Below the pieces are notes generated by a model. It was not told where the DNA came from. It saw only the letters and a program-made list of their open reading frames with translations, and did no database searches. A program made the translations under genes and the position numbers. A stretch of 54,013 bases of DNA from a virus (Duplodnaviria; Heunggongvirae; Uroviricota; Caudoviricetes): IMG/VR virus record IMGVR_UViG_2778261162_000003; one strand, 5' to 3'. This document shows, piece after piece, positions 1-54,013 of this stretch. Every line of letters begins with the position of its first letter. Position 1 is the first letter of the stretch.

Positions 1-650
<650 letters not shown>

Positions 651-760
651 TGCTGCGAAGGGCGTTTTCTTGCTGAGGTGTCATTGAACAAGCCCCATGT
701 CGGCAAGCATAAGCACACAGAATATGAAGCCCGCTGCCAGAAAAATGCATTCAGTGGTTG

Positions 761-952
761 TCATACCTGGTCTCTCTCATCTGCTTCTGCTTTCGCCACC
801 ATCATTTCCAGCTTTTGTGAAAGGGATGTGGCTAACGTATGAAATTCTTCGTCTGTTTCTACTGGTATTGGCACAAACCTGACTCCAATTTGAGCAAGGC
901 TATGTGCCATCTCAATACTCGTTCTTAACTCAACAGGAGATGCTTTGTGCAT
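761..952 (-). CDS. Small lambda left-arm protein (orf63-like)
   Basis: 63-aa ORF immediately downstream of exo in the leftward operon; recalled resemblance to lambda orf63 (MHKASPVELRTSIEMAHSLAQIG...). Confidence 0.45.
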   Translation of the reverse strand: MHKASPVELRTSIEMAHSLAQIGVRFVPIPVETDEEFHTLATSLSQKLEMMVAKAEADERDQV

Positions 953-1103
953 ACCGCCTCCCGTTTATTATTTATCTTCTCAGCCAGCCGCTGTGCTTTC
1001 AGGGGATTTCTGATAACAGAAAGGCCGGGAAATACCCAGCCTCGCTTTGTAACGGAGTAGACGAAAGTGATCGCGCCTACCCGGATATTATCGTGAGGAT
1101 GCG

Positions 1104-1784
1104 TCATCGCCATTGCTCCCCAAATACAAAACCAATTTCAGCCAGTGCCTCGTCCATTTTTTCGATGAACTCCGGCACCATCTCGTCAAAACTCGCCATG
1201 TACTTTTCATTCCGCTCAATCACGACATAATGCAGGCCTTCACGCTTCATGCGCGGGTCATAGTTGGCAAAGTACCAGGCATCTTTTCGCGTCACCCACA
1301 TGCTGTACTGCACCTGGGCCATGTAAGCCGATTTTATTGCCTCGAAACCACTGAGCCGGAATTTCATGAAATCCCGGGAGGTAAACGGGCATTTCAGTTC
1401 AAGGCCGTTGCCGTCACTGCATAAACCATCGGGAGAGCAGGCGGTGCGCATACTTTCGTCGCGATAGATGATCGGGGATTCAGTAATATTCACGCCGGAA
1501 GTGAATTCAAACAGGGTTCTGGCGTCGTTCTCGTACTGTTTTCCCCAGGCCAGCGCCTTAGCATTAACTTCCGGAGCCACACCGGTGCAAACCTCAGCCA
1601 GCAGGGTGTGGAAGTAGGACATTTTCATGTCAGGCCACTTCTTTCCTGAGCGGGGCTTTGCTATCACGTTGTGAACTTCTGAAGCGGTGATGACGCCGAG
1701 CCGTAATTTGTGCCATGCATCATCCCCCTGTTCGACAGCTCTCACGTCGATCCCGGTACGCTGCAGGATAATGTCCGGTATCAT
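1104..1784 (-). CDS. exo: Lambda-type exonuclease (Red alpha)
   Basis: 226 aa, near-identical over its length to recalled lambda Exo ([39 protein letters not shown]...). Confidence 0.95.
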
Positions 1785-2566
1785 GCTGCCACCTTCTGCT
1801 CAGTGGCTTTCTGTTTCAGGAATCCAAGAGCTTTCACTGCTTCGGCCTGTGTCAGTTCTGACGATGCGCGAATGTCGCGGCGAAATATCTGGGAACAGAG
1901 CGGCAATAAGTCGTCATCCCATGTTTTATCCAGGGCGATCAGCAGAGTGTTAATCTCCTGCATGGTTTCATCGTTAACCGGAGTGATGTCGCGTTCTGGC
2001 TGACGTTCTGCAGTGTATGCAGTATTTTCGACAATGCGCTCGGCTTCATCCTTGTCATAGATACCAGCAAATCCGAAGGCCAGACGGGCACACTGAATCA
2101 TGGCTTTATGCCGTAACATCCGTTTGGGATGCGACTGCCACGGCCCCGTGATTTCTCTGCCTTCGCGGGTTTTGAATGGTTCGCGGCGGCATTCATCCAT
2201 CCATTCGGTAACGCAGATCGGATGATTACGGTCCTTGCGGTAAATCCGGCATGTACAGGATTCATTGTCCTGCTCAAAGTCCATGCCATCAAACTGCTGG
2301 TTTTCATTGATGATGCGGGACCAGCCATCAACGCCCACCACCGGAACAATGCCGTTCTGCTTATCAGGGAAGGCGTAAATTTCTTTCGTCCACGGATTAA
2401 GGCCGTACTGGTTGGCGACGATCAGCAATGCGATGAACTGCGCATCGCTGGCATCACCTTTAAATGCCGTCTGGCGAAGAGTGGTGATCAGTTCCTGTGG
2501 GTCGACAGAATCCATGCCGACACGTTCAGCCAGCTTCCCTGCCAGCGTTGCGAGTGCTGTACTCAT
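1781..2566 (-). CDS. bet: Lambda-type single-strand annealing protein Bet (Red beta)
   Basis: 261 aa, near-identical to recalled lambda Bet; overlaps exo start by 4 nt as in lambda. Confidence 0.95.
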
Positions 2567-2571
2567 CCGTT

Positions 2572-2868
2572 TTATACCTCTGAATCAATATCAACCTGGT
2601 GGTGAGCAATGGTTTCAACCATGTACCGGATGTGTTCTGCCATGCGCTCCTGAAACTCAACATCGTCATCAAACGCACGGGTAATGGCTTTTTTGCTGGC
2701 CCCGTGGCGTTGCAAATGATCGATGCATAGCGATTCAAACAGGTGCTGGGGCAGGCCTTTTTCAATGTCGTCTGCCAGTTCTGCCTCTTTCTCTTCACGG
2801 GCGATCTGCTGGTAGTAACGCGCCCAGCTCTGAGCCTCAAGACGATCCTGAATGTAATAAGCGTTCAT
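2572..2868 (-). CDS. gam: Gam, host RecBCD inhibitor (98-aa short form)
   Basis: [27 protein letters not shown]... matches lambda Gam C-terminal 98 aa; an in-frame stop 19 codons upstream excludes the long form. Confidence 0.9.
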
Positions 2869-2943
2869 GGCTGAACTCCTGAAAATGGCTGTGAAAATAT
2901 CGCCCGCGAAATGCCAGGCTGATTAGGAAAACAGGAAAGGGGA

Positions 2944-3234
2944 TTAGCGATTCAGGCCGTTACCGCGTCCGTCGAGAAAAACTTCCACGAGCAAATCACG
3001 GGTATAAGTGCGCTCGATGCCGCGATGCAGATAAAGCCGTCCGCGTAAATTAGCTGATGCAGTCCAGGTACCATCTTTGTGTTTGACCAGCATTCCTGGC
3101 ATGACCGCGCCGCGATTAACGGTCTGCGTTCCGTAATGTTGATGAACCATAAAAACTCCTGCCCGTAAGCTGGGCTGCTGAACATATAGAGACTTCTGCG
3201 CGTATTCAGGCGGTGGATGGCCGCCGGTTGTCAT
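2944..3234 (-). CDS. Hypothetical protein in the kil/cIII position of the pL operon
   Basis: 96-aa ORF between the pL region and gam; no recognised similarity; competing overlapping ORF in another frame. Confidence 0.3.
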
Positions 3235-3424
3235 AACTAAGCCGCCTCGTTGAAGCGACTAAGGTATGAAATGTTGAGTTGATTTCAGCTGGTCACACCG
3301 ACGTTCACGCGTCCGTTTCACCCCTCGCACTCCCCGAAGCCTGCTGAAATTCAAACTGCGGATCTAAGCGGTCATCGCAACGGTGAATCAGGTGGTTGCC
3401 GTATCGTTGTGTTGTTGCGATGAA

Positions 3425-3505
3425 CTTATTTAAAACTATAGTTGTTTTACCGTCAACAACAAAAGTTGTTTTATTGGTTGTTTTAGATATAACTGGTTGT
3501 ATTTA
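3425..3505 (-). promoter_or_regulatory. Putative pL promoter with OL operator repeats
   Basis: Minus-strand -35 TTGACG (3451-3456) and -10 TTAAAT (3428-3433) with 17-bp spacer; AACAAC/GTTGTT half-sites including palindrome AACAACAAAAGTTGTT (3455-3470); same architecture as the pR region. Confidence 0.45.
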
Positions 3506-3745
3506 GGATGGATTTATTTTGTGACTTGAATCGCATAGCGATAACTGAAGCGAGGTTATGGTGGTTTTTTTAACGGTGTGTGTGATGAGGGGAGGGCAAA
3601 AGAAAACCCGGCACGGTGACCGGGATTCTTACGCCGTTAGGTAAAGATATTATTGCGGTGGCTTAATATTACTACCTAGAGCAAAGATAGGAATTAGTTC
3701 TTTACTGAATGAGCACAATGCCCAGTTGATAATTTTTAATTGGTA

Positions 3746-4435
3746 CTACCCATGCTTCCTATATGTCTGCGGCATGCTCCCAATAACCTTACCGAAGATG
3801 AACACCCGGTTCATCTCGTCTTTCTCGATCGGGTCCCACGGTGAGTAGCTTTTGTTATCAGAGATGACCAGCAGCTTATCCTTCATCATTTGCAGGCGCT
3901 TTACATGGGCTGTGTCGTCGTACAGAAACGCATAGATACCATCACCGTCGAAAGATTTAACTGTGATATCAACGAACAGCAGATCACCTGGTTCGATCGT
4001 TCCTGACATGCTGTCACCACGCACGTTAATGATGCGGATATTTTCCGCCTTCCTACCATCGAACATATGACGAGCATCGTCAAACGAGTACTCAACCGAG
4101 CGTAGAACTTCTACAAACTCACGGTTGATGACTCCCGGCCCAGCACTGACTTCTATATCAAGAACGTCAATCTTGAAGTATTTGGAATGGCTGACAGTTG
4201 ATTGTATTGGTTGCACTGTACTGTCTGACATATTTCCAACGCCAGAAGATAACCATTCTGCGCGCACACCCAAAGCGTTCGCGATCTCCACGATTTTAGT
4301 TGTTTGATTAGCTTTCCCTGTTTCGATTTTCTGAATAGCAGCTTGGCTAACCCCGACCAAATCCCCAAGCGCCTTTTGTGTAAGGCCTCGCGCTAATCTG
4401 GCTTCTTTAAGTCTTTCTGAGAGTGTTGTTTTCAT
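3746..4435 (-). CDS. cI: Prophage repressor CI (N-terminal HTH plus C-terminal LexA/S24-type self-cleavage domain)
   Basis: HTH LTQKALGDLVGVSQAAIQKIETGK; C-terminal domain with catalytic Ser (RGDSMSGT) and Lys (HVKRL); start taken at MKTTLSERL since the upstream ATG lies inside the operator region; no Shine-Dalgarno, consistent with a leaderless pRM transcript. Confidence 0.85.
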   Translation of the reverse strand: MKTTLSERLKEARLARGLTQKALGDLVGVSQAAIQKIETGKANQTTKIVEIANALGVRAEWLSSGVGNMSDSTVQPIQSTVSHSKYFKIDVLDIEVSAGPGVINREFVEVLRSVEYSFDDARHMFDGRKAENIRIINVRGDSMSGTIEPGDLLFVDITVKSFDGDGIYAFLYDDTAHVKRLQMMKDKLLVISDNKSYSPWDPIEKDEMNRVFIFGKVIGSMPQTYRKHG

Positions 4436-4539
4436 AGTCCAAATGTACAACCAAGGTTTTATTTCATCAAACGAAAATGGTTGTTGACTAAAAACAACCA
4501 TAGTTTTAATCTTGATTCAAATTAACCACGGAGGTTGTT
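4436..4539. promoter_or_regulatory. Divergent pRM/pR control region with OR operators
   Basis: Plus-strand pR: -35 TTGACT (4484-4489), 17-bp spacer, -10 TAATCT (4507-4512), RBS GGAGG before cro ATG; palindrome ATGGTTGTT-N7-AACAACCAT (4477-4501) overlapping the -35. Confidence 0.55.
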
Positions 4540-4770
4540 ATGAACCCAGCTATCAAAACAGCGATCAATATCGTTGGTTCACAAAAGAAACTGGGCGCTG
4601 CTTGCGAAGTTTCACAGCAGGCCGTCTATAAGTGGCTTCACAACAAAGCAAAGGTATCCCCTGAACATGTCGGCAGCATTGTTACGGCTACTGGTGGAGT
4701 AGTGAAGGCATACCAGATTCGCCCGGATCTTCCGAAGTTGTTTCCACACACCGAAAAGAACGCAGCTTAA
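4540..4770 (+). CDS. cro: Cro-like HTH regulator
   Basis: 76 aa, divergent from cI across an operator region; HTH QKKLGAACEVSQQAVYKW. Confidence 0.7.
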   Translation: MNPAIKTAINIVGSQKKLGAACEVSQQAVYKWLHNKAKVSPEHVGSIVTATGGVVKAYQIRPDLPKLFPHTEKNAA

Positions 4771-4839
4771 ATTTCCATTTCACGCTCTTTAACAATAAGC
4801 AATCAACTTAACAGTCAATTCAAACTAAAGGAGTCAATT

Positions 4840-5379
4840 ATGCAACCACTTACATACCAACAGACTAGCGGATTTAGCCCGACTGCGGTGATAAATCGTT
4901 CTCAAACAAAACAGGTGCCAGGCCACGAAAAAATCCGTGATGCCGTCCGCGCCTGGTCGGCTGAAGATAATCAGGATGTCGTTGCCGCACTCATTGTGAA
5001 TGAGTATCGAGCACAGGGCGGCGGCACTATCGATTTTTCTGATGATGTCAGTCGTGCACGCCAGAAGCTGTTCCGCTTTCTCGATAACAAATTCGATTCT
5101 GAAAAATACCGAAATAACGTGCGTGAACTGACTCCAGCAATTCTGGCAGTACTACCGCTGAAATATCGCGGCCACCTGGTTGAGCAGGATAGCTTCATGG
5201 CTCGGCTGGCTGAAATGGAAAAGGAACTCAGTGAGGCAAAACAGGCTGTCATTCTCAACGCACCACGCCACCAGAAACTGAAGGAAATTAGTGAAGGTAT
5301 TGTGTCGATGTTTCGTGTGGACCCAGATCTGGCTGGTCCATTGATGGCGATGGTTACTACCATGCTGGGGGCGATATGA
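4840..5379 (+). CDS. CII-like regulatory protein (possibly phage 186 CII/CP76 family)
   Basis: 179-aa ORF in the cII position between cro and O; family assignment from recollection only. Confidence 0.4.
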   Translation: MQPLTYQQTSGFSPTAVINRSQTKQVPGHEKIRDAVRAWSAEDNQDVVAALIVNEYRAQGGGTIDFSDDVSRARQKLFRFLDNKFDSEKYRNNVRELTPAILAVLPLKYRGHLVEQDSFMARLAEMEKELSEAKQAVILNAPRHQKLKEISEGIVSMFRVDPDLAGPLMAMVTTMLGAI

Positions 5380-5465
5380 CAGGTTCAGAAATGGCGAAAG
5401 CCGGTCTGCTGGAACAGAACCGACTTTCAGGTGCAAATCGTAACACACTCATTGCGGGAGGAATT

Positions 5466-6395
5466 ATGGCAAACACTGCTGAGATATTCAATTTTCCAGT
5501 GCCGGATGCGGCACAAAAGGAGCCGCGCGTGGCAGATCTCGATGATGGTTATACGCGCATTGCAAATGAGTTGCTGGAAGCTGTGATGCTGGCCGGATTA
5601 ACACAGCACCAGCTTCTGGTCTTCCTAGCTGTCATGCGCAAAACATATGGCTTTAATAAAAAACTGGATTGGGTGAGCAACGAGCAACTGTCCGAATTGA
5701 CCGGGATATTGCCGCACAAGTGTTCTGCTGCAAAAAGTGTTCTGGTAAAGCGTGGGATTTTGATTCAGAGCGGGCGGAATATCGGTATTAATAATGTGGT
5801 CAGTGAATGGTCAACATTACCCGAATCAGGTAAGAAAAATAAAGTTTACCTGAAAGAGGTAAATTTACCTGAATCAGGTAAGAAAAGTTTACCCAAATCA
5901 GGTAAAGGCGTTTACCCGAATCAGGTAAACACAAAAGACAAACTAACAAAAGACAATATAAAACCTTTTTCGTCCGAGAATTCTGGCGAATCCTCTGACC
6001 AACCAGAAAACGATCTTCCTGTGGTGAAACCAGATGCTGCAATTCAGAGCGGCAGCAAGTGGGGGACAGCAGAAGACCTGACCGCCGCAGAGTGGATGTT
6101 TGACATGGTGAAGACCATCGCGCCATCAGCCAGAAAACCGAATTTTGCAGGGTGGGCTAACGATATCCGCCTGATGCGTGAACGTGACGGACGTAACCAC
6201 CGCGACATGTGTGTGCTGTTCCGCTGGGCATGCCAGGACAACTTCTGGTCCGGTAACGTGCTAAGTCCGGCCAAACTCCGCGACAAGTGGACCCAACTCG
6301 AAATCAACCGTAACAAGCAACAGGCAGGCGTGACAGCTAGCAAACCAAAACTCGACCTGACAAACACAGACTGGATTTACGGGGTGGATCTATGA
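5466..6395 (+). CDS. O: Replication initiator O
   Basis: C-terminal about 130 aa near-identical to lambda O (SENSGESSDQPENDL...TNTDWIYGVDL); divergent N-terminal iteron-binding domain; start at MANTAEIF preceded by GGAGG; ori iterons inside the gene. Confidence 0.85.
   Translation: MANTAEIFNFPVPDAAQKEPRVADLDDGYTRIANELLEAVMLAGLTQHQLLVFLAVMRKTYGFNKKLDWVSNEQLSELTGILPHKCSAAKSVLVKRGILIQSGRNIGINNVVSEWSTLPESGKKNKVYLKEVNLPESGKKSLPKSGKGVYPNQVNTKDKLTKDNIKPFSSENSGESSDQPENDLPVVKPDAAIQSGSKWGTAEDLTAAEWMFDMVKTIAPSARKPNFAGWANDIRLMRERDGRNHRDMCVLFRWACQDNFWSGNVLSPAKLRDKWTQLEINRNKQQAGVTASKPKLDLTNTDWIYGVDL
5817..5965 (+). repeat. Replication origin: four roughly 18-bp iterons plus an AT-rich segment inside O
   Basis: Direct repeats TTTACC(C/T)(G/A)AATCAGGTAA at 5817-5833, 5864-5882, 5888-5906, 5911-5929, followed by AT-rich sequence; lambda ori-like organisation. 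Confidence 0.8.
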
Positions 6396-7093
6396 AAAAC
6401 ATCGCCGCACAGATGATTAACTTTGACCGTGAGCAGATGCGTCGGATCGCCAACAACATGCCGGAACAGTACGACGAAAAGCCTCAGGTACAGCAGGTAG
6501 CGCAGATCATCAATGGTGTGTTCAGCCAGTTACTGGCAACTTTCCCGGCGAGCCTGGCTAACCGTGACCAGAATGAACTGAACGAAATCCGCCGCCAGTG
6601 GGTTCTGGCTTTCCGGGAAAACGGGATCACCACAATGGAACAGGTTAACGCTGGAATGCGCGTAGCCCGTCGGCAGAATCGACCATTTCTGCCATCACCC
6701 GGGCAGTTTGTTGCATGGTGCCGGGAAGAAGCATCCGTTATCGCCGGACTGCCAAACGTCAGCGAGCTGGTTGATATGGTTTACGAGTATTGCCGGAAGC
6801 GAGGCCTGTATCCGGATGCGGAGTCTTATCCGTGGAAATCAAACGCGCACTACTGGCTGGTTACCAACCTGTATCAGAACATGCGGGCCAATGCGCTTAC
6901 TGATGCGGAATTACGCCGTAAGGCCGCAGATGAGCTTGTCCATATGACTGCGAGAATTAACCGTGGTGAGGCGATCCCTGAACCAGTAAAACAACTTCCT
7001 GTTATGGGCGGTAGACCTCTAAATCGTGCACAGGCTCTGGCGAAGATCGCAGAAATTAAAGCTAAGTTCGGACTGAAAGGAGCAAGTGTATGA
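6392..7093 (+). CDS. P: Replication protein P (DnaB helicase loader)
   Basis: 233 aa, near-identical to recalled lambda P. Confidence 0.95.
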   Translation: MKNIAAQMINFDREQMRRIANNMPEQYDEKPQVQQVAQIINGVFSQLLATFPASLANRDQNELNEIRRQWVLAFRENGITTMEQVNAGMRVARRQNRPFLPSPGQFVAWCREEASVIAGLPNVSELVDMVYEYCRKRGLYPDAESYPWKSNAHYWLVTNLYQNMRANALTDAELRRKAADELVHMTARINRGEAIPEPVKQLPVMGGRPLNRAQALAKIAEIKAKFGLKGASV

Positions 7094-7392
7094 CGGGCAA
7101 AGAGGCAATTATTCATTACCTGGGGACGCATAAGAGCTTCTGTGCACAGGACGTTGCCGCGGTAACAGGCGCAACCGTAACCAGCATAAATCAGGCTGCG
7201 GCTAAAATGGCGCGGGCAGGAATCCTGGTCGTTGATGGTAAGGTCTGGCGAACGGTGTATTACCGGTTCGCTACCAGAGAAGAACGGGAAGGAAAGGTGA
7301 GCACGAATCTGATTTTTAAGGAGTGTCGCCAGAGTGCCGCGATGAAACGCGTATTGAGGGTATATAAAAGAACATCAATGGGTACACAATGA
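7090..7392 (+). CDS. ren: Ren (Rex exclusion relief protein)
   Basis: MTGKEAIIHYLGTH... matches lambda Ren / K-12 RenD. Confidence 0.85.
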   Translation: MTGKEAIIHYLGTHKSFCAQDVAAVTGATVTSINQAAAKMARAGILVVDGKVWRTVYYRFATREEREGKVSTNLIFKECRQSAAMKRVLRVYKRTSMGTQ

Positions 7393-7459
7393 TGAAACAG
7401 GTGAGTTGATTTCAAACTGTAGTACAATTCTCTCCAGTTTGAACAGGAAAGAATATGCT

Positions 7460-7792
7460 ATGAACCCTTATATTTATCTTGGTGGTGCAATACTTGCAGA
7501 GGTCATTGGTACAACCTTAATGAAGTTTTCAGAAGGTTTTACACGGTTATGGCCATCTGTTGGTACAATTATTTGTTATTGTGCATCATTCTGGTTATTA
7601 GCTCAGACGCTGGCTTATATTCCTACAGGGATTGCTTATGCTATCTGGTCAGGAGTCGGTATTGTCCTGATTAGCTTACTGTCATGGGGATTTTTCGGCC
7701 AACGGCTGGACCTGCCAGCCATTATAGGCATGATGTTGATTTGTGCCGGTGTGTTGGTTATTAATTTATTGTCACGAAGCACACCACATTAA
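7460..7792 (+). CDS. emrE: Small multidrug resistance efflux transporter EmrE
   Basis: 110 aa from MNPYIYLGGAILAEVIGTTLMKFSEGF..., matches E. coli EmrE; conserved Glu14. Confidence 0.95.
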   Translation: MNPYIYLGGAILAEVIGTTLMKFSEGFTRLWPSVGTIICYCASFWLLAQTLAYIPTGIAYAIWSGVGIVLISLLSWGFFGQRLDLPAIIGMMLICAGVLVINLLSRSTPH

Positions 7793-8048
7793 AAATAATT
7801 TGTTTCTAAACGACTAAAATATGGAGGCTCTTATATTTATATGAGCCTCGTTTTATGCTTTTTGTTAATGTCTTTATTTTTTTATGTATTCTTTTGTGCT
7901 TTCAAGATTATGGCGTAAGAAAATTGCAATACGATTATTGTTGTATATTCAAGATAATGTGACCTTAATTGTCTTTTTAAATAAAAATTAAACAAAAATT
8001 ATATCTCACCACTAAGGTTTATAGAAGCATACGTTAGCAGGTGTCACC

Positions 8049-9575
8049 ATGAAAAAAGCCATAGCATATATGCGATTTTCATCACCAGGTCAGATGTCTG
8101 GCGACTCATTAAACCGACAGAGAAGACTTATTGCTGAATGGTTAAAGGTAAATAGTGATTATTATCTTGATACCATAACATATGAAGATTTAGGATTAAG
8201 TGCATTCAAAGGAAAGCATGCACAATCAGGAGCTTTTTCGGAATTTTTAGATGCTATAGAGCATGGTTATATATTGCCAGGAACTACATTGTTAGTTGAA
8301 AGTCTGGACAGACTTTCAAGAGAAAAAGTCGGTGAAGCGATTGAGCGTCTGAAATTGATTTTGAATCACGGTATTGATGTTATAACTCTTTGCGATAATA
8401 CAGTCTATAATATTGACTCTTTGAATGATCCATATTCATTAATAAAAGCCATACTTATAGCACAAAGGGCAAATGAAGAAAGCGAGATAAAGTCAAGTCG
8501 GGTTAAATTATCATGGAAGAAAAAACGGCAGGATGCACTGGAGTCAGGCACGATTATGACGGCGTCTTGTCCGAGATGGCTCTCCTTAGATGACAAAAGA
8601 ACGGCTTTTGTTCCAGACCCCGACAGGGTGAAAACTATTGAGCTAATTTTTAAACTCAGGATGGAAAGGCGCTCATTGAATGCAATAGCCAAGTATTTAA
8701 ATGATCATGCTGTAAAGAATTTCTCAGGAAAAGAAAGTGCATGGGGACCTTCTGTAATTGAAAAATTATTAGCGAATAAAGCTCTGATAGGTATATGCGT
8801 ACCTTCATATCGTGCAAGAGGTAAAGGAATAAGTGAAATCGCTGGCTATTATCCCAGAGTCATATCAGATGATTTGTTTTACGCTGTGCAGGAAATTCGG
8901 TTGGCACCTTTTGGTATTAGCAATAGTAGCAAAAACCCTATGTTGATAAATCTACTTCGAACAGTTATGAAGTGCGAGGCTTGTGGTAATACCATGATTG
9001 TTCATGCGGTATCTGGAAGTTTGCATGGCTATTATGTTTGTCCGATGAGAAGACTGCATCGATGTGACAGGCCATCAATAAAGAGAGATTTGGTTGATTA
9101 TAATATCATTAATGAGTTGCTTTTTAATTGTAGTAAAATCCAACCAGTTGAAAACAAGAAAGATGCTAATGAAACTTTAGAGTTGAAAATTATTGAGCTC
9201 CAGATGAAAATTAATAATTTAATTGCTGCATTATCTGTTGCGCCTGAAGTTACCGCTATAGCAGAAAAAATCAGAGTATTAGATAAGGAATTACGAAGGG
9301 CTTCTGTATCATTAAAAACTTTGAAGAGTAAAGCGGTGAGCTCACTTGGTGATTTTCATGCTATTGACTTAACCAGTAAAAATGGGCGAGAGCTATGTCG
9401 TACACTTGCCTATAAAACATTCGAAAAAATCATAATCAATACAGATAATAAAACCTGTGATATCTATTTTATGAATGGCATTGTTTTTAAACACTATCCT
9501 TTAATGAAAACAATATCCGCCCAGCAGGCGATAAGTACTCTCAAATATATGGTTGATGGTGAGGTTTATTTTTGA
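8049..9575 (+). CDS. ybcK: Large serine recombinase (YbcK-like)
   Basis: 508 aa; N-terminal resolvase-like catalytic domain (AYMRFSSPGQ, active-site Ser); Cys-rich recombinase zinc-ribbon; AT-rich codon usage. Confidence 0.85.
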   Translation: MKKAIAYMRFSSPGQMSGDSLNRQRRLIAEWLKVNSDYYLDTITYEDLGLSAFKGKHAQSGAFSEFLDAIEHGYILPGTTLLVESLDRLSREKVGEAIERLKLILNHGIDVITLCDNTVYNIDSLNDPYSLIKAILIAQRANEESEIKSSRVKLSWKKKRQDALESGTIMTASCPRWLSLDDKRTAFVPDPDRVKTIELIFKLRMERRSLNAIAKYLNDHAVKNFSGKESAWGPSVIEKLLANKALIGICVPSYRARGKGISEIAGYYPRVISDDLFYAVQEIRLAPFGISNSSKNPMLINLLRTVMKCEACGNTMIVHAVSGSLHGYYVCPMRRLHRCDRPSIKRDLVDYNIINELLFNCSKIQPVENKKDANETLELKIIELQMKINNLIAALSVAPEVTAIAEKIRVLDKELRRASVSLKTLKSKAVSSLGDFHAIDLTSKNGRELCRTLAYKTFEKIIINTDNKTCDIYFMNGIVFKHYPLMKTISAQQAISTLKYMVDGEVYF

Positions 9576-9686
9576 GTAATAATCACTTTTTCAACCGTGC
9601 TATAGTAAGAAAGTTAGGTAAGTACAATAAAATTATCTATCCTGAACGAAGCGTCCTGAGCTATGGTTTTACTATAGGGACTGCCA

Positions 9687-10004
9687 ATGGATGCTGGCGT
9701 TCTCGTTCTAGCAGTTCAACAATCCCCAATCACAAAACAATTCACTGATAACGAACTTTGCACACTCGCCTGGTTATGGCGAGCAGGGAATGTGATGTTA
9801 ATTGCCTACCAGAACGTTACTCATCTTCTTCAGGATGCGGAGCATGGTGAAGCTGGTCACTTCACTTCCATCGAGCAAGAATATCCCCAGATACTCAACA
9901 GAGCGCGAGCAATCCTCGTCCGAGAAACGGCACATGTAAAACTTCAGCCGTGGCAGGATGATAAGTGGAGTCGAGTATTGCCGTATTTGCGTCAAATCTG
10001 TTAG
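9687..10004 (+). CDS. Hypothetical protein
   Basis: 105-aa ORF in the AT-rich islet downstream of ybcK; codon usage less AT-rich than its neighbours, possibly a gene remnant. Confidence 0.3.
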   Translation: MDAGVLVLAVQQSPITKQFTDNELCTLAWLWRAGNVMLIAYQNVTHLLQDAEHGEAGHFTSIEQEYPQILNRARAILVRETAHVKLQPWQDDKWSRVLPYLRQIC

Positions 10005-10193
10005 GAGTATAGCCGCCAGCCATGAGTGTTGTATTAAAACAAGGATGTCTATATATGGGATAGCGAGAGTATGAATATCAGTTATTTTGAGAGTTAACTG
10101 ATTGTGAAATTAGTTTTTTTCACAAACGAGTGGGGTTACTATGATGAGTGTTCTAATGCATAGGGAACACCTAATTTTTTCAATGAATTCAAA

Positions 10194-11138
10194 TTGATAG
10201 GATCAAAAATGGCACAACAGAGAACTACCTCCCTCAGATCCATACCTTTAGACTTAGATGTTAAGCAAGAGGCTGTCATTAACGGTATAGAAATGGGGGT
10301 ACTCGATAACGGAATTCCGTACCTTACTCAGAATGGGTTGGCAAATGTTTGTGGTGTTCAGCGTTTGCGAATCAAGGAAATTACCGATGAGTGGGCTCAA
10401 TCCGTTGAGAACGGTATTTTCAAAAAAGGAAGAATGACTTTTATTGGTACATATCTTCTTAATGAAGGTTTTACAGATGAAAAACTTTATATACCAATAA
10501 TTCGAAATGGTGTTGAGTACCATGCTTATCCAGATGTTGTATGCATGGCTATACTTGAATACTATGCCTTTGAAGCAAAACAAGCAGAAAGTGAGACTGC
10601 AATTAGATCTTACAGAGAGCTTGCTAAAAAAGGCCTCAAGACATTTATATACGAGGCGCTAAAATATCAACCGGAGGACCCGTGGAGGCATTACCATGAC
10701 AGAGTATCTTTATTAAAAGATAAGGGAACCATACCTGATGGGTATTTCATTATATTTAATGAAATTGCAGGTATGATGGTAGATCTCATCAATGCTGGAT
10801 TAGCGATTAATCAGCATACCGTACCTGATGGCAGTGTTGGTTCTTGCTGGGCGCGTCACTGGAAAGCAAAGGGGTTAGCAACAGAATTTGGAGAAAGAGT
10901 AGACTGTGAGCATTATTACCCTGAAGATTTTCTTCAGGCAAGTTCCAATCCTCAGATCATTAATGCCTATCCTGATTCTGCATTGTCAGAGTTTCGTAGA
11001 TGGTTTAAGCATGAATATTTAACCACAAAGTTCCCACCGTATATTCTTAAAAAATCAAACGTGCTTCCTGGTGGTACAGAAGATGCTAATCGTCTGATAG
11101 AAGCTTTCAAAAAATCAGAGCTAGAAAATAAACCATAA
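10194..11138 (+). CDS. Hypothetical protein with KilA-N/Bro-N-like N-terminal domain; candidate antirepressor or abortive-infection protein (BstA-like architecture)
   Basis: 314-aa ORF with AT-rich upstream region; N-terminal DNGIPYLTQNGLANVCGV resembles the Bro-N/KilA-N core (GEPWFVAKDVAEALG-like); C-terminal two-thirds unrecognised. Confidence 0.6.
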   Translation: MIGSKMAQQRTTSLRSIPLDLDVKQEAVINGIEMGVLDNGIPYLTQNGLANVCGVQRLRIKEITDEWAQSVENGIFKKGRMTFIGTYLLNEGFTDEKLYIPIIRNGVEYHAYPDVVCMAILEYYAFEAKQAESETAIRSYRELAKKGLKTFIYEALKYQPEDPWRHYHDRVSLLKDKGTIPDGYFIIFNEIAGMMVDLINAGLAINQHTVPDGSVGSCWARHWKAKGLATEFGERVDCEHYYPEDFLQASSNPQIINAYPDSALSEFRRWFKHEYLTTKFPPYILKKSNVLPGGTEDANRLIEAFKKSELENKP

Positions 11139-11334
11139 TTGTTTTTTGGCTTTTGATTTTACATAATCATTTTGCCATAATCATGTCATCGGAGCCTGAA
11201 CAACTCCGGTGACTTCTGCGCTAAACGGGGACGTTTATGCGCACATACAATCCAAACTCTCTTCTCCCTTCACAGATGCAGAGATGCACCTGCGATTTTT
11301 TGCATCCAGCGTTTGACCTCTGCGGAGGTGAAGC

Positions 11335-11790
11335 GTGAATCTCCCACAAGATGGCATCAAATTACATCGCGGTAACTTCACCGCTATCGGTCGGCAGATC
11401 CAGCCTTATCTGGAGGAGGGCAAATGCTTTCGCATGGTGCTTAAACCGTGGCGTGAGAAACGCAGTCTTTCCCAGAATGCACTCAGCCACATGTGGTACA
11501 GCGAAATCAGTGAATACCTCATCAACAGGGGTAAAACGTTCGCCACTCCAGCTTGGGTAAAAGATGCTCTCAAACACACATATCTCGGTTATGAAACCAA
11601 AGACCTGGTTGATGTCGTAACCGGTGATATCACCACTATCCAGTCGTTACGCCATACCTCCGATCTTGATACCGGAGAGATGTATGTCTTCCTGTGTAAG
11701 GTTGAAGCCTGGGCGGTGAATATTGGCTGCCACCTGACTATTCCGCAGAGCTGCGAGTTCCAGCTGCTCCGTGACAAGCAGGAGGCGTAA
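11335..11790 (+). CDS. ybcN: NinB-family protein (YbcN)
   Basis: 151 aa, matches K-12 DLP12 YbcN / lambda NinB family. Confidence 0.9.
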
Positions 11791-11960
11791 TGGCTACACC
11801 GCTTATTCGTGTCATGAACGGACACATCTACAGAGTATCAAATCGTCGTAAGCGTAAGCCTGAGCCGAAGCCATCCGAAATACCAACACTGCTCGGATAT
11901 ACCGCTAGCCTGGTTGATAAAAAATGGTTGCGACTGGCAGCAAGGAGGAATCATGGCTGA
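11790..11960 (+). CDS. ninE: NinE
   Basis: 56-aa ORF ([27 protein letters not shown]...) overlapping the ybcN stop (TAATG); below the ORF-track length cutoff. Confidence 0.75.
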   Translation: MATPLIRVMNGHIYRVSNRRKRKPEPKPSEIPTLLGYTASLVDKKWLRLAARRNHG

Positions 11961-12243
11961 TTTGAGAAAAGCAGCGCGTGGTCGGGAATGCCAGGTAAGA
12001 ATCCCTGGCGTATGTAATGGCAATTCTGAAACGTCTGTACTGGCACATATCCGGCTGGCTGGATTGTGCGGTACCGGTATCAAACCGCCAGACCTGATTG
12101 CCACCATTGCATGTTCTGCCTGCCACGACGAAATCGACCGCCGCACACATTTTGTCGATGCTGCATATGCAAAAGAATGCGCGCTGGAAGGTATGGCGAG
12201 AACACAGGTTATCTGGCTGAAAGAGGGGGTTATTAAGGCGTGA
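11953..12243 (+). CDS. ybcO: YbcO (DUF1364 family)
   Basis: 96 aa from [24 protein letters not shown]...; Cys-rich; start overlaps the ninE end. Confidence 0.8.
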
Positions 12244-12602
12244 ATACCTACAGCATCACATTACCCTGGCCTCCGAGCAATAATCGCTATTACCGCCATA
12301 ATCGCGGGCGCACGCACATCAGCGCAGAAGGGCAGGCATACCGCGATAACGTCACCCGAATCATTAAAAACGCAATGCTGGATATCGGCCTGGCTATGCC
12401 AGTGAAAATCCGTATTGAGTGCCACATGCCGGATCGCCGTCGCCGTGACCTGGATAATCTGCAAAAAGCCGCTTTTGACGCACTCACCAAAGCAGGTTTC
12501 TGGCTGGATGATGCTCAGGTCGTTGATTACCGCGTTGTGAAGATGCCTGTTACCAAAGGTGGGAGGCTGGAACTGACCATCACCGAAATGGGGAATGAAT
12601 GA
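12240..12602 (+). CDS. rusA: Holliday junction resolvase RusA
   Basis: 120 aa, matches E. coli RusA ([18 protein letters not shown]...). Confidence 0.95.
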
Positions 12603-12739
12603 TGTTTGAGTTTTATATGGCAGAACTTCTTCGCCACCGCTGGGGGCATCTGCGCTTATATCGTTTCCCCGGTTCTGTTTTGACCGATTACCGAATACTG
12701 AAGAATTACGCCAAAACCCTGACAGGAGCAGGAGTATGA
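12599..12739 (+). CDS. ylcG: YlcG small protein
   Basis: 46-aa [30 protein letters not shown]... overlapping the rusA stop; matches K-12 YlcG. Confidence 0.7.
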
Positions 12740-12824
12740 AGTCAGAGATAACAATCAACTAATACTGTTTTGTTGATTTTTGCTTGTAATTGGCGTTCTG
12801 GTCTGATTTTTGTGGAGTAAGTTG

Positions 12825-13208
12825 ATGCGTGATATTCAGATGGTTCTTGAGCGTTGGGGAGCGTGGGCGGCTAATAATCATGAAGATGTGACCTGGTCGT
12901 CCATTGCCGCCGGTTTTAAGGGATTAATTACTTCAAAAGTAAAATCTCGCCCGCAATGTTGTGACGATGACGCGATGATTATTTGCGGGTGCATGGCCCG
13001 TCTGAAAAAGAACAACAGCGATTTGCACGATTTATTAGTAGATTATTATGTAGTCGGTATGACATTCATGTCACTGGCAGGTAAGCATTGCTGCTCTGAT
13101 GGTTATATCGGGAAAAGGTTACAGAAGGCTGAGGGCATAATTGAAGGGATGTTAATGGCATTAGATATCCGGTTAGAGATGGATATCGTTGTTAATAACT
13201 CTAATTAA
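12825..13208 (+). CDS. quuD: Late gene antiterminator Q (phage 21 / DLP12 QuuD type)
   Basis: 127 aa from [22 protein letters not shown]...; matches K-12 QuuD. Confidence 0.9.
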
Positions 13209-13230
13209 TATGCCAATTGTTTACTAAAAA

Positions 13231-13259
13231 TTATTAAAAATGGGGCGTTGAGACGCCCC
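13231..13259 (-). terminator. Putative rho-independent terminator downstream of nmpC (minus strand)
   Basis: Hairpin GGGGCGTTGAGACGCCCC (13242-13259) followed on the minus strand by a U-run; two further hairpins lie between it and the nmpC stop. Confidence 0.4.
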
Positions 13260-13397
13260 CAAAAATAAAGGGTAATATATAACAGAAGGTTTATATAGTT
13301 AGAAGCAAGGTTGTGCTTCTAAAGGAAGTGGCTTGAGGGAGCCACTTATATGTTGGGGAGGCAACGCCTCCCGCAACATATCTTTTTCGTAATCAGA

Positions 13398-14495
13398 TTA
13401 GAACTGGTAAACCAGACCTACAGCAACGATGTCATCAGTGCTTACACCGAGTGCTTTAGTGAAGTCATTTTTGTCAAGCAGGTTGATTTTGTAATCAACG
13501 AAAGTAGACATATTTTTGTTGAAGTAATAGGTTGCACCTACATCAACATATTTGACTAAGTCCTGATCGCCCCATACTCCAAGATCTTTACCTTTAGATT
13601 GCAGGTAAGCAACGGACGGACGCAGACCGAAATCGAACTGATATTGTGCAACAGCTTCGAAGTTTTGGGCTTTATTAGCAACGAAGTGATCAGCAAATAC
13701 AGTCATATTCTGGGTTTCAGAATAGGTAGTGGCCAGGTAAATGTTGTTAGCGTCATATTTCAGACCTGCGGCCCAAACTTCTGCATTTTTACCGGAAGCA
13801 AATACTTCAGGAAGAACTTTCCCTGCATTAACTTGAGTGTCGGTACGATCAGATTTCGCATAAGTTGCACCGATACCGAATCCTTCGTATTCATAGGTAG
13901 CAGAGAAACCGAAGCCATCACCGTTACCTTCAGTGTAGTTATCGAAATCGCTACGATCGTTTTTGCCTTGGTACTGAGCAGCAAAGTTCAGACCATCAAC
14001 CAGACCAAAGAAGTCGTTGTTACGATAGGTTGCAACACCAGTGGTGCGACCAGTCATGAACACATCTGTTTGGGTCCAGGTATCGCCACCGAATTCTGGC
14101 AGAACGTCAGTCCACGCACCGATGTCGTATGCTACACCGTAGTTACGGCCGTAATCGATTGAGCCGTAGTCACCGAATTTCAGGCCTGCAAATGCAAGAC
14201 GGGTTTTGTCTTTGGAGGAACCTTGAGATTCAGCGCGGTTGCCTTTGAATTCATATTCCCACTGACCGAAACCAGTCAGTTGATCGTTGATTTGGGTTTC
14301 ACCTTTGAAGCCAAGACGGGCATAAGTAGTATCACCATCATCTGCATCATTAGAGGAGAAGTAGTGCTTGGCATTAACTTTCCCGTACAGATCCAGCTTG
14401 TTACTGTCTTTATTATAAATTTCAGCTGCCTGAGCAGACATCGCCATCAGTACTGATGCAGCTACAGCAGAAATTGCCACTGTTAATTTTTTCAT
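13398..14495 (-). CDS. nmpC: OmpC/OmpF-family general porin NmpC, apparently intact
   Basis: 365 aa with signal peptide [23 protein letters not shown] and C-terminal ...VGLVYQF; antisense to the late operon between Q and the lysis genes, as for the lc gene of phage PA-2. Confidence 0.9.
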
Positions 14496-15083
14496 CGTGA
14501 GCCCTTTTTTTTGAACTATTATTAAAAAATGATGTCACTGCGCGATAAATATTCATCTAATCAATGTGATTATTTCAAGATGTAAGTTTTAGTTTCTCAT
14601 TTAATTTGTGAAGTAGATCTCTATTTTTATCTGAACTTTTTCTATCGAAACCTATTTATGGCTCTTATTTGAACAAAAATAAACCTATTAGCTAATTTAT
14701 ATTAATGGTTGTTATTTATGGAGGTTCTATAATTCAGCAGTTTAATTTAAATCAACTAAAAATAACGTCTGAAATTATTTATTGGTTATTTGTTGAGGTT
14801 TTCTTATGTATTTGTGGTGGTGTTTTGAACACTCGGTAGCATTCTCATAAATATCATTCAGTGGTTTACGTACGTAAAAAATTGGTTATGCTGTTAAGAG
14901 TGGTTACTTCGTCACACAGCTTAAACCCGCCGTCGAGCTGGTTTTTCCATTTTTTGAGTCTCGATATTAGCTGATAACTCAATACCTGAGTTATTCACTG
15001 ACTCCGAGTCTGTTACGTTTCTGCTTTTTTGCGATACGTTGTATTCCCTCAATTTACACCCGCTTTGTCTGCGAGGTGGGGTT

Positions 15084-15299
15084 ATGAAATCCATGGATAA
15101 GTTAACAACGGGTGTCGCCTATGGCACCTCAGCAGGTAGTGCCGGTTACTGGTTTTTACAGCTGCTCGATAAAGTCACGCCCTCACAGTGGGCAGCAATA
15201 GGTGTGCTGGGTAGCCTGGTATTTGGCCTGCTGACGTACCTGACAAACCTTTATTTCAAGATTAAAGAAGATAAGCGCAAGGCTGCGAGAGGTGAATAA
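15084..15299 (+). CDS. essD: Phage-21-type pinholin S21 with dual start motif (MKSM)
   Basis: 71 aa [28 protein letters not shown]...; two TMDs; matches K-12 EssD. Confidence 0.9.
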
Positions 15300-15796
15300 T
15301 GCCTCCATCATTACGAAAAGCCGTTGCTGCTGCTATTGGTGGCGGAGCAATTGCTATAGCATCAGTGTTAATTACTGGCCCAAGTGGTAACGATGGTCTG
15401 GAAGGTGTCAGCTACATACCATACAAAGATATTGTTGGTGTATGGACTGTATGTCACGGGCATACAGGAAAAGACATCATGCTCGGTAAAACGTATACCA
15501 AAGCAGAATGCAAAGCCCTCCTGAATAAAGACCTTGCCACGGTCGCCAGACAAATTAACCCGTACATCAAAGTCGATATACCGGAAACAATGCGCGGCGC
15601 TCTTTATTCATTCGTTTACAACGTGGGTGCTGGCAATTTCAGAACATCGACGCTTCTTCGCAAAATAAACCAGGGCGATATCAAAGGCGCATGTGATCAG
15701 CTACGTCGCTGGACATATGCTGGCGGTAAGCAATGGAAAGGTCTCATGACTCGTCGTGAGATTGAGCGTGAAATCTGTTTGTGGGGTCAGCAATGA
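15299..15796 (+). CDS. rrrD: SAR endolysin (lysozyme R21 type)
   Basis: 165 aa; N-terminal Gly/Ala-rich signal-arrest-release segment; catalytic region matches K-12 RrrD. Confidence 0.9.
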
Positions 15797-16254
15797 ACAG
15801 AGTAACCGCGATTATCTCCGCTCTGGTTATCTGCATCATCGTCGGCCTGTCATGGGCTGTTAATCATTACCGTGATAACGCCATTACCTACAAAGCCCAG
15901 CGCGACAAAAATGCCAGAGAACTGAAGCTGGCGAACGCGGCAATTACTGACATGCAGATGCGTCAGCGTGATGTTGCTGCGCTCGATGCAAAATACACGA
16001 AGGAGTTAGCTGATGCGAAAGCTGAAAATGATGCTCTGCGTGATGATGTTGCCGCTGGTCGTCGTCGGTTGCACATCAAAGCAGTCTGTCAGTCAGTGCG
16101 TGAAGCCACCACCGCCTCCGGCGTGGATAATGCAGCCTCCCCCCGACTGGCAGACACCGCTGAACGGGATTATTTCACCCTCAGAGAGAGGCTGATCACT
16201 ATGCAAAAACAACTGGAAGGAGCCCAGAAGTATATTAATGAGCAGTGCAGATAG
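15793..16254 (+). CDS. rzpD: i-spanin Rz
   Basis: 153 aa from [26 protein letters not shown]..., near-identical to recalled lambda Rz. Confidence 0.85.
16013..16195 (+). CDS. rzoD: o-spanin Rz1 lipoprotein embedded in Rz (+1 frame)
   Basis: 60-aa ORF with lipobox VVVGC and proline-rich segment, fully inside Rz. Confidence 0.8.
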
Positions 16255-16285
16255 AGCTGCCCATATCGATGGGCAACTCATGCAA

Positions 16286-16579
16286 TTATTGTGAGCAATA
16301 CACACGCGCTTCCAGCGGAGTATAAATGCCTAAAGTAATAAAACCGAGCAATCCATTTACGAATGTTTGCTGGGTTTCTGTTTTAACAACATTTTCTGCG
16401 CCGCCACAAATTTTGGCTGCATCAACAGTTTTCTCCTGTCCAATTCCCGAAACGAAGAAGTGATGGGTGATGGTTTCCTTTGGTGTTACTGCTGTCGGTT
16501 TGTTTCCAACAGTAAACGTCTGTTGAGCACATCCTGTAATAAGCATTGCCAGAGCGGCAGAAAACAACATTTTTTTCAT
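16286..16579 (-). CDS. borD: Bor lipoprotein (serum resistance)
   Basis: 97 aa from MKKMLFSAALAMLITGCAQQ...; lipobox LITGC; matches lambda Bor. Confidence 0.9.
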   Translation of the reverse strand: MKKMLFSAALAMLITGCAQQTFTVGNKPTAVTPKETITHHFFVSGIGQEKTVDAAKICGGAENVVKTETQQTFVNGLLGFITLGIYTPLEARVYCSQ

Positions 16580-16938
16580 CTTATTATCCTGCATTGTTAA
16601 AAACGGCAGAATCCTATGTGACAACAATTAAACGATAGTTAAATGGATTGATGAAAATTAAAACTATATAGGTGGATGCTCAGCCTATTGGAGGAGGGGG
16701 GCACTCAGAATCCTGTGGAATGAAATAAACCGCTCTTTCTGTCCATTACCCTTTTAGCTGCGCTGTATCGTCGCCGTATTCCCGCATTAACCATGACCGT
16801 AGCCCGACGGGGAATTCCTTCTGCGTGAGTGTGCGGGAATAATCAAAAACGATGCGCACCGGGTTTTACTGTGCTGACAGACGCAGGGTTACCCTCATAG
16901 TCGCTTTTCCGGTGCGATGGTGGAAGAAACCGGGATGT

Positions 16939-17133
16939 TTATTCATCATCACTTTGGATTGATGTATATGCTCTCTTTTCTGACGTTAGTCTCCGACGGC
17001 AGGCTTCAATGACCCAGGCTGAGAAATTCCCAGACCCTTTTTGCTCAAGAGCGATGTTAATTTGTTCAATCATTTGGTTAGGAAAGCGGATGTTGCGGGT
17101 TGTTGTTCTGCGGGTTCTGTTCTTCGTTGACAT
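16939..17133 (-). CDS. ylcI: Small ribbon-helix-helix-like protein (YlcI-like)
   Basis: 64-aa ORF between bor and cos; basic N-terminus then FPNQMIEQINIALEQKGSGNFSAWVIEACRRRL; identification from recollection. Confidence 0.5.
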   Translation of the reverse strand: MSTKNRTRRTTTRNIRFPNQMIEQINIALEQKGSGNFSAWVIEACRRRLTSEKRAYTSIQSDDE

Positions 17134-17332
17134 GAGGTTGTCCCGTATTCAGTGTCGCTGATTTGTATTGTCTGAAGTTGTTTTTACGTTAAGTTGATGC
17201 AGATCAATTAATACGATATCTGCGTCATAATTGATTATTTGACGTGGTTTGATTGCGTAGATGCACGTTGTGATATGCAGATGATAATTATTATCATTTT
17301 TCGGGTCCTTTCCGGCGATCCGACAGGTTACG

Positions 17333-17344
17333 GGGCGGCGACCT
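17333..17344 (+). other. cosN cohesive end (lambda-type 12-nt overhang GGGCGGCGACCT) within a lambda-like cos region
   Basis: ...CGACAGGTTACG|GGGCGGCGACCTCGCGGGTTTTCGCTATTTATGAAAATTTTCCGG... matches the recalled lambda genome ends, upstream of nu1. Confidence 0.9.
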
Positions 17345-17521
17345 CGCGGGTTTTCGCTATTTATGAAAATTTTCCGGTTTAAGGCATTTCCGTTCTTCTT
17401 CGTCGTAACTTAATGTTTTTATTTAAAATACCCCCTGAAAAGAAAGGAAACGACAGGTGCTGAAAACGAGCTTTTGGGCCTCTGTCGTTTCCTTTCTCTG
17501 TTTTTGGCCGTGGAATGAACA

Positions 17522-18041
17522 ATGGAAGTCAACAAAAAGCAGCTGGCTGACATTTTCGGCGCGAGTATCCGTACCATTCAGAACTGGCAGGAACAGGGAA
17601 TGCCCGTTCTGCGAGGCGGTGGCAAGGGTAATGAGGTGCTTTATGACTCTGCCGCCGTTATAAGATGGTATGCCGAAAGGGATGCTGAAATTGAGAACGA
17701 AAAGCTGCGCCGGGAAGTTGAAGAACTGCGGCAGGCCAGCGAGACAGATCTCCAGCCAGGGACTATTGAGTACGAACGCCATCGACTTACGCGTGCGCAG
17801 GCCGACGCACAGGAGCTGAAAAATGCCAGAGACTCCGCTGAAGTGGTGGAAACCGCATTCTGTACTTTCGTGCTGTCGCGGATCGCAGGTGAAATTGCCA
17901 GTATTCTCGACGGGATCCCCCTGTCGGTGCAGCGGCGTTTTCCGGAACTGGAAAACCGACATGTTGATTTCCTGAAACGGGATATCATCAAAGCCATGAA
18001 CAAAGCAGCCGCGCTGGATGAACTGATACCGGGGTTGCTGA

Positions 18042-18067
<26 letters not shown>
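17522..18067 (+). CDS. nu1: Terminase small subunit Nu1
   Basis: 181 aa, near-identical to lambda Nu1 (MEVNKKQLADIFGASIRTIQNWQEQGMPV...). Confidence 0.95.
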
Positions 18068-21748
<3,681 letters not shown>

Positions 21749-21768
<20 letters not shown>

Positions 21769-23068
21769 TCTCCCGCATATTGCCAGCATGGCTTTTAATG
21801 AGCCGCTGATGCTTGAACCCGCCTATGCGCGGGTTTTCTTTTGTGCGCTTGCAGGCCAGCTTGGGATCAGTCGCCTGACGGATGCAGTATCCGGCGACAG
21901 CCTGACTGCCGGAGAGGCACCCGCGGCGCTGGCGTTATCCGGTGATGATGACGGACCACGACAGGCCCGCAGTTATCAGGTCATGAACGGCATCGCCGTG
22001 CTGCCGGTGTCCGGTACGCTGGTCAGCCGGACGCGGGCGCTGCAGCCGTATTCGGGAATGACCGGTTACAACGGCATTATCGCTCGTCTGCAACAGGCTG
22101 CCAGCGATCCGATGGTGGACGGCATTCTGCTCGATATGGACACACCGGGCGGGATGGTGGCGGGAGCATTTGACTGTGCTGACATCATCGCCCGTGTGCG
22201 TGACATAAAGCCGGTATGGGCGCTGGCCAACGACATGAACTGCAGTGCAGGTCAGCTGCTTGCCAGCGCCGCCTCCCGGCGTCTGGTCACGCAGACCGCC
22301 CGGACAGGCTCCATCGGCGTCATGATGGCTCACAGTAATTACGGTGCTGCGCTGGAGAAACAGGGCGTGGAAATCACGCTGATTTACAGCGGCAGCCATA
22401 AGGTGGATGGCAACCCCTACAGCCATCTACCGGATGATGTCCGGGAAACACTGCAGTCCCGGATGGATGCAACCCGCCGGATGTTTGCACAGAAGGTGTC
22501 GGCATATACCGGCCTGTCCGTGCAGGCTGTGCTGGATACCGAGGCTGCAGTGTACAGCGGTCAGGAGGCCATTGATGCCGGACTGGCTGATGAACTTGTC
22601 AACAGCACCGATGCGATCACCGTTATGCGTGATGCACTGGATGCACGTAAATCCCGTCTCTCAGGAGGGCGAATGACCAAAGAGACTCAATCAACAACTG
22701 TTTCAGCCACTGCTTCGCAGGCTGACGTTACTGACGTGGTGCAAGCGACGGAGGGCGAAAACGCCAGCGCGGCGCAGCCGGACGTGAACGCGCAGATCAC
22801 CGCTGCGGTTGCGGCAGAAAACAGCCGCATTATGGGGATCCTCAACTGTGAGGAAGCTCACGGACGCGAAGAACAGGCACGTGTGCTGGCCGAAACCCCC
22901 GGTATGACCGTGGAAACGGCCCGCCGCATTCTGGCAGCTGCACCACAGAGTGCACAGGTGCGCAGTGACACTGCGCTGGATCGTCTGATGCAGGGGGCAC
23001 CGGCACCACTGGCTGCAGGTAACCCGGCATCTGATGCCGTTAACGATTTGCTGAACACACCAGTGTAA
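21749..23068 (+). CDS. C: Capsid assembly protease C (GTG start)
   Basis: VTAELRNLPHIASMAFNEPLM... matches lambda gpC (439 aa); GTG start overlapping the B 3' end by 20 nt as in lambda. Confidence 0.9.
22463..23068 (+). CDS. nu3: Scaffolding protein Nu3 (in-frame internal start within C)
   Basis: ATG at 22463 in the C frame at the offset where lambda nu3 starts within C. Confidence 0.75.
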   Translation: MDATRRMFAQKVSAYTGLSVQAVLDTEAAVYSGQEAIDAGLADELVNSTDAITVMRDALDARKSRLSGGRMTKETQSTTVSATASQADVTDVVQATEGENASAAQPDVNAQITAAVAAENSRIMGILNCEEAHGREEQARVLAETPGMTVETARRILAAAPQSAQVRSDTALDRLMQGAPAPLAAGNPASDAVNDLLNTPV

Positions 23069-23077
23069 GGGATGTTT

Positions 23078-23410
23078 ATGACGAGCAAAGAAACCTTTAC
23101 CCATTACCAGCCGCTGGGCAACAGTGACCCGGCACATACGGCAACCGCGCCCGGCGGATTGAGTGCGAAAGCGCCTGCAATGACCCCGCTGATGCTGGAC
23201 ACCTCCACCCGTAAGCTGGTTGCGTGGGATGGCACCACCGACGGTACTGCCGTTGGCATTCTGGCGGTTGATGCTGACCAGACCAGCACCACGCTGACGT
23301 TCTACAAGTCCGGCACGTTCCGTTATGAGGATGTGCTCTGGCCGGAGGCTGCCAGCGACGAGACGAAAAAACGGACCGCGTTTGCCGGAACGGCAATCAG
23401 CATCGTTTAA
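23078..23410 (+). CDS. D: Head decoration protein D
   Basis: 110 aa from [27 protein letters not shown]..., matches lambda gpD. Confidence 0.95.
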
Positions 23411-23465
23411 CCTTACCCTTCATCACTAAAGGCCGCCTGTGCGGCTTTTTTTACGGGATTTTTTT

Positions 23466-24491
23466 ATGTCGATGTACACAACCGCCCAGCTGCTGGCGGC
23501 AAATGAGCAGAAATTTAAGTTTGATCCGCTGTTTCTGCGTCTCTTTTTCCGTGAGAGCTATCCCTTCACCACGGAGAAAGTCTATCTCTCACAAATTCCG
23601 GGACTGGTAAACATGGCGCTGTACGTTTCGCCGATTGTTTCCGGTGAGGTTATCCGTTCCCGTGGCGGCTCCACCTCTGAATTTACGCCGGGATATGTCA
23701 AACCCAAGCATGAGGTGAATCCGCAGATGACCCTGCGTCGCCTGCCGGATGAAGATCCGCAGAATCTGGCGGACCCGGCTTACCGCCGCCGTCGCATCAT
23801 CATGCAGAACATGCGTGACGAAGAGCTGGCCATTGCTCAGGTCGAAGAGATGCAGGCAGTTTCTGCTGTGCTTAAGGGCAAATACACCATGACCGGTGAA
23901 GCCTTCGATCCGGTTGAGGTGGATATGGGCCGCAGTGCGGCGAACAACATCACACAGTCCGGCGTCACGGAGTGGAGCAAGCGTGACAAGTCCACGTATG
24001 ACCCGACCGACGATATCGAAGCCTACGCGCTGAACGCCAGCGGTGTGGTGAATATCATCGTGTTTGACCCGAAAGGCTGGGCGCTGTTCCGTTCCTTCAA
24101 AGCCGTCAGGGAGAAGCTGGATACCCGTCGCGGCTCTAATTCCGAGCTGGAGACAGCGGTAAAAGACCTGGGCGAAGCGGTGTCCTATAAGGGGATGTAT
24201 GGCGATACGGCGATCGTCGTGTATTCCGGACAGTACGTGGAAAACGACGTCAAAAAGAACTTCCTGCCGGACAACACGATGGTGCTGGGGAACACTCAGG
24301 CACGCGGTCTGCGCACCTATGGCTGCATTCAGGATGCGGACGCACAGCGCGAAGGTATTAACGCCTCTGCCCGCTACCCGAAAAACTGGGTGACCACCGG
24401 CGATCCGGCGCGTGAGTTCACCATGATTCAGTCAGCACCGCTGATGCTGCTGGCTGATCCTGATGCGTTCGTGTCCGTACAACTGGCGTAA
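23466..24491 (+). CDS. E: Major capsid protein E
   Basis: 341 aa from MSMYTTAQLLAANEQKFKFDPLFLR..., matches lambda gpE. Confidence 0.95.
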   Translation: MSMYTTAQLLAANEQKFKFDPLFLRLFFRESYPFTTEKVYLSQIPGLVNMALYVSPIVSGEVIRSRGGSTSEFTPGYVKPKHEVNPQMTLRRLPDEDPQNLADPAYRRRRIIMQNMRDEELAIAQVEEMQAVSAVLKGKYTMTGEAFDPVEVDMGRSAANNITQSGVTEWSKRDKSTYDPTDDIEAYALNASGVVNIIVFDPKGWALFRSFKAVREKLDTRRGSNSELETAVKDLGEAVSYKGMYGDTAIVVYSGQYVENDVKKNFLPDNTMVLGNTQARGLRTYGCIQDADAQREGINASARYPKNWVTTGDPAREFTMIQSAPLMLLADPDAFVSVQLA

Positions 24492-24532
24492 TCATGGCCC
24501 TTCGGGGCCATTTTCTCTCTGTGGAGGAGTCC

Positions 24533-24928
24533 ATGACGAAAGATGAACTGATTGCCCGTCTTCAGGTGCTGGGTGAGCAACTGAACCGTGATGTCAGCCT
24601 GACGGGGACGAAAGAAGAACTGGTGCTCCGTGTGGCAGAGCTGGAAGAGGAGCTTGATGACACGGATGACGCTGCCGGTCAGGACACATCTGTCAGCCCG
24701 GAAAATGCGCTGACCGGACATGAAAATGAGGTGGTATCAGCGCAGCCGGATACCGTGATTGATACGGCTGCTCTGGTCACGGTCGTGGCACTGGTGACGC
24801 TGCATACCGATGCACTTCACGCCACGCGGGATGAGGCTGTGGCATTTGTGCTGCCGGGAACGGCGTTCCGTGTCTCTGCCGGTGTGGCAGCTGAAATGAC
24901 AGAGCGCGGCCTGGCCAGAATGCAATAA
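24533..24928 (+). CDS. FI: DNA packaging protein FI
   Basis: 132 aa from MTKDELIARLQVLGEQLNRDV..., matches lambda gpFI. Confidence 0.9.
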   Translation: MTKDELIARLQVLGEQLNRDVSLTGTKEELVLRVAELEEELDDTDDAAGQDTSVSPENALTGHENEVVSAQPDTVIDTAALVTVVALVTLHTDALHATRDEAVAFVLPGTAFRVSAGVAAEMTERGLARMQ

Positions 24929-24939
24929 CGGGAGGCGCT

Positions 24940-25293
24940 GTGGCTGATTTCGATAACCTGTTCGATGCTGCCATTGCCCGCGCCGATGAAACGATACGCG
25001 GGTACATGGGAACGTCAGCCACCATGACATCCGGTGAGCAGTCCGGCGCAGTAATACGTGGTGTTTTTGATGACCCTGAAAATATCAGCTATGCCGGACA
25101 GGGCGTGCGCGTTGAAGGCTCCAGCCCGTCCCTGTTTGTCCGGACTGATGATGTGCGGCAACTGCGGCGTGGAGACACGCTGACCATCGGTGAGGAAAAC
25201 TTCTGGATAGACCGGGTTTCGCCGGATGATGGTGGAAGCTGTCATCTCTGGCTTGGGCGGGGCGTACCGCCTGCCGTTAACCGTCGCCGCTGA
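24940..25293 (+). CDS. FII: Head completion protein FII
   Basis: 117 aa, matches lambda gpFII. Confidence 0.93.
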   Translation: MADFDNLFDAAIARADETIRGYMGTSATMTSGEQSGAVIRGVFDDPENISYAGQGVRVEGSSPSLFVRTDDVRQLRRGDTLTIGEENFWIDRVSPDDGGSCHLWLGRGVPPAVNRRR

Positions 25294-25304
25294 AAGGGGG
25301 ATGT

Positions 25305-25883
25305 ATGGCCATAAAAGGTCTTGAGCAGGCCGTTGAAAACCTCAGCCGTATCAGCAAAACGGCGGTGCCTGGTGCCGCCGCAATGGCCATTAACCGCGTT
25401 GCGTCATCCGCGATATCGCAGTCGGTGGCACAGGTTGCCCGTGAGACAAAGGTACGCCGGAAACTGGTAAAGGAAAGGGCCAGGCTGAAAAGGGCCACGG
25501 TCAAAAATCCGCAGGCCAGAATCAGGGTTAACCGGGGGGATTTGCCCGTAATCAAGCTGGGTAACGCGCGGGTTGTCCTTTCCCGCCGCAGACGTCGTAA
25601 AAAGGGGCAGCGTTCATCCCTGAAAGGTGGCGGCAGCGTGCTTGTGGTGGGAAACCGTCGTATTCCCGGCGCGTTTATTCAGCAACTGAAAAATGGCCGG
25701 TGGCATGTCATGCAGCGTGTGGCCGGGAAAAACCGTTACCCCATTGATGTGGTGAAAATCCCGATGGCGGTGCCGCTTACCACGGCGTTTAAACAGAATA
25801 TTGAACGGATACGGCGTGAACGTCTTCCGAAAGAGCTGGGCTATGCGCTGCAGCATCAACTGAGAATGGTAATAAAGCGATGA
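25305..25883 (+). CDS. Z: Tail completion protein Z
   Basis: 192 aa, lambda gpZ size and position. Confidence 0.9.
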   Translation: MAIKGLEQAVENLSRISKTAVPGAAAMAINRVASSAISQSVAQVARETKVRRKLVKERARLKRATVKNPQARIRVNRGDLPVIKLGNARVVLSRRRRRKKGQRSSLKGGGSVLVVGNRRIPGAFIQQLKNGRWHVMQRVAGKNRYPIDVVKIPMAVPLTTAFKQNIERIRRERLPKELGYALQHQLRMVIKR

Positions 25884-26275
25884 AACATACTGAACTCCGT
25901 GCAGCCGTACTGGATGCACTGGAGAAGCATGACACCGGGGCGACGCTTTTTGATGGTCGCCCCGCTGTTTTTGATGAGGCGGATTTTCCGGCAATTGCCG
26001 TTTATCTCACCGGCGCTGAATACACGGGCGAAGAGCTGGACAGCGATACCTGGCAGGCGGAGCTGCATATCGAAGTTTTCCTGCCTGCTCAGGTGCCGGA
26101 TTCAGAGCTGGATGCGTGGATGGAGTCCCGGATTTATCCGGTGATGAGCGATATCCCGGCACTGTCAGATTTGATCACCAGTATGGTGGCCAGCGGCTAT
26201 GACTACCGGCGCGACGATGATGCGGGCCTGTGGAGTTCAGCCGATCTGACTTATGTCATTACCTATGAAATGTGA
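25880..26275 (+). CDS. U: Tail terminator protein U
   Basis: 131 aa, matches lambda gpU. Confidence 0.92.
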
Positions 26276-26282
26276 GGACGCT

Positions 26283-27023
26283 ATGCCTGTACCAAATCCT
26301 ACAATGCCGGTGAAAGGTGCCGGGACCACCCTGTGGGTTTATAAGGGGAGCGGTGACCCTTATGCGAATCCGCTTTCAGACGTTGACTGGTCGCGTCTGG
26401 CAAAAGTTAAAGACCTGACGCCCGGCGAACTGACCGCTGAGTCCTATGACGACAGCTATCTCGATGATGAAGATGCAGACTGGACTGCGACCGGGCAGGG
26501 GCAGAAATCTGCCGGAGATACCAGCTTCACGCTGGCGTGGATGCCCGGAGAGCAGGGGCAGCAGGCGCTGCTGGCGTGGTTTAATGAAGGCGATACCCGT
26601 GCCTATAAAATCCGCTTCCCGAACGGCACGGTCGATGTGTTCCGTGGCTGGGTCAGCAGTATCGGTAAGGCGGTGACGGCGAAGGACGTGATCACCCGCA
26701 CGGTGAAAGTCACCAATGTGGGACGTCCGTCGATGGCAGAAGATCGCAGCACGGTAACAGCGGCAACCGGCATGACCGTGACGCCTGCCAGCACCTCGGT
26801 GGTGAAAGGGCAGAGCACCACGCTGACCGTGGCCTTCCAGCCGGAGGGCGTAACCGACAAGAGCTTCCGTGCGGTGTCTGCGGATAAAACAAAAGCCACC
26901 GTGTCGGTCAGTGGTATGACCATCACCGTGAAAGGTGTTGCTGCAGGCAAGGTCAACATTCCGGTCGTATCCGGTAATGGTGAACTTGCTGCGGTTGCAG
27001 AAATCACCGTCACCGCCAGTTAA
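26283..27023 (+). CDS. V: Major tail tube protein V (with C-terminal Ig-like domain)
   Basis: 246 aa from [22 protein letters not shown]..., matches lambda gpV. Confidence 0.95.
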
Positions 27024-27038
27024 TCCGGGGAGTCAGAG

Positions 27039-27461
27039 ATGTTCCTGAAAACCGAATCATTTGAACATAACGGTGTGACCGTCACGCTTTCTGAACTGTC
27101 AGCCCTGCAGCGTATTGAGCATCTCGCCCTGATGAAACGGCAGGCAGAACAGGCGGAGTCAGACAGCAACCGGAAGTTTACTGTGGAAGACGCCATCAGA
27201 ACCGGCGCGTTTCTGGTGGCGATGTCCCTGTGGCATAACCATCCGAAGAAGACAAAGCTGCCTTCCATGAATGAAGCCGTTAAACAGATTGAGCAGGAAG
27301 TGCTTACCACCTGGCCCACGGAGGCAATTTCTCATGCTGAAAACGTGGTGTACCGGCTGTCCGGTATGTATGAGTTTGTGGTGAATGATGCTCCTGAACA
27401 GACAGAGGACGCCGGGCCTGCAGAGCCTGTTTCTGCGGGAAAGTGTTCGATGGTGAGCTGA
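27039..27461 (+). CDS. G: Tail assembly chaperone G
   Basis: 140 aa, matches lambda gpG; ends just after the slippery site. Confidence 0.93.
   Translation: MFLKTESFEHNGVTVTLSELSALQRIEHLALMKRQAEQAESDSNRKFTVEDAIRTGAFLVAMSLWHNHPKKTKLPSMNEAVKQIEQEVLTTWPTEAISHAENVVYRLSGMYEFVVNDAPEQTEDAGPAEPVSAGKCSMVS
27437..27443 (+). promoter_or_regulatory. Programmed -1 ribosomal frameshift slippery heptamer G GGA AAG (G to G-T fusion)
   Basis: GGGAAAG at 27437-27443 in the G frame; the -1 frame continues as KVFDGELSFALKL..., the T reading frame. Confidence 0.85.
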
Positions 27462-27877
27462 GTTTTGCCCTGAAACTGGCGCGAGAGATGGGGCGACCCG
27501 ACTGGCGTGCCATGCTTGCCGGGATGTCATCCACGGAGTATGCCGACTGGCACCGCTTTTACAGTACCCATTATTTTCATGATGTTCTGCTGGATATGCA
27601 CTTTTCCGGGCTGACGTACACCGTGCTCAGCCTGTTTTTCAGCGATCCGGATATGCATCCGCTGGATTTCAGTCTGCTGAACCGGCGTGAGGCTGACGAA
27701 GAGCCTGAAGATGATGTGCTGATGCAGAAAGCGGCAGGGCTTGCCGGAGGCGTCCGCTTTGGCCCGGACGGGAATGAAGTTATCCCCGCTTCCCCGGATG
27801 TGGCGGACATGACGGAGGATGACGTAATGCTGATGACAGTATCAGAAGGGATCGCAGGAGGAGTCCGGTATGGCTGA
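27443..27877 (+). CDS. T: T portion of the G-T tail assembly chaperone (made only as G-T fusion by -1 frameshift)
   Basis: ORF in the -1 frame relative to G, starting at the slippery site and ending before H; matches lambda gpT. Confidence 0.85.
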   Translation: MFDGELSFALKLAREMGRPDWRAMLAGMSSTEYADWHRFYSTHYFHDVLLDMHFSGLTYTVLSLFFSDPDMHPLDFSLLNRREADEEPEDDVLMQKAAGLAGGVRFGPDGNEVIPASPDVADMTEDDVMLMTVSEGIAGGVRYG

Positions 27878-30449
27878 ACCGGTAGGCGATCTGGTCGTTG
27901 ATTTAAGTCTGGATGCGGCCAGATTTGACGAGCAGATGGCCAGAGTCAGGCGTCATTTTTCCGGTACGGAAACTGATGCGAAAAAAACAGCGGCAGTCGT
28001 TGAACAGTCGCTGAGCCGACAGGCGCTGGCTGCACAGAAAGCGGGGATTTCCGTCGGGCAGTATAAAGCCGCCATGCGTATGCTGCCTGCACAGTTCACC
28101 GACGTGGCCACGCAGCTTGCAGGCGGGCAAAGCCCGTGGCTGATCCTGCTGCAACAGGGGGGTCAGGTTAAGGACTCCTTCGGCGGGATGATCCCCATGT
28201 TCAGGGGGCTTGCCGGTGCGATCACCCTGCCGATGGTGGGGGCCACCTCGCTGGCGGTGGCGACCGGTGCGCTGGCGTATGCCTGGTATCAGGGCAACTC
28301 AACCCTGTCCGATTTCAACAAAACGCTGGTCCTTTCCGGCAATCAGGCGGGACTGACGGCAGATCGTATGCTGGTCCTGTCCAGAGCCGGGCAGGCGGCA
28401 GGGCTGACGTTTAACCAGACCAGCGAGTCACTGACGGCGCTGGTGAATGCCGGTGTGCGTGGTGGTGAGCAGTTTGAGGCGATCAGCCAGAGTGTGGCGC
28501 GTTTCTCCTCTGCATCCGGCGTGGAGGTGGACAAGGTCGCTGAAGCCTTCGGGAAGCTGACCACAGACCCGACGTCGGGACTGACAGCGATGGCACGTCA
28601 GTTCCATAACGTGACGGCGGAGCAGATTGCGTATGTTGCTCAGTTGCAGCGTTCCGGAGATGAAGCCGGGGCATTGCAGGCGGCGAACGAGGCCGCAACG
28701 AAAGGGTTTGATGACCAGACCCGCCGCCTGAAAGAGAACATGGGCACGCTGGAGACCTGGGCAGACAGGACAGCACGGGCATTCAAATCCATGTGGGATT
28801 CGGTGCTGGATATTGGTCGCCCGGACACTGCCCAGGGAATGCTGGAGAAAGCAGAAAAGGCTTTTGATGAGGCGGACAAAAAATGGCAGTGGTATCAGAG
28901 CCGGAGCCACCGGCGCGGTAAAACCTCAGCATTTCTTGCCAATCTCCGGGGAGCATGGGAGGACAGAGCGAATGCGCAACTTGGGCTTTCAGCCGCCACG
29001 TTGCAGGCCGATCTTGAAAAGGCCAGAGAGATGGCAGCAAAGGACTGGGCCGAGTCTGAGGCATCACGGCTGAAATATACCGAAGAGGCGCAGAAGGCTT
29101 ACGAACGGCTGCAGACGCCGCTGGAGAAATATACCGCCCGTCAGGAAGAACTGAACAAGGCACTGAAAGACGGGAAAATCCTGCAGGCGGATTACAACAC
29201 GCTGATGGCGGCGGCGAAAAAGGATTATGAAGCGACGCTGAAAAAGCCGAAACAGTCCGGCGTGAAGGTGTCTGCGGGCGATCGTCAGGAAGACAGTGCT
29301 CATGCTGCCCTGCTGACGCTTCAGGCTGAACTCCGGACGCTGGAGAAGCATGCCGGAGCAAATGAGAAAATCAGCCAGCAGCGCCGGGATTTGTGGAAGG
29401 CGGAGAGCCAGTTCGCGGTACTGGAGGAGGCGGCGCAACGTCGCAAGCTGTCTGCACAGGAGAAATCCCTGCTGGCGCATAAAGATGAGACGCTGGAGTA
29501 CAAACGCCAGCTGGCTGCACTTGGCGACAAGGTTACGTATCAGGAGCGCCTGAACGCGCTGGCGCAGCAGGCGGATAAATTCGCACAGCAGCAACGGGCA
29601 AAACGGGCCGCCATTGATGCGAAAAGCCGGGGGCTGACTGACCGGCAGGCAGAACGGGAAGCCACGGAACAGCGCCTGAAGGAACAGTATGGCGATAATC
29701 CGCTGGCGCTGAATAACGTCATGTCAGAGCAGAAAAAGACCTGGGCGGCTGAAGACCAGCTTCGCGGGAGCTGGATGGCAGGCCTGAAGTCCGGCTGGAG
29801 TGAGTGGGAAGAGAGCGCCACGGACAGTATGTCGCAGGTAAAAAGTGCAGCCACGCAGACCTTTGATGGTATTGCACAGAATATGGCGGCGATGCTGACC
29901 GGCAGTGAGCAGAACTGGCGCAGCTTCACCCGTTCCGTGCTGTCCATGATGACAGAAATTCTGCTTAAGCAGGCAATGGTGGGGATTGTCGGGAGTATCG
30001 GTAGCGCCATTGGCGGGGCTGTTGGTGGCGGCGCATCCGCATCAGGCGGTACAGCCATTCAGGCCGCTGCGGCGAAATTCCATTTTGCAACCGGAGGATT
30101 TACGGGAACCGGCGGCAAATATGAGCCAGCGGGGATTGTTCACCGTGGTGAATTTGTCTTCACGAAGGAGGCAACCAGCCGAATTGGTGTCGGCAACCTG
30201 TACCGCCTGATGCGGGGCTATGCGGAAGGTGGTTATGTGGGCGGTGCCGGAAGTCCGGCGCAGATGCGGCGGGCTGAAGGCATTAATTTTAATCAGAACA
30301 ATCACGTGGTGATTCAGAACGACGGTACGAATGGTCTGCCAGGTCCACAGATGATGAAGGCAGTGTATGACATGGCCCGCAAGGGTGCCCGTGATGAAAT
30401 TCAGGCACAGATGCGCGATGGTGGTCTGTTCTCCGGAGGTGGACGATGA
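27870..30449 (+). CDS. H: Tail tape measure protein H
   Basis: 859 aa; N-terminus and most of the length match lambda gpH; C-terminal region slightly divergent from the recalled lambda sequence. Confidence 0.93.
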   Translation: MAEPVGDLVVDLSLDAARFDEQMARVRRHFSGTETDAKKTAAVVEQSLSRQALAAQKAGISVGQYKAAMRMLPAQFTDVATQLAGGQSPWLILLQQGGQVKDSFGGMIPMFRGLAGAITLPMVGATSLAVATGALAYAWYQGNSTLSDFNKTLVLSGNQAGLTADRMLVLSRAGQAAGLTFNQTSESLTALVNAGVRGGEQFEAISQSVARFSSASGVEVDKVAEAFGKLTTDPTSGLTAMARQFHNVTAEQIAYVAQLQRSGDEAGALQAANEAATKGFDDQTRRLKENMGTLETWADRTARAFKSMWDSVLDIGRPDTAQGMLEKAEKAFDEADKKWQWYQSRSHRRGKTSAFLANLRGAWEDRANAQLGLSAATLQADLEKAREMAAKDWAESEASRLKYTEEAQKAYERLQTPLEKYTARQEELNKALKDGKILQADYNTLMAAAKKDYEATLKKPKQSGVKVSAGDRQEDSAHAALLTLQAELRTLEKHAGANEKISQQRRDLWKAESQFAVLEEAAQRRKLSAQEKSLLAHKDETLEYKRQLAALGDKVTYQERLNALAQQADKFAQQQRAKRAAIDAKSRGLTDRQAEREATEQRLKEQYGDNPLALNNVMSEQKKTWAAEDQLRGSWMAGLKSGWSEWEESATDSMSQVKSAATQTFDGIAQNMAAMLTGSEQNWRSFTRSVLSMMTEILLKQAMVGIVGSIGSAIGGAVGGGASASGGTAIQAAAAKFHFATGGFTGTGGKYEPAGIVHRGEFVFTKEATSRIGVGNLYRLMRGYAEGGYVGGAGSPAQMRRAEGINFNQNNHVVIQNDGTNGLPGPQMMKAVYDMARKGARDEIQAQMRDGGLFSGGGR

Positions 30450-30775
30450 AGACCTTCCGCTGGAAAGTGAAACCCGGTATGGATGTGGCTTCGGCCCCTT
30501 CCGTCAGGAAAGTGCGCTTTGGTGATGGCTATTCCCAGCGAGCGCCTGCCGGGCTGAATGCCGACCTGAAAACGTACAGCGTGACGCTTTCTGTTCCCCG
30601 TTGGGAGGCCACGGCGCTGGAGTCGTTTCTGGCTGAGCACGGGGGCTGGAAAGCCTTTCTGTGGACGCCGCCTTATGAGTGGCGGCAGATAAAGGTGACC
30701 TGCGCAAAATGGTCGTCGCGGGTCAGTATGCTGCGTGTTGAGTTCAGCGCAGAGTTTGAACAGGTGGTGAACTGA
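30446..30775 (+). CDS. M: Tail tip protein M
   Basis: 109 aa, matches lambda gpM. Confidence 0.93.
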   Translation: MKTFRWKVKPGMDVASAPSVRKVRFGDGYSQRAPAGLNADLKTYSVTLSVPRWEATALESFLAEHGGWKAFLWTPPYEWRQIKVTCAKWSSRVSMLRVEFSAEFEQVVN

Positions 30776-31473
30776 TGCAGGATATCCGGCAGGAAACACT
30801 GAATGAATGCACCCGTGCGGAGCAGTCGGCCAGCGTGGTGCTCTGGGAAATCGACCTGACAGAGGTCGGTGGAGAACGTTATTTTTTCTGTAATGAGCAG
30901 AACGAAAAAGGTGAGCCGGTCACCTGGCAGGGGCGACAGTATCAGCCGTATCCCATTCAGGGGAGTGGTTTTGAACTGAATGGCAAAGGCACCAGTACGC
31001 GCCCCACACTGACGGTTTCTAACCTGTACGGTATGGTCACCGGGATGGCGGAAGATCTGCAGAGTCTGGTCGGTGGAACGGTGGTCCGGCGTAAGGTTTA
31101 CGCCCGTTTTCTGGATGCGGTGAACTTCGTCAACGGAAACAGTGGCGCCGATCCGGAGCAGGAGGTGATCAGCCGCTGGCGCATTGAGCAGTGCAGCGAA
31201 CTGAGCGCGGTGAGTGCCTCTTTTGTACTGTCCACGCCGACGGAAACGGATGGCGCTGTTTTTCCGGGACGTATCATGCTGGCCAACACCTGCACCTGGA
31301 CCTATCGCGGTGACGAGTGCGGTTATAGCGGTCCGGCTGTCGCGGATGAATATGACCAGCCAACGTCCGATATCACGAAGGATAAATGCAGCAAATGCCT
31401 GAGCGGTTGTAAGTTCCGCAATAACGTCGGCAACTTTGGCGGCTTCCTTTCCATTAACAAACTTTCGCAGTAA
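30775..31473 (+). CDS. L: Tail tip protein L
   Basis: 232 aa, matches lambda gpL; Cys cluster near the C-terminus. Confidence 0.93.
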   Translation: MQDIRQETLNECTRAEQSASVVLWEIDLTEVGGERYFFCNEQNEKGEPVTWQGRQYQPYPIQGSGFELNGKGTSTRPTLTVSNLYGMVTGMAEDLQSLVGGTVVRRKVYARFLDAVNFVNGNSGADPEQEVISRWRIEQCSELSAVSASFVLSTPTETDGAVFPGRIMLANTCTWTYRGDECGYSGPAVADEYDQPTSDITKDKCSKCLSGCKFRNNVGNFGGFLSINKLSQ

Positions 31474-31478
31474 ATCCC

Positions 31479-32222
31479 ATGACACAGACAGAATCAGCGA
31501 TTCTGGCGCACGCCCGGCGATGTGCGCCAGCGGAGTCGTGCGGCTTCGTGGTAAGCACGCCGGAGGGGGAAAGATATTTCCCCTGCGTGAATATCTCCGG
31601 TGAGCCGGAGGCGTATTTCCGTATGTCGCCGGAAGACTGGCTGCAGGCAGAAATGCAGGGTGAGATTGTGGCGCTGGTCCACAGCCACCCCGGTGGTCTG
31701 CCCTGGCTGAGTGAGGTCGACCGGCGGCTGCAGGTGCAGAGTGATTTGCCGTGGTGGCTGGTCTGCCGGGGGACGATTCATAAGTTCCGCTGTGTGCCGC
31801 ATCTCACCGGGCGGCGCTTTGAGCACGGTGTGACGGACTGTTACACACTGTTCCGGGATGCTTATCATCTGGCGGGGATTGAGATGCCGGACTTTCATCG
31901 TGAGGATGACTGGTGGCGTAACGGCCAGAATCTCTATCTGGATAATCTGGAGGCGACGGGGCTGTATCAGGTGCCGTTGTCAGCGGCACAGCCGGGCGAT
32001 GTGCTGCTGTGCTGTTTTGGTTCATCGGTGCCGAATCACGCCGCAATTTACTGCGGCGACGGCGAGCTGCTGCACCATATTCCTGAACAACTGAGCAAAC
32101 GAGAGAGGTACACCGACAAATGGCAGCGACGCACACACTCCCTCTGGCGTCACCGGGCATGGCGCGCATCTGCCTTTACGGGGATTTACAACGATTTGGT
32201 CGCCGCATCGACCTTCGTGTGA
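31479..32222 (+). CDS. K: Tail tip assembly protein K (JAMM/MPN plus NlpC/P60-like domains)
   Basis: 247-aa ORF; JAMM-like motif HSHPGGLPWLSEVD in the N-terminal part; overlaps I as in lambda. Confidence 0.85.
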   Translation: MTQTESAILAHARRCAPAESCGFVVSTPEGERYFPCVNISGEPEAYFRMSPEDWLQAEMQGEIVALVHSHPGGLPWLSEVDRRLQVQSDLPWWLVCRGTIHKFRCVPHLTGRRFEHGVTDCYTLFRDAYHLAGIEMPDFHREDDWWRNGQNLYLDNLEATGLYQVPLSAAQPGDVLLCCFGSSVPNHAAIYCGDGELLHHIPEQLSKRERYTDKWQRRTHSLWRHRAWRASAFTGIYNDLVAASTFV

Positions 32223-32791
32223 AAACGGGGGCTGAAGCCATCCGGGCACTGGCCACACAGCTCCCGGCGTTTCGTCAGAAACTGAGCGACGGCTGGTATC
32301 AGGTACGGATTGCCGGGCGGGACGTCAGCACGTCCGGGTTAACGGCGCAGTTACATGAGACTCTGCCTGATGGCGCTGTGATTCATATTGTTCCCAGAGT
32401 CGCCGGGGCCAAGTCAGGTGGCGTATTCCAGATTGTCCTGGGGGCTGCCGCCATTGCCGGATCATTCTTTACCGCCGGAGCCACCCTTGCAGCATGGGGG
32501 GCAGCCATTGGGGCCGGTGGTATGACCGGCATCCTGTTTTCTCTCGGTGCCAGTATGGTGCTCGGTGGTGTGGCGCAGATGCTGGCACCGAAAGCCAGAA
32601 CTCCCCGTACACAGACAACGGATAACGGTAAGCAGAACACCTATTTCTCCTCACTGGATAACATGGTTGCCCAGGGCAATGTTCTGCCTGTTCTGTACGG
32701 GGAAATGCGCGTGGGGTCACGCGTGGTTTCTCAGGAGATCAGCACGGCAGACGAAGGGGACGGTGGTCAGGTTGTGGTGATTGGTCGCTGA
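32120..32791 (+). CDS. I: Tail tip assembly protein I
   Basis: 223 aa, matches lambda gpI (MAATHTLPLASPGMARICLYGDLQRFGRRIDLRV...). Confidence 0.93.
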   Translation: MAATHTLPLASPGMARICLYGDLQRFGRRIDLRVKTGAEAIRALATQLPAFRQKLSDGWYQVRIAGRDVSTSGLTAQLHETLPDGAVIHIVPRVAGAKSGGVFQIVLGAAAIAGSFFTAGATLAAWGAAIGAGGMTGILFSLGASMVLGGVAQMLAPKARTPRTQTTDNGKQNTYFSSLDNMVAQGNVLPVLYGEMRVGSRVVSQEISTADEGDGGQVVVIGR

Positions 32792-32851
32792 TGCAAAATG
32801 TTTTATGTGAAACCGCCTGCGGGCGGTTTTGTCGTTTATGGAGCGTGAGGA

Positions 32852-35800
32852 ATGGGTAAAGGAAGCAGTAAGGGGCATACCCCGCGCGAAGCGAAGGACA
32901 ACCTGAAGTCCACGCAGTTGCTGAGTGTGATTGATGCCATCAGTGAAGGGCCGATTGAAGGTCCGGTGGATGGATTAAAAAGCGTGCTGCTGAACAGTAC
33001 GTCGGTGCTGGACAGTGATGGGAATACCAACATCGCCGGTGTCACGGTGGTGTTCCGGGCTGGTGAGCAGGAGCAGACTCCGCCGGAGGGATTTGAATCC
33101 TCCGGCTCCGAGACGGTGTTGGGTACGGAAGTGAAATACGACACGCCGATCACCCGCGCCATCACGTCGGCAAACATCGACCGACTGCGCTTTACCTTCG
33201 GTGTGCAGGCACTGGTGGAAACCACCTCAAAGGGGGACCGGAATCCGTCGGAAGTTCGCCTGCTGGTTCAGATACAGCGTAATGGTGGCTGGGTGACGGA
33301 AAAAGACATCACCATTAAGGGCAAAACCACCTCGCAGTATCTGGCCTCGGTGGTGGTGGATAACCTGCCGCCGCGCCCGTTTAATATCCGGATGCGCAGA
33401 ATGACGCCGGACAGCACCACAGACCAGCTGCAGAACAAAACGCTCTGGTCGTCATACACCGAAATCATCGATGTGAAACAGTGCTACCCGAACACGGCAC
33501 TGGTCGGCGTGCAGGTGGACTCGGAACAGTTCGGCAGCCAGCAGGTGAGCCGTAATTATCATCTTCGCGGGCGCATTCTGCAGGTGCCGTCGAACTATAA
33601 CCCGCAGACGCGGCAATACAGCGGTATCTGGGACGGAACGTTTAAGCCAGCATACAGCAACAACATGGCCTGGTGTCTGTGGGATATGCTGACCCATCCG
33701 CGCTACGGCATGGGGAAGCGTCTCGGTGCGGCGGATGTGGACAAATGGGCGCTGTATGTCATCGGCCAGAATTGCGACCAGTCGGTGCCGGATGGCTTTG
33801 GTGGCACGGAGCCGCGCATCACCTGTAATGCCTACCTGACCACACAGCGCAAGGCGTGGGATGTTCTCAGTGATTTCTGCTCGGCGATGCGCTGTATGCC
33901 GGTATGGAACGGGCAGACGCTGACGTTCGTGCAGGACCGACCGTCGGATAAGGTGTGGACCTATAACCGCAGTAATGTGGTGATGCCGGATGATGGCGCG
34001 CCGTTCCGCTACAGCTTCAGTGCCCTGAAGGACCGTCATAATGCCGTTGAGGTGAACTGGATTGACCCGGATAACGGCTGGGAGACGGCGACAGAGCTTG
34101 TTGAAGATACGCAGGCCATTCTCCGTTACGGTCGTAACGTCACGAAGATGGATGCCTTTGGCTGTACCAGCCGGGGCAGGCACACCGCGCCGGGCTGTGG
34201 CTGATTAAAACGGAACTACTGGAAACGCAGACCGTGGACTTCAGCGTGGGTGCGGAAGGGCTTCGCCATGTGCCGGGCGATGTCATTGAAATCTGCGATG
34301 ATGACTATGCGGGGATCAGCACCGGCGGGCGCGTGCTGGCGGTGAACAGCCAGACCCGGACGCTGACGCTCGACCGTGAAATCACGCTGCCATCCTCCGG
34401 TACCACGCTGATAAGCCTGGTTGACGGAAGTGGCAATCCGGTCAGCGTGGAGGTCCAGTCCGTCACCGACGGCGTGAAGGTAAAAGTGAGCCGTGTTCCT
34501 GACGGCGTTGCCGGATACAGCGTATGGGGGCTGAAGCTGCCGACGCTGCGCCAGCGCCTGTTCCGCTGCGTGAGTATCCGTGAGAACGACGACGGCACGT
34601 ATGCCATCACCGCCGTGCAGCATGTACCGGAAAAAGAAGCTATCGTGGATAACGGGGCGCACTTTGACGGCGACCAGAGCGGCACGGTGAATGGTGTCAC
34701 GCCGCCAGCAGTGCAGCACCTGACTGCCGAAGTCACCGCAGACAGCGGGGAGTATCAGGTACTGGCCCGCTGGGACACGCCGAAGGTGGTGAAGGGCGTG
34801 AGTTTCATGCTTCGCCTGACCGTGGCAGCGGATGACGGCAGTGAGCGGCTGGTCAGCACGGCCCGGACGACAGAAACCACTTACCGCTTCACACAACTGG
34901 CTCTGGGGAACTACAGGCTGACAGTCCGGGCAGTAAATGCGTGGGGGCAGCAGGGCGATCCGGCGTCGGTATCGTTCCGGATTGCCGCACCGGCAGCGCC
35001 GTCGCGGATTGAGCTGACGCCGGGCTATTTTCAGATAACCGCCACGCCGCATCTTGCGGTTTATGATCCGACGGTACAGTTTGAGTTCTGGTTCTCGGAA
35101 AAACGGATTGCGGATATCAGGCAGGTTGAAACCACAGCACGCTATCTTGGCACGGCGCTGTACTGGATAGCCGCCAGTATCAATATCAGGCCGGGCCATA
35201 ATTATTATTTTTACGTTCGCAGTGTGAACACCGTTGGCAAATCGGCATTCGTGGAGGCTGTTGGTCAGCCGAGTGATGACGCATCCGGCTATCTGGATTT
35301 TTTCAAAGGCGAGATAGGGAAAACCCATCTGGCTCAGGAGCTGTGGACGCAGATTGATAACGGTCAGCTTGCGCCTGACCTGGCTGAAATCAGGACGTCC
35401 ATAACGGATGTCAGCAATGAAATCACACAGACCGTCAATAAGAAACTGGAAGACCAGAGTGCAGCGATCCAGCAGATACAGAAGGTTCAGGTTGATACAA
35501 ATAATAATCTGAACAGCATGTGGGCTGTGAAGCTGCAGCAGATGCAGGACGGACGCCTTTATATCGCGGGTATCGGTGCCGGTATTGAGAACACCCCCGA
35601 CGGCATGCAGAGTCAGGTGCTGCTGGCGGCAGACAGGATTGCGATGATTAATCCTGCAAATGGCAACACAAAACCGATGTTTGTTGGTCAGGGTGATCAG
35701 ATATTCATGAATGAAGTGTTCCTGAAATATCTGACGGCTCCCACCATTACCAGCGGCGGTAATCCTCCTGCATTTTCCCTGACACCGGACGGAAAGCTGA

Positions 35801-36330
35801 CCGCTAAAAATGCAGATATCAGTGGCAGTGTGAATGCGAACTCCGGGACGCTCAACAACGTTACGATAAATGAGAACTGTCAGATTAAAGGGAAACTGTC
35901 AGCCAACCAGATTGAAGGCGATATTGTCAAAACAGTGGGTAAGGCTTTCCCGCGGGACTCCCGGGCACCGGAGCGGTGGCCATCAGGGACCATTACCGTC
36001 AGGATTTATGACGATCAGCCTTTTGACAGGCAAATTGTTATTCCGGCGGTGGCATTCTGCGGCGCTAAACATGAGCGGGAGAATAACGATATTTATTCGT
36101 CATGCCGCCTGATAGTGAAGAAAAATGGTGCTGAAATTTATAACCGTACCGCGCTGGATAATACGCTGATTTACAGTGGTGTTATTGATATGCCAGCTGG
36201 TCACGGCCACATGACGCTGGAGTTTTCGGTGTCAGCATGGCTGGTAAATGACTGGTATCCCACAGCAAGTATCAGCGATTTGCTGGTTGTGGTGATGAAG
36301 AAAGCCACCGCAGGCATCAGTATCAGCTGA
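32852..36330 (+). pseudogene. J: Tail tip host-specificity protein J, interrupted by a -1 frameshift in a G-run (or sequencing error); C-terminal receptor-binding region appears divergent from lambda J
   Basis: ORF 32852-34204 matches lambda J residues 1 to about 445; frame changes at GGGG (34173-34176) where recalled lambda has GGGGG; downstream frame continues as [24 protein letters not shown]... matching lambda J to 36330. Confidence 0.85.
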
Positions 36331-36349
36331 ATTTTATAACCCATATACG

Positions 36350-36375
36350 GGCGCCAGAAATGGCGCCTTTTTTAT
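36350..36375 (+). terminator. Rho-independent terminator downstream of J
   Basis: Hairpin GGCGCC-AGAAAT-GGCGCC followed by TTTTTT. Confidence 0.7.
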
Positions 36376-36397
36376 TGCAGAAAAGCGAGAGGTAATT

Positions 36398-36997
36398 ATG
36401 CGTAAAGTTTGTGCAGCCATTTTGTCCGCAGCCATCTGTCTGGCCGTATCCGGTGCGCCTGCATGGGCGTCTGAGCAGCAGGCCACACTGAGCGCAGGGT
36501 ATCTTCATGCCCGTACGAACGCTCCCGGCAGCGATAATCTGAACGGGATTAACGTGAAATACCGTTATGAGTTTACGGACACGCTGGGGCTGATTACGTC
36601 ATTCAGTTATGCCAACGCTGAAGATGAGCAAAAAACGCATTACAGCGATACCCGCTGGCATGAAGATTCCGTGCGTAACCGCTGGTTCAGCGTGATGGCG
36701 GGGCCGTCTGTGCGCGTGAATGAATGGTTCAGCGCGTATGCGATGGCGGGTGTGGCTTACAGCCGTGTGTCGACTTTCTCCGGGGATTATCTGCAGGTGA
36801 CCGACAATACGGGGAAAACGCACGATGTGCTGATCGGAAGTGATGACGGTCGCCACAGCAACACGTCTCTGGCGTGGGGGGCTGGCGTGCAGTTTAACCC
36901 GACCGAATCCGTGGCCGTTGATGTCGCTTATGAAGGTTCCGGCAGTGGCGACTGGCGCACTGACGGTTTCATCGTGGGTGTCGGTTATAAATTCTGA
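36398..36997 (+). CDS. lom: Outer membrane protein Lom (Ail/Lom family)
   Basis: 199 aa with signal peptide; C-terminal ...[10 protein letters not shown] beta-barrel signature; matches lambda Lom. Confidence 0.9.
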
Positions 36998-37024
36998 TTA
37001 GCCAGGTAACACAGTGTTATGACA

Positions 37025-37050
37025 GCCCGCCGGTTCAGGCGGGCTTTTTT
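37025..37050 (+). terminator. Rho-independent terminator downstream of lom
   Basis: Hairpin GCCCGCC-GGTTCA-GGCGGGC followed by TTTTTT. Confidence 0.7.
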
Positions 37051-37061
37051 GTGGGGTGAAT

Positions 37062-39890
37062 ATGGCAGTAAAGATTTCAGGTGTACTGAAAGACGGCACA
37101 GGAAAACCGGTACAGAACTGCACAATCCAGCTGAAAGCAAAACGTAACAGTACCACGGTGGTGGTGAACACGCTGGCCTCAGAAAATCCGGATGAAGCCG
37201 GGCGTTACAGCATGGACGTTGAGTACGGTCAGTACAGCGTTATTCTGTTGGTGGAAGGATTCCCGCCGTCACATGCCGGGACCATCACCGTGTATGAAGA
37301 TTCCCGACCCGGTACGCTGAATGATTTTCTCGGTGCCATGACGGAGGATGATGCCCGTCCTGAGGCACTGCGCCGTTTTGAACTGATGGTGGAAGAGGTG
37401 GCGCGTAACGCGTCCGCGGTGGCACAGAACACGGCAGCCGCGAAGAAGTCAGCCAGCGATGCCAGCACATCAGCCCGTGAGGCGGCAACCCATGCGACTG
37501 ATGCTGCAGGCTCAGCACGCGCAGCCAGCACGTCAGCCGGACAGGCTGCTTCGTCGGCTCAGTCAGCGTCTTCCAGCGCAGGAACGGCATCAACAAAGGC
37601 CACTGAAGCATTAAAAAGTGCTGCCGCTGCAGAGTCCTCAAAAAGCGCGGCGGCTACCAGTGCCGGTGCGGCGAAAACGTCAGAAACGAATGCGGCAGCG
37701 TCACAACAATCAGCAGCCACTTCTGCATCCGCCGCGACCACGAAGGCGTCAGAAGCAGCCACCTCAGCCCGGGATGCGGCGGCCTCAAAAGAGGCAGCGA
37801 AATCATCAGAAACGAACGCATCATCAAGCGCCAGTAGTGCCGCTTCCTCGGCAACGGCGGCAGGCAATTCCGCGAAGGCGGCAAAGACGTCTGAGACAAA
37901 CGCCAGGTCTTCTGAAACGGCAGCGGGACAGAGCGCCTCGGCTGCGGCAGGCTCAAAAACAGCGGCTGCGTCGTCTGCCAGTGCCGCGTCAACAAGTGCC
38001 GGGCAGGCCTCAGCCAGTGCCACCGCCGCCGGAAAATCGGCAGAAAGCGCCGCATCATCCGCTTCAACAGCCACAACGAAGGCTGGCGAAGCCACTGAAC
38101 AGGCCAGCGCAGCAGCGAGGTCTGCTTCCGCAGCGAAGACATCCGAAACGAACGCGAAAGCGTCGGAAACCAGCGCAGAATCCTCAAAAACGGCTGCCGC
38201 ATCGTCCGCCAGTTCGGCGGCGTCATCGGCATCATCTGCGTCTGCTTCAAAAGATGAGGCGACCAGACAGGCGTCAGCAGCGAGGGGCAGCGCCACGACG
38301 GCATCCACGAAGGCGACAGAGGCTGCTGGCAGTGCGGCAGCGGCAGCACAGAGCAAAAGTACGGCGGAATCCGCGGCAACGCGCGCCGAGACAGCAGCAA
38401 AACGGGCAGAGGATATTGCATCCGCCGTGGCGCTTGAGGATGCGAGCACGACGAAAAAGGGGATAGTACAGCTCAGCAGTGCGACTAACAGCACTTCCGA
38501 GTCACAGGCGGCAACGCCAAAAGCCGTTAAGGCCGCGTATGACCTGGCTAACGGGAAATACACCGCACAGGACGCTACGACAGCACAAAAAGGAATTGTC
38601 CAGCTCAGTAGTGCAACCAACAGCACATCTGAAACGCTTGCTGCGACACCGAAAGCAGTGAAAGCAGCTAATGACAATGCGAATGGTCGGGTACCTTCTG
38701 CCCGTAAGGTGAATGGTAAGGCGCTTTCAGCGGATATAACACTGACGCCGAAAGATATTGGTACGCTTAACTCAACAACAATGTCATTCAGCGGTGGTGC
38801 TGGTTGGTTCAAATTAGCAACGGTAACCATGCCACAGGCGAGTTCTGTTGTTTCAATTACGTTGATTGGTGGCGCTGGATTTAACGTGGGGTCACCTCAA
38901 CAGGCAGGTATATCTGAACTTGTTTTACGTGCAGGTAATGGTAATCCGAAGGGGATTACTGGTGCTTTATGGCAGCGCACATCGACAGGGTTTACAAATT
39001 TTGCCTGGGTCAATACATCTGGTGATACTTACGATATTTACGTTGCAATCGGAAATTATGCGACTGGTGTAAATATTCAATGGGATTATACCAGTAATGC
39101 CAGCGTGACGATTCATACGTCACCAGCATATTCTGCTAATAAGCCGGAAGGGTTAACGGACGGTACAGTTTATTCACTCTATACGCCATCAGAGCAGTTT
39201 TATCCGCCTGGCGCACCAATCCCGTGGCCATCAGATACCGTTCCGTCTGGCTATGCCCTGATGCAGGGGCAGACTTTTGACAAATCTGCATACCCGAAAC
39301 TTGCAGCCGCTTATCCGTCAGGCGTGATCCCTGATATGCGTGGCTGGACGATTAAGGGCAAACCTGCCAGTGGTCGGGCCGTATTGTCTCAGGAACAGGA
39401 CGGCATTAAATCGCATACCCACAGCGCCAGCGCATCCAGTACGGATTTGGGGACGAAAACCACATCGTCGTTTGATTACGGCACTAAATCCACGAATAAC
39501 ACTGGTGCGCATACCCATAGTTTAAGTGGCAGCACGAATGCAGCTGGTAATCACAGCCATAGAGATGGCCGTCGATTTAACCCCAGTGTTTTTAAAGATA
39601 CTTATCAATATGGTTATACAAGCTCAGGTCAAAATACCTGGGGTGTACAAGGCTCAGTAGGTATGTCTACGGGGTGGTTAGCGAATACCAGTACAGATGG
39701 TAATCATAGCCATTCACTGTCCGGCACAGCAGCATCTGCAGGTGCACACGCGCATACTGTCGGTATTGGTGCTCATACGCACTCCGTTGCGATTGGTTCA
39801 CATGGACACACCATCACCGTTAACGCTGCTGGTAACGCGGAAAACACCGTCAAAAACATCGCATTTAACTATATTGTGAGGCTTGCATAA
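37062..39890 (+). CDS. stf: Side tail fiber protein Stf (full length)
   Basis: N-terminal 110 aa match lambda Stf ([27 protein letters not shown]...); long Ala/Ser/Thr-rich repeat region; C-terminal domain with repeated His-x-His motifs ([42 protein letters not shown]). Confidence 0.9.
37400..38470 (+). repeat. Low-complexity Ala/Ser/Thr-rich coding repeat inside stf
   Basis: Iterated SAxSAxxAAT/KTSETNA units at protein level; GC-rich repetitive DNA producing long spurious ORFs on other frames and the opposite strand. Confidence 0.8.
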
Positions 39891-40465
39891 TGGCATTCAG
39901 AATGAGTGAACAACCACGGACCATAAAAATTTATAATCTGCTGGCCGGAACTAATGAATTTATTGGTGAAGGTGACGCATATATTCCGCCTCATACAGGT
40001 CTGCCAGCAAACAGTACCGATATTGCACCACCAGATATTCCTGCTGGCTTTGTGGCTGTTTTCAACAGTGATAAGGCATCGTGGCATCTTGTTGAAGACC
40101 ATCGGGGTAAAACGGTTTATGACGTAGCGTCAGGGGACGCGTTATTTATTTCTGAACTCGGTCCGTTACCGGAAAATGTTACCTGGTTATCGCCGGAAGG
40201 GGAGTTTCAGAAGTGGAACGGCACAGCCTGGGTGAAAGATGCAGAAGCAGAAAAACTGTTCCGGATCCGAGAGGCGGAAGAAACAAAAAACAGCCTGATG
40301 CAGGTAGCCAGTGAGCATATTGCGCCACTTCAGGATGCTGTAGATCTGGAAATCGCAACGGAGGAAGAAACCTCATTGCTGGAAGCCTGGAAAAAGTATC
40401 GGGTGTTGCTGAACCGTGTTGATACGTCAACTGCACAGGATATTGAATGGCCAGCACTGCCGTAG
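39890..40465 (+). CDS. tfa: Tail fiber assembly protein Tfa
   Basis: 191 aa; start overlaps the stf stop (TAATG); matches lambda Tfa family. Confidence 0.9.
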
Positions 40466-40562
40466 GGTAAAACATATAAATTCTATAATTAGATGTATCT
40501 TTCCATTTACGGCAAGGAAGGGGGCTTGGAAGACGTAAAGCATCTCACACCGAGATTATTTT

Positions 40563-41153
40563 TTATATGTCAGGTGTCTGAAGTTTTGCTTTGGCTCTTA
40601 AAATGGTTTGCCGCGAGGTTTTGAATTCCCGGGCAATGGCACTTATACTTACACCTGACTTAATTCGTTCGAATACCACCTGTTTCTGTTCTTCATTTAA
40701 CACAGGTGGTCGACCAAAACGTTTCCCTGCGCCGCGGGCTCTTACTATCCCGGAATGAGTGCGTTCAAGTAAAAGGTCTCGTTCAAATTCAGCGACTGCT
40801 GAAATTACGTGCATCATCATTTTTCCTGTTGGACTGGTCAGGTCAATGCCCCCCAATGCTAAGCAATGCACTCTGATACCTGTTTCGGTCAGTTGTTCCA
40901 CTGTTTTCCTGATATCCATTGCATTACAACCAAGGCGATCCAGTTTTGTCACAATCAATTGATCACCACATTTCAGGCGAGCAAGCAACCGGTTAAAACC
41001 AGGACGCTCACTGGTTGCTGCTGAGCCGCTAATGTGTTCTTCGATTATTTGCTGAGGTTTGATTTTAAAACCTGCACTTTCGATTTCCCGGCGTTGATTT
41101 TCGATGGTCTGATCCAGCGTTGATATCCGACAGTAAGCAAAAATTCGAGACAT
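40563..41153 (-). CDS. pin: Pin/Gin/Hin/Cin-family serine DNA invertase
   Basis: 196 aa; N-terminal [15 protein letters not shown] with active-site Ser; C-terminal HTH; immediately follows tfa in convergent orientation. Confidence 0.9.
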
Positions 41154-41469
41154 AGTGAGACTCTATACGAAATTGGTGTTCATATCATAATGCATCTCAG
41201 AAAATAATTTTGATTATTTTTGTGCATATTTGTATGTACACGTTCGAAAATAAACGAATGCGTATGCAACCCCGTAATTTTGGTGAGACCCAAAATCGAT
41301 TTTGTGAAAAATGGCTTTAACTCGGTTTGTTTTTCGAGTTCCGGGCGGACTCAAGGAAGAAGAATAGTGTTGCGTGTTATTTTAACCAGATTTCAAGTTG
41401 TTTGATCGTGGAAAAGTGGAGCAAAATGTTGTTAAAGTGGAAAAATGATAAAAAAGTAAGTTTATTATA

Positions 41470-41736
41470 TTACATTTTACCATTTAAATTTTGGTTGTCT
41501 TTAAGAACTGATATCGCTGTTTGTAATAATTCTTTGTTATCCAGCCATGATTTTTTCTTTATGTTTCCTTCAATGTAATCAAGCAATGTTCTGGTATTGA
41601 TAGGTCTTCCCTGTTTTGCTACTTCCACTACAGCATCCCCTAGGATAATTCTTACTTCAGGAAGCTGCGCAGGGAACCACTTTAGGGTGTCTTTTGATTT
41701 CATGAAGATATTCCTTAAAATATTATTGATTTTCAT
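41470..41736 (-). CDS. Hypothetical protein
   Basis: 88-aa ORF in AT-rich cargo region; no recognised similarity. Confidence 0.35.
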   Translation of the reverse strand: MKINNILRNIFMKSKDTLKWFPAQLPEVRIILGDAVVEVAKQGRPINTRTLLDYIEGNIKKKSWLDNKELLQTAISVLKDNQNLNGKM

Positions 41737-42204
41737 TGCGATATTGTATGTCTGATTCAGGATATGTTGACTTATACATCGGTTTTGTCTGGGTTATTGG
41801 ATATGCCAATCCCTAATTTTATTAGGGCATGACTAAAAATGCTGAATATGATAAGGAGAGAAGTGATTATCAGTATGCTGTTCATATAGCCTCGAATTAG
41901 TAATGTGTTATATATGATATAGTTGACAATTTTTATCCTGGGTGTTCTTAAAGTTCGTAGATAAACATTGTCGTTTCAGGTATACAGGAATGCTAACAGG
42001 TGGCGGCAAAAATCAGGCGGTTTATGGCGCAAGCTGAAGTGGCAACTGCAAACTATCTTATGCAGAGACTCTACACGGATTGGGTTTAAAAGTATACATA
42101 GATAACAGTTTTTATCTGAAGAAGAAAAATATCAAGGTGATATAGCCTATATGCCTATGATGCGGAGGAATGAATGTGATGGGAGTGATGTATCTGAATA
42201 GTTG

Positions 42205-42243
42205 AAAAACCGCAGACACGCCTTATGCAAGAACGTGCTGCGG
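42205..42243 (-). terminator. Putative rho-independent terminator of the methyltransferase gene
   Basis: Inverted repeat CCGCAGACACG...CGTGCTGCGG followed on the minus strand by a U-run, directly downstream of the stop at 42251. Confidence 0.5.
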
Positions 42244-42250
42244 TTGGATG

Positions 42251-42919
42251 CTATTTTTTCCCTGAAGCGGAAAACATTACTACAGTACCTTGAACCTTGG
42301 TTTTAACATTCTCGAAATGCTCTGAGAGTATATGTGTTAAGCCTTCTTCGGAATCTTTTGTGTTTGAAAAGATGCCTTTCTGATTGTAAATGCGCATCAG
42401 TTTTTGACCGAAGCTATTGTGCACAACTCCATCGCCAAGAATTGTGGCTCCGTATAGAGTTCCATCGTCAGTTAAGGCCTGCGCCGCATTGCGTATTACA
42501 CAGCTTTTTGTAGATATATTTCCAGGCAGGCAGTGAAGAAGGTAAAACATGGAAATGGAATCAAATTGACCATGTAACGCCGCGGGATAAGGTTCAAAAA
42601 CATCATGGTTAATTTTATGTTTAATTTTTGATTCCCCAGCCCTTGTAGATGCCGCGTTCAGGCTAGCTTCGTTCAAATCCATTAAAGATATCAGACTACT
42701 CTCAGGTACGTGAGTAAGGTAAAACCCAGTTCCAACACCAATATCCAGATGGTTGTTACCTAAATGTTCCAGAAAGTGTGGAAGAAGGTGTTCCTTTGTA
42801 GGACATCCCCATGCAAGCCGATTTGATACTCCCAAAACCCACCAGTCATAAAGCTTTAGGGTAAGTGGTGTGTAAATTTTAGCCCCATCATCTGTGTTTT
42901 TTTTCATTAATTTCACCAT
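42251..42919 (-). CDS. ybcY: Class I SAM-dependent methyltransferase (YbcY-like), apparently intact
   Basis: 222 aa; SAM-binding motif LDIGVGTGF; AT-rich; position corresponds to K-12 ybcY. Confidence 0.7.
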   Translation of the reverse strand: MVKLMKKNTDDGAKIYTPLTLKLYDWWVLGVSNRLAWGCPTKEHLLPHFLEHLGNNHLDIGVGTGFYLTHVPESSLISLMDLNEASLNAASTRAGESKIKHKINHDVFEPYPAALHGQFDSISMFYLLHCLPGNISTKSCVIRNAAQALTDDGTLYGATILGDGVVHNSFGQKLMRIYNQKGIFSNTKDSEEGLTHILSEHFENVKTKVQGTVVMFSASGKK

Positions 42920-42975
42920 GTTATAGTTTTATTTGTGAATTAAATCAATTATGGCGATGAATTACAAGGGGTTAA

Positions 42976-43281
42976 ATGCTGCCGCAGCATAGCGATATTG
43001 AAATAGCCTGGTATGCTTCGATACAGCAGGAGCCGAATGGCTGGAAGACCGTCACCACACAGTTCTACATCCAGGAATTCAGTGAGTATATTGCGCCACT
43101 GCAGGATGCTGTAGATCTGGAAATCGCAACGGAGGAAGAAAGATCGTTGCTGGAGGCATGGAATAAATATCGGGTATTGTTGAATCGAGTTGATACATCA
43201 GTAGCTCTGGGTATGAAGCTGTTTGTAACTCATGTTACAGTAACAGTCATTACTATCTCGAAGGTGCAAAATGTATATTGA
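42976..43281 (+). pseudogene. Tail fiber assembly gene fragment (tfaX-like 3' remnant)
   Basis: ORF contains [37 protein letters not shown], near-identical to the Tfa C-terminus; about 120 nt of DNA similarity to 40318-40440; no Tfa N-terminal part. Confidence 0.75.
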
Positions 43282-43464
43282 TTTGATATTTTATAAATTT
43301 ACTTCGAATCTGGCACGTCAACTTTTGATTAAAGTAATATCAGTTTTCGGCGAAAAAAGGACCGTGTACATGAGACGATTTCATACAATAATAACAAAAA
43401 TATGAATATGCTCCCAATGCAATATATGTTTTGCATTGGGAGCAAATAGCGGAATATTTTGAAA

Positions 43465-44949
43465 TTATTGTATTTCTGCTTCAGAATTTCCTGGGCAGTA
43501 TATATTTTCTATTTTTTGTGGAGTGATCAGGTAATGTACAACTGCTTTATCTACACATAAATTAACTCCGGTGAGAGCTAATGTATGCCCATCACCATTT
43601 ATTGTTAGTAACGGGCTGGAAAATTTCTCTGCCATCTTACGGGCATTAATCCAGGGCGTTGTTGGGTCGTATTTGTGTGCTACAAACAGTAAACCAGAGG
43701 GCAGAACAGTATTTTTCAGGCGAGTTTTGTTCAGGTCGCTATGTATTGGCCATAATTCACAAAAATCAGGTGAATCGGAACGTCCATTGTCAAAGTTAAT
43801 AGCCGGGAAGGCATTCGCAAGAGCGTCTTTTCGGGATTTTCGCTCTTCTGGTGTTAATTGCTCATCCCCCTGATCTACACAGAGGATTACCCCCGAAGCA
43901 TCGCTTGACTCTTCTGAGGCTATCGGAGCACTGAGCGCAGTTTCAATTTCATTACTGACAATCCCCTGAGAGAACTGGCGTATGGCAGTTGCAAGGGTTG
44001 GCCATGATGAACGCCATAGCAGAAGGTCTGTTGTTAATGATATGAGTTCATCTGAAGATATATTTTCTCCCTTACTGTCTAATAAAGGTTTGTGATGTAA
44101 TTTTGATAATAGCTCATGGAACTGAGTTATTGCCTTATCTCTGTCTGAAGAAAGCGGGCAACTTTTTGTACGCGCACACCAGGATGCAAAGCGATCAAAC
44201 GTTTCCTGATAACTCTGTGCCTGTTTGAGTTGCCATGTGAAGTTGTCCTCCAGGTCATCGATATCGACGACTCCATCAAGAACGATAGATCTTACGTTGT
44301 AGGGAAAACGTTCTGCATATAAGGCTGCAATTTGAGTTCCATACGAATACGCCACGGCTGTCAGTTGTTTATCCCCCAAGGCTTGCCTAATACGATCAAT
44401 ATCGTATACAGCCTCGTTAGAGCCGATATGGCGAATGACTTCGGCTCCGGTATTATGGATACAGGCATTAATTTTATTTAATACTTGTTGCTTTTCGGTT
44501 ATGTTTTCCTGAGTCTCTGTATCTGATTGCCGGCAGTTTATTGTCGGAGTGGACTGTCCGACGCCTCGAGGATCAAATCCAATAATATCCCATGACTCAC
44601 GAAGATTTGTGACTGGCCAGTCAAAGTTAATATAAGGATTTATGCCTGGTAACCCGGGACCACCACTTATTATCAGGATACTTCCTTTATGCTTGCTTTT
44701 TGCCGGCAATTTTGTCAACGCTAGTTTGACTTGTGATTTTTTTTCATAAGAAGCATCTCCGCCTGTGTCTGTATATTTTAATGGAACAGACAAATAACCA
44801 CATAGTAAGTCAGGAGACGGTTTTTCCTCACCAAACCAGTGGTTGAATTGACTGGCCATACAGGATTGCCACTGTATCTGCTGGGCAGATACGGTTACTG
44901 GTAGAAGTAACGTTAAAACAACTTTGAAATGAGTGATTATTTTTCGCAT
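43465..44949 (-). CDS. Secreted alpha/beta-hydrolase, S33 (TAP/tripeptidyl aminopeptidase-like) family
   Basis: 494 aa; signal peptide; oxyanion-hole-like ISGGPGLPG; nucleophile elbow AYSYGT (x-S-x-G); family assignment from motifs only. Confidence 0.6.
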   Translation of the reverse strand: MRKIITHFKVVLTLLLPVTVSAQQIQWQSCMASQFNHWFGEEKPSPDLLCGYLSVPLKYTDTGGDASYEKKSQVKLALTKLPAKSKHKGSILIISGGPGLPGINPYINFDWPVTNLRESWDIIGFDPRGVGQSTPTINCRQSDTETQENITEKQQVLNKINACIHNTGAEVIRHIGSNEAVYDIDRIRQALGDKQLTAVAYSYGTQIAALYAERFPYNVRSIVLDGVVDIDDLEDNFTWQLKQAQSYQETFDRFASWCARTKSCPLSSDRDKAITQFHELLSKLHHKPLLDSKGENISSDELISLTTDLLLWRSSWPTLATAIRQFSQGIVSNEIETALSAPIASEESSDASGVILCVDQGDEQLTPEERKSRKDALANAFPAINFDNGRSDSPDFCELWPIHSDLNKTRLKNTVLPSGLLFVAHKYDPTTPWINARKMAEKFSSPLLTINGDGHTLALTGVNLCVDKAVVHYLITPQKIENIYCPGNSEAEIQ

Positions 44950-45135
44950 TGTGTCTCTGAATATCGGAATAAAGATAAGATTTGAATATATTGAGGTCTT
45001 GTGTTGCGGTAAGAGATTACACGTTATGACATAGGTTAAATGCTTACAAAATTAGTGGATATTGCCTACTTGTAACTGTAAACAAATTCCCCGGGGTTAT
45101 ACAATACCACCGGGGAGAAAATCTGGTTAACTTCG

Positions 45136-46089
45136 TTAAAAGGTGTACTTAAGACCAGCAGTAGTGATGAAGTTATAGTTTTCTATGCCTGCACCATTTT
45201 TGCTGTAGTCTGAAGTGTTATCATTGTGATCATAAAGTGAAGTATTACCTTTTTTATTCGTAACCCGATTCCATGCGCCTTCAACATAAACTTTTGCGTT
45301 AGGTGTTACGTAATAACCTGCATTGACTGCAACAGAATAGTAATTTTGGTCTTTGACTTTACTGCGATAAGTGATTCTTTTTCCTGGGTCATAGTGCTCA
45401 TCGTTATCAGATGCTTCCACCCAGCCGCTGTATTTAAATGTGCCACCTAGCTCAAAATCTTCATAACGATAACTTCCAGTCAAGCCAATGTAGGGCATTT
45501 TAAAACGTTGTTTGTAGCCGATTGCTCTTTCTCCATTCGGGAAGGAGCCGATATCATCTCTGAATCCCTCCTCAGAACTGTAGATATAGGAACCACCTCT
45601 GGCTGTAAAGCTATAACGGCTTTCCTGATATCCGGCCATGAGTCCCAGGCGGTAATTGGGTTCGTTGAGGAGCCAGCCTTTGATATTCAGATCAAATTCG
45701 TTGGCATAATTGAGTTGTGTATCAGGGTGCCTACTTTCATCTGTCCAGGTTCCGGGGTTACTGGAATCCATCCAGTCCTGATCGACCATATTGCCACCTC
45801 GGCTGCCGAGAGTAGTCCAGCCCGCAGCCCCAATAGATATCTGGGGCATCAAATCCCAATTAATTGCACCTTTAATAATTGCAGCGTTATTGAATTTCCA
45901 GTCGAGTTGACTGACTTTTCGGCCTCCTTCTTCAGCTAGATAAACGCGCTCTTTTGTTTTTCCGCTCAGAGTTCCAAGACTAATGTCCGCATTTATGTTG
46001 TCAGGAGTAAACGATATAGTCTCGGTAGAAGCAAAAGAGCTGATCGCAATAGGGGTTGTCAGAACTATTCCCAGAAGTTTCGCCCGCAT
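45136..46089 (-). CDS. ompT: Outer membrane protease OmpT (omptin)
   Basis: 317 aa, matches E. coli OmpT (MRAKLLGIVLTTPIAISSFA...TAGLKYTF). Confidence 0.95.
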   Translation of the reverse strand: MRAKLLGIVLTTPIAISSFASTETISFTPDNINADISLGTLSGKTKERVYLAEEGGRKVSQLDWKFNNAAIIKGAINWDLMPQISIGAAGWTTLGSRGGNMVDQDWMDSSNPGTWTDESRHPDTQLNYANEFDLNIKGWLLNEPNYRLGLMAGYQESRYSFTARGGSYIYSSEEGFRDDIGSFPNGERAIGYKQRFKMPYIGLTGSYRYEDFELGGTFKYSGWVEASDNDEHYDPGKRITYRSKVKDQNYYSVAVNAGYYVTPNAKVYVEGAWNRVTNKKGNTSLYDHNDNTSDYSKNGAGIENYNFITTAGLKYTF

Positions 46090-46511
46090 AAAAGTTCTCC
46101 ATTCAATCGTTTTAATGATTGAATATGTATTTTTTATATCTAACTTAATGAGTCAATCACATATTGCTCCACTGTTTATATTTTGTTTAGTATTGAATGA
46201 TTATCACAATGCGCTATCTGTTTTTGGTTTAATTATCTGTTATTGTTTTATGTTGCGGTTTTACTGTGTGGTTTTTTATGCTTTTGTGGTGTTTTTATCT
46301 ATTTAAGCGCCATGCCTTTAAAGGCATATAAGCGAAAATAGCATGAGGTTTATCCTCAATTGCTATGTTTTTTAGTACAAAAAAGAGGGACAAAACTGAG
46401 ACACATAAGGCCTCACAATGGCTTGCAAGGCTTTACATGTTTTGAGGTAGTGGGACGTGTGAGCGCAGAGATGGCGCGGTAATTTGTTGACTTAAAATGT
46501 CGTTCTAGGAA

Positions 46512-46556
46512 CTTCTAAGTCGTGGGCCGCAGGTTCGAATCCTGCAGGGCGCGCCA
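46512..46556 (+). pseudogene. pauD: Partial tRNA-Arg(UCU) 3' segment (pauD-like); probable prophage attR core
   Basis: CTTCTAAGTCGTGGGCCGCAGGTTCGAATCCTGCAGGGCGCGCCA equals the anticodon-loop-to-CCA part of argU tRNA; no 5' half present. Confidence 0.8.
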
Positions 46557-46601
46557 TTTCTTCTTCATTTATGCCCGTCTTATCCGTTTCCGCTTTGCCC
46601 T

Positions 46602-47363
46602 TCACCACATCACTTTTTGTCGCTGTTTGGCGAGATAATTCAACGGTGTCAGGCCGTAAAACGCCTTAAAAACAGAGATAAAGTATGACGTGCTGCTATA
46701 GCCACATAATTGCGCCACCTGAGTGATATTTTTGTTATCCATCAATAACATCTGTACGGCGTAACGCATACGACACTCTGTGACAATCTGGCTATAGCTG
46801 GTATTTTCGTTTTTTAATTTCTTTTTGAGCAGGCTGGGGCTTAAACATAGCGAACTGGCGACAATTCGCAGATTCCAGTAATGCTGAATATCGCTTTGAA
46901 TAATGCGGCAGACGCTGTCGCGGACGCTGCTGCGTAAGATATACATCAGTAGGGCAATAAACCGCGATTGCTCAAGAAAGTTAGACAATACGGTAAAAAG
47001 CAATACGCGCGTCAACTCCGCTTCGCAGGGTTTGCTGGGTTGCTGCTTGCTGTGGTTGGCGGCTAGCCGGAACACTTCCGGTGTACGGCTATGACAAGCA
47101 ATAACCGGGGTTGCCAGCCGCGACCAGGGCTTTACACAGGTTAAGTTCTTATTTAAAAACAACAGATAATCGTTGATGATGTTACGGTTGATGTGGGTGA
47201 TTAATACGTGATTTAACGTTGAGAGTTCAATGACGTTATTGTTGCACGCGAAGGCGGCCAGGTAGTTTTTCGGAAGGGTAAACGTAGCATGGTTATTGAC
47301 GCTTACCTCTACCTCTTTTTCGGTCAGGATCACCACGCAAGGTTCACTGCTGCTCAATTGCAT
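46602..47363 (-). CDS. envY: AraC-family transcriptional regulator EnvY
   Basis: 253 aa; C-terminal AraC-type HTH; position after ompT/pauD as in K-12. Confidence 0.85.
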   Translation of the reverse strand: MQLSSSEPCVVILTEKEVEVSVNNHATFTLPKNYLAAFACNNNVIELSTLNHVLITHINRNIINDYLLFLNKNLTCVKPWSRLATPVIACHSRTPEVFRLAANHSKQQPSKPCEAELTRVLLFTVLSNFLEQSRFIALLMYILRSSVRDSVCRIIQSDIQHYWNLRIVASSLCLSPSLLKKKLKNENTSYSQIVTECRMRYAVQMLLMDNKNITQVAQLCGYSSTSYFISVFKAFYGLTPLNYLAKQRQKVMW

Positions 47364-47545
47364 TTCGCACTCCTCAGATATCAGAAACTCCGCTCAAAGG
47401 ATCTATGCTTCCTGCATGAGTGATCGGCCCGTTCGCCGATAACGATCTTCTTTCTTTAGCACGCTTTTTAGCAATTAATCTTGATGGAATTCTGACGAGA
47501 GCGAAAGAGGTAAGCCAGGTCGTACCCGACTTACCTGGAGGAGAT

Positions 47546-48436
47546 TTAATACTCGAGAATGCCGTGCGCGACGGGCAAATAGCGCAGAGAGAAATAGAGA
47601 GTGTCTTTACCGCAAGAGGAACGTTTCGCTAACAGCGAGGCGATCTCTGCGTCCGGTTTCGGTTTCGCTGTAAAGGTTTTGCCTTTGCCGGCGACAAACA
47701 GTTCATAAACAATGCCGCTTGCTGGGGCGGAACTTTGGCAATCGGCGCTGGCCTGTAGATAACGTTCACGCTGTTCAGCGGTCAGTTTATCCACGCCGCT
47801 GCCATCCTGTACCCAAACATTAACGCCGGTTGCTTTAACGTGTTCCAGCAGTTGGCGATAGCCATCGGGCGACATGTTTCCGGCGAAAAAACTACTGATA
47901 TAAACCGGTTTTGCTGAAACATCGCTAATCAGCCGCTGCGCGTTGTTTAACCATGTTAGCAAAGGCTGACGGGCAGCTTCGCTGCGCCAGTTCAGGTCGT
48001 CAATTTCCGCGCTGATGTACCAGCCATCCGGCGTTACGCCAGGCGCGGCGCTCCATAATCTGGCTTGCTGGAGATCGGCAGCCAGCAGGCGATTAAGATA
48101 GCTTTCCAGCGCTGCGGACGACTGTTTCTGGTGCATAAAAAATTCCGGATCGGCGTTCAGCCCGACAATCAGCTTCAGGCCAGCCTGTTGCGCAGCTGCG
48201 GCACGCTTAAACAATAACGCGCGCTGTTCTGGCTGGGTGAATGCATCGCCGTAACGGGTCCATTGCAAAACCAGGGTATCGAAGCCTTGCAAACGTAACT
48301 GACTCATCAGCCCCTGCCACTGGGTATCGGTAACCTGACTATCTCGGTTTTGTGGTTGCCAGATAATACCTTTCATCGCAAAGGAAAAAGGGCTGACCAA
48401 AAGCAGTGTCAGCAATACGAAAATGAACTTACGCAT
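47546..48436 (-). CDS. ybcH: YbcH (DUF4434 family), signal-peptide protein
   Basis: 296 aa with signal peptide; position between envY and nfrA as in K-12. Confidence 0.8.
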   Translation of the reverse strand: MRKFIFVLLTLLLVSPFSFAMKGIIWQPQNRDSQVTDTQWQGLMSQLRLQGFDTLVLQWTRYGDAFTQPEQRALLFKRAAAAQQAGLKLIVGLNADPEFFMHQKQSSAALESYLNRLLAADLQQARLWSAAPGVTPDGWYISAEIDDLNWRSEAARQPLLTWLNNAQRLISDVSAKPVYISSFFAGNMSPDGYRQLLEHVKATGVNVWVQDGSGVDKLTAEQRERYLQASADCQSSAPASGIVYELFVAGKGKTFTAKPKPDAEIASLLAKRSSCGKDTLYFSLRYLPVAHGILEY

Positions 48437-51429
48437 TTACCAGTGCACTCCAATGGTGAGAAACGCGTTGTTGCGCTCTCCGTTACGTTGATTAATCGCC
48501 TTAAAGGTATGTTGATACTCGACGCCGAGACTGACTTTGTGCGGCCAGGCGTCGTAGTGCGTCTCGCCGGTCCAGATATTCCAGCGGACCCCGACTCCGC
48601 CAAGCTGCGCGCCCTGAGTGCCTTTATCACGATAGCCGTTGTCCTGAACGTGAGCGTAAGGCTCAATAGTCTGTCCGTTAGCTACCTTCTGATGCCAGCT
48701 GACGCGATAATCTGCCGTCCACGCCTGAATATCCTGGCGGATATATTGCGCCGCATCGAGGTACAGGTTTTGGGCAAACCAGCCTGAACCGTTCGGGTGC
48801 CATTCGTCGCTGTATTTGCCGCCATTAAAGAATGAGGCGCTGGCGCGCAGCATGGTATCGGATGCGCCATTTTGCCCGTTCAGCGGCAACTGCTGTTCGA
48901 CGGCGAGGAAAAAGATCTGATCGCGCAGCGGCTTCCAGCGCAGACCGGTGCCGGACATCGGATTTTTCACCGGCATCATCACCCCGTTTTCTCCGGTATC
49001 GGCAAAGACGCGGCTATAAACTGAGAGCAGGTCGCCTTCCAGCAGCATATTGCGTCCGATGCGGTACTCGGCTTCCAGTTGCCCGTAGCTACGATAGCTT
49101 TTCCCTGGCGCTGCGCCGCCGACATTATTGTTAGCGGTGCTCATTGCCCCGGAACGCAAGCCGATAGAAGAATCGAAACTGAACGTCCAGCGGCGACCGA
49201 CCTCCTCATGCAAACGGCGGAAATTGAAGCGTTGCTGATTTTGCTCTGGGGTCAGTGGGGTTATCAGCGCCTGATTATCAATGTCATCAATCACCAGCCG
49301 GGCGTAGTGCTGCGTCGCAGGCATGTCATCCAGACGCTGGTTCACGTAGGCCAGTTGTCGGATCAGTGCCGGATCGTCCGGAAGCCCTTTATGCGCCTGT
49401 TCGAGCATTTCCCGCGACTGTGCGATATCACCGCTATCCCACAAGGCGTAACCAAGCGCTGCCTGGATGTTGCTATTATTCGGTTCCAGTTCCAGCGCGG
49501 CGCGCAAATCACTCACCGCCGCCGGGACATTATGACGTTGGCGATAAATTGTCGCCCGCGCAACGTAAGCGTTGGCAGAAGGCGCAATATTGATTGAGCG
49601 CGTGAGATCGCTCAGTGCGAGTTCCGGCTGACCAGGAATGTAACGTTGCGCATGCAGCCACCAGTAGAGGGCATTGTTTCCCAGTCCACGTTGTTCTGCC
49701 TGTTGTAGCCAGCGATCGCGAGCTGCACCATTTCCTGCCGCCTGGGCGGTATTGGCAGCAGCAAGCAGATCCTCATTGCTCATGTCGTGAAGACTGATTT
49801 TCTGCCAGGCCGCCAGTGCGGTGGCGTAGTCCTCAACCTGATACGCCTGATAGGCTACCGCACGATGTTGCCAGGCGTTCGGTTGTCGTTGTTCGGCCTG
49901 AAGCCATGCATACAGCGCCACACCGGGTAGCGTGTCCCGATAACACTTTGCCAGACGGTTCCAGGCGGCAGCATCGTAGGAAGGCGACATATCGCCCAGC
50001 AAGCGAACTATTGCCGGGCAATTATCTGCAATACCCGGCAACTGACTTTGCCACTGACGTTGCTCCGCCAGCGGTAAGGGTTTCGATAAAATCGCCACCT
50101 TCGCCGGCGTTGCCAGGTAAGGATGACTTTCCAGCAGAGACGCCAGTCGCGCCATTAAAGTCTGGCTGACACGCGCATCGCCCTGGAAAGGATAGCGTTG
50201 CAGCAATAAATCGGCAGCTTCGCGTGACTGCTCGTTCTGCATCAGTTGCCAGGTCAGTTGATCCAGGCGGGTAAGATTTGCCGGTTCTTGCTGATACAGC
50301 AATCGTGCCAGACGCAGAGATTCAGCCTTGTTACGGGCGCCACGCTGACAGCATAACGCTCCTCAAGCATTTCATTGGCGGGGAGGGTGGCGAGCAGTTT
50401 TTGCGCTGCGTCGTACTGACCTTCTTTTAACAGCACCGGTAGCGTCGCGCCAACAACATACTGGCGGTTATCGGCAAACTGCACCGTATAATTCGCCAAT
50501 GCCTGAACGGGGTTGGCGCTGTATTTAGATAACAGATAGAGCCAACTTTTCTCTTGTGCGTCCGTGGTAAACAGCGGCTTATTTTCATTGAGATAATGCT
50601 GGAGGCGTGCTTTTTCGCCACGATAAGCCAGCGCGGTCGCGTAAGTAATATATGACTGAGGATCGGTGAAGATCCCCTGTGATTGCAGTGCCAGGATCCG
50701 ATCGTCCAGCTGCCCGGCAAGAAGCACGTCAAACCACTGACGGCGTTCTGCCGCGCTTAATGTGTTCTGCTGGCGTGCTTCATTGTATAGCGTATCTGCC
50801 TGGGACCATTGTTTCAGGTAGATTGCCCGTTGCAGCAGATCGGTTCGCAGCGTTTTTCCTTCTGGCGATGCAGCAAACGTCGCATCGTTCAGTTGCGCTC
50901 TGGCGACAGGTAATTGTGCCAGCCGCAGGGCATTCTGCCCGACTTCACTGCGACAACGCAGGGTCGGCGCAGCGTCGCACGCTTTTTGCTGGGCAAGCAG
51001 TTCTTCAACAGTCGTAACGCTTTTCACTTCAACCGGAATAGCCGCCAGACTGCGCTCAAGTCGGGCATCTCCTGGGTGACGTTTCAGTTGATCCTCAAGC
51101 AACAGCCGCGCCCGGTCATCATGACCAAAATGGCGATAGGCTTCCGCAAGGTATAAAGTAAGCGGAATATTATCCGGCACCTGCTGGTGTATATATTCAA
51201 ATTCGCGGATGGCGGTTGCTTCGTCGTTATTTTTCTGTGCCTTCAGCGACTTATCGAGACGGGGATAAATAACAAAATGGCGATAATCGCTCAGCCCCAG
51301 CTCTTCTGCGCTGGTGCCGATATTGTCTGCGAGTGCGCTGGTACTCAATAAAGACGTCAGCAGTAAACCAGACCATCCGATGACGCGATTAAGGTTATTC
51401 TCCTTCATTTTCGGACTCCAGTTGCGCAA
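48437..51429 (-). pseudogene. nfrA: Bacteriophage N4 adsorption outer membrane protein NfrA, split into two overlapping ORFs (frameshift or sequencing error)
   Basis: N-terminal ORF 50254-51429 (391 aa, signal peptide, TPR-like) and C-terminal ORF 48437-50302 (621 aa, ends ...AFLTIGVHW) in different frames, overlapping about 50 nt; together equal NfrA length (about 990 aa). Confidence 0.8.
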
Positions 51430-53632
51430 CCTGTTCTGTGTTTAAACCTGCTTTGAGTAATAGTGATTGCATCGAAACTTGTAATTCGCGTTGAATTGTC
51501 AGGACGCGATCCAACGTTTCCTGGCTGATAACGCCTTCGGTGACCAAAAACTTGCCGAGCGGCAGAGAACTGCGTTCATGGCGCAATAACAACACGTTAA
51601 TTGCTGAACGATTAATATGACCGAGCGTGGTCAGTATTTCGGCGAACAGGAACTGATGCGGCACATATTGCCGCCAGATTTCACCGGTCTGCTGTTCCGT
51701 GAGCCACTGATGCTGAACCGCATTGTACAACATTGCCCGCGGATCGTGACCGCGTCGGCGTGCATACCAGTGACGTAACCCCGTGACAATTTGTCCCCGC
51801 AGAACAATGACGTAACGCACTTTGCGTCCGACTTTACGCGTCAGGGCCGCCAGCGAAACCGGGTCAATACCATCTTCACTGCCGACAATTAACTCATCAT
51901 TTTCCAGACGCAGCGGCAGTACTGCATAATGCAGCGCTACGGAGGCTGGCATTTCGGCAATCAGCGAGGACGGGATCTGCCAGGCATCGATGGATTCCCA
52001 CGCCACGCCGTTTTGCTCTGCCAGCGCCTGTGCCAGCTGCTCGGCGCTAATCAGCCCCTGCATCAGCATTGAACCGCCCAGGCGTAGACCTTCGACGCGA
52101 TTACGCAGTGCTGTATCGAGTTGTTCTTCAGTGATGACCTGATTTTCCAGCAGAATTTGGCCTAACGGGCGCAACGAGCGGGTATCGCCAGTCACGCTGG
52201 GGAAGTCATGCGTTGTTTTATCCCACGCGACGCGACGTGGATCGCCGTGTTGAAGTACCTGTTTTAGCGCGCGCCAGTTGGCCATGAAGTTAATCAGGTT
52301 GCCCCAGAAAAGACGCAGGACAGATAGCAGCCCCTGCGTCAGACCGTAGTAGCCAGTGACGAAAATCACCCGCTGCACGATGCGGTTAACCATCAAGCCA
52401 AAGTTTAGCCACAGCAGGGTCATTAACCATGCGCTGCCGCTAAAAATAGAAAGGAAATGCCAGGCATTGGGCCACAAACTTTCATACGCCAGCAACAGCA
52501 AAAGCTGGAGCATCACCAGCATCGCGAGGAAGCTGACAAAGTTACTGATTGCCCCTTTGCGGTCGCGCCAGAGAAAGTAGTTCAGCGTCAGGCTGGAGGT
52601 CCATTTGTGGGTTTTAAAGCCCTGGAAAACAATGCCGATGATCCAGCGAGATTTTTGTCGAACTGCAGTCGAAAAGGTATCGGGGAAATATTCGCGCACG
52701 CAGATCATGTTTGACGTCCGTGCGTGCTGTAAAAATTTGCGCTGCTCGCGTTCTTTGGCTTCGTCCACCACCGGAAAACGGACAAAAATTTCCGTCATAC
52801 CTTTCTCTTTCAGGCGGAAACCAATGTCGTAATCTTCAGTCAGACTCTGCACGTCGAAAGCAATACCGTCACCGTCAGCTAACAGAGCGGTCACGGCGCG
52901 GCGGCTGAAACAGGTGCCGACGCCTGCGCTGGGCACTTGTCCGGCGAGGGCTTCACGCACCGGAACATCTTTGCCATGCAGCTCTGAAAACTCATCAATG
53001 TAAGTCATGCTGGTGAAGTGCGTCCATTCGCGTTCGAACGGATACACCGGGATCTGAATCAGATCTTTACGCTCGACCAGATAGTTGAACAGACGCAATT
53101 CCATCGGTGAAATCACATCTTCGGCGTCATGCAGAATAAAACCAGCAAAAGCGAAATTGGCGCTACGTTCAAACTGGGTGATGGCGTCCAGCACGTTGTT
53201 CAGACAGTCGGCTTTGCTGGTGGGACCAGGACGCGCGCAGACTACCTTATGCACGTTCGGAAAGCGAGCGCACACTTCGTCAACATCACGTTGAGTATCG
53301 GGGTCGTTGGGGTAGGTGCCAACAAAGATATGATAGTTTTCGTAGTCGAGCGTGGTCGCCGCCAGCTCGGCCATATTGCCGATGACGCCCGTTTCATTCC
53401 ACGCCGGAACCATAATCGCTAACGGTTTTTCATCTGGTTTATACAGTTCGCGGTAACTCATTCGCGGGTAGCGGCGATAAACACTCAACTTGCGTTTAAT
53501 GCGGCGTACCCAGTAGACGACATCAATAAAAAAATCGTCCAGCCCGCTGATGAACATGATGACCGCTAACGTTATCGCGATTACTTTTAAGCCGTAGAGC
53601 CAGGTTGCAAAAACATCAAGAAGCCAGTCCAC
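51395..53632 (-). CDS. nfrB: Bacteriophage N4 adsorption protein NfrB (inner membrane GT2 glycosyltransferase)
   Basis: 745 aa, matches E. coli NfrB; overlaps the nfrA start (nfrBA operon). Confidence 0.9.
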   Translation of the reverse strand: MDWLLDVFATWLYGLKVIAITLAVIMFISGLDDFFIDVVYWVRRIKRKLSVYRRYPRMSYRELYKPDEKPLAIMVPAWNETGVIGNMAELAATTLDYENYHIFVGTYPNDPDTQRDVDEVCARFPNVHKVVCARPGPTSKADCLNNVLDAITQFERSANFAFAGFILHDAEDVISPMELRLFNYLVERKDLIQIPVYPFEREWTHFTSMTYIDEFSELHGKDVPVREALAGQVPSAGVGTCFSRRAVTALLADGDGIAFDVQSLTEDYDIGFRLKEKGMTEIFVRFPVVDEAKEREQRKFLQHARTSNMICVREYFPDTFSTAVRQKSRWIIGIVFQGFKTHKWTSSLTLNYFLWRDRKGAISNFVSFLAMLVMLQLLLLLAYESLWPNAWHFLSIFSGSAWLMTLLWLNFGLMVNRIVQRVIFVTGYYGLTQGLLSVLRLFWGNLINFMANWRALKQVLQHGDPRRVAWDKTTHDFPSVTGDTRSLRPLGQILLENQVITEEQLDTALRNRVEGLRLGGSMLMQGLISAEQLAQALAEQNGVAWESIDAWQIPSSLIAEMPASVALHYAVLPLRLENDELIVGSEDGIDPVSLAALTRKVGRKVRYVIVLRGQIVTGLRHWYARRRGHDPRAMLYNAVQHQWLTEQQTGEIWRQYVPHQFLFAEILTTLGHINRSAINVLLLRHERSSLPLGKFLVTEGVISQETLDRVLTIQRELQVSMQSLLLKAGLNTEQVAQLESENEGE

Positions 53633-54013
53633 ACAAAAACCTTACATTAACGCTGGTTATGTTTAGGGTGGCGTATATTAAGGTTTTTTATGAATTGTGA
53701 CAGCTTTTTACCATTAATAGGTATGACTATTGCGGCACGTTATTTTTACACTGGTTATAAAAGTTGCCGTTTGCGTAGAATGTAGACAAAAGCATGGTGT
53801 CAAGGAGGGGAGGTTAACGTCATAGTGAAAAGGAGCGGTGGCACCGAGCAGGTCATAATGTAGTGGAAGTGCCTGGAGGAGGTGAGCAGGCAGGGCAAGA
53901 TTACGAAAGCCCGCTCCCCGCAAGGACTGACGCGAGATAGTTTCTGTCCATGGCTGCTTTTCGCATCTTACGTCTTAACCCTGCCTTGAATACCTTATCA
54001 TTCGTCAAAATAT

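Follow-up and report, generated by a model that had tools for sequence, protein, structure and literature searches.

Whether the gene nfrA of an E. coli strain has genuinely been inactivated, and what its inactivation would mean for the strain, is the question raised by a 54,013-nucleotide stretch of DNA (hereafter the window), which is all of contig NTPL01000026.1 (assembly GCA_002463795.1). The protein NfrA combines a signal sequence with periplasmic TPRs and a 16-strand outer-membrane barrel, and it exports the ManNAc polymer NGR made by NfrB (PMC8669472, PMC8669469, PMC13434306). It is also bound by gp65, the tail sheath of phage N4 (PMC8669472, PMC8669469, PMC13434306), and deletion or disruption of nfrA abolishes N4 infection (PMC8669472, PMC8669469; RB-TnSeq in PMC7553319).

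Two overlapping minus-strand ORFs are present where a single gene is expected, as had been described in an earlier reading of the DNA (the sequence-only reading). These are 50254..51429 (391 aa, from an upstream TTG) and 48437..50302 (621 aa), and they overlap by 49 nt. The annotated start of nfrA is the ATG at 51408, giving a product of 384 aa, and the TTG at 51429 is not the true start. A megablast comparison of window positions 48300-51600 with 5,426 complete E. coli genomes gave matches in 5,221, the features matched being ybcH, nfrA, and nfrB, with 99.9% nucleotide identity over 3.3 kb to annotated nfrA in many complete genomes. In the best of these matches 3,302 record bases align with 3,301 query bases. 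For base-level alignment the reference was E. coli G3, in which nfrA is annotated as a single CDS of 990 aa (WP_097465412.1), in agreement with the length of about 990 aa that the earlier reading had given for NfrA. Exactly two differences from G3 were found in 48300-51600, a 1-nt deletion (50337/50338) and a SNP at 51160. The frame change had been placed somewhere in 50254-50350, to be located by alignment to a reference nfrA; the comparison with G3 pins it to this one indel, inside that interval.

The base lost, a T on the plus strand, is read as A on the coding strand, where its context is GTGGCG[A]CCCGTAAC. The frameshift falls at codon 358 of 990 and leads to a premature TGA at 50254-50256 (codon 385), and NfrA residues 358-369 are missing from both fragments (coordinates are collected in the table). 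In intact NfrA, Pfam identifies TPR_19 at residues 60-124, further TPRs at approximately 549-704, and NfrA_C (PF13283) at 809-977. In the window, NfrA_C (PF13283, E=4e-68) falls only on the 621-aa ORF, on which no signal peptide was found, and the 384-aa product has TPR_19. The locus has the full-length nucleotide similarity, the nfrB-nfrA-ybcH operon context, and the TPR and NfrA_C domains of the nfrA family. It does not have the uninterrupted polypeptide of approximately 990 aa, with signal peptide, TPRs, and barrel, by which a functional NfrA is recognized. Judged from its sequence, the window nfrA is a pseudogene of the family and not a functional member.

Features of the window, with the nfrA lesions of other sequencing runs. 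Positions are those of the window, except where given as nt of nfrA.
Feature	Position	Strand	Description and basis
nfrA, putative pseudogene, full extent	48437..51408	-	ATG at 51408 to native TAA ending at 48437; identity to annotated nfrA
1-nt deletion site	50337..50338	-	c.1072delA, p.Thr358ProfsTer28; coding context GCG[A]CCC; alignment to G3
Truncated N-terminal product, 384 aa	50254..51408	-	Signal peptide and first TPR block; 357 native and 27 out-of-frame residues
Downstream ORF, 621 aa	48437..50302	-	Identical to native NfrA residues 370-990 (remaining TPRs and NfrA_C barrel)
Synonymous SNP	51160..51160	-	Leu83 CTG>CTT, relative to strain G3
nfrB, c-di-GMP-activated glycosyltransferase, intact, 745 aa	51395..53632	-	ORF; overlaps the nfrA start by 14 nt
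ybcH (DUF4434), intact, 296 aa	47546..48436	-	Last gene of the nfrBA-ybcH operon; ATG directly after the nfrA stop
attR-like 3′ 48 nt of tRNA-Arg (argU)	46509..46556	+	Right end of the island; alignment to island-free G3
SAM methyltransferase	42251..42919		Between tail genes and attR-like argU fragment
Alpha/beta hydrolase	43465..44949		Between tail genes and attR-like argU fragment
Gene J, split prophage tail-tip gene	32852-36330	+	ORFs of 450 aa (32852..34204) and 698 aa (34234..36330)
delA, other run	nfrA nt 981		In an A4 run
delA1002, other run	nfrA nt 1002		Not a homopolymer
delA, other run	nfrA nt 1007		In an A5 run
CT duplication, other run	nfrA nt 1014		
delC, other run	nfrA nt 1019		
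delC, other run	nfrA nt 1022		
delC, two other runs	nfrA nt 1026		In a C4 run; different backgrounds
13-nt deletion, other run	nfrA nt 1058-1070		

It is conceivable that function is kept despite the frameshift, by ribosomal frameshifting, by transcriptional slippage, or by assembly of the protein from two fragments, and the overlapping ORFs do jointly cover nearly all of the native residues. However, neither a slippery heptamer of the X XXY YYZ type, as would be expected for programmed frameshifting, nor a run of at least four identical bases is present between the deletion and the stop. Likewise, no Shine-Dalgarno-like sequence precedes the candidate restart codons, which are the TTG of the 621-aa ORF and the next in-frame ATG/GTG. 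Without a signal peptide, the C-terminal fragment could not be delivered to the outer membrane, and the residues absent from both fragments would still be wanting. Retained function is considered extremely improbable.

A second explanation is that the nfrA of the strain is intact and that the base only seems to be missing, owing to a sequencing or consensus error in the read data. The allele is known only from GCA_002463795.1 and from the Logan assembly of run SRR3989769, the data of which are probably the source of GCA_002463795.1, and it is absent from every other collection searched. In the Logan assembly a 7,392-nt contig is an exact substring of the window (46529-53920), deletion included; the lost base was therefore already missing from the reads and does not stem from a single assembler. 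Since the same run is probably behind both assemblies, this match is independent of the assembler, but not of the sequencing.

The surroundings of the deletion argue against error. Window positions 41791-54013 were compared with strain 2015C-3905 (12.2 kb, 99.85% identical); 18 substitutions were seen and the nfrA deletion is the sole indel in this flanking chromosome. Among homopolymers of at least 5 nt in the blocks aligned to 2015C-3905, 255 out of 256 are equal in length, including all 66 of at least 6 nt, and the only one that differs sits in gene J and not in nfrA. At the deletion site itself there is no homopolymer, and no run of at least four identical bases occurs in nt 1041-1170 of nfrA. 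Where genuine error trouble is seen, in low-coverage metagenome copies of nfrA, there are 4-12 scattered indels per gene, which is unlike the window. An error-prone assembly was considered and is not supported by either the homopolymer audit or the indel counts.

On the side of error stands a second private 1-nt deletion in the same contig. It lies near 34168-34172, in a G5 run of gene J that is G4 in the window, and tblastn with the intact 1,137-aa J protein shows the frame switch at approximately residue 445. This allele was found in none of the 4,272 complete genomes that match at the site, and it too is reproduced in Logan SRR3989769. It could signal some indel error or a mutation that arose in culture; a real deletion would leave the prophage without a functional tail tip. 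With both sides considered, an artefact at nfrA is improbable and the deletion is most likely genuine, though its support may rest on a single read set.

The absence of a homopolymer also bears on phase variation. The nfrA gene was considered as a phase-variable (contingency) locus and this was rejected, there being no long simple-sequence repeat at GCG[A]CCC or in the surrounding sequence in which runs were sought.

To gauge how far the allele has spread, 100 nt with the deletion at the midpoint were used as a query. Matches were obtained in 5,140 complete E. coli genomes, and c.1072delA is in none of them; the best matches are all 99.0% identical over 101 record bases, and those genomes therefore carry the extra base. 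Neither the metagenome collection nor that of species-representative genomes contains the exact 35-nt deletion junction, and the wild-type junction is found in 58 metagenome contigs. Records of the exact 384-aa product are confined to NTPL01000026.1 and Logan SRR3989769. On these sequence comparisons the allele is most likely private to the strain and a very young pseudogene, since it differs from an intact allele by only one other nucleotide change.

A shared, inherited allele was at first suggested by the exact 621-aa ORF, which is present on 24-26 contigs, as if one lineage carried the same deletion. Alignment ruled this out, as the nine other Logan runs that were examined are wild type at c.1072 and each has a frameshift of its own. 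The shared ORF arises from the way it was ascertained: a -1 shift anywhere from approximately nt 980 to 1107 runs into the same TGA, and the same TTG is then called as the start.

Between them, the nine runs have eight different nfrA frameshifts, all at nt 981-1070, so that with the window there are nine lesions in ten runs within a 92-nt stretch, a clustering that partly reflects the search, the runs having been found through the shared 621-aa ORF. Like the window allele, the other natural alleles truncate NfrA before the barrel, although each is a different lesion and several are in short homopolymers (A4, A5, C3, C4), unlike the GCG[A]CCC of the window. Run ERR10499136 also has a 1-nt deletion that splits nfrB into two ORFs of 372 aa.

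Further disruptions of nfrA were seen outside these runs. One complete genome, that of strain 1EC213, has an IS1 insertion in nfrA, and two partial metagenome contigs lack internal segments of nfrA (about 145 nt in one, 300 nt in the other). In a rough sample of full-length metagenome copies, 38 out of 43 are intact. The five broken copies comprise two with a shared nonsense codon 499, two that are of low coverage and riddled with indels, being assembly errors, and one that is divergent. The TAG at codon 499 is in ERZ772855 NODE-2469 and ERZ791801 NODE-248, both well covered (about 20x and 75x). As a rough figure, nfrA is disrupted in approximately 5-10% among gut-metagenome contigs. Losses of nfrA recur across isolates. 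That nfrA is a recurrent target of loss of function, either through predation by NGR/NfrA-dependent phages or through the cost of the Nfr exopolysaccharide, with the window allele as one fresh example, is a tentative and rather unlikely suggestion, the counts being without a denominator or a control gene.

The partner genes of nfrA are intact. In K-12, the operon is nfrBA-ybcH, with a 14-nt overlap between nfrB and nfrA (PMC8669469). The statement of the sequence-only reading that nfrB is intact is borne out by the 745-aa ORF, the product of which is identical to G3 NfrB. Residues D169, D267, W330, L490, G491, and L537, which are needed for activity and c-di-GMP binding (PMC8669469), are all kept. 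Downstream, the start of ybcH is now 1,817 nt from the premature nfrA stop, and with this length of untranslated mRNA upstream, expression of YbcH may drop; YbcH is dispensable for N4 infection (PMC8669469).

At the right end of the contig (53920-54013), the NCBI and Logan contigs both end within approximately 400 nt upstream of nfrB. Complete genomes have ISEc1 (ISAs1-family) at this position, which probably explains the assembly break.

The frameshifted gene had also been described as lying next to a prophage. The adjacency holds, as the attR-like fragment of argU is separated from envY by 46 nt and from nfrA by 1.9 kb. The window contains no complete tRNA. In strain G3, argU itself abuts envY, 46 nt away, and the island, including ompT, is absent. 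The closest complete genomes annotate the 45 kb upstream as a lambdoid prophage at argU, and the best complete-RefSeq matches to the prophage are 98.4-99.4% identical. Its order is exo, bet, gam, replication genes, emrE, ybcK, rusA, quuD, a porin gene, essD/rrrD/rzpD, iss, terminase, portal, tape measure, J, lom, and tail fibre, after which come the methyltransferase, the alpha/beta hydrolase, and ompT. These last three lie between the tail genes and the attR-like argU fragment and are therefore carried inside the island.

This arrangement is, however, the normal chromosomal layout. A 25-kb stretch from the tail genes to nfrB is present in one place, over at least 80% of its length, in 254 complete genomes, and nfrA is unsplit among the matches listed. 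Conversely, the nine other runs with nfrA frameshifts differ from the window in having no argU island and no ompT, with envY directly beside fimZ/sfmF. A functional link between prophage and nfrA was rejected, given a standard argU island, genomes of the same layout with nfrA unsplit, and island-free strains that are also frameshifted.

Two other observations were made on the prophage. The contig begins with a fragment of an IS21-family IstB ATPase gene, at window positions 12-530 (plus strand), that codes for the C-terminal part of the protein (Pfam IstB_IS21, E=4e-64). Matches to the closest genomes begin only at position 590; an IS21-like element is therefore placed in the left (early-gene) prophage arm, and probably caused the left contig break. 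Also, window 35347-38456, which holds lom together with the 3′ portion of J and the 5′ portion of the side tail-fibre gene, either finds no megablast match in the closest complete genomes or aligns to them at 94% identity with numerous small indels, while the rest of the prophage is 98.6-99.9% identical to them. By this comparison, the segment looks like a mosaic host-range module.

The closest known systems are the K-12 nfrA (b0568) null mutants, the classic N4-resistant nfr strains and the delta-nfrA strains, in which the same gene of the same operon, with the same 14-nt overlap, is affected and the outer-membrane component is lost. These neither adsorb nor plate N4 (PMC8669472, PMC8669469, PMC7553319). 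They were constructed or were selected with phage, whereas the window has a spontaneous 1-nt deletion in the draft genome of a non-K-12 strain, with a predicted phenotype. The widely used E. coli B/BL21 lineage is without nfrAB and is N4-resistant (PMC7553319), and lesions in nfrB or dgcJ have been reported for all B strains (PMC8669472). This is likewise a natural or historical loss of the N4 receptor system, but there the genes are absent or the lesions are in nfrB or dgcJ, while in the window nfrB is intact, ompT is present, and only nfrA is frameshifted.

NfrA has been likened to PgaA, BcsC, and AlgK/AlgE, with periplasmic TPRs, a C-terminal 16-strand barrel, and a c-di-GMP-activated synthase as partner (PMC8669472, PMC8669469), the likeness to PgaA/BcsC/AlgE resting on the structural models in PMC8669472 and PMC8669469. 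By analogy with this architecture, truncation before the barrel should abolish export. A PDB sequence search with NfrA gave generic TPR matches only, and no NfrA or barrel homologue.

The proposed course of events is as follows. Translation would stop after 384 aa, so that of the native domains the secreted product would retain no more than the signal peptide and the first TPRs. The rest of the TPRs and the C-terminal barrel are encoded by a separate ORF without a signal peptide or ribosome-binding site, and it is therefore proposed that no pore would reach the outer membrane. The NfrB synthase is intact, yet its polymer could not be exported. For N4 and other NGR/NfrA-dependent phages, the primary glycan receptor would thereby be gone, and so would the terminal receptor to which gp65 binds. 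Going by published genetics and the sequence, the allele is expected to be null, with neither NGR export nor terminal receptor, and the predicted phenotype is N4 resistance and absence of the Nfr exopolysaccharide. Without translation over the 1.8 kb upstream of ybcH, there would possibly also be less YbcH.

The claim that loss of NfrA confers N4 resistance agrees with the published nfrA knockouts, which are N4-resistant (PMC8669472, PMC8669469, PMC7553319), and from these the source strain is probably N4-resistant. To call the change a receptor-loss mutation, as the earlier reading did on condition that it is real, describes a predicted consequence that holds, but is narrower than the role of NfrA, which is also the NGR exporter, so that the exopolysaccharide pathway would be lost too. 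Taken as a whole, the explanation that a genuine, very recent, strain-private c.1072delA inactivates nfrA, with predicted N4 resistance and no Nfr exopolysaccharide, is considered highly probable.

What drove the loss is a separate matter. There is an even chance that the mutation is real and was not selected by phage, but came about through neutral decay, through the cost of the Nfr exopolysaccharide or its interference with motility, or through laboratory passage. A pdeH ycgR mutant, in which c-di-GMP is high, regains motility when nfrA or nfrB is disrupted (PMC8669469). In addition, IS elements, deletions, and premature stops occur in nfrB or dgcJ of some E. coli, including all B strains, which Sellner et al. 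read as a fitness cost (PMC8669472). The window allele is a mutation at the tip, with no sign of spread, and the many different private nfrA lesions elsewhere are as expected of a dispensable gene in a very large collection. However, nfrA is intact in most genomes, including the greater part of the full-length metagenome copies, so there is no general decay. Nor do the data separate these causes from phage selection, for which the predicted biochemical and phage phenotypes are the same; phage selection, cost, drift, and laboratory passage would all yield the same genotype and are inseparable here.

This is an ordinary one-off loss-of-function allele in a gene for which the pathway and the null phenotype are already established. 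The strain is predicted to be resistant to N4 and other NGR/NfrA-dependent phages, and to be without a surface polysaccharide controlled by c-di-GMP, which is useful for host-range prediction or the matching of phages for therapy. Private pseudogenes in this receptor pathway occur often enough in E. coli that, when phage susceptibility is predicted from genomes, nfrA, nfrB, and dgcJ should be examined for intact reading frames and not just for presence.
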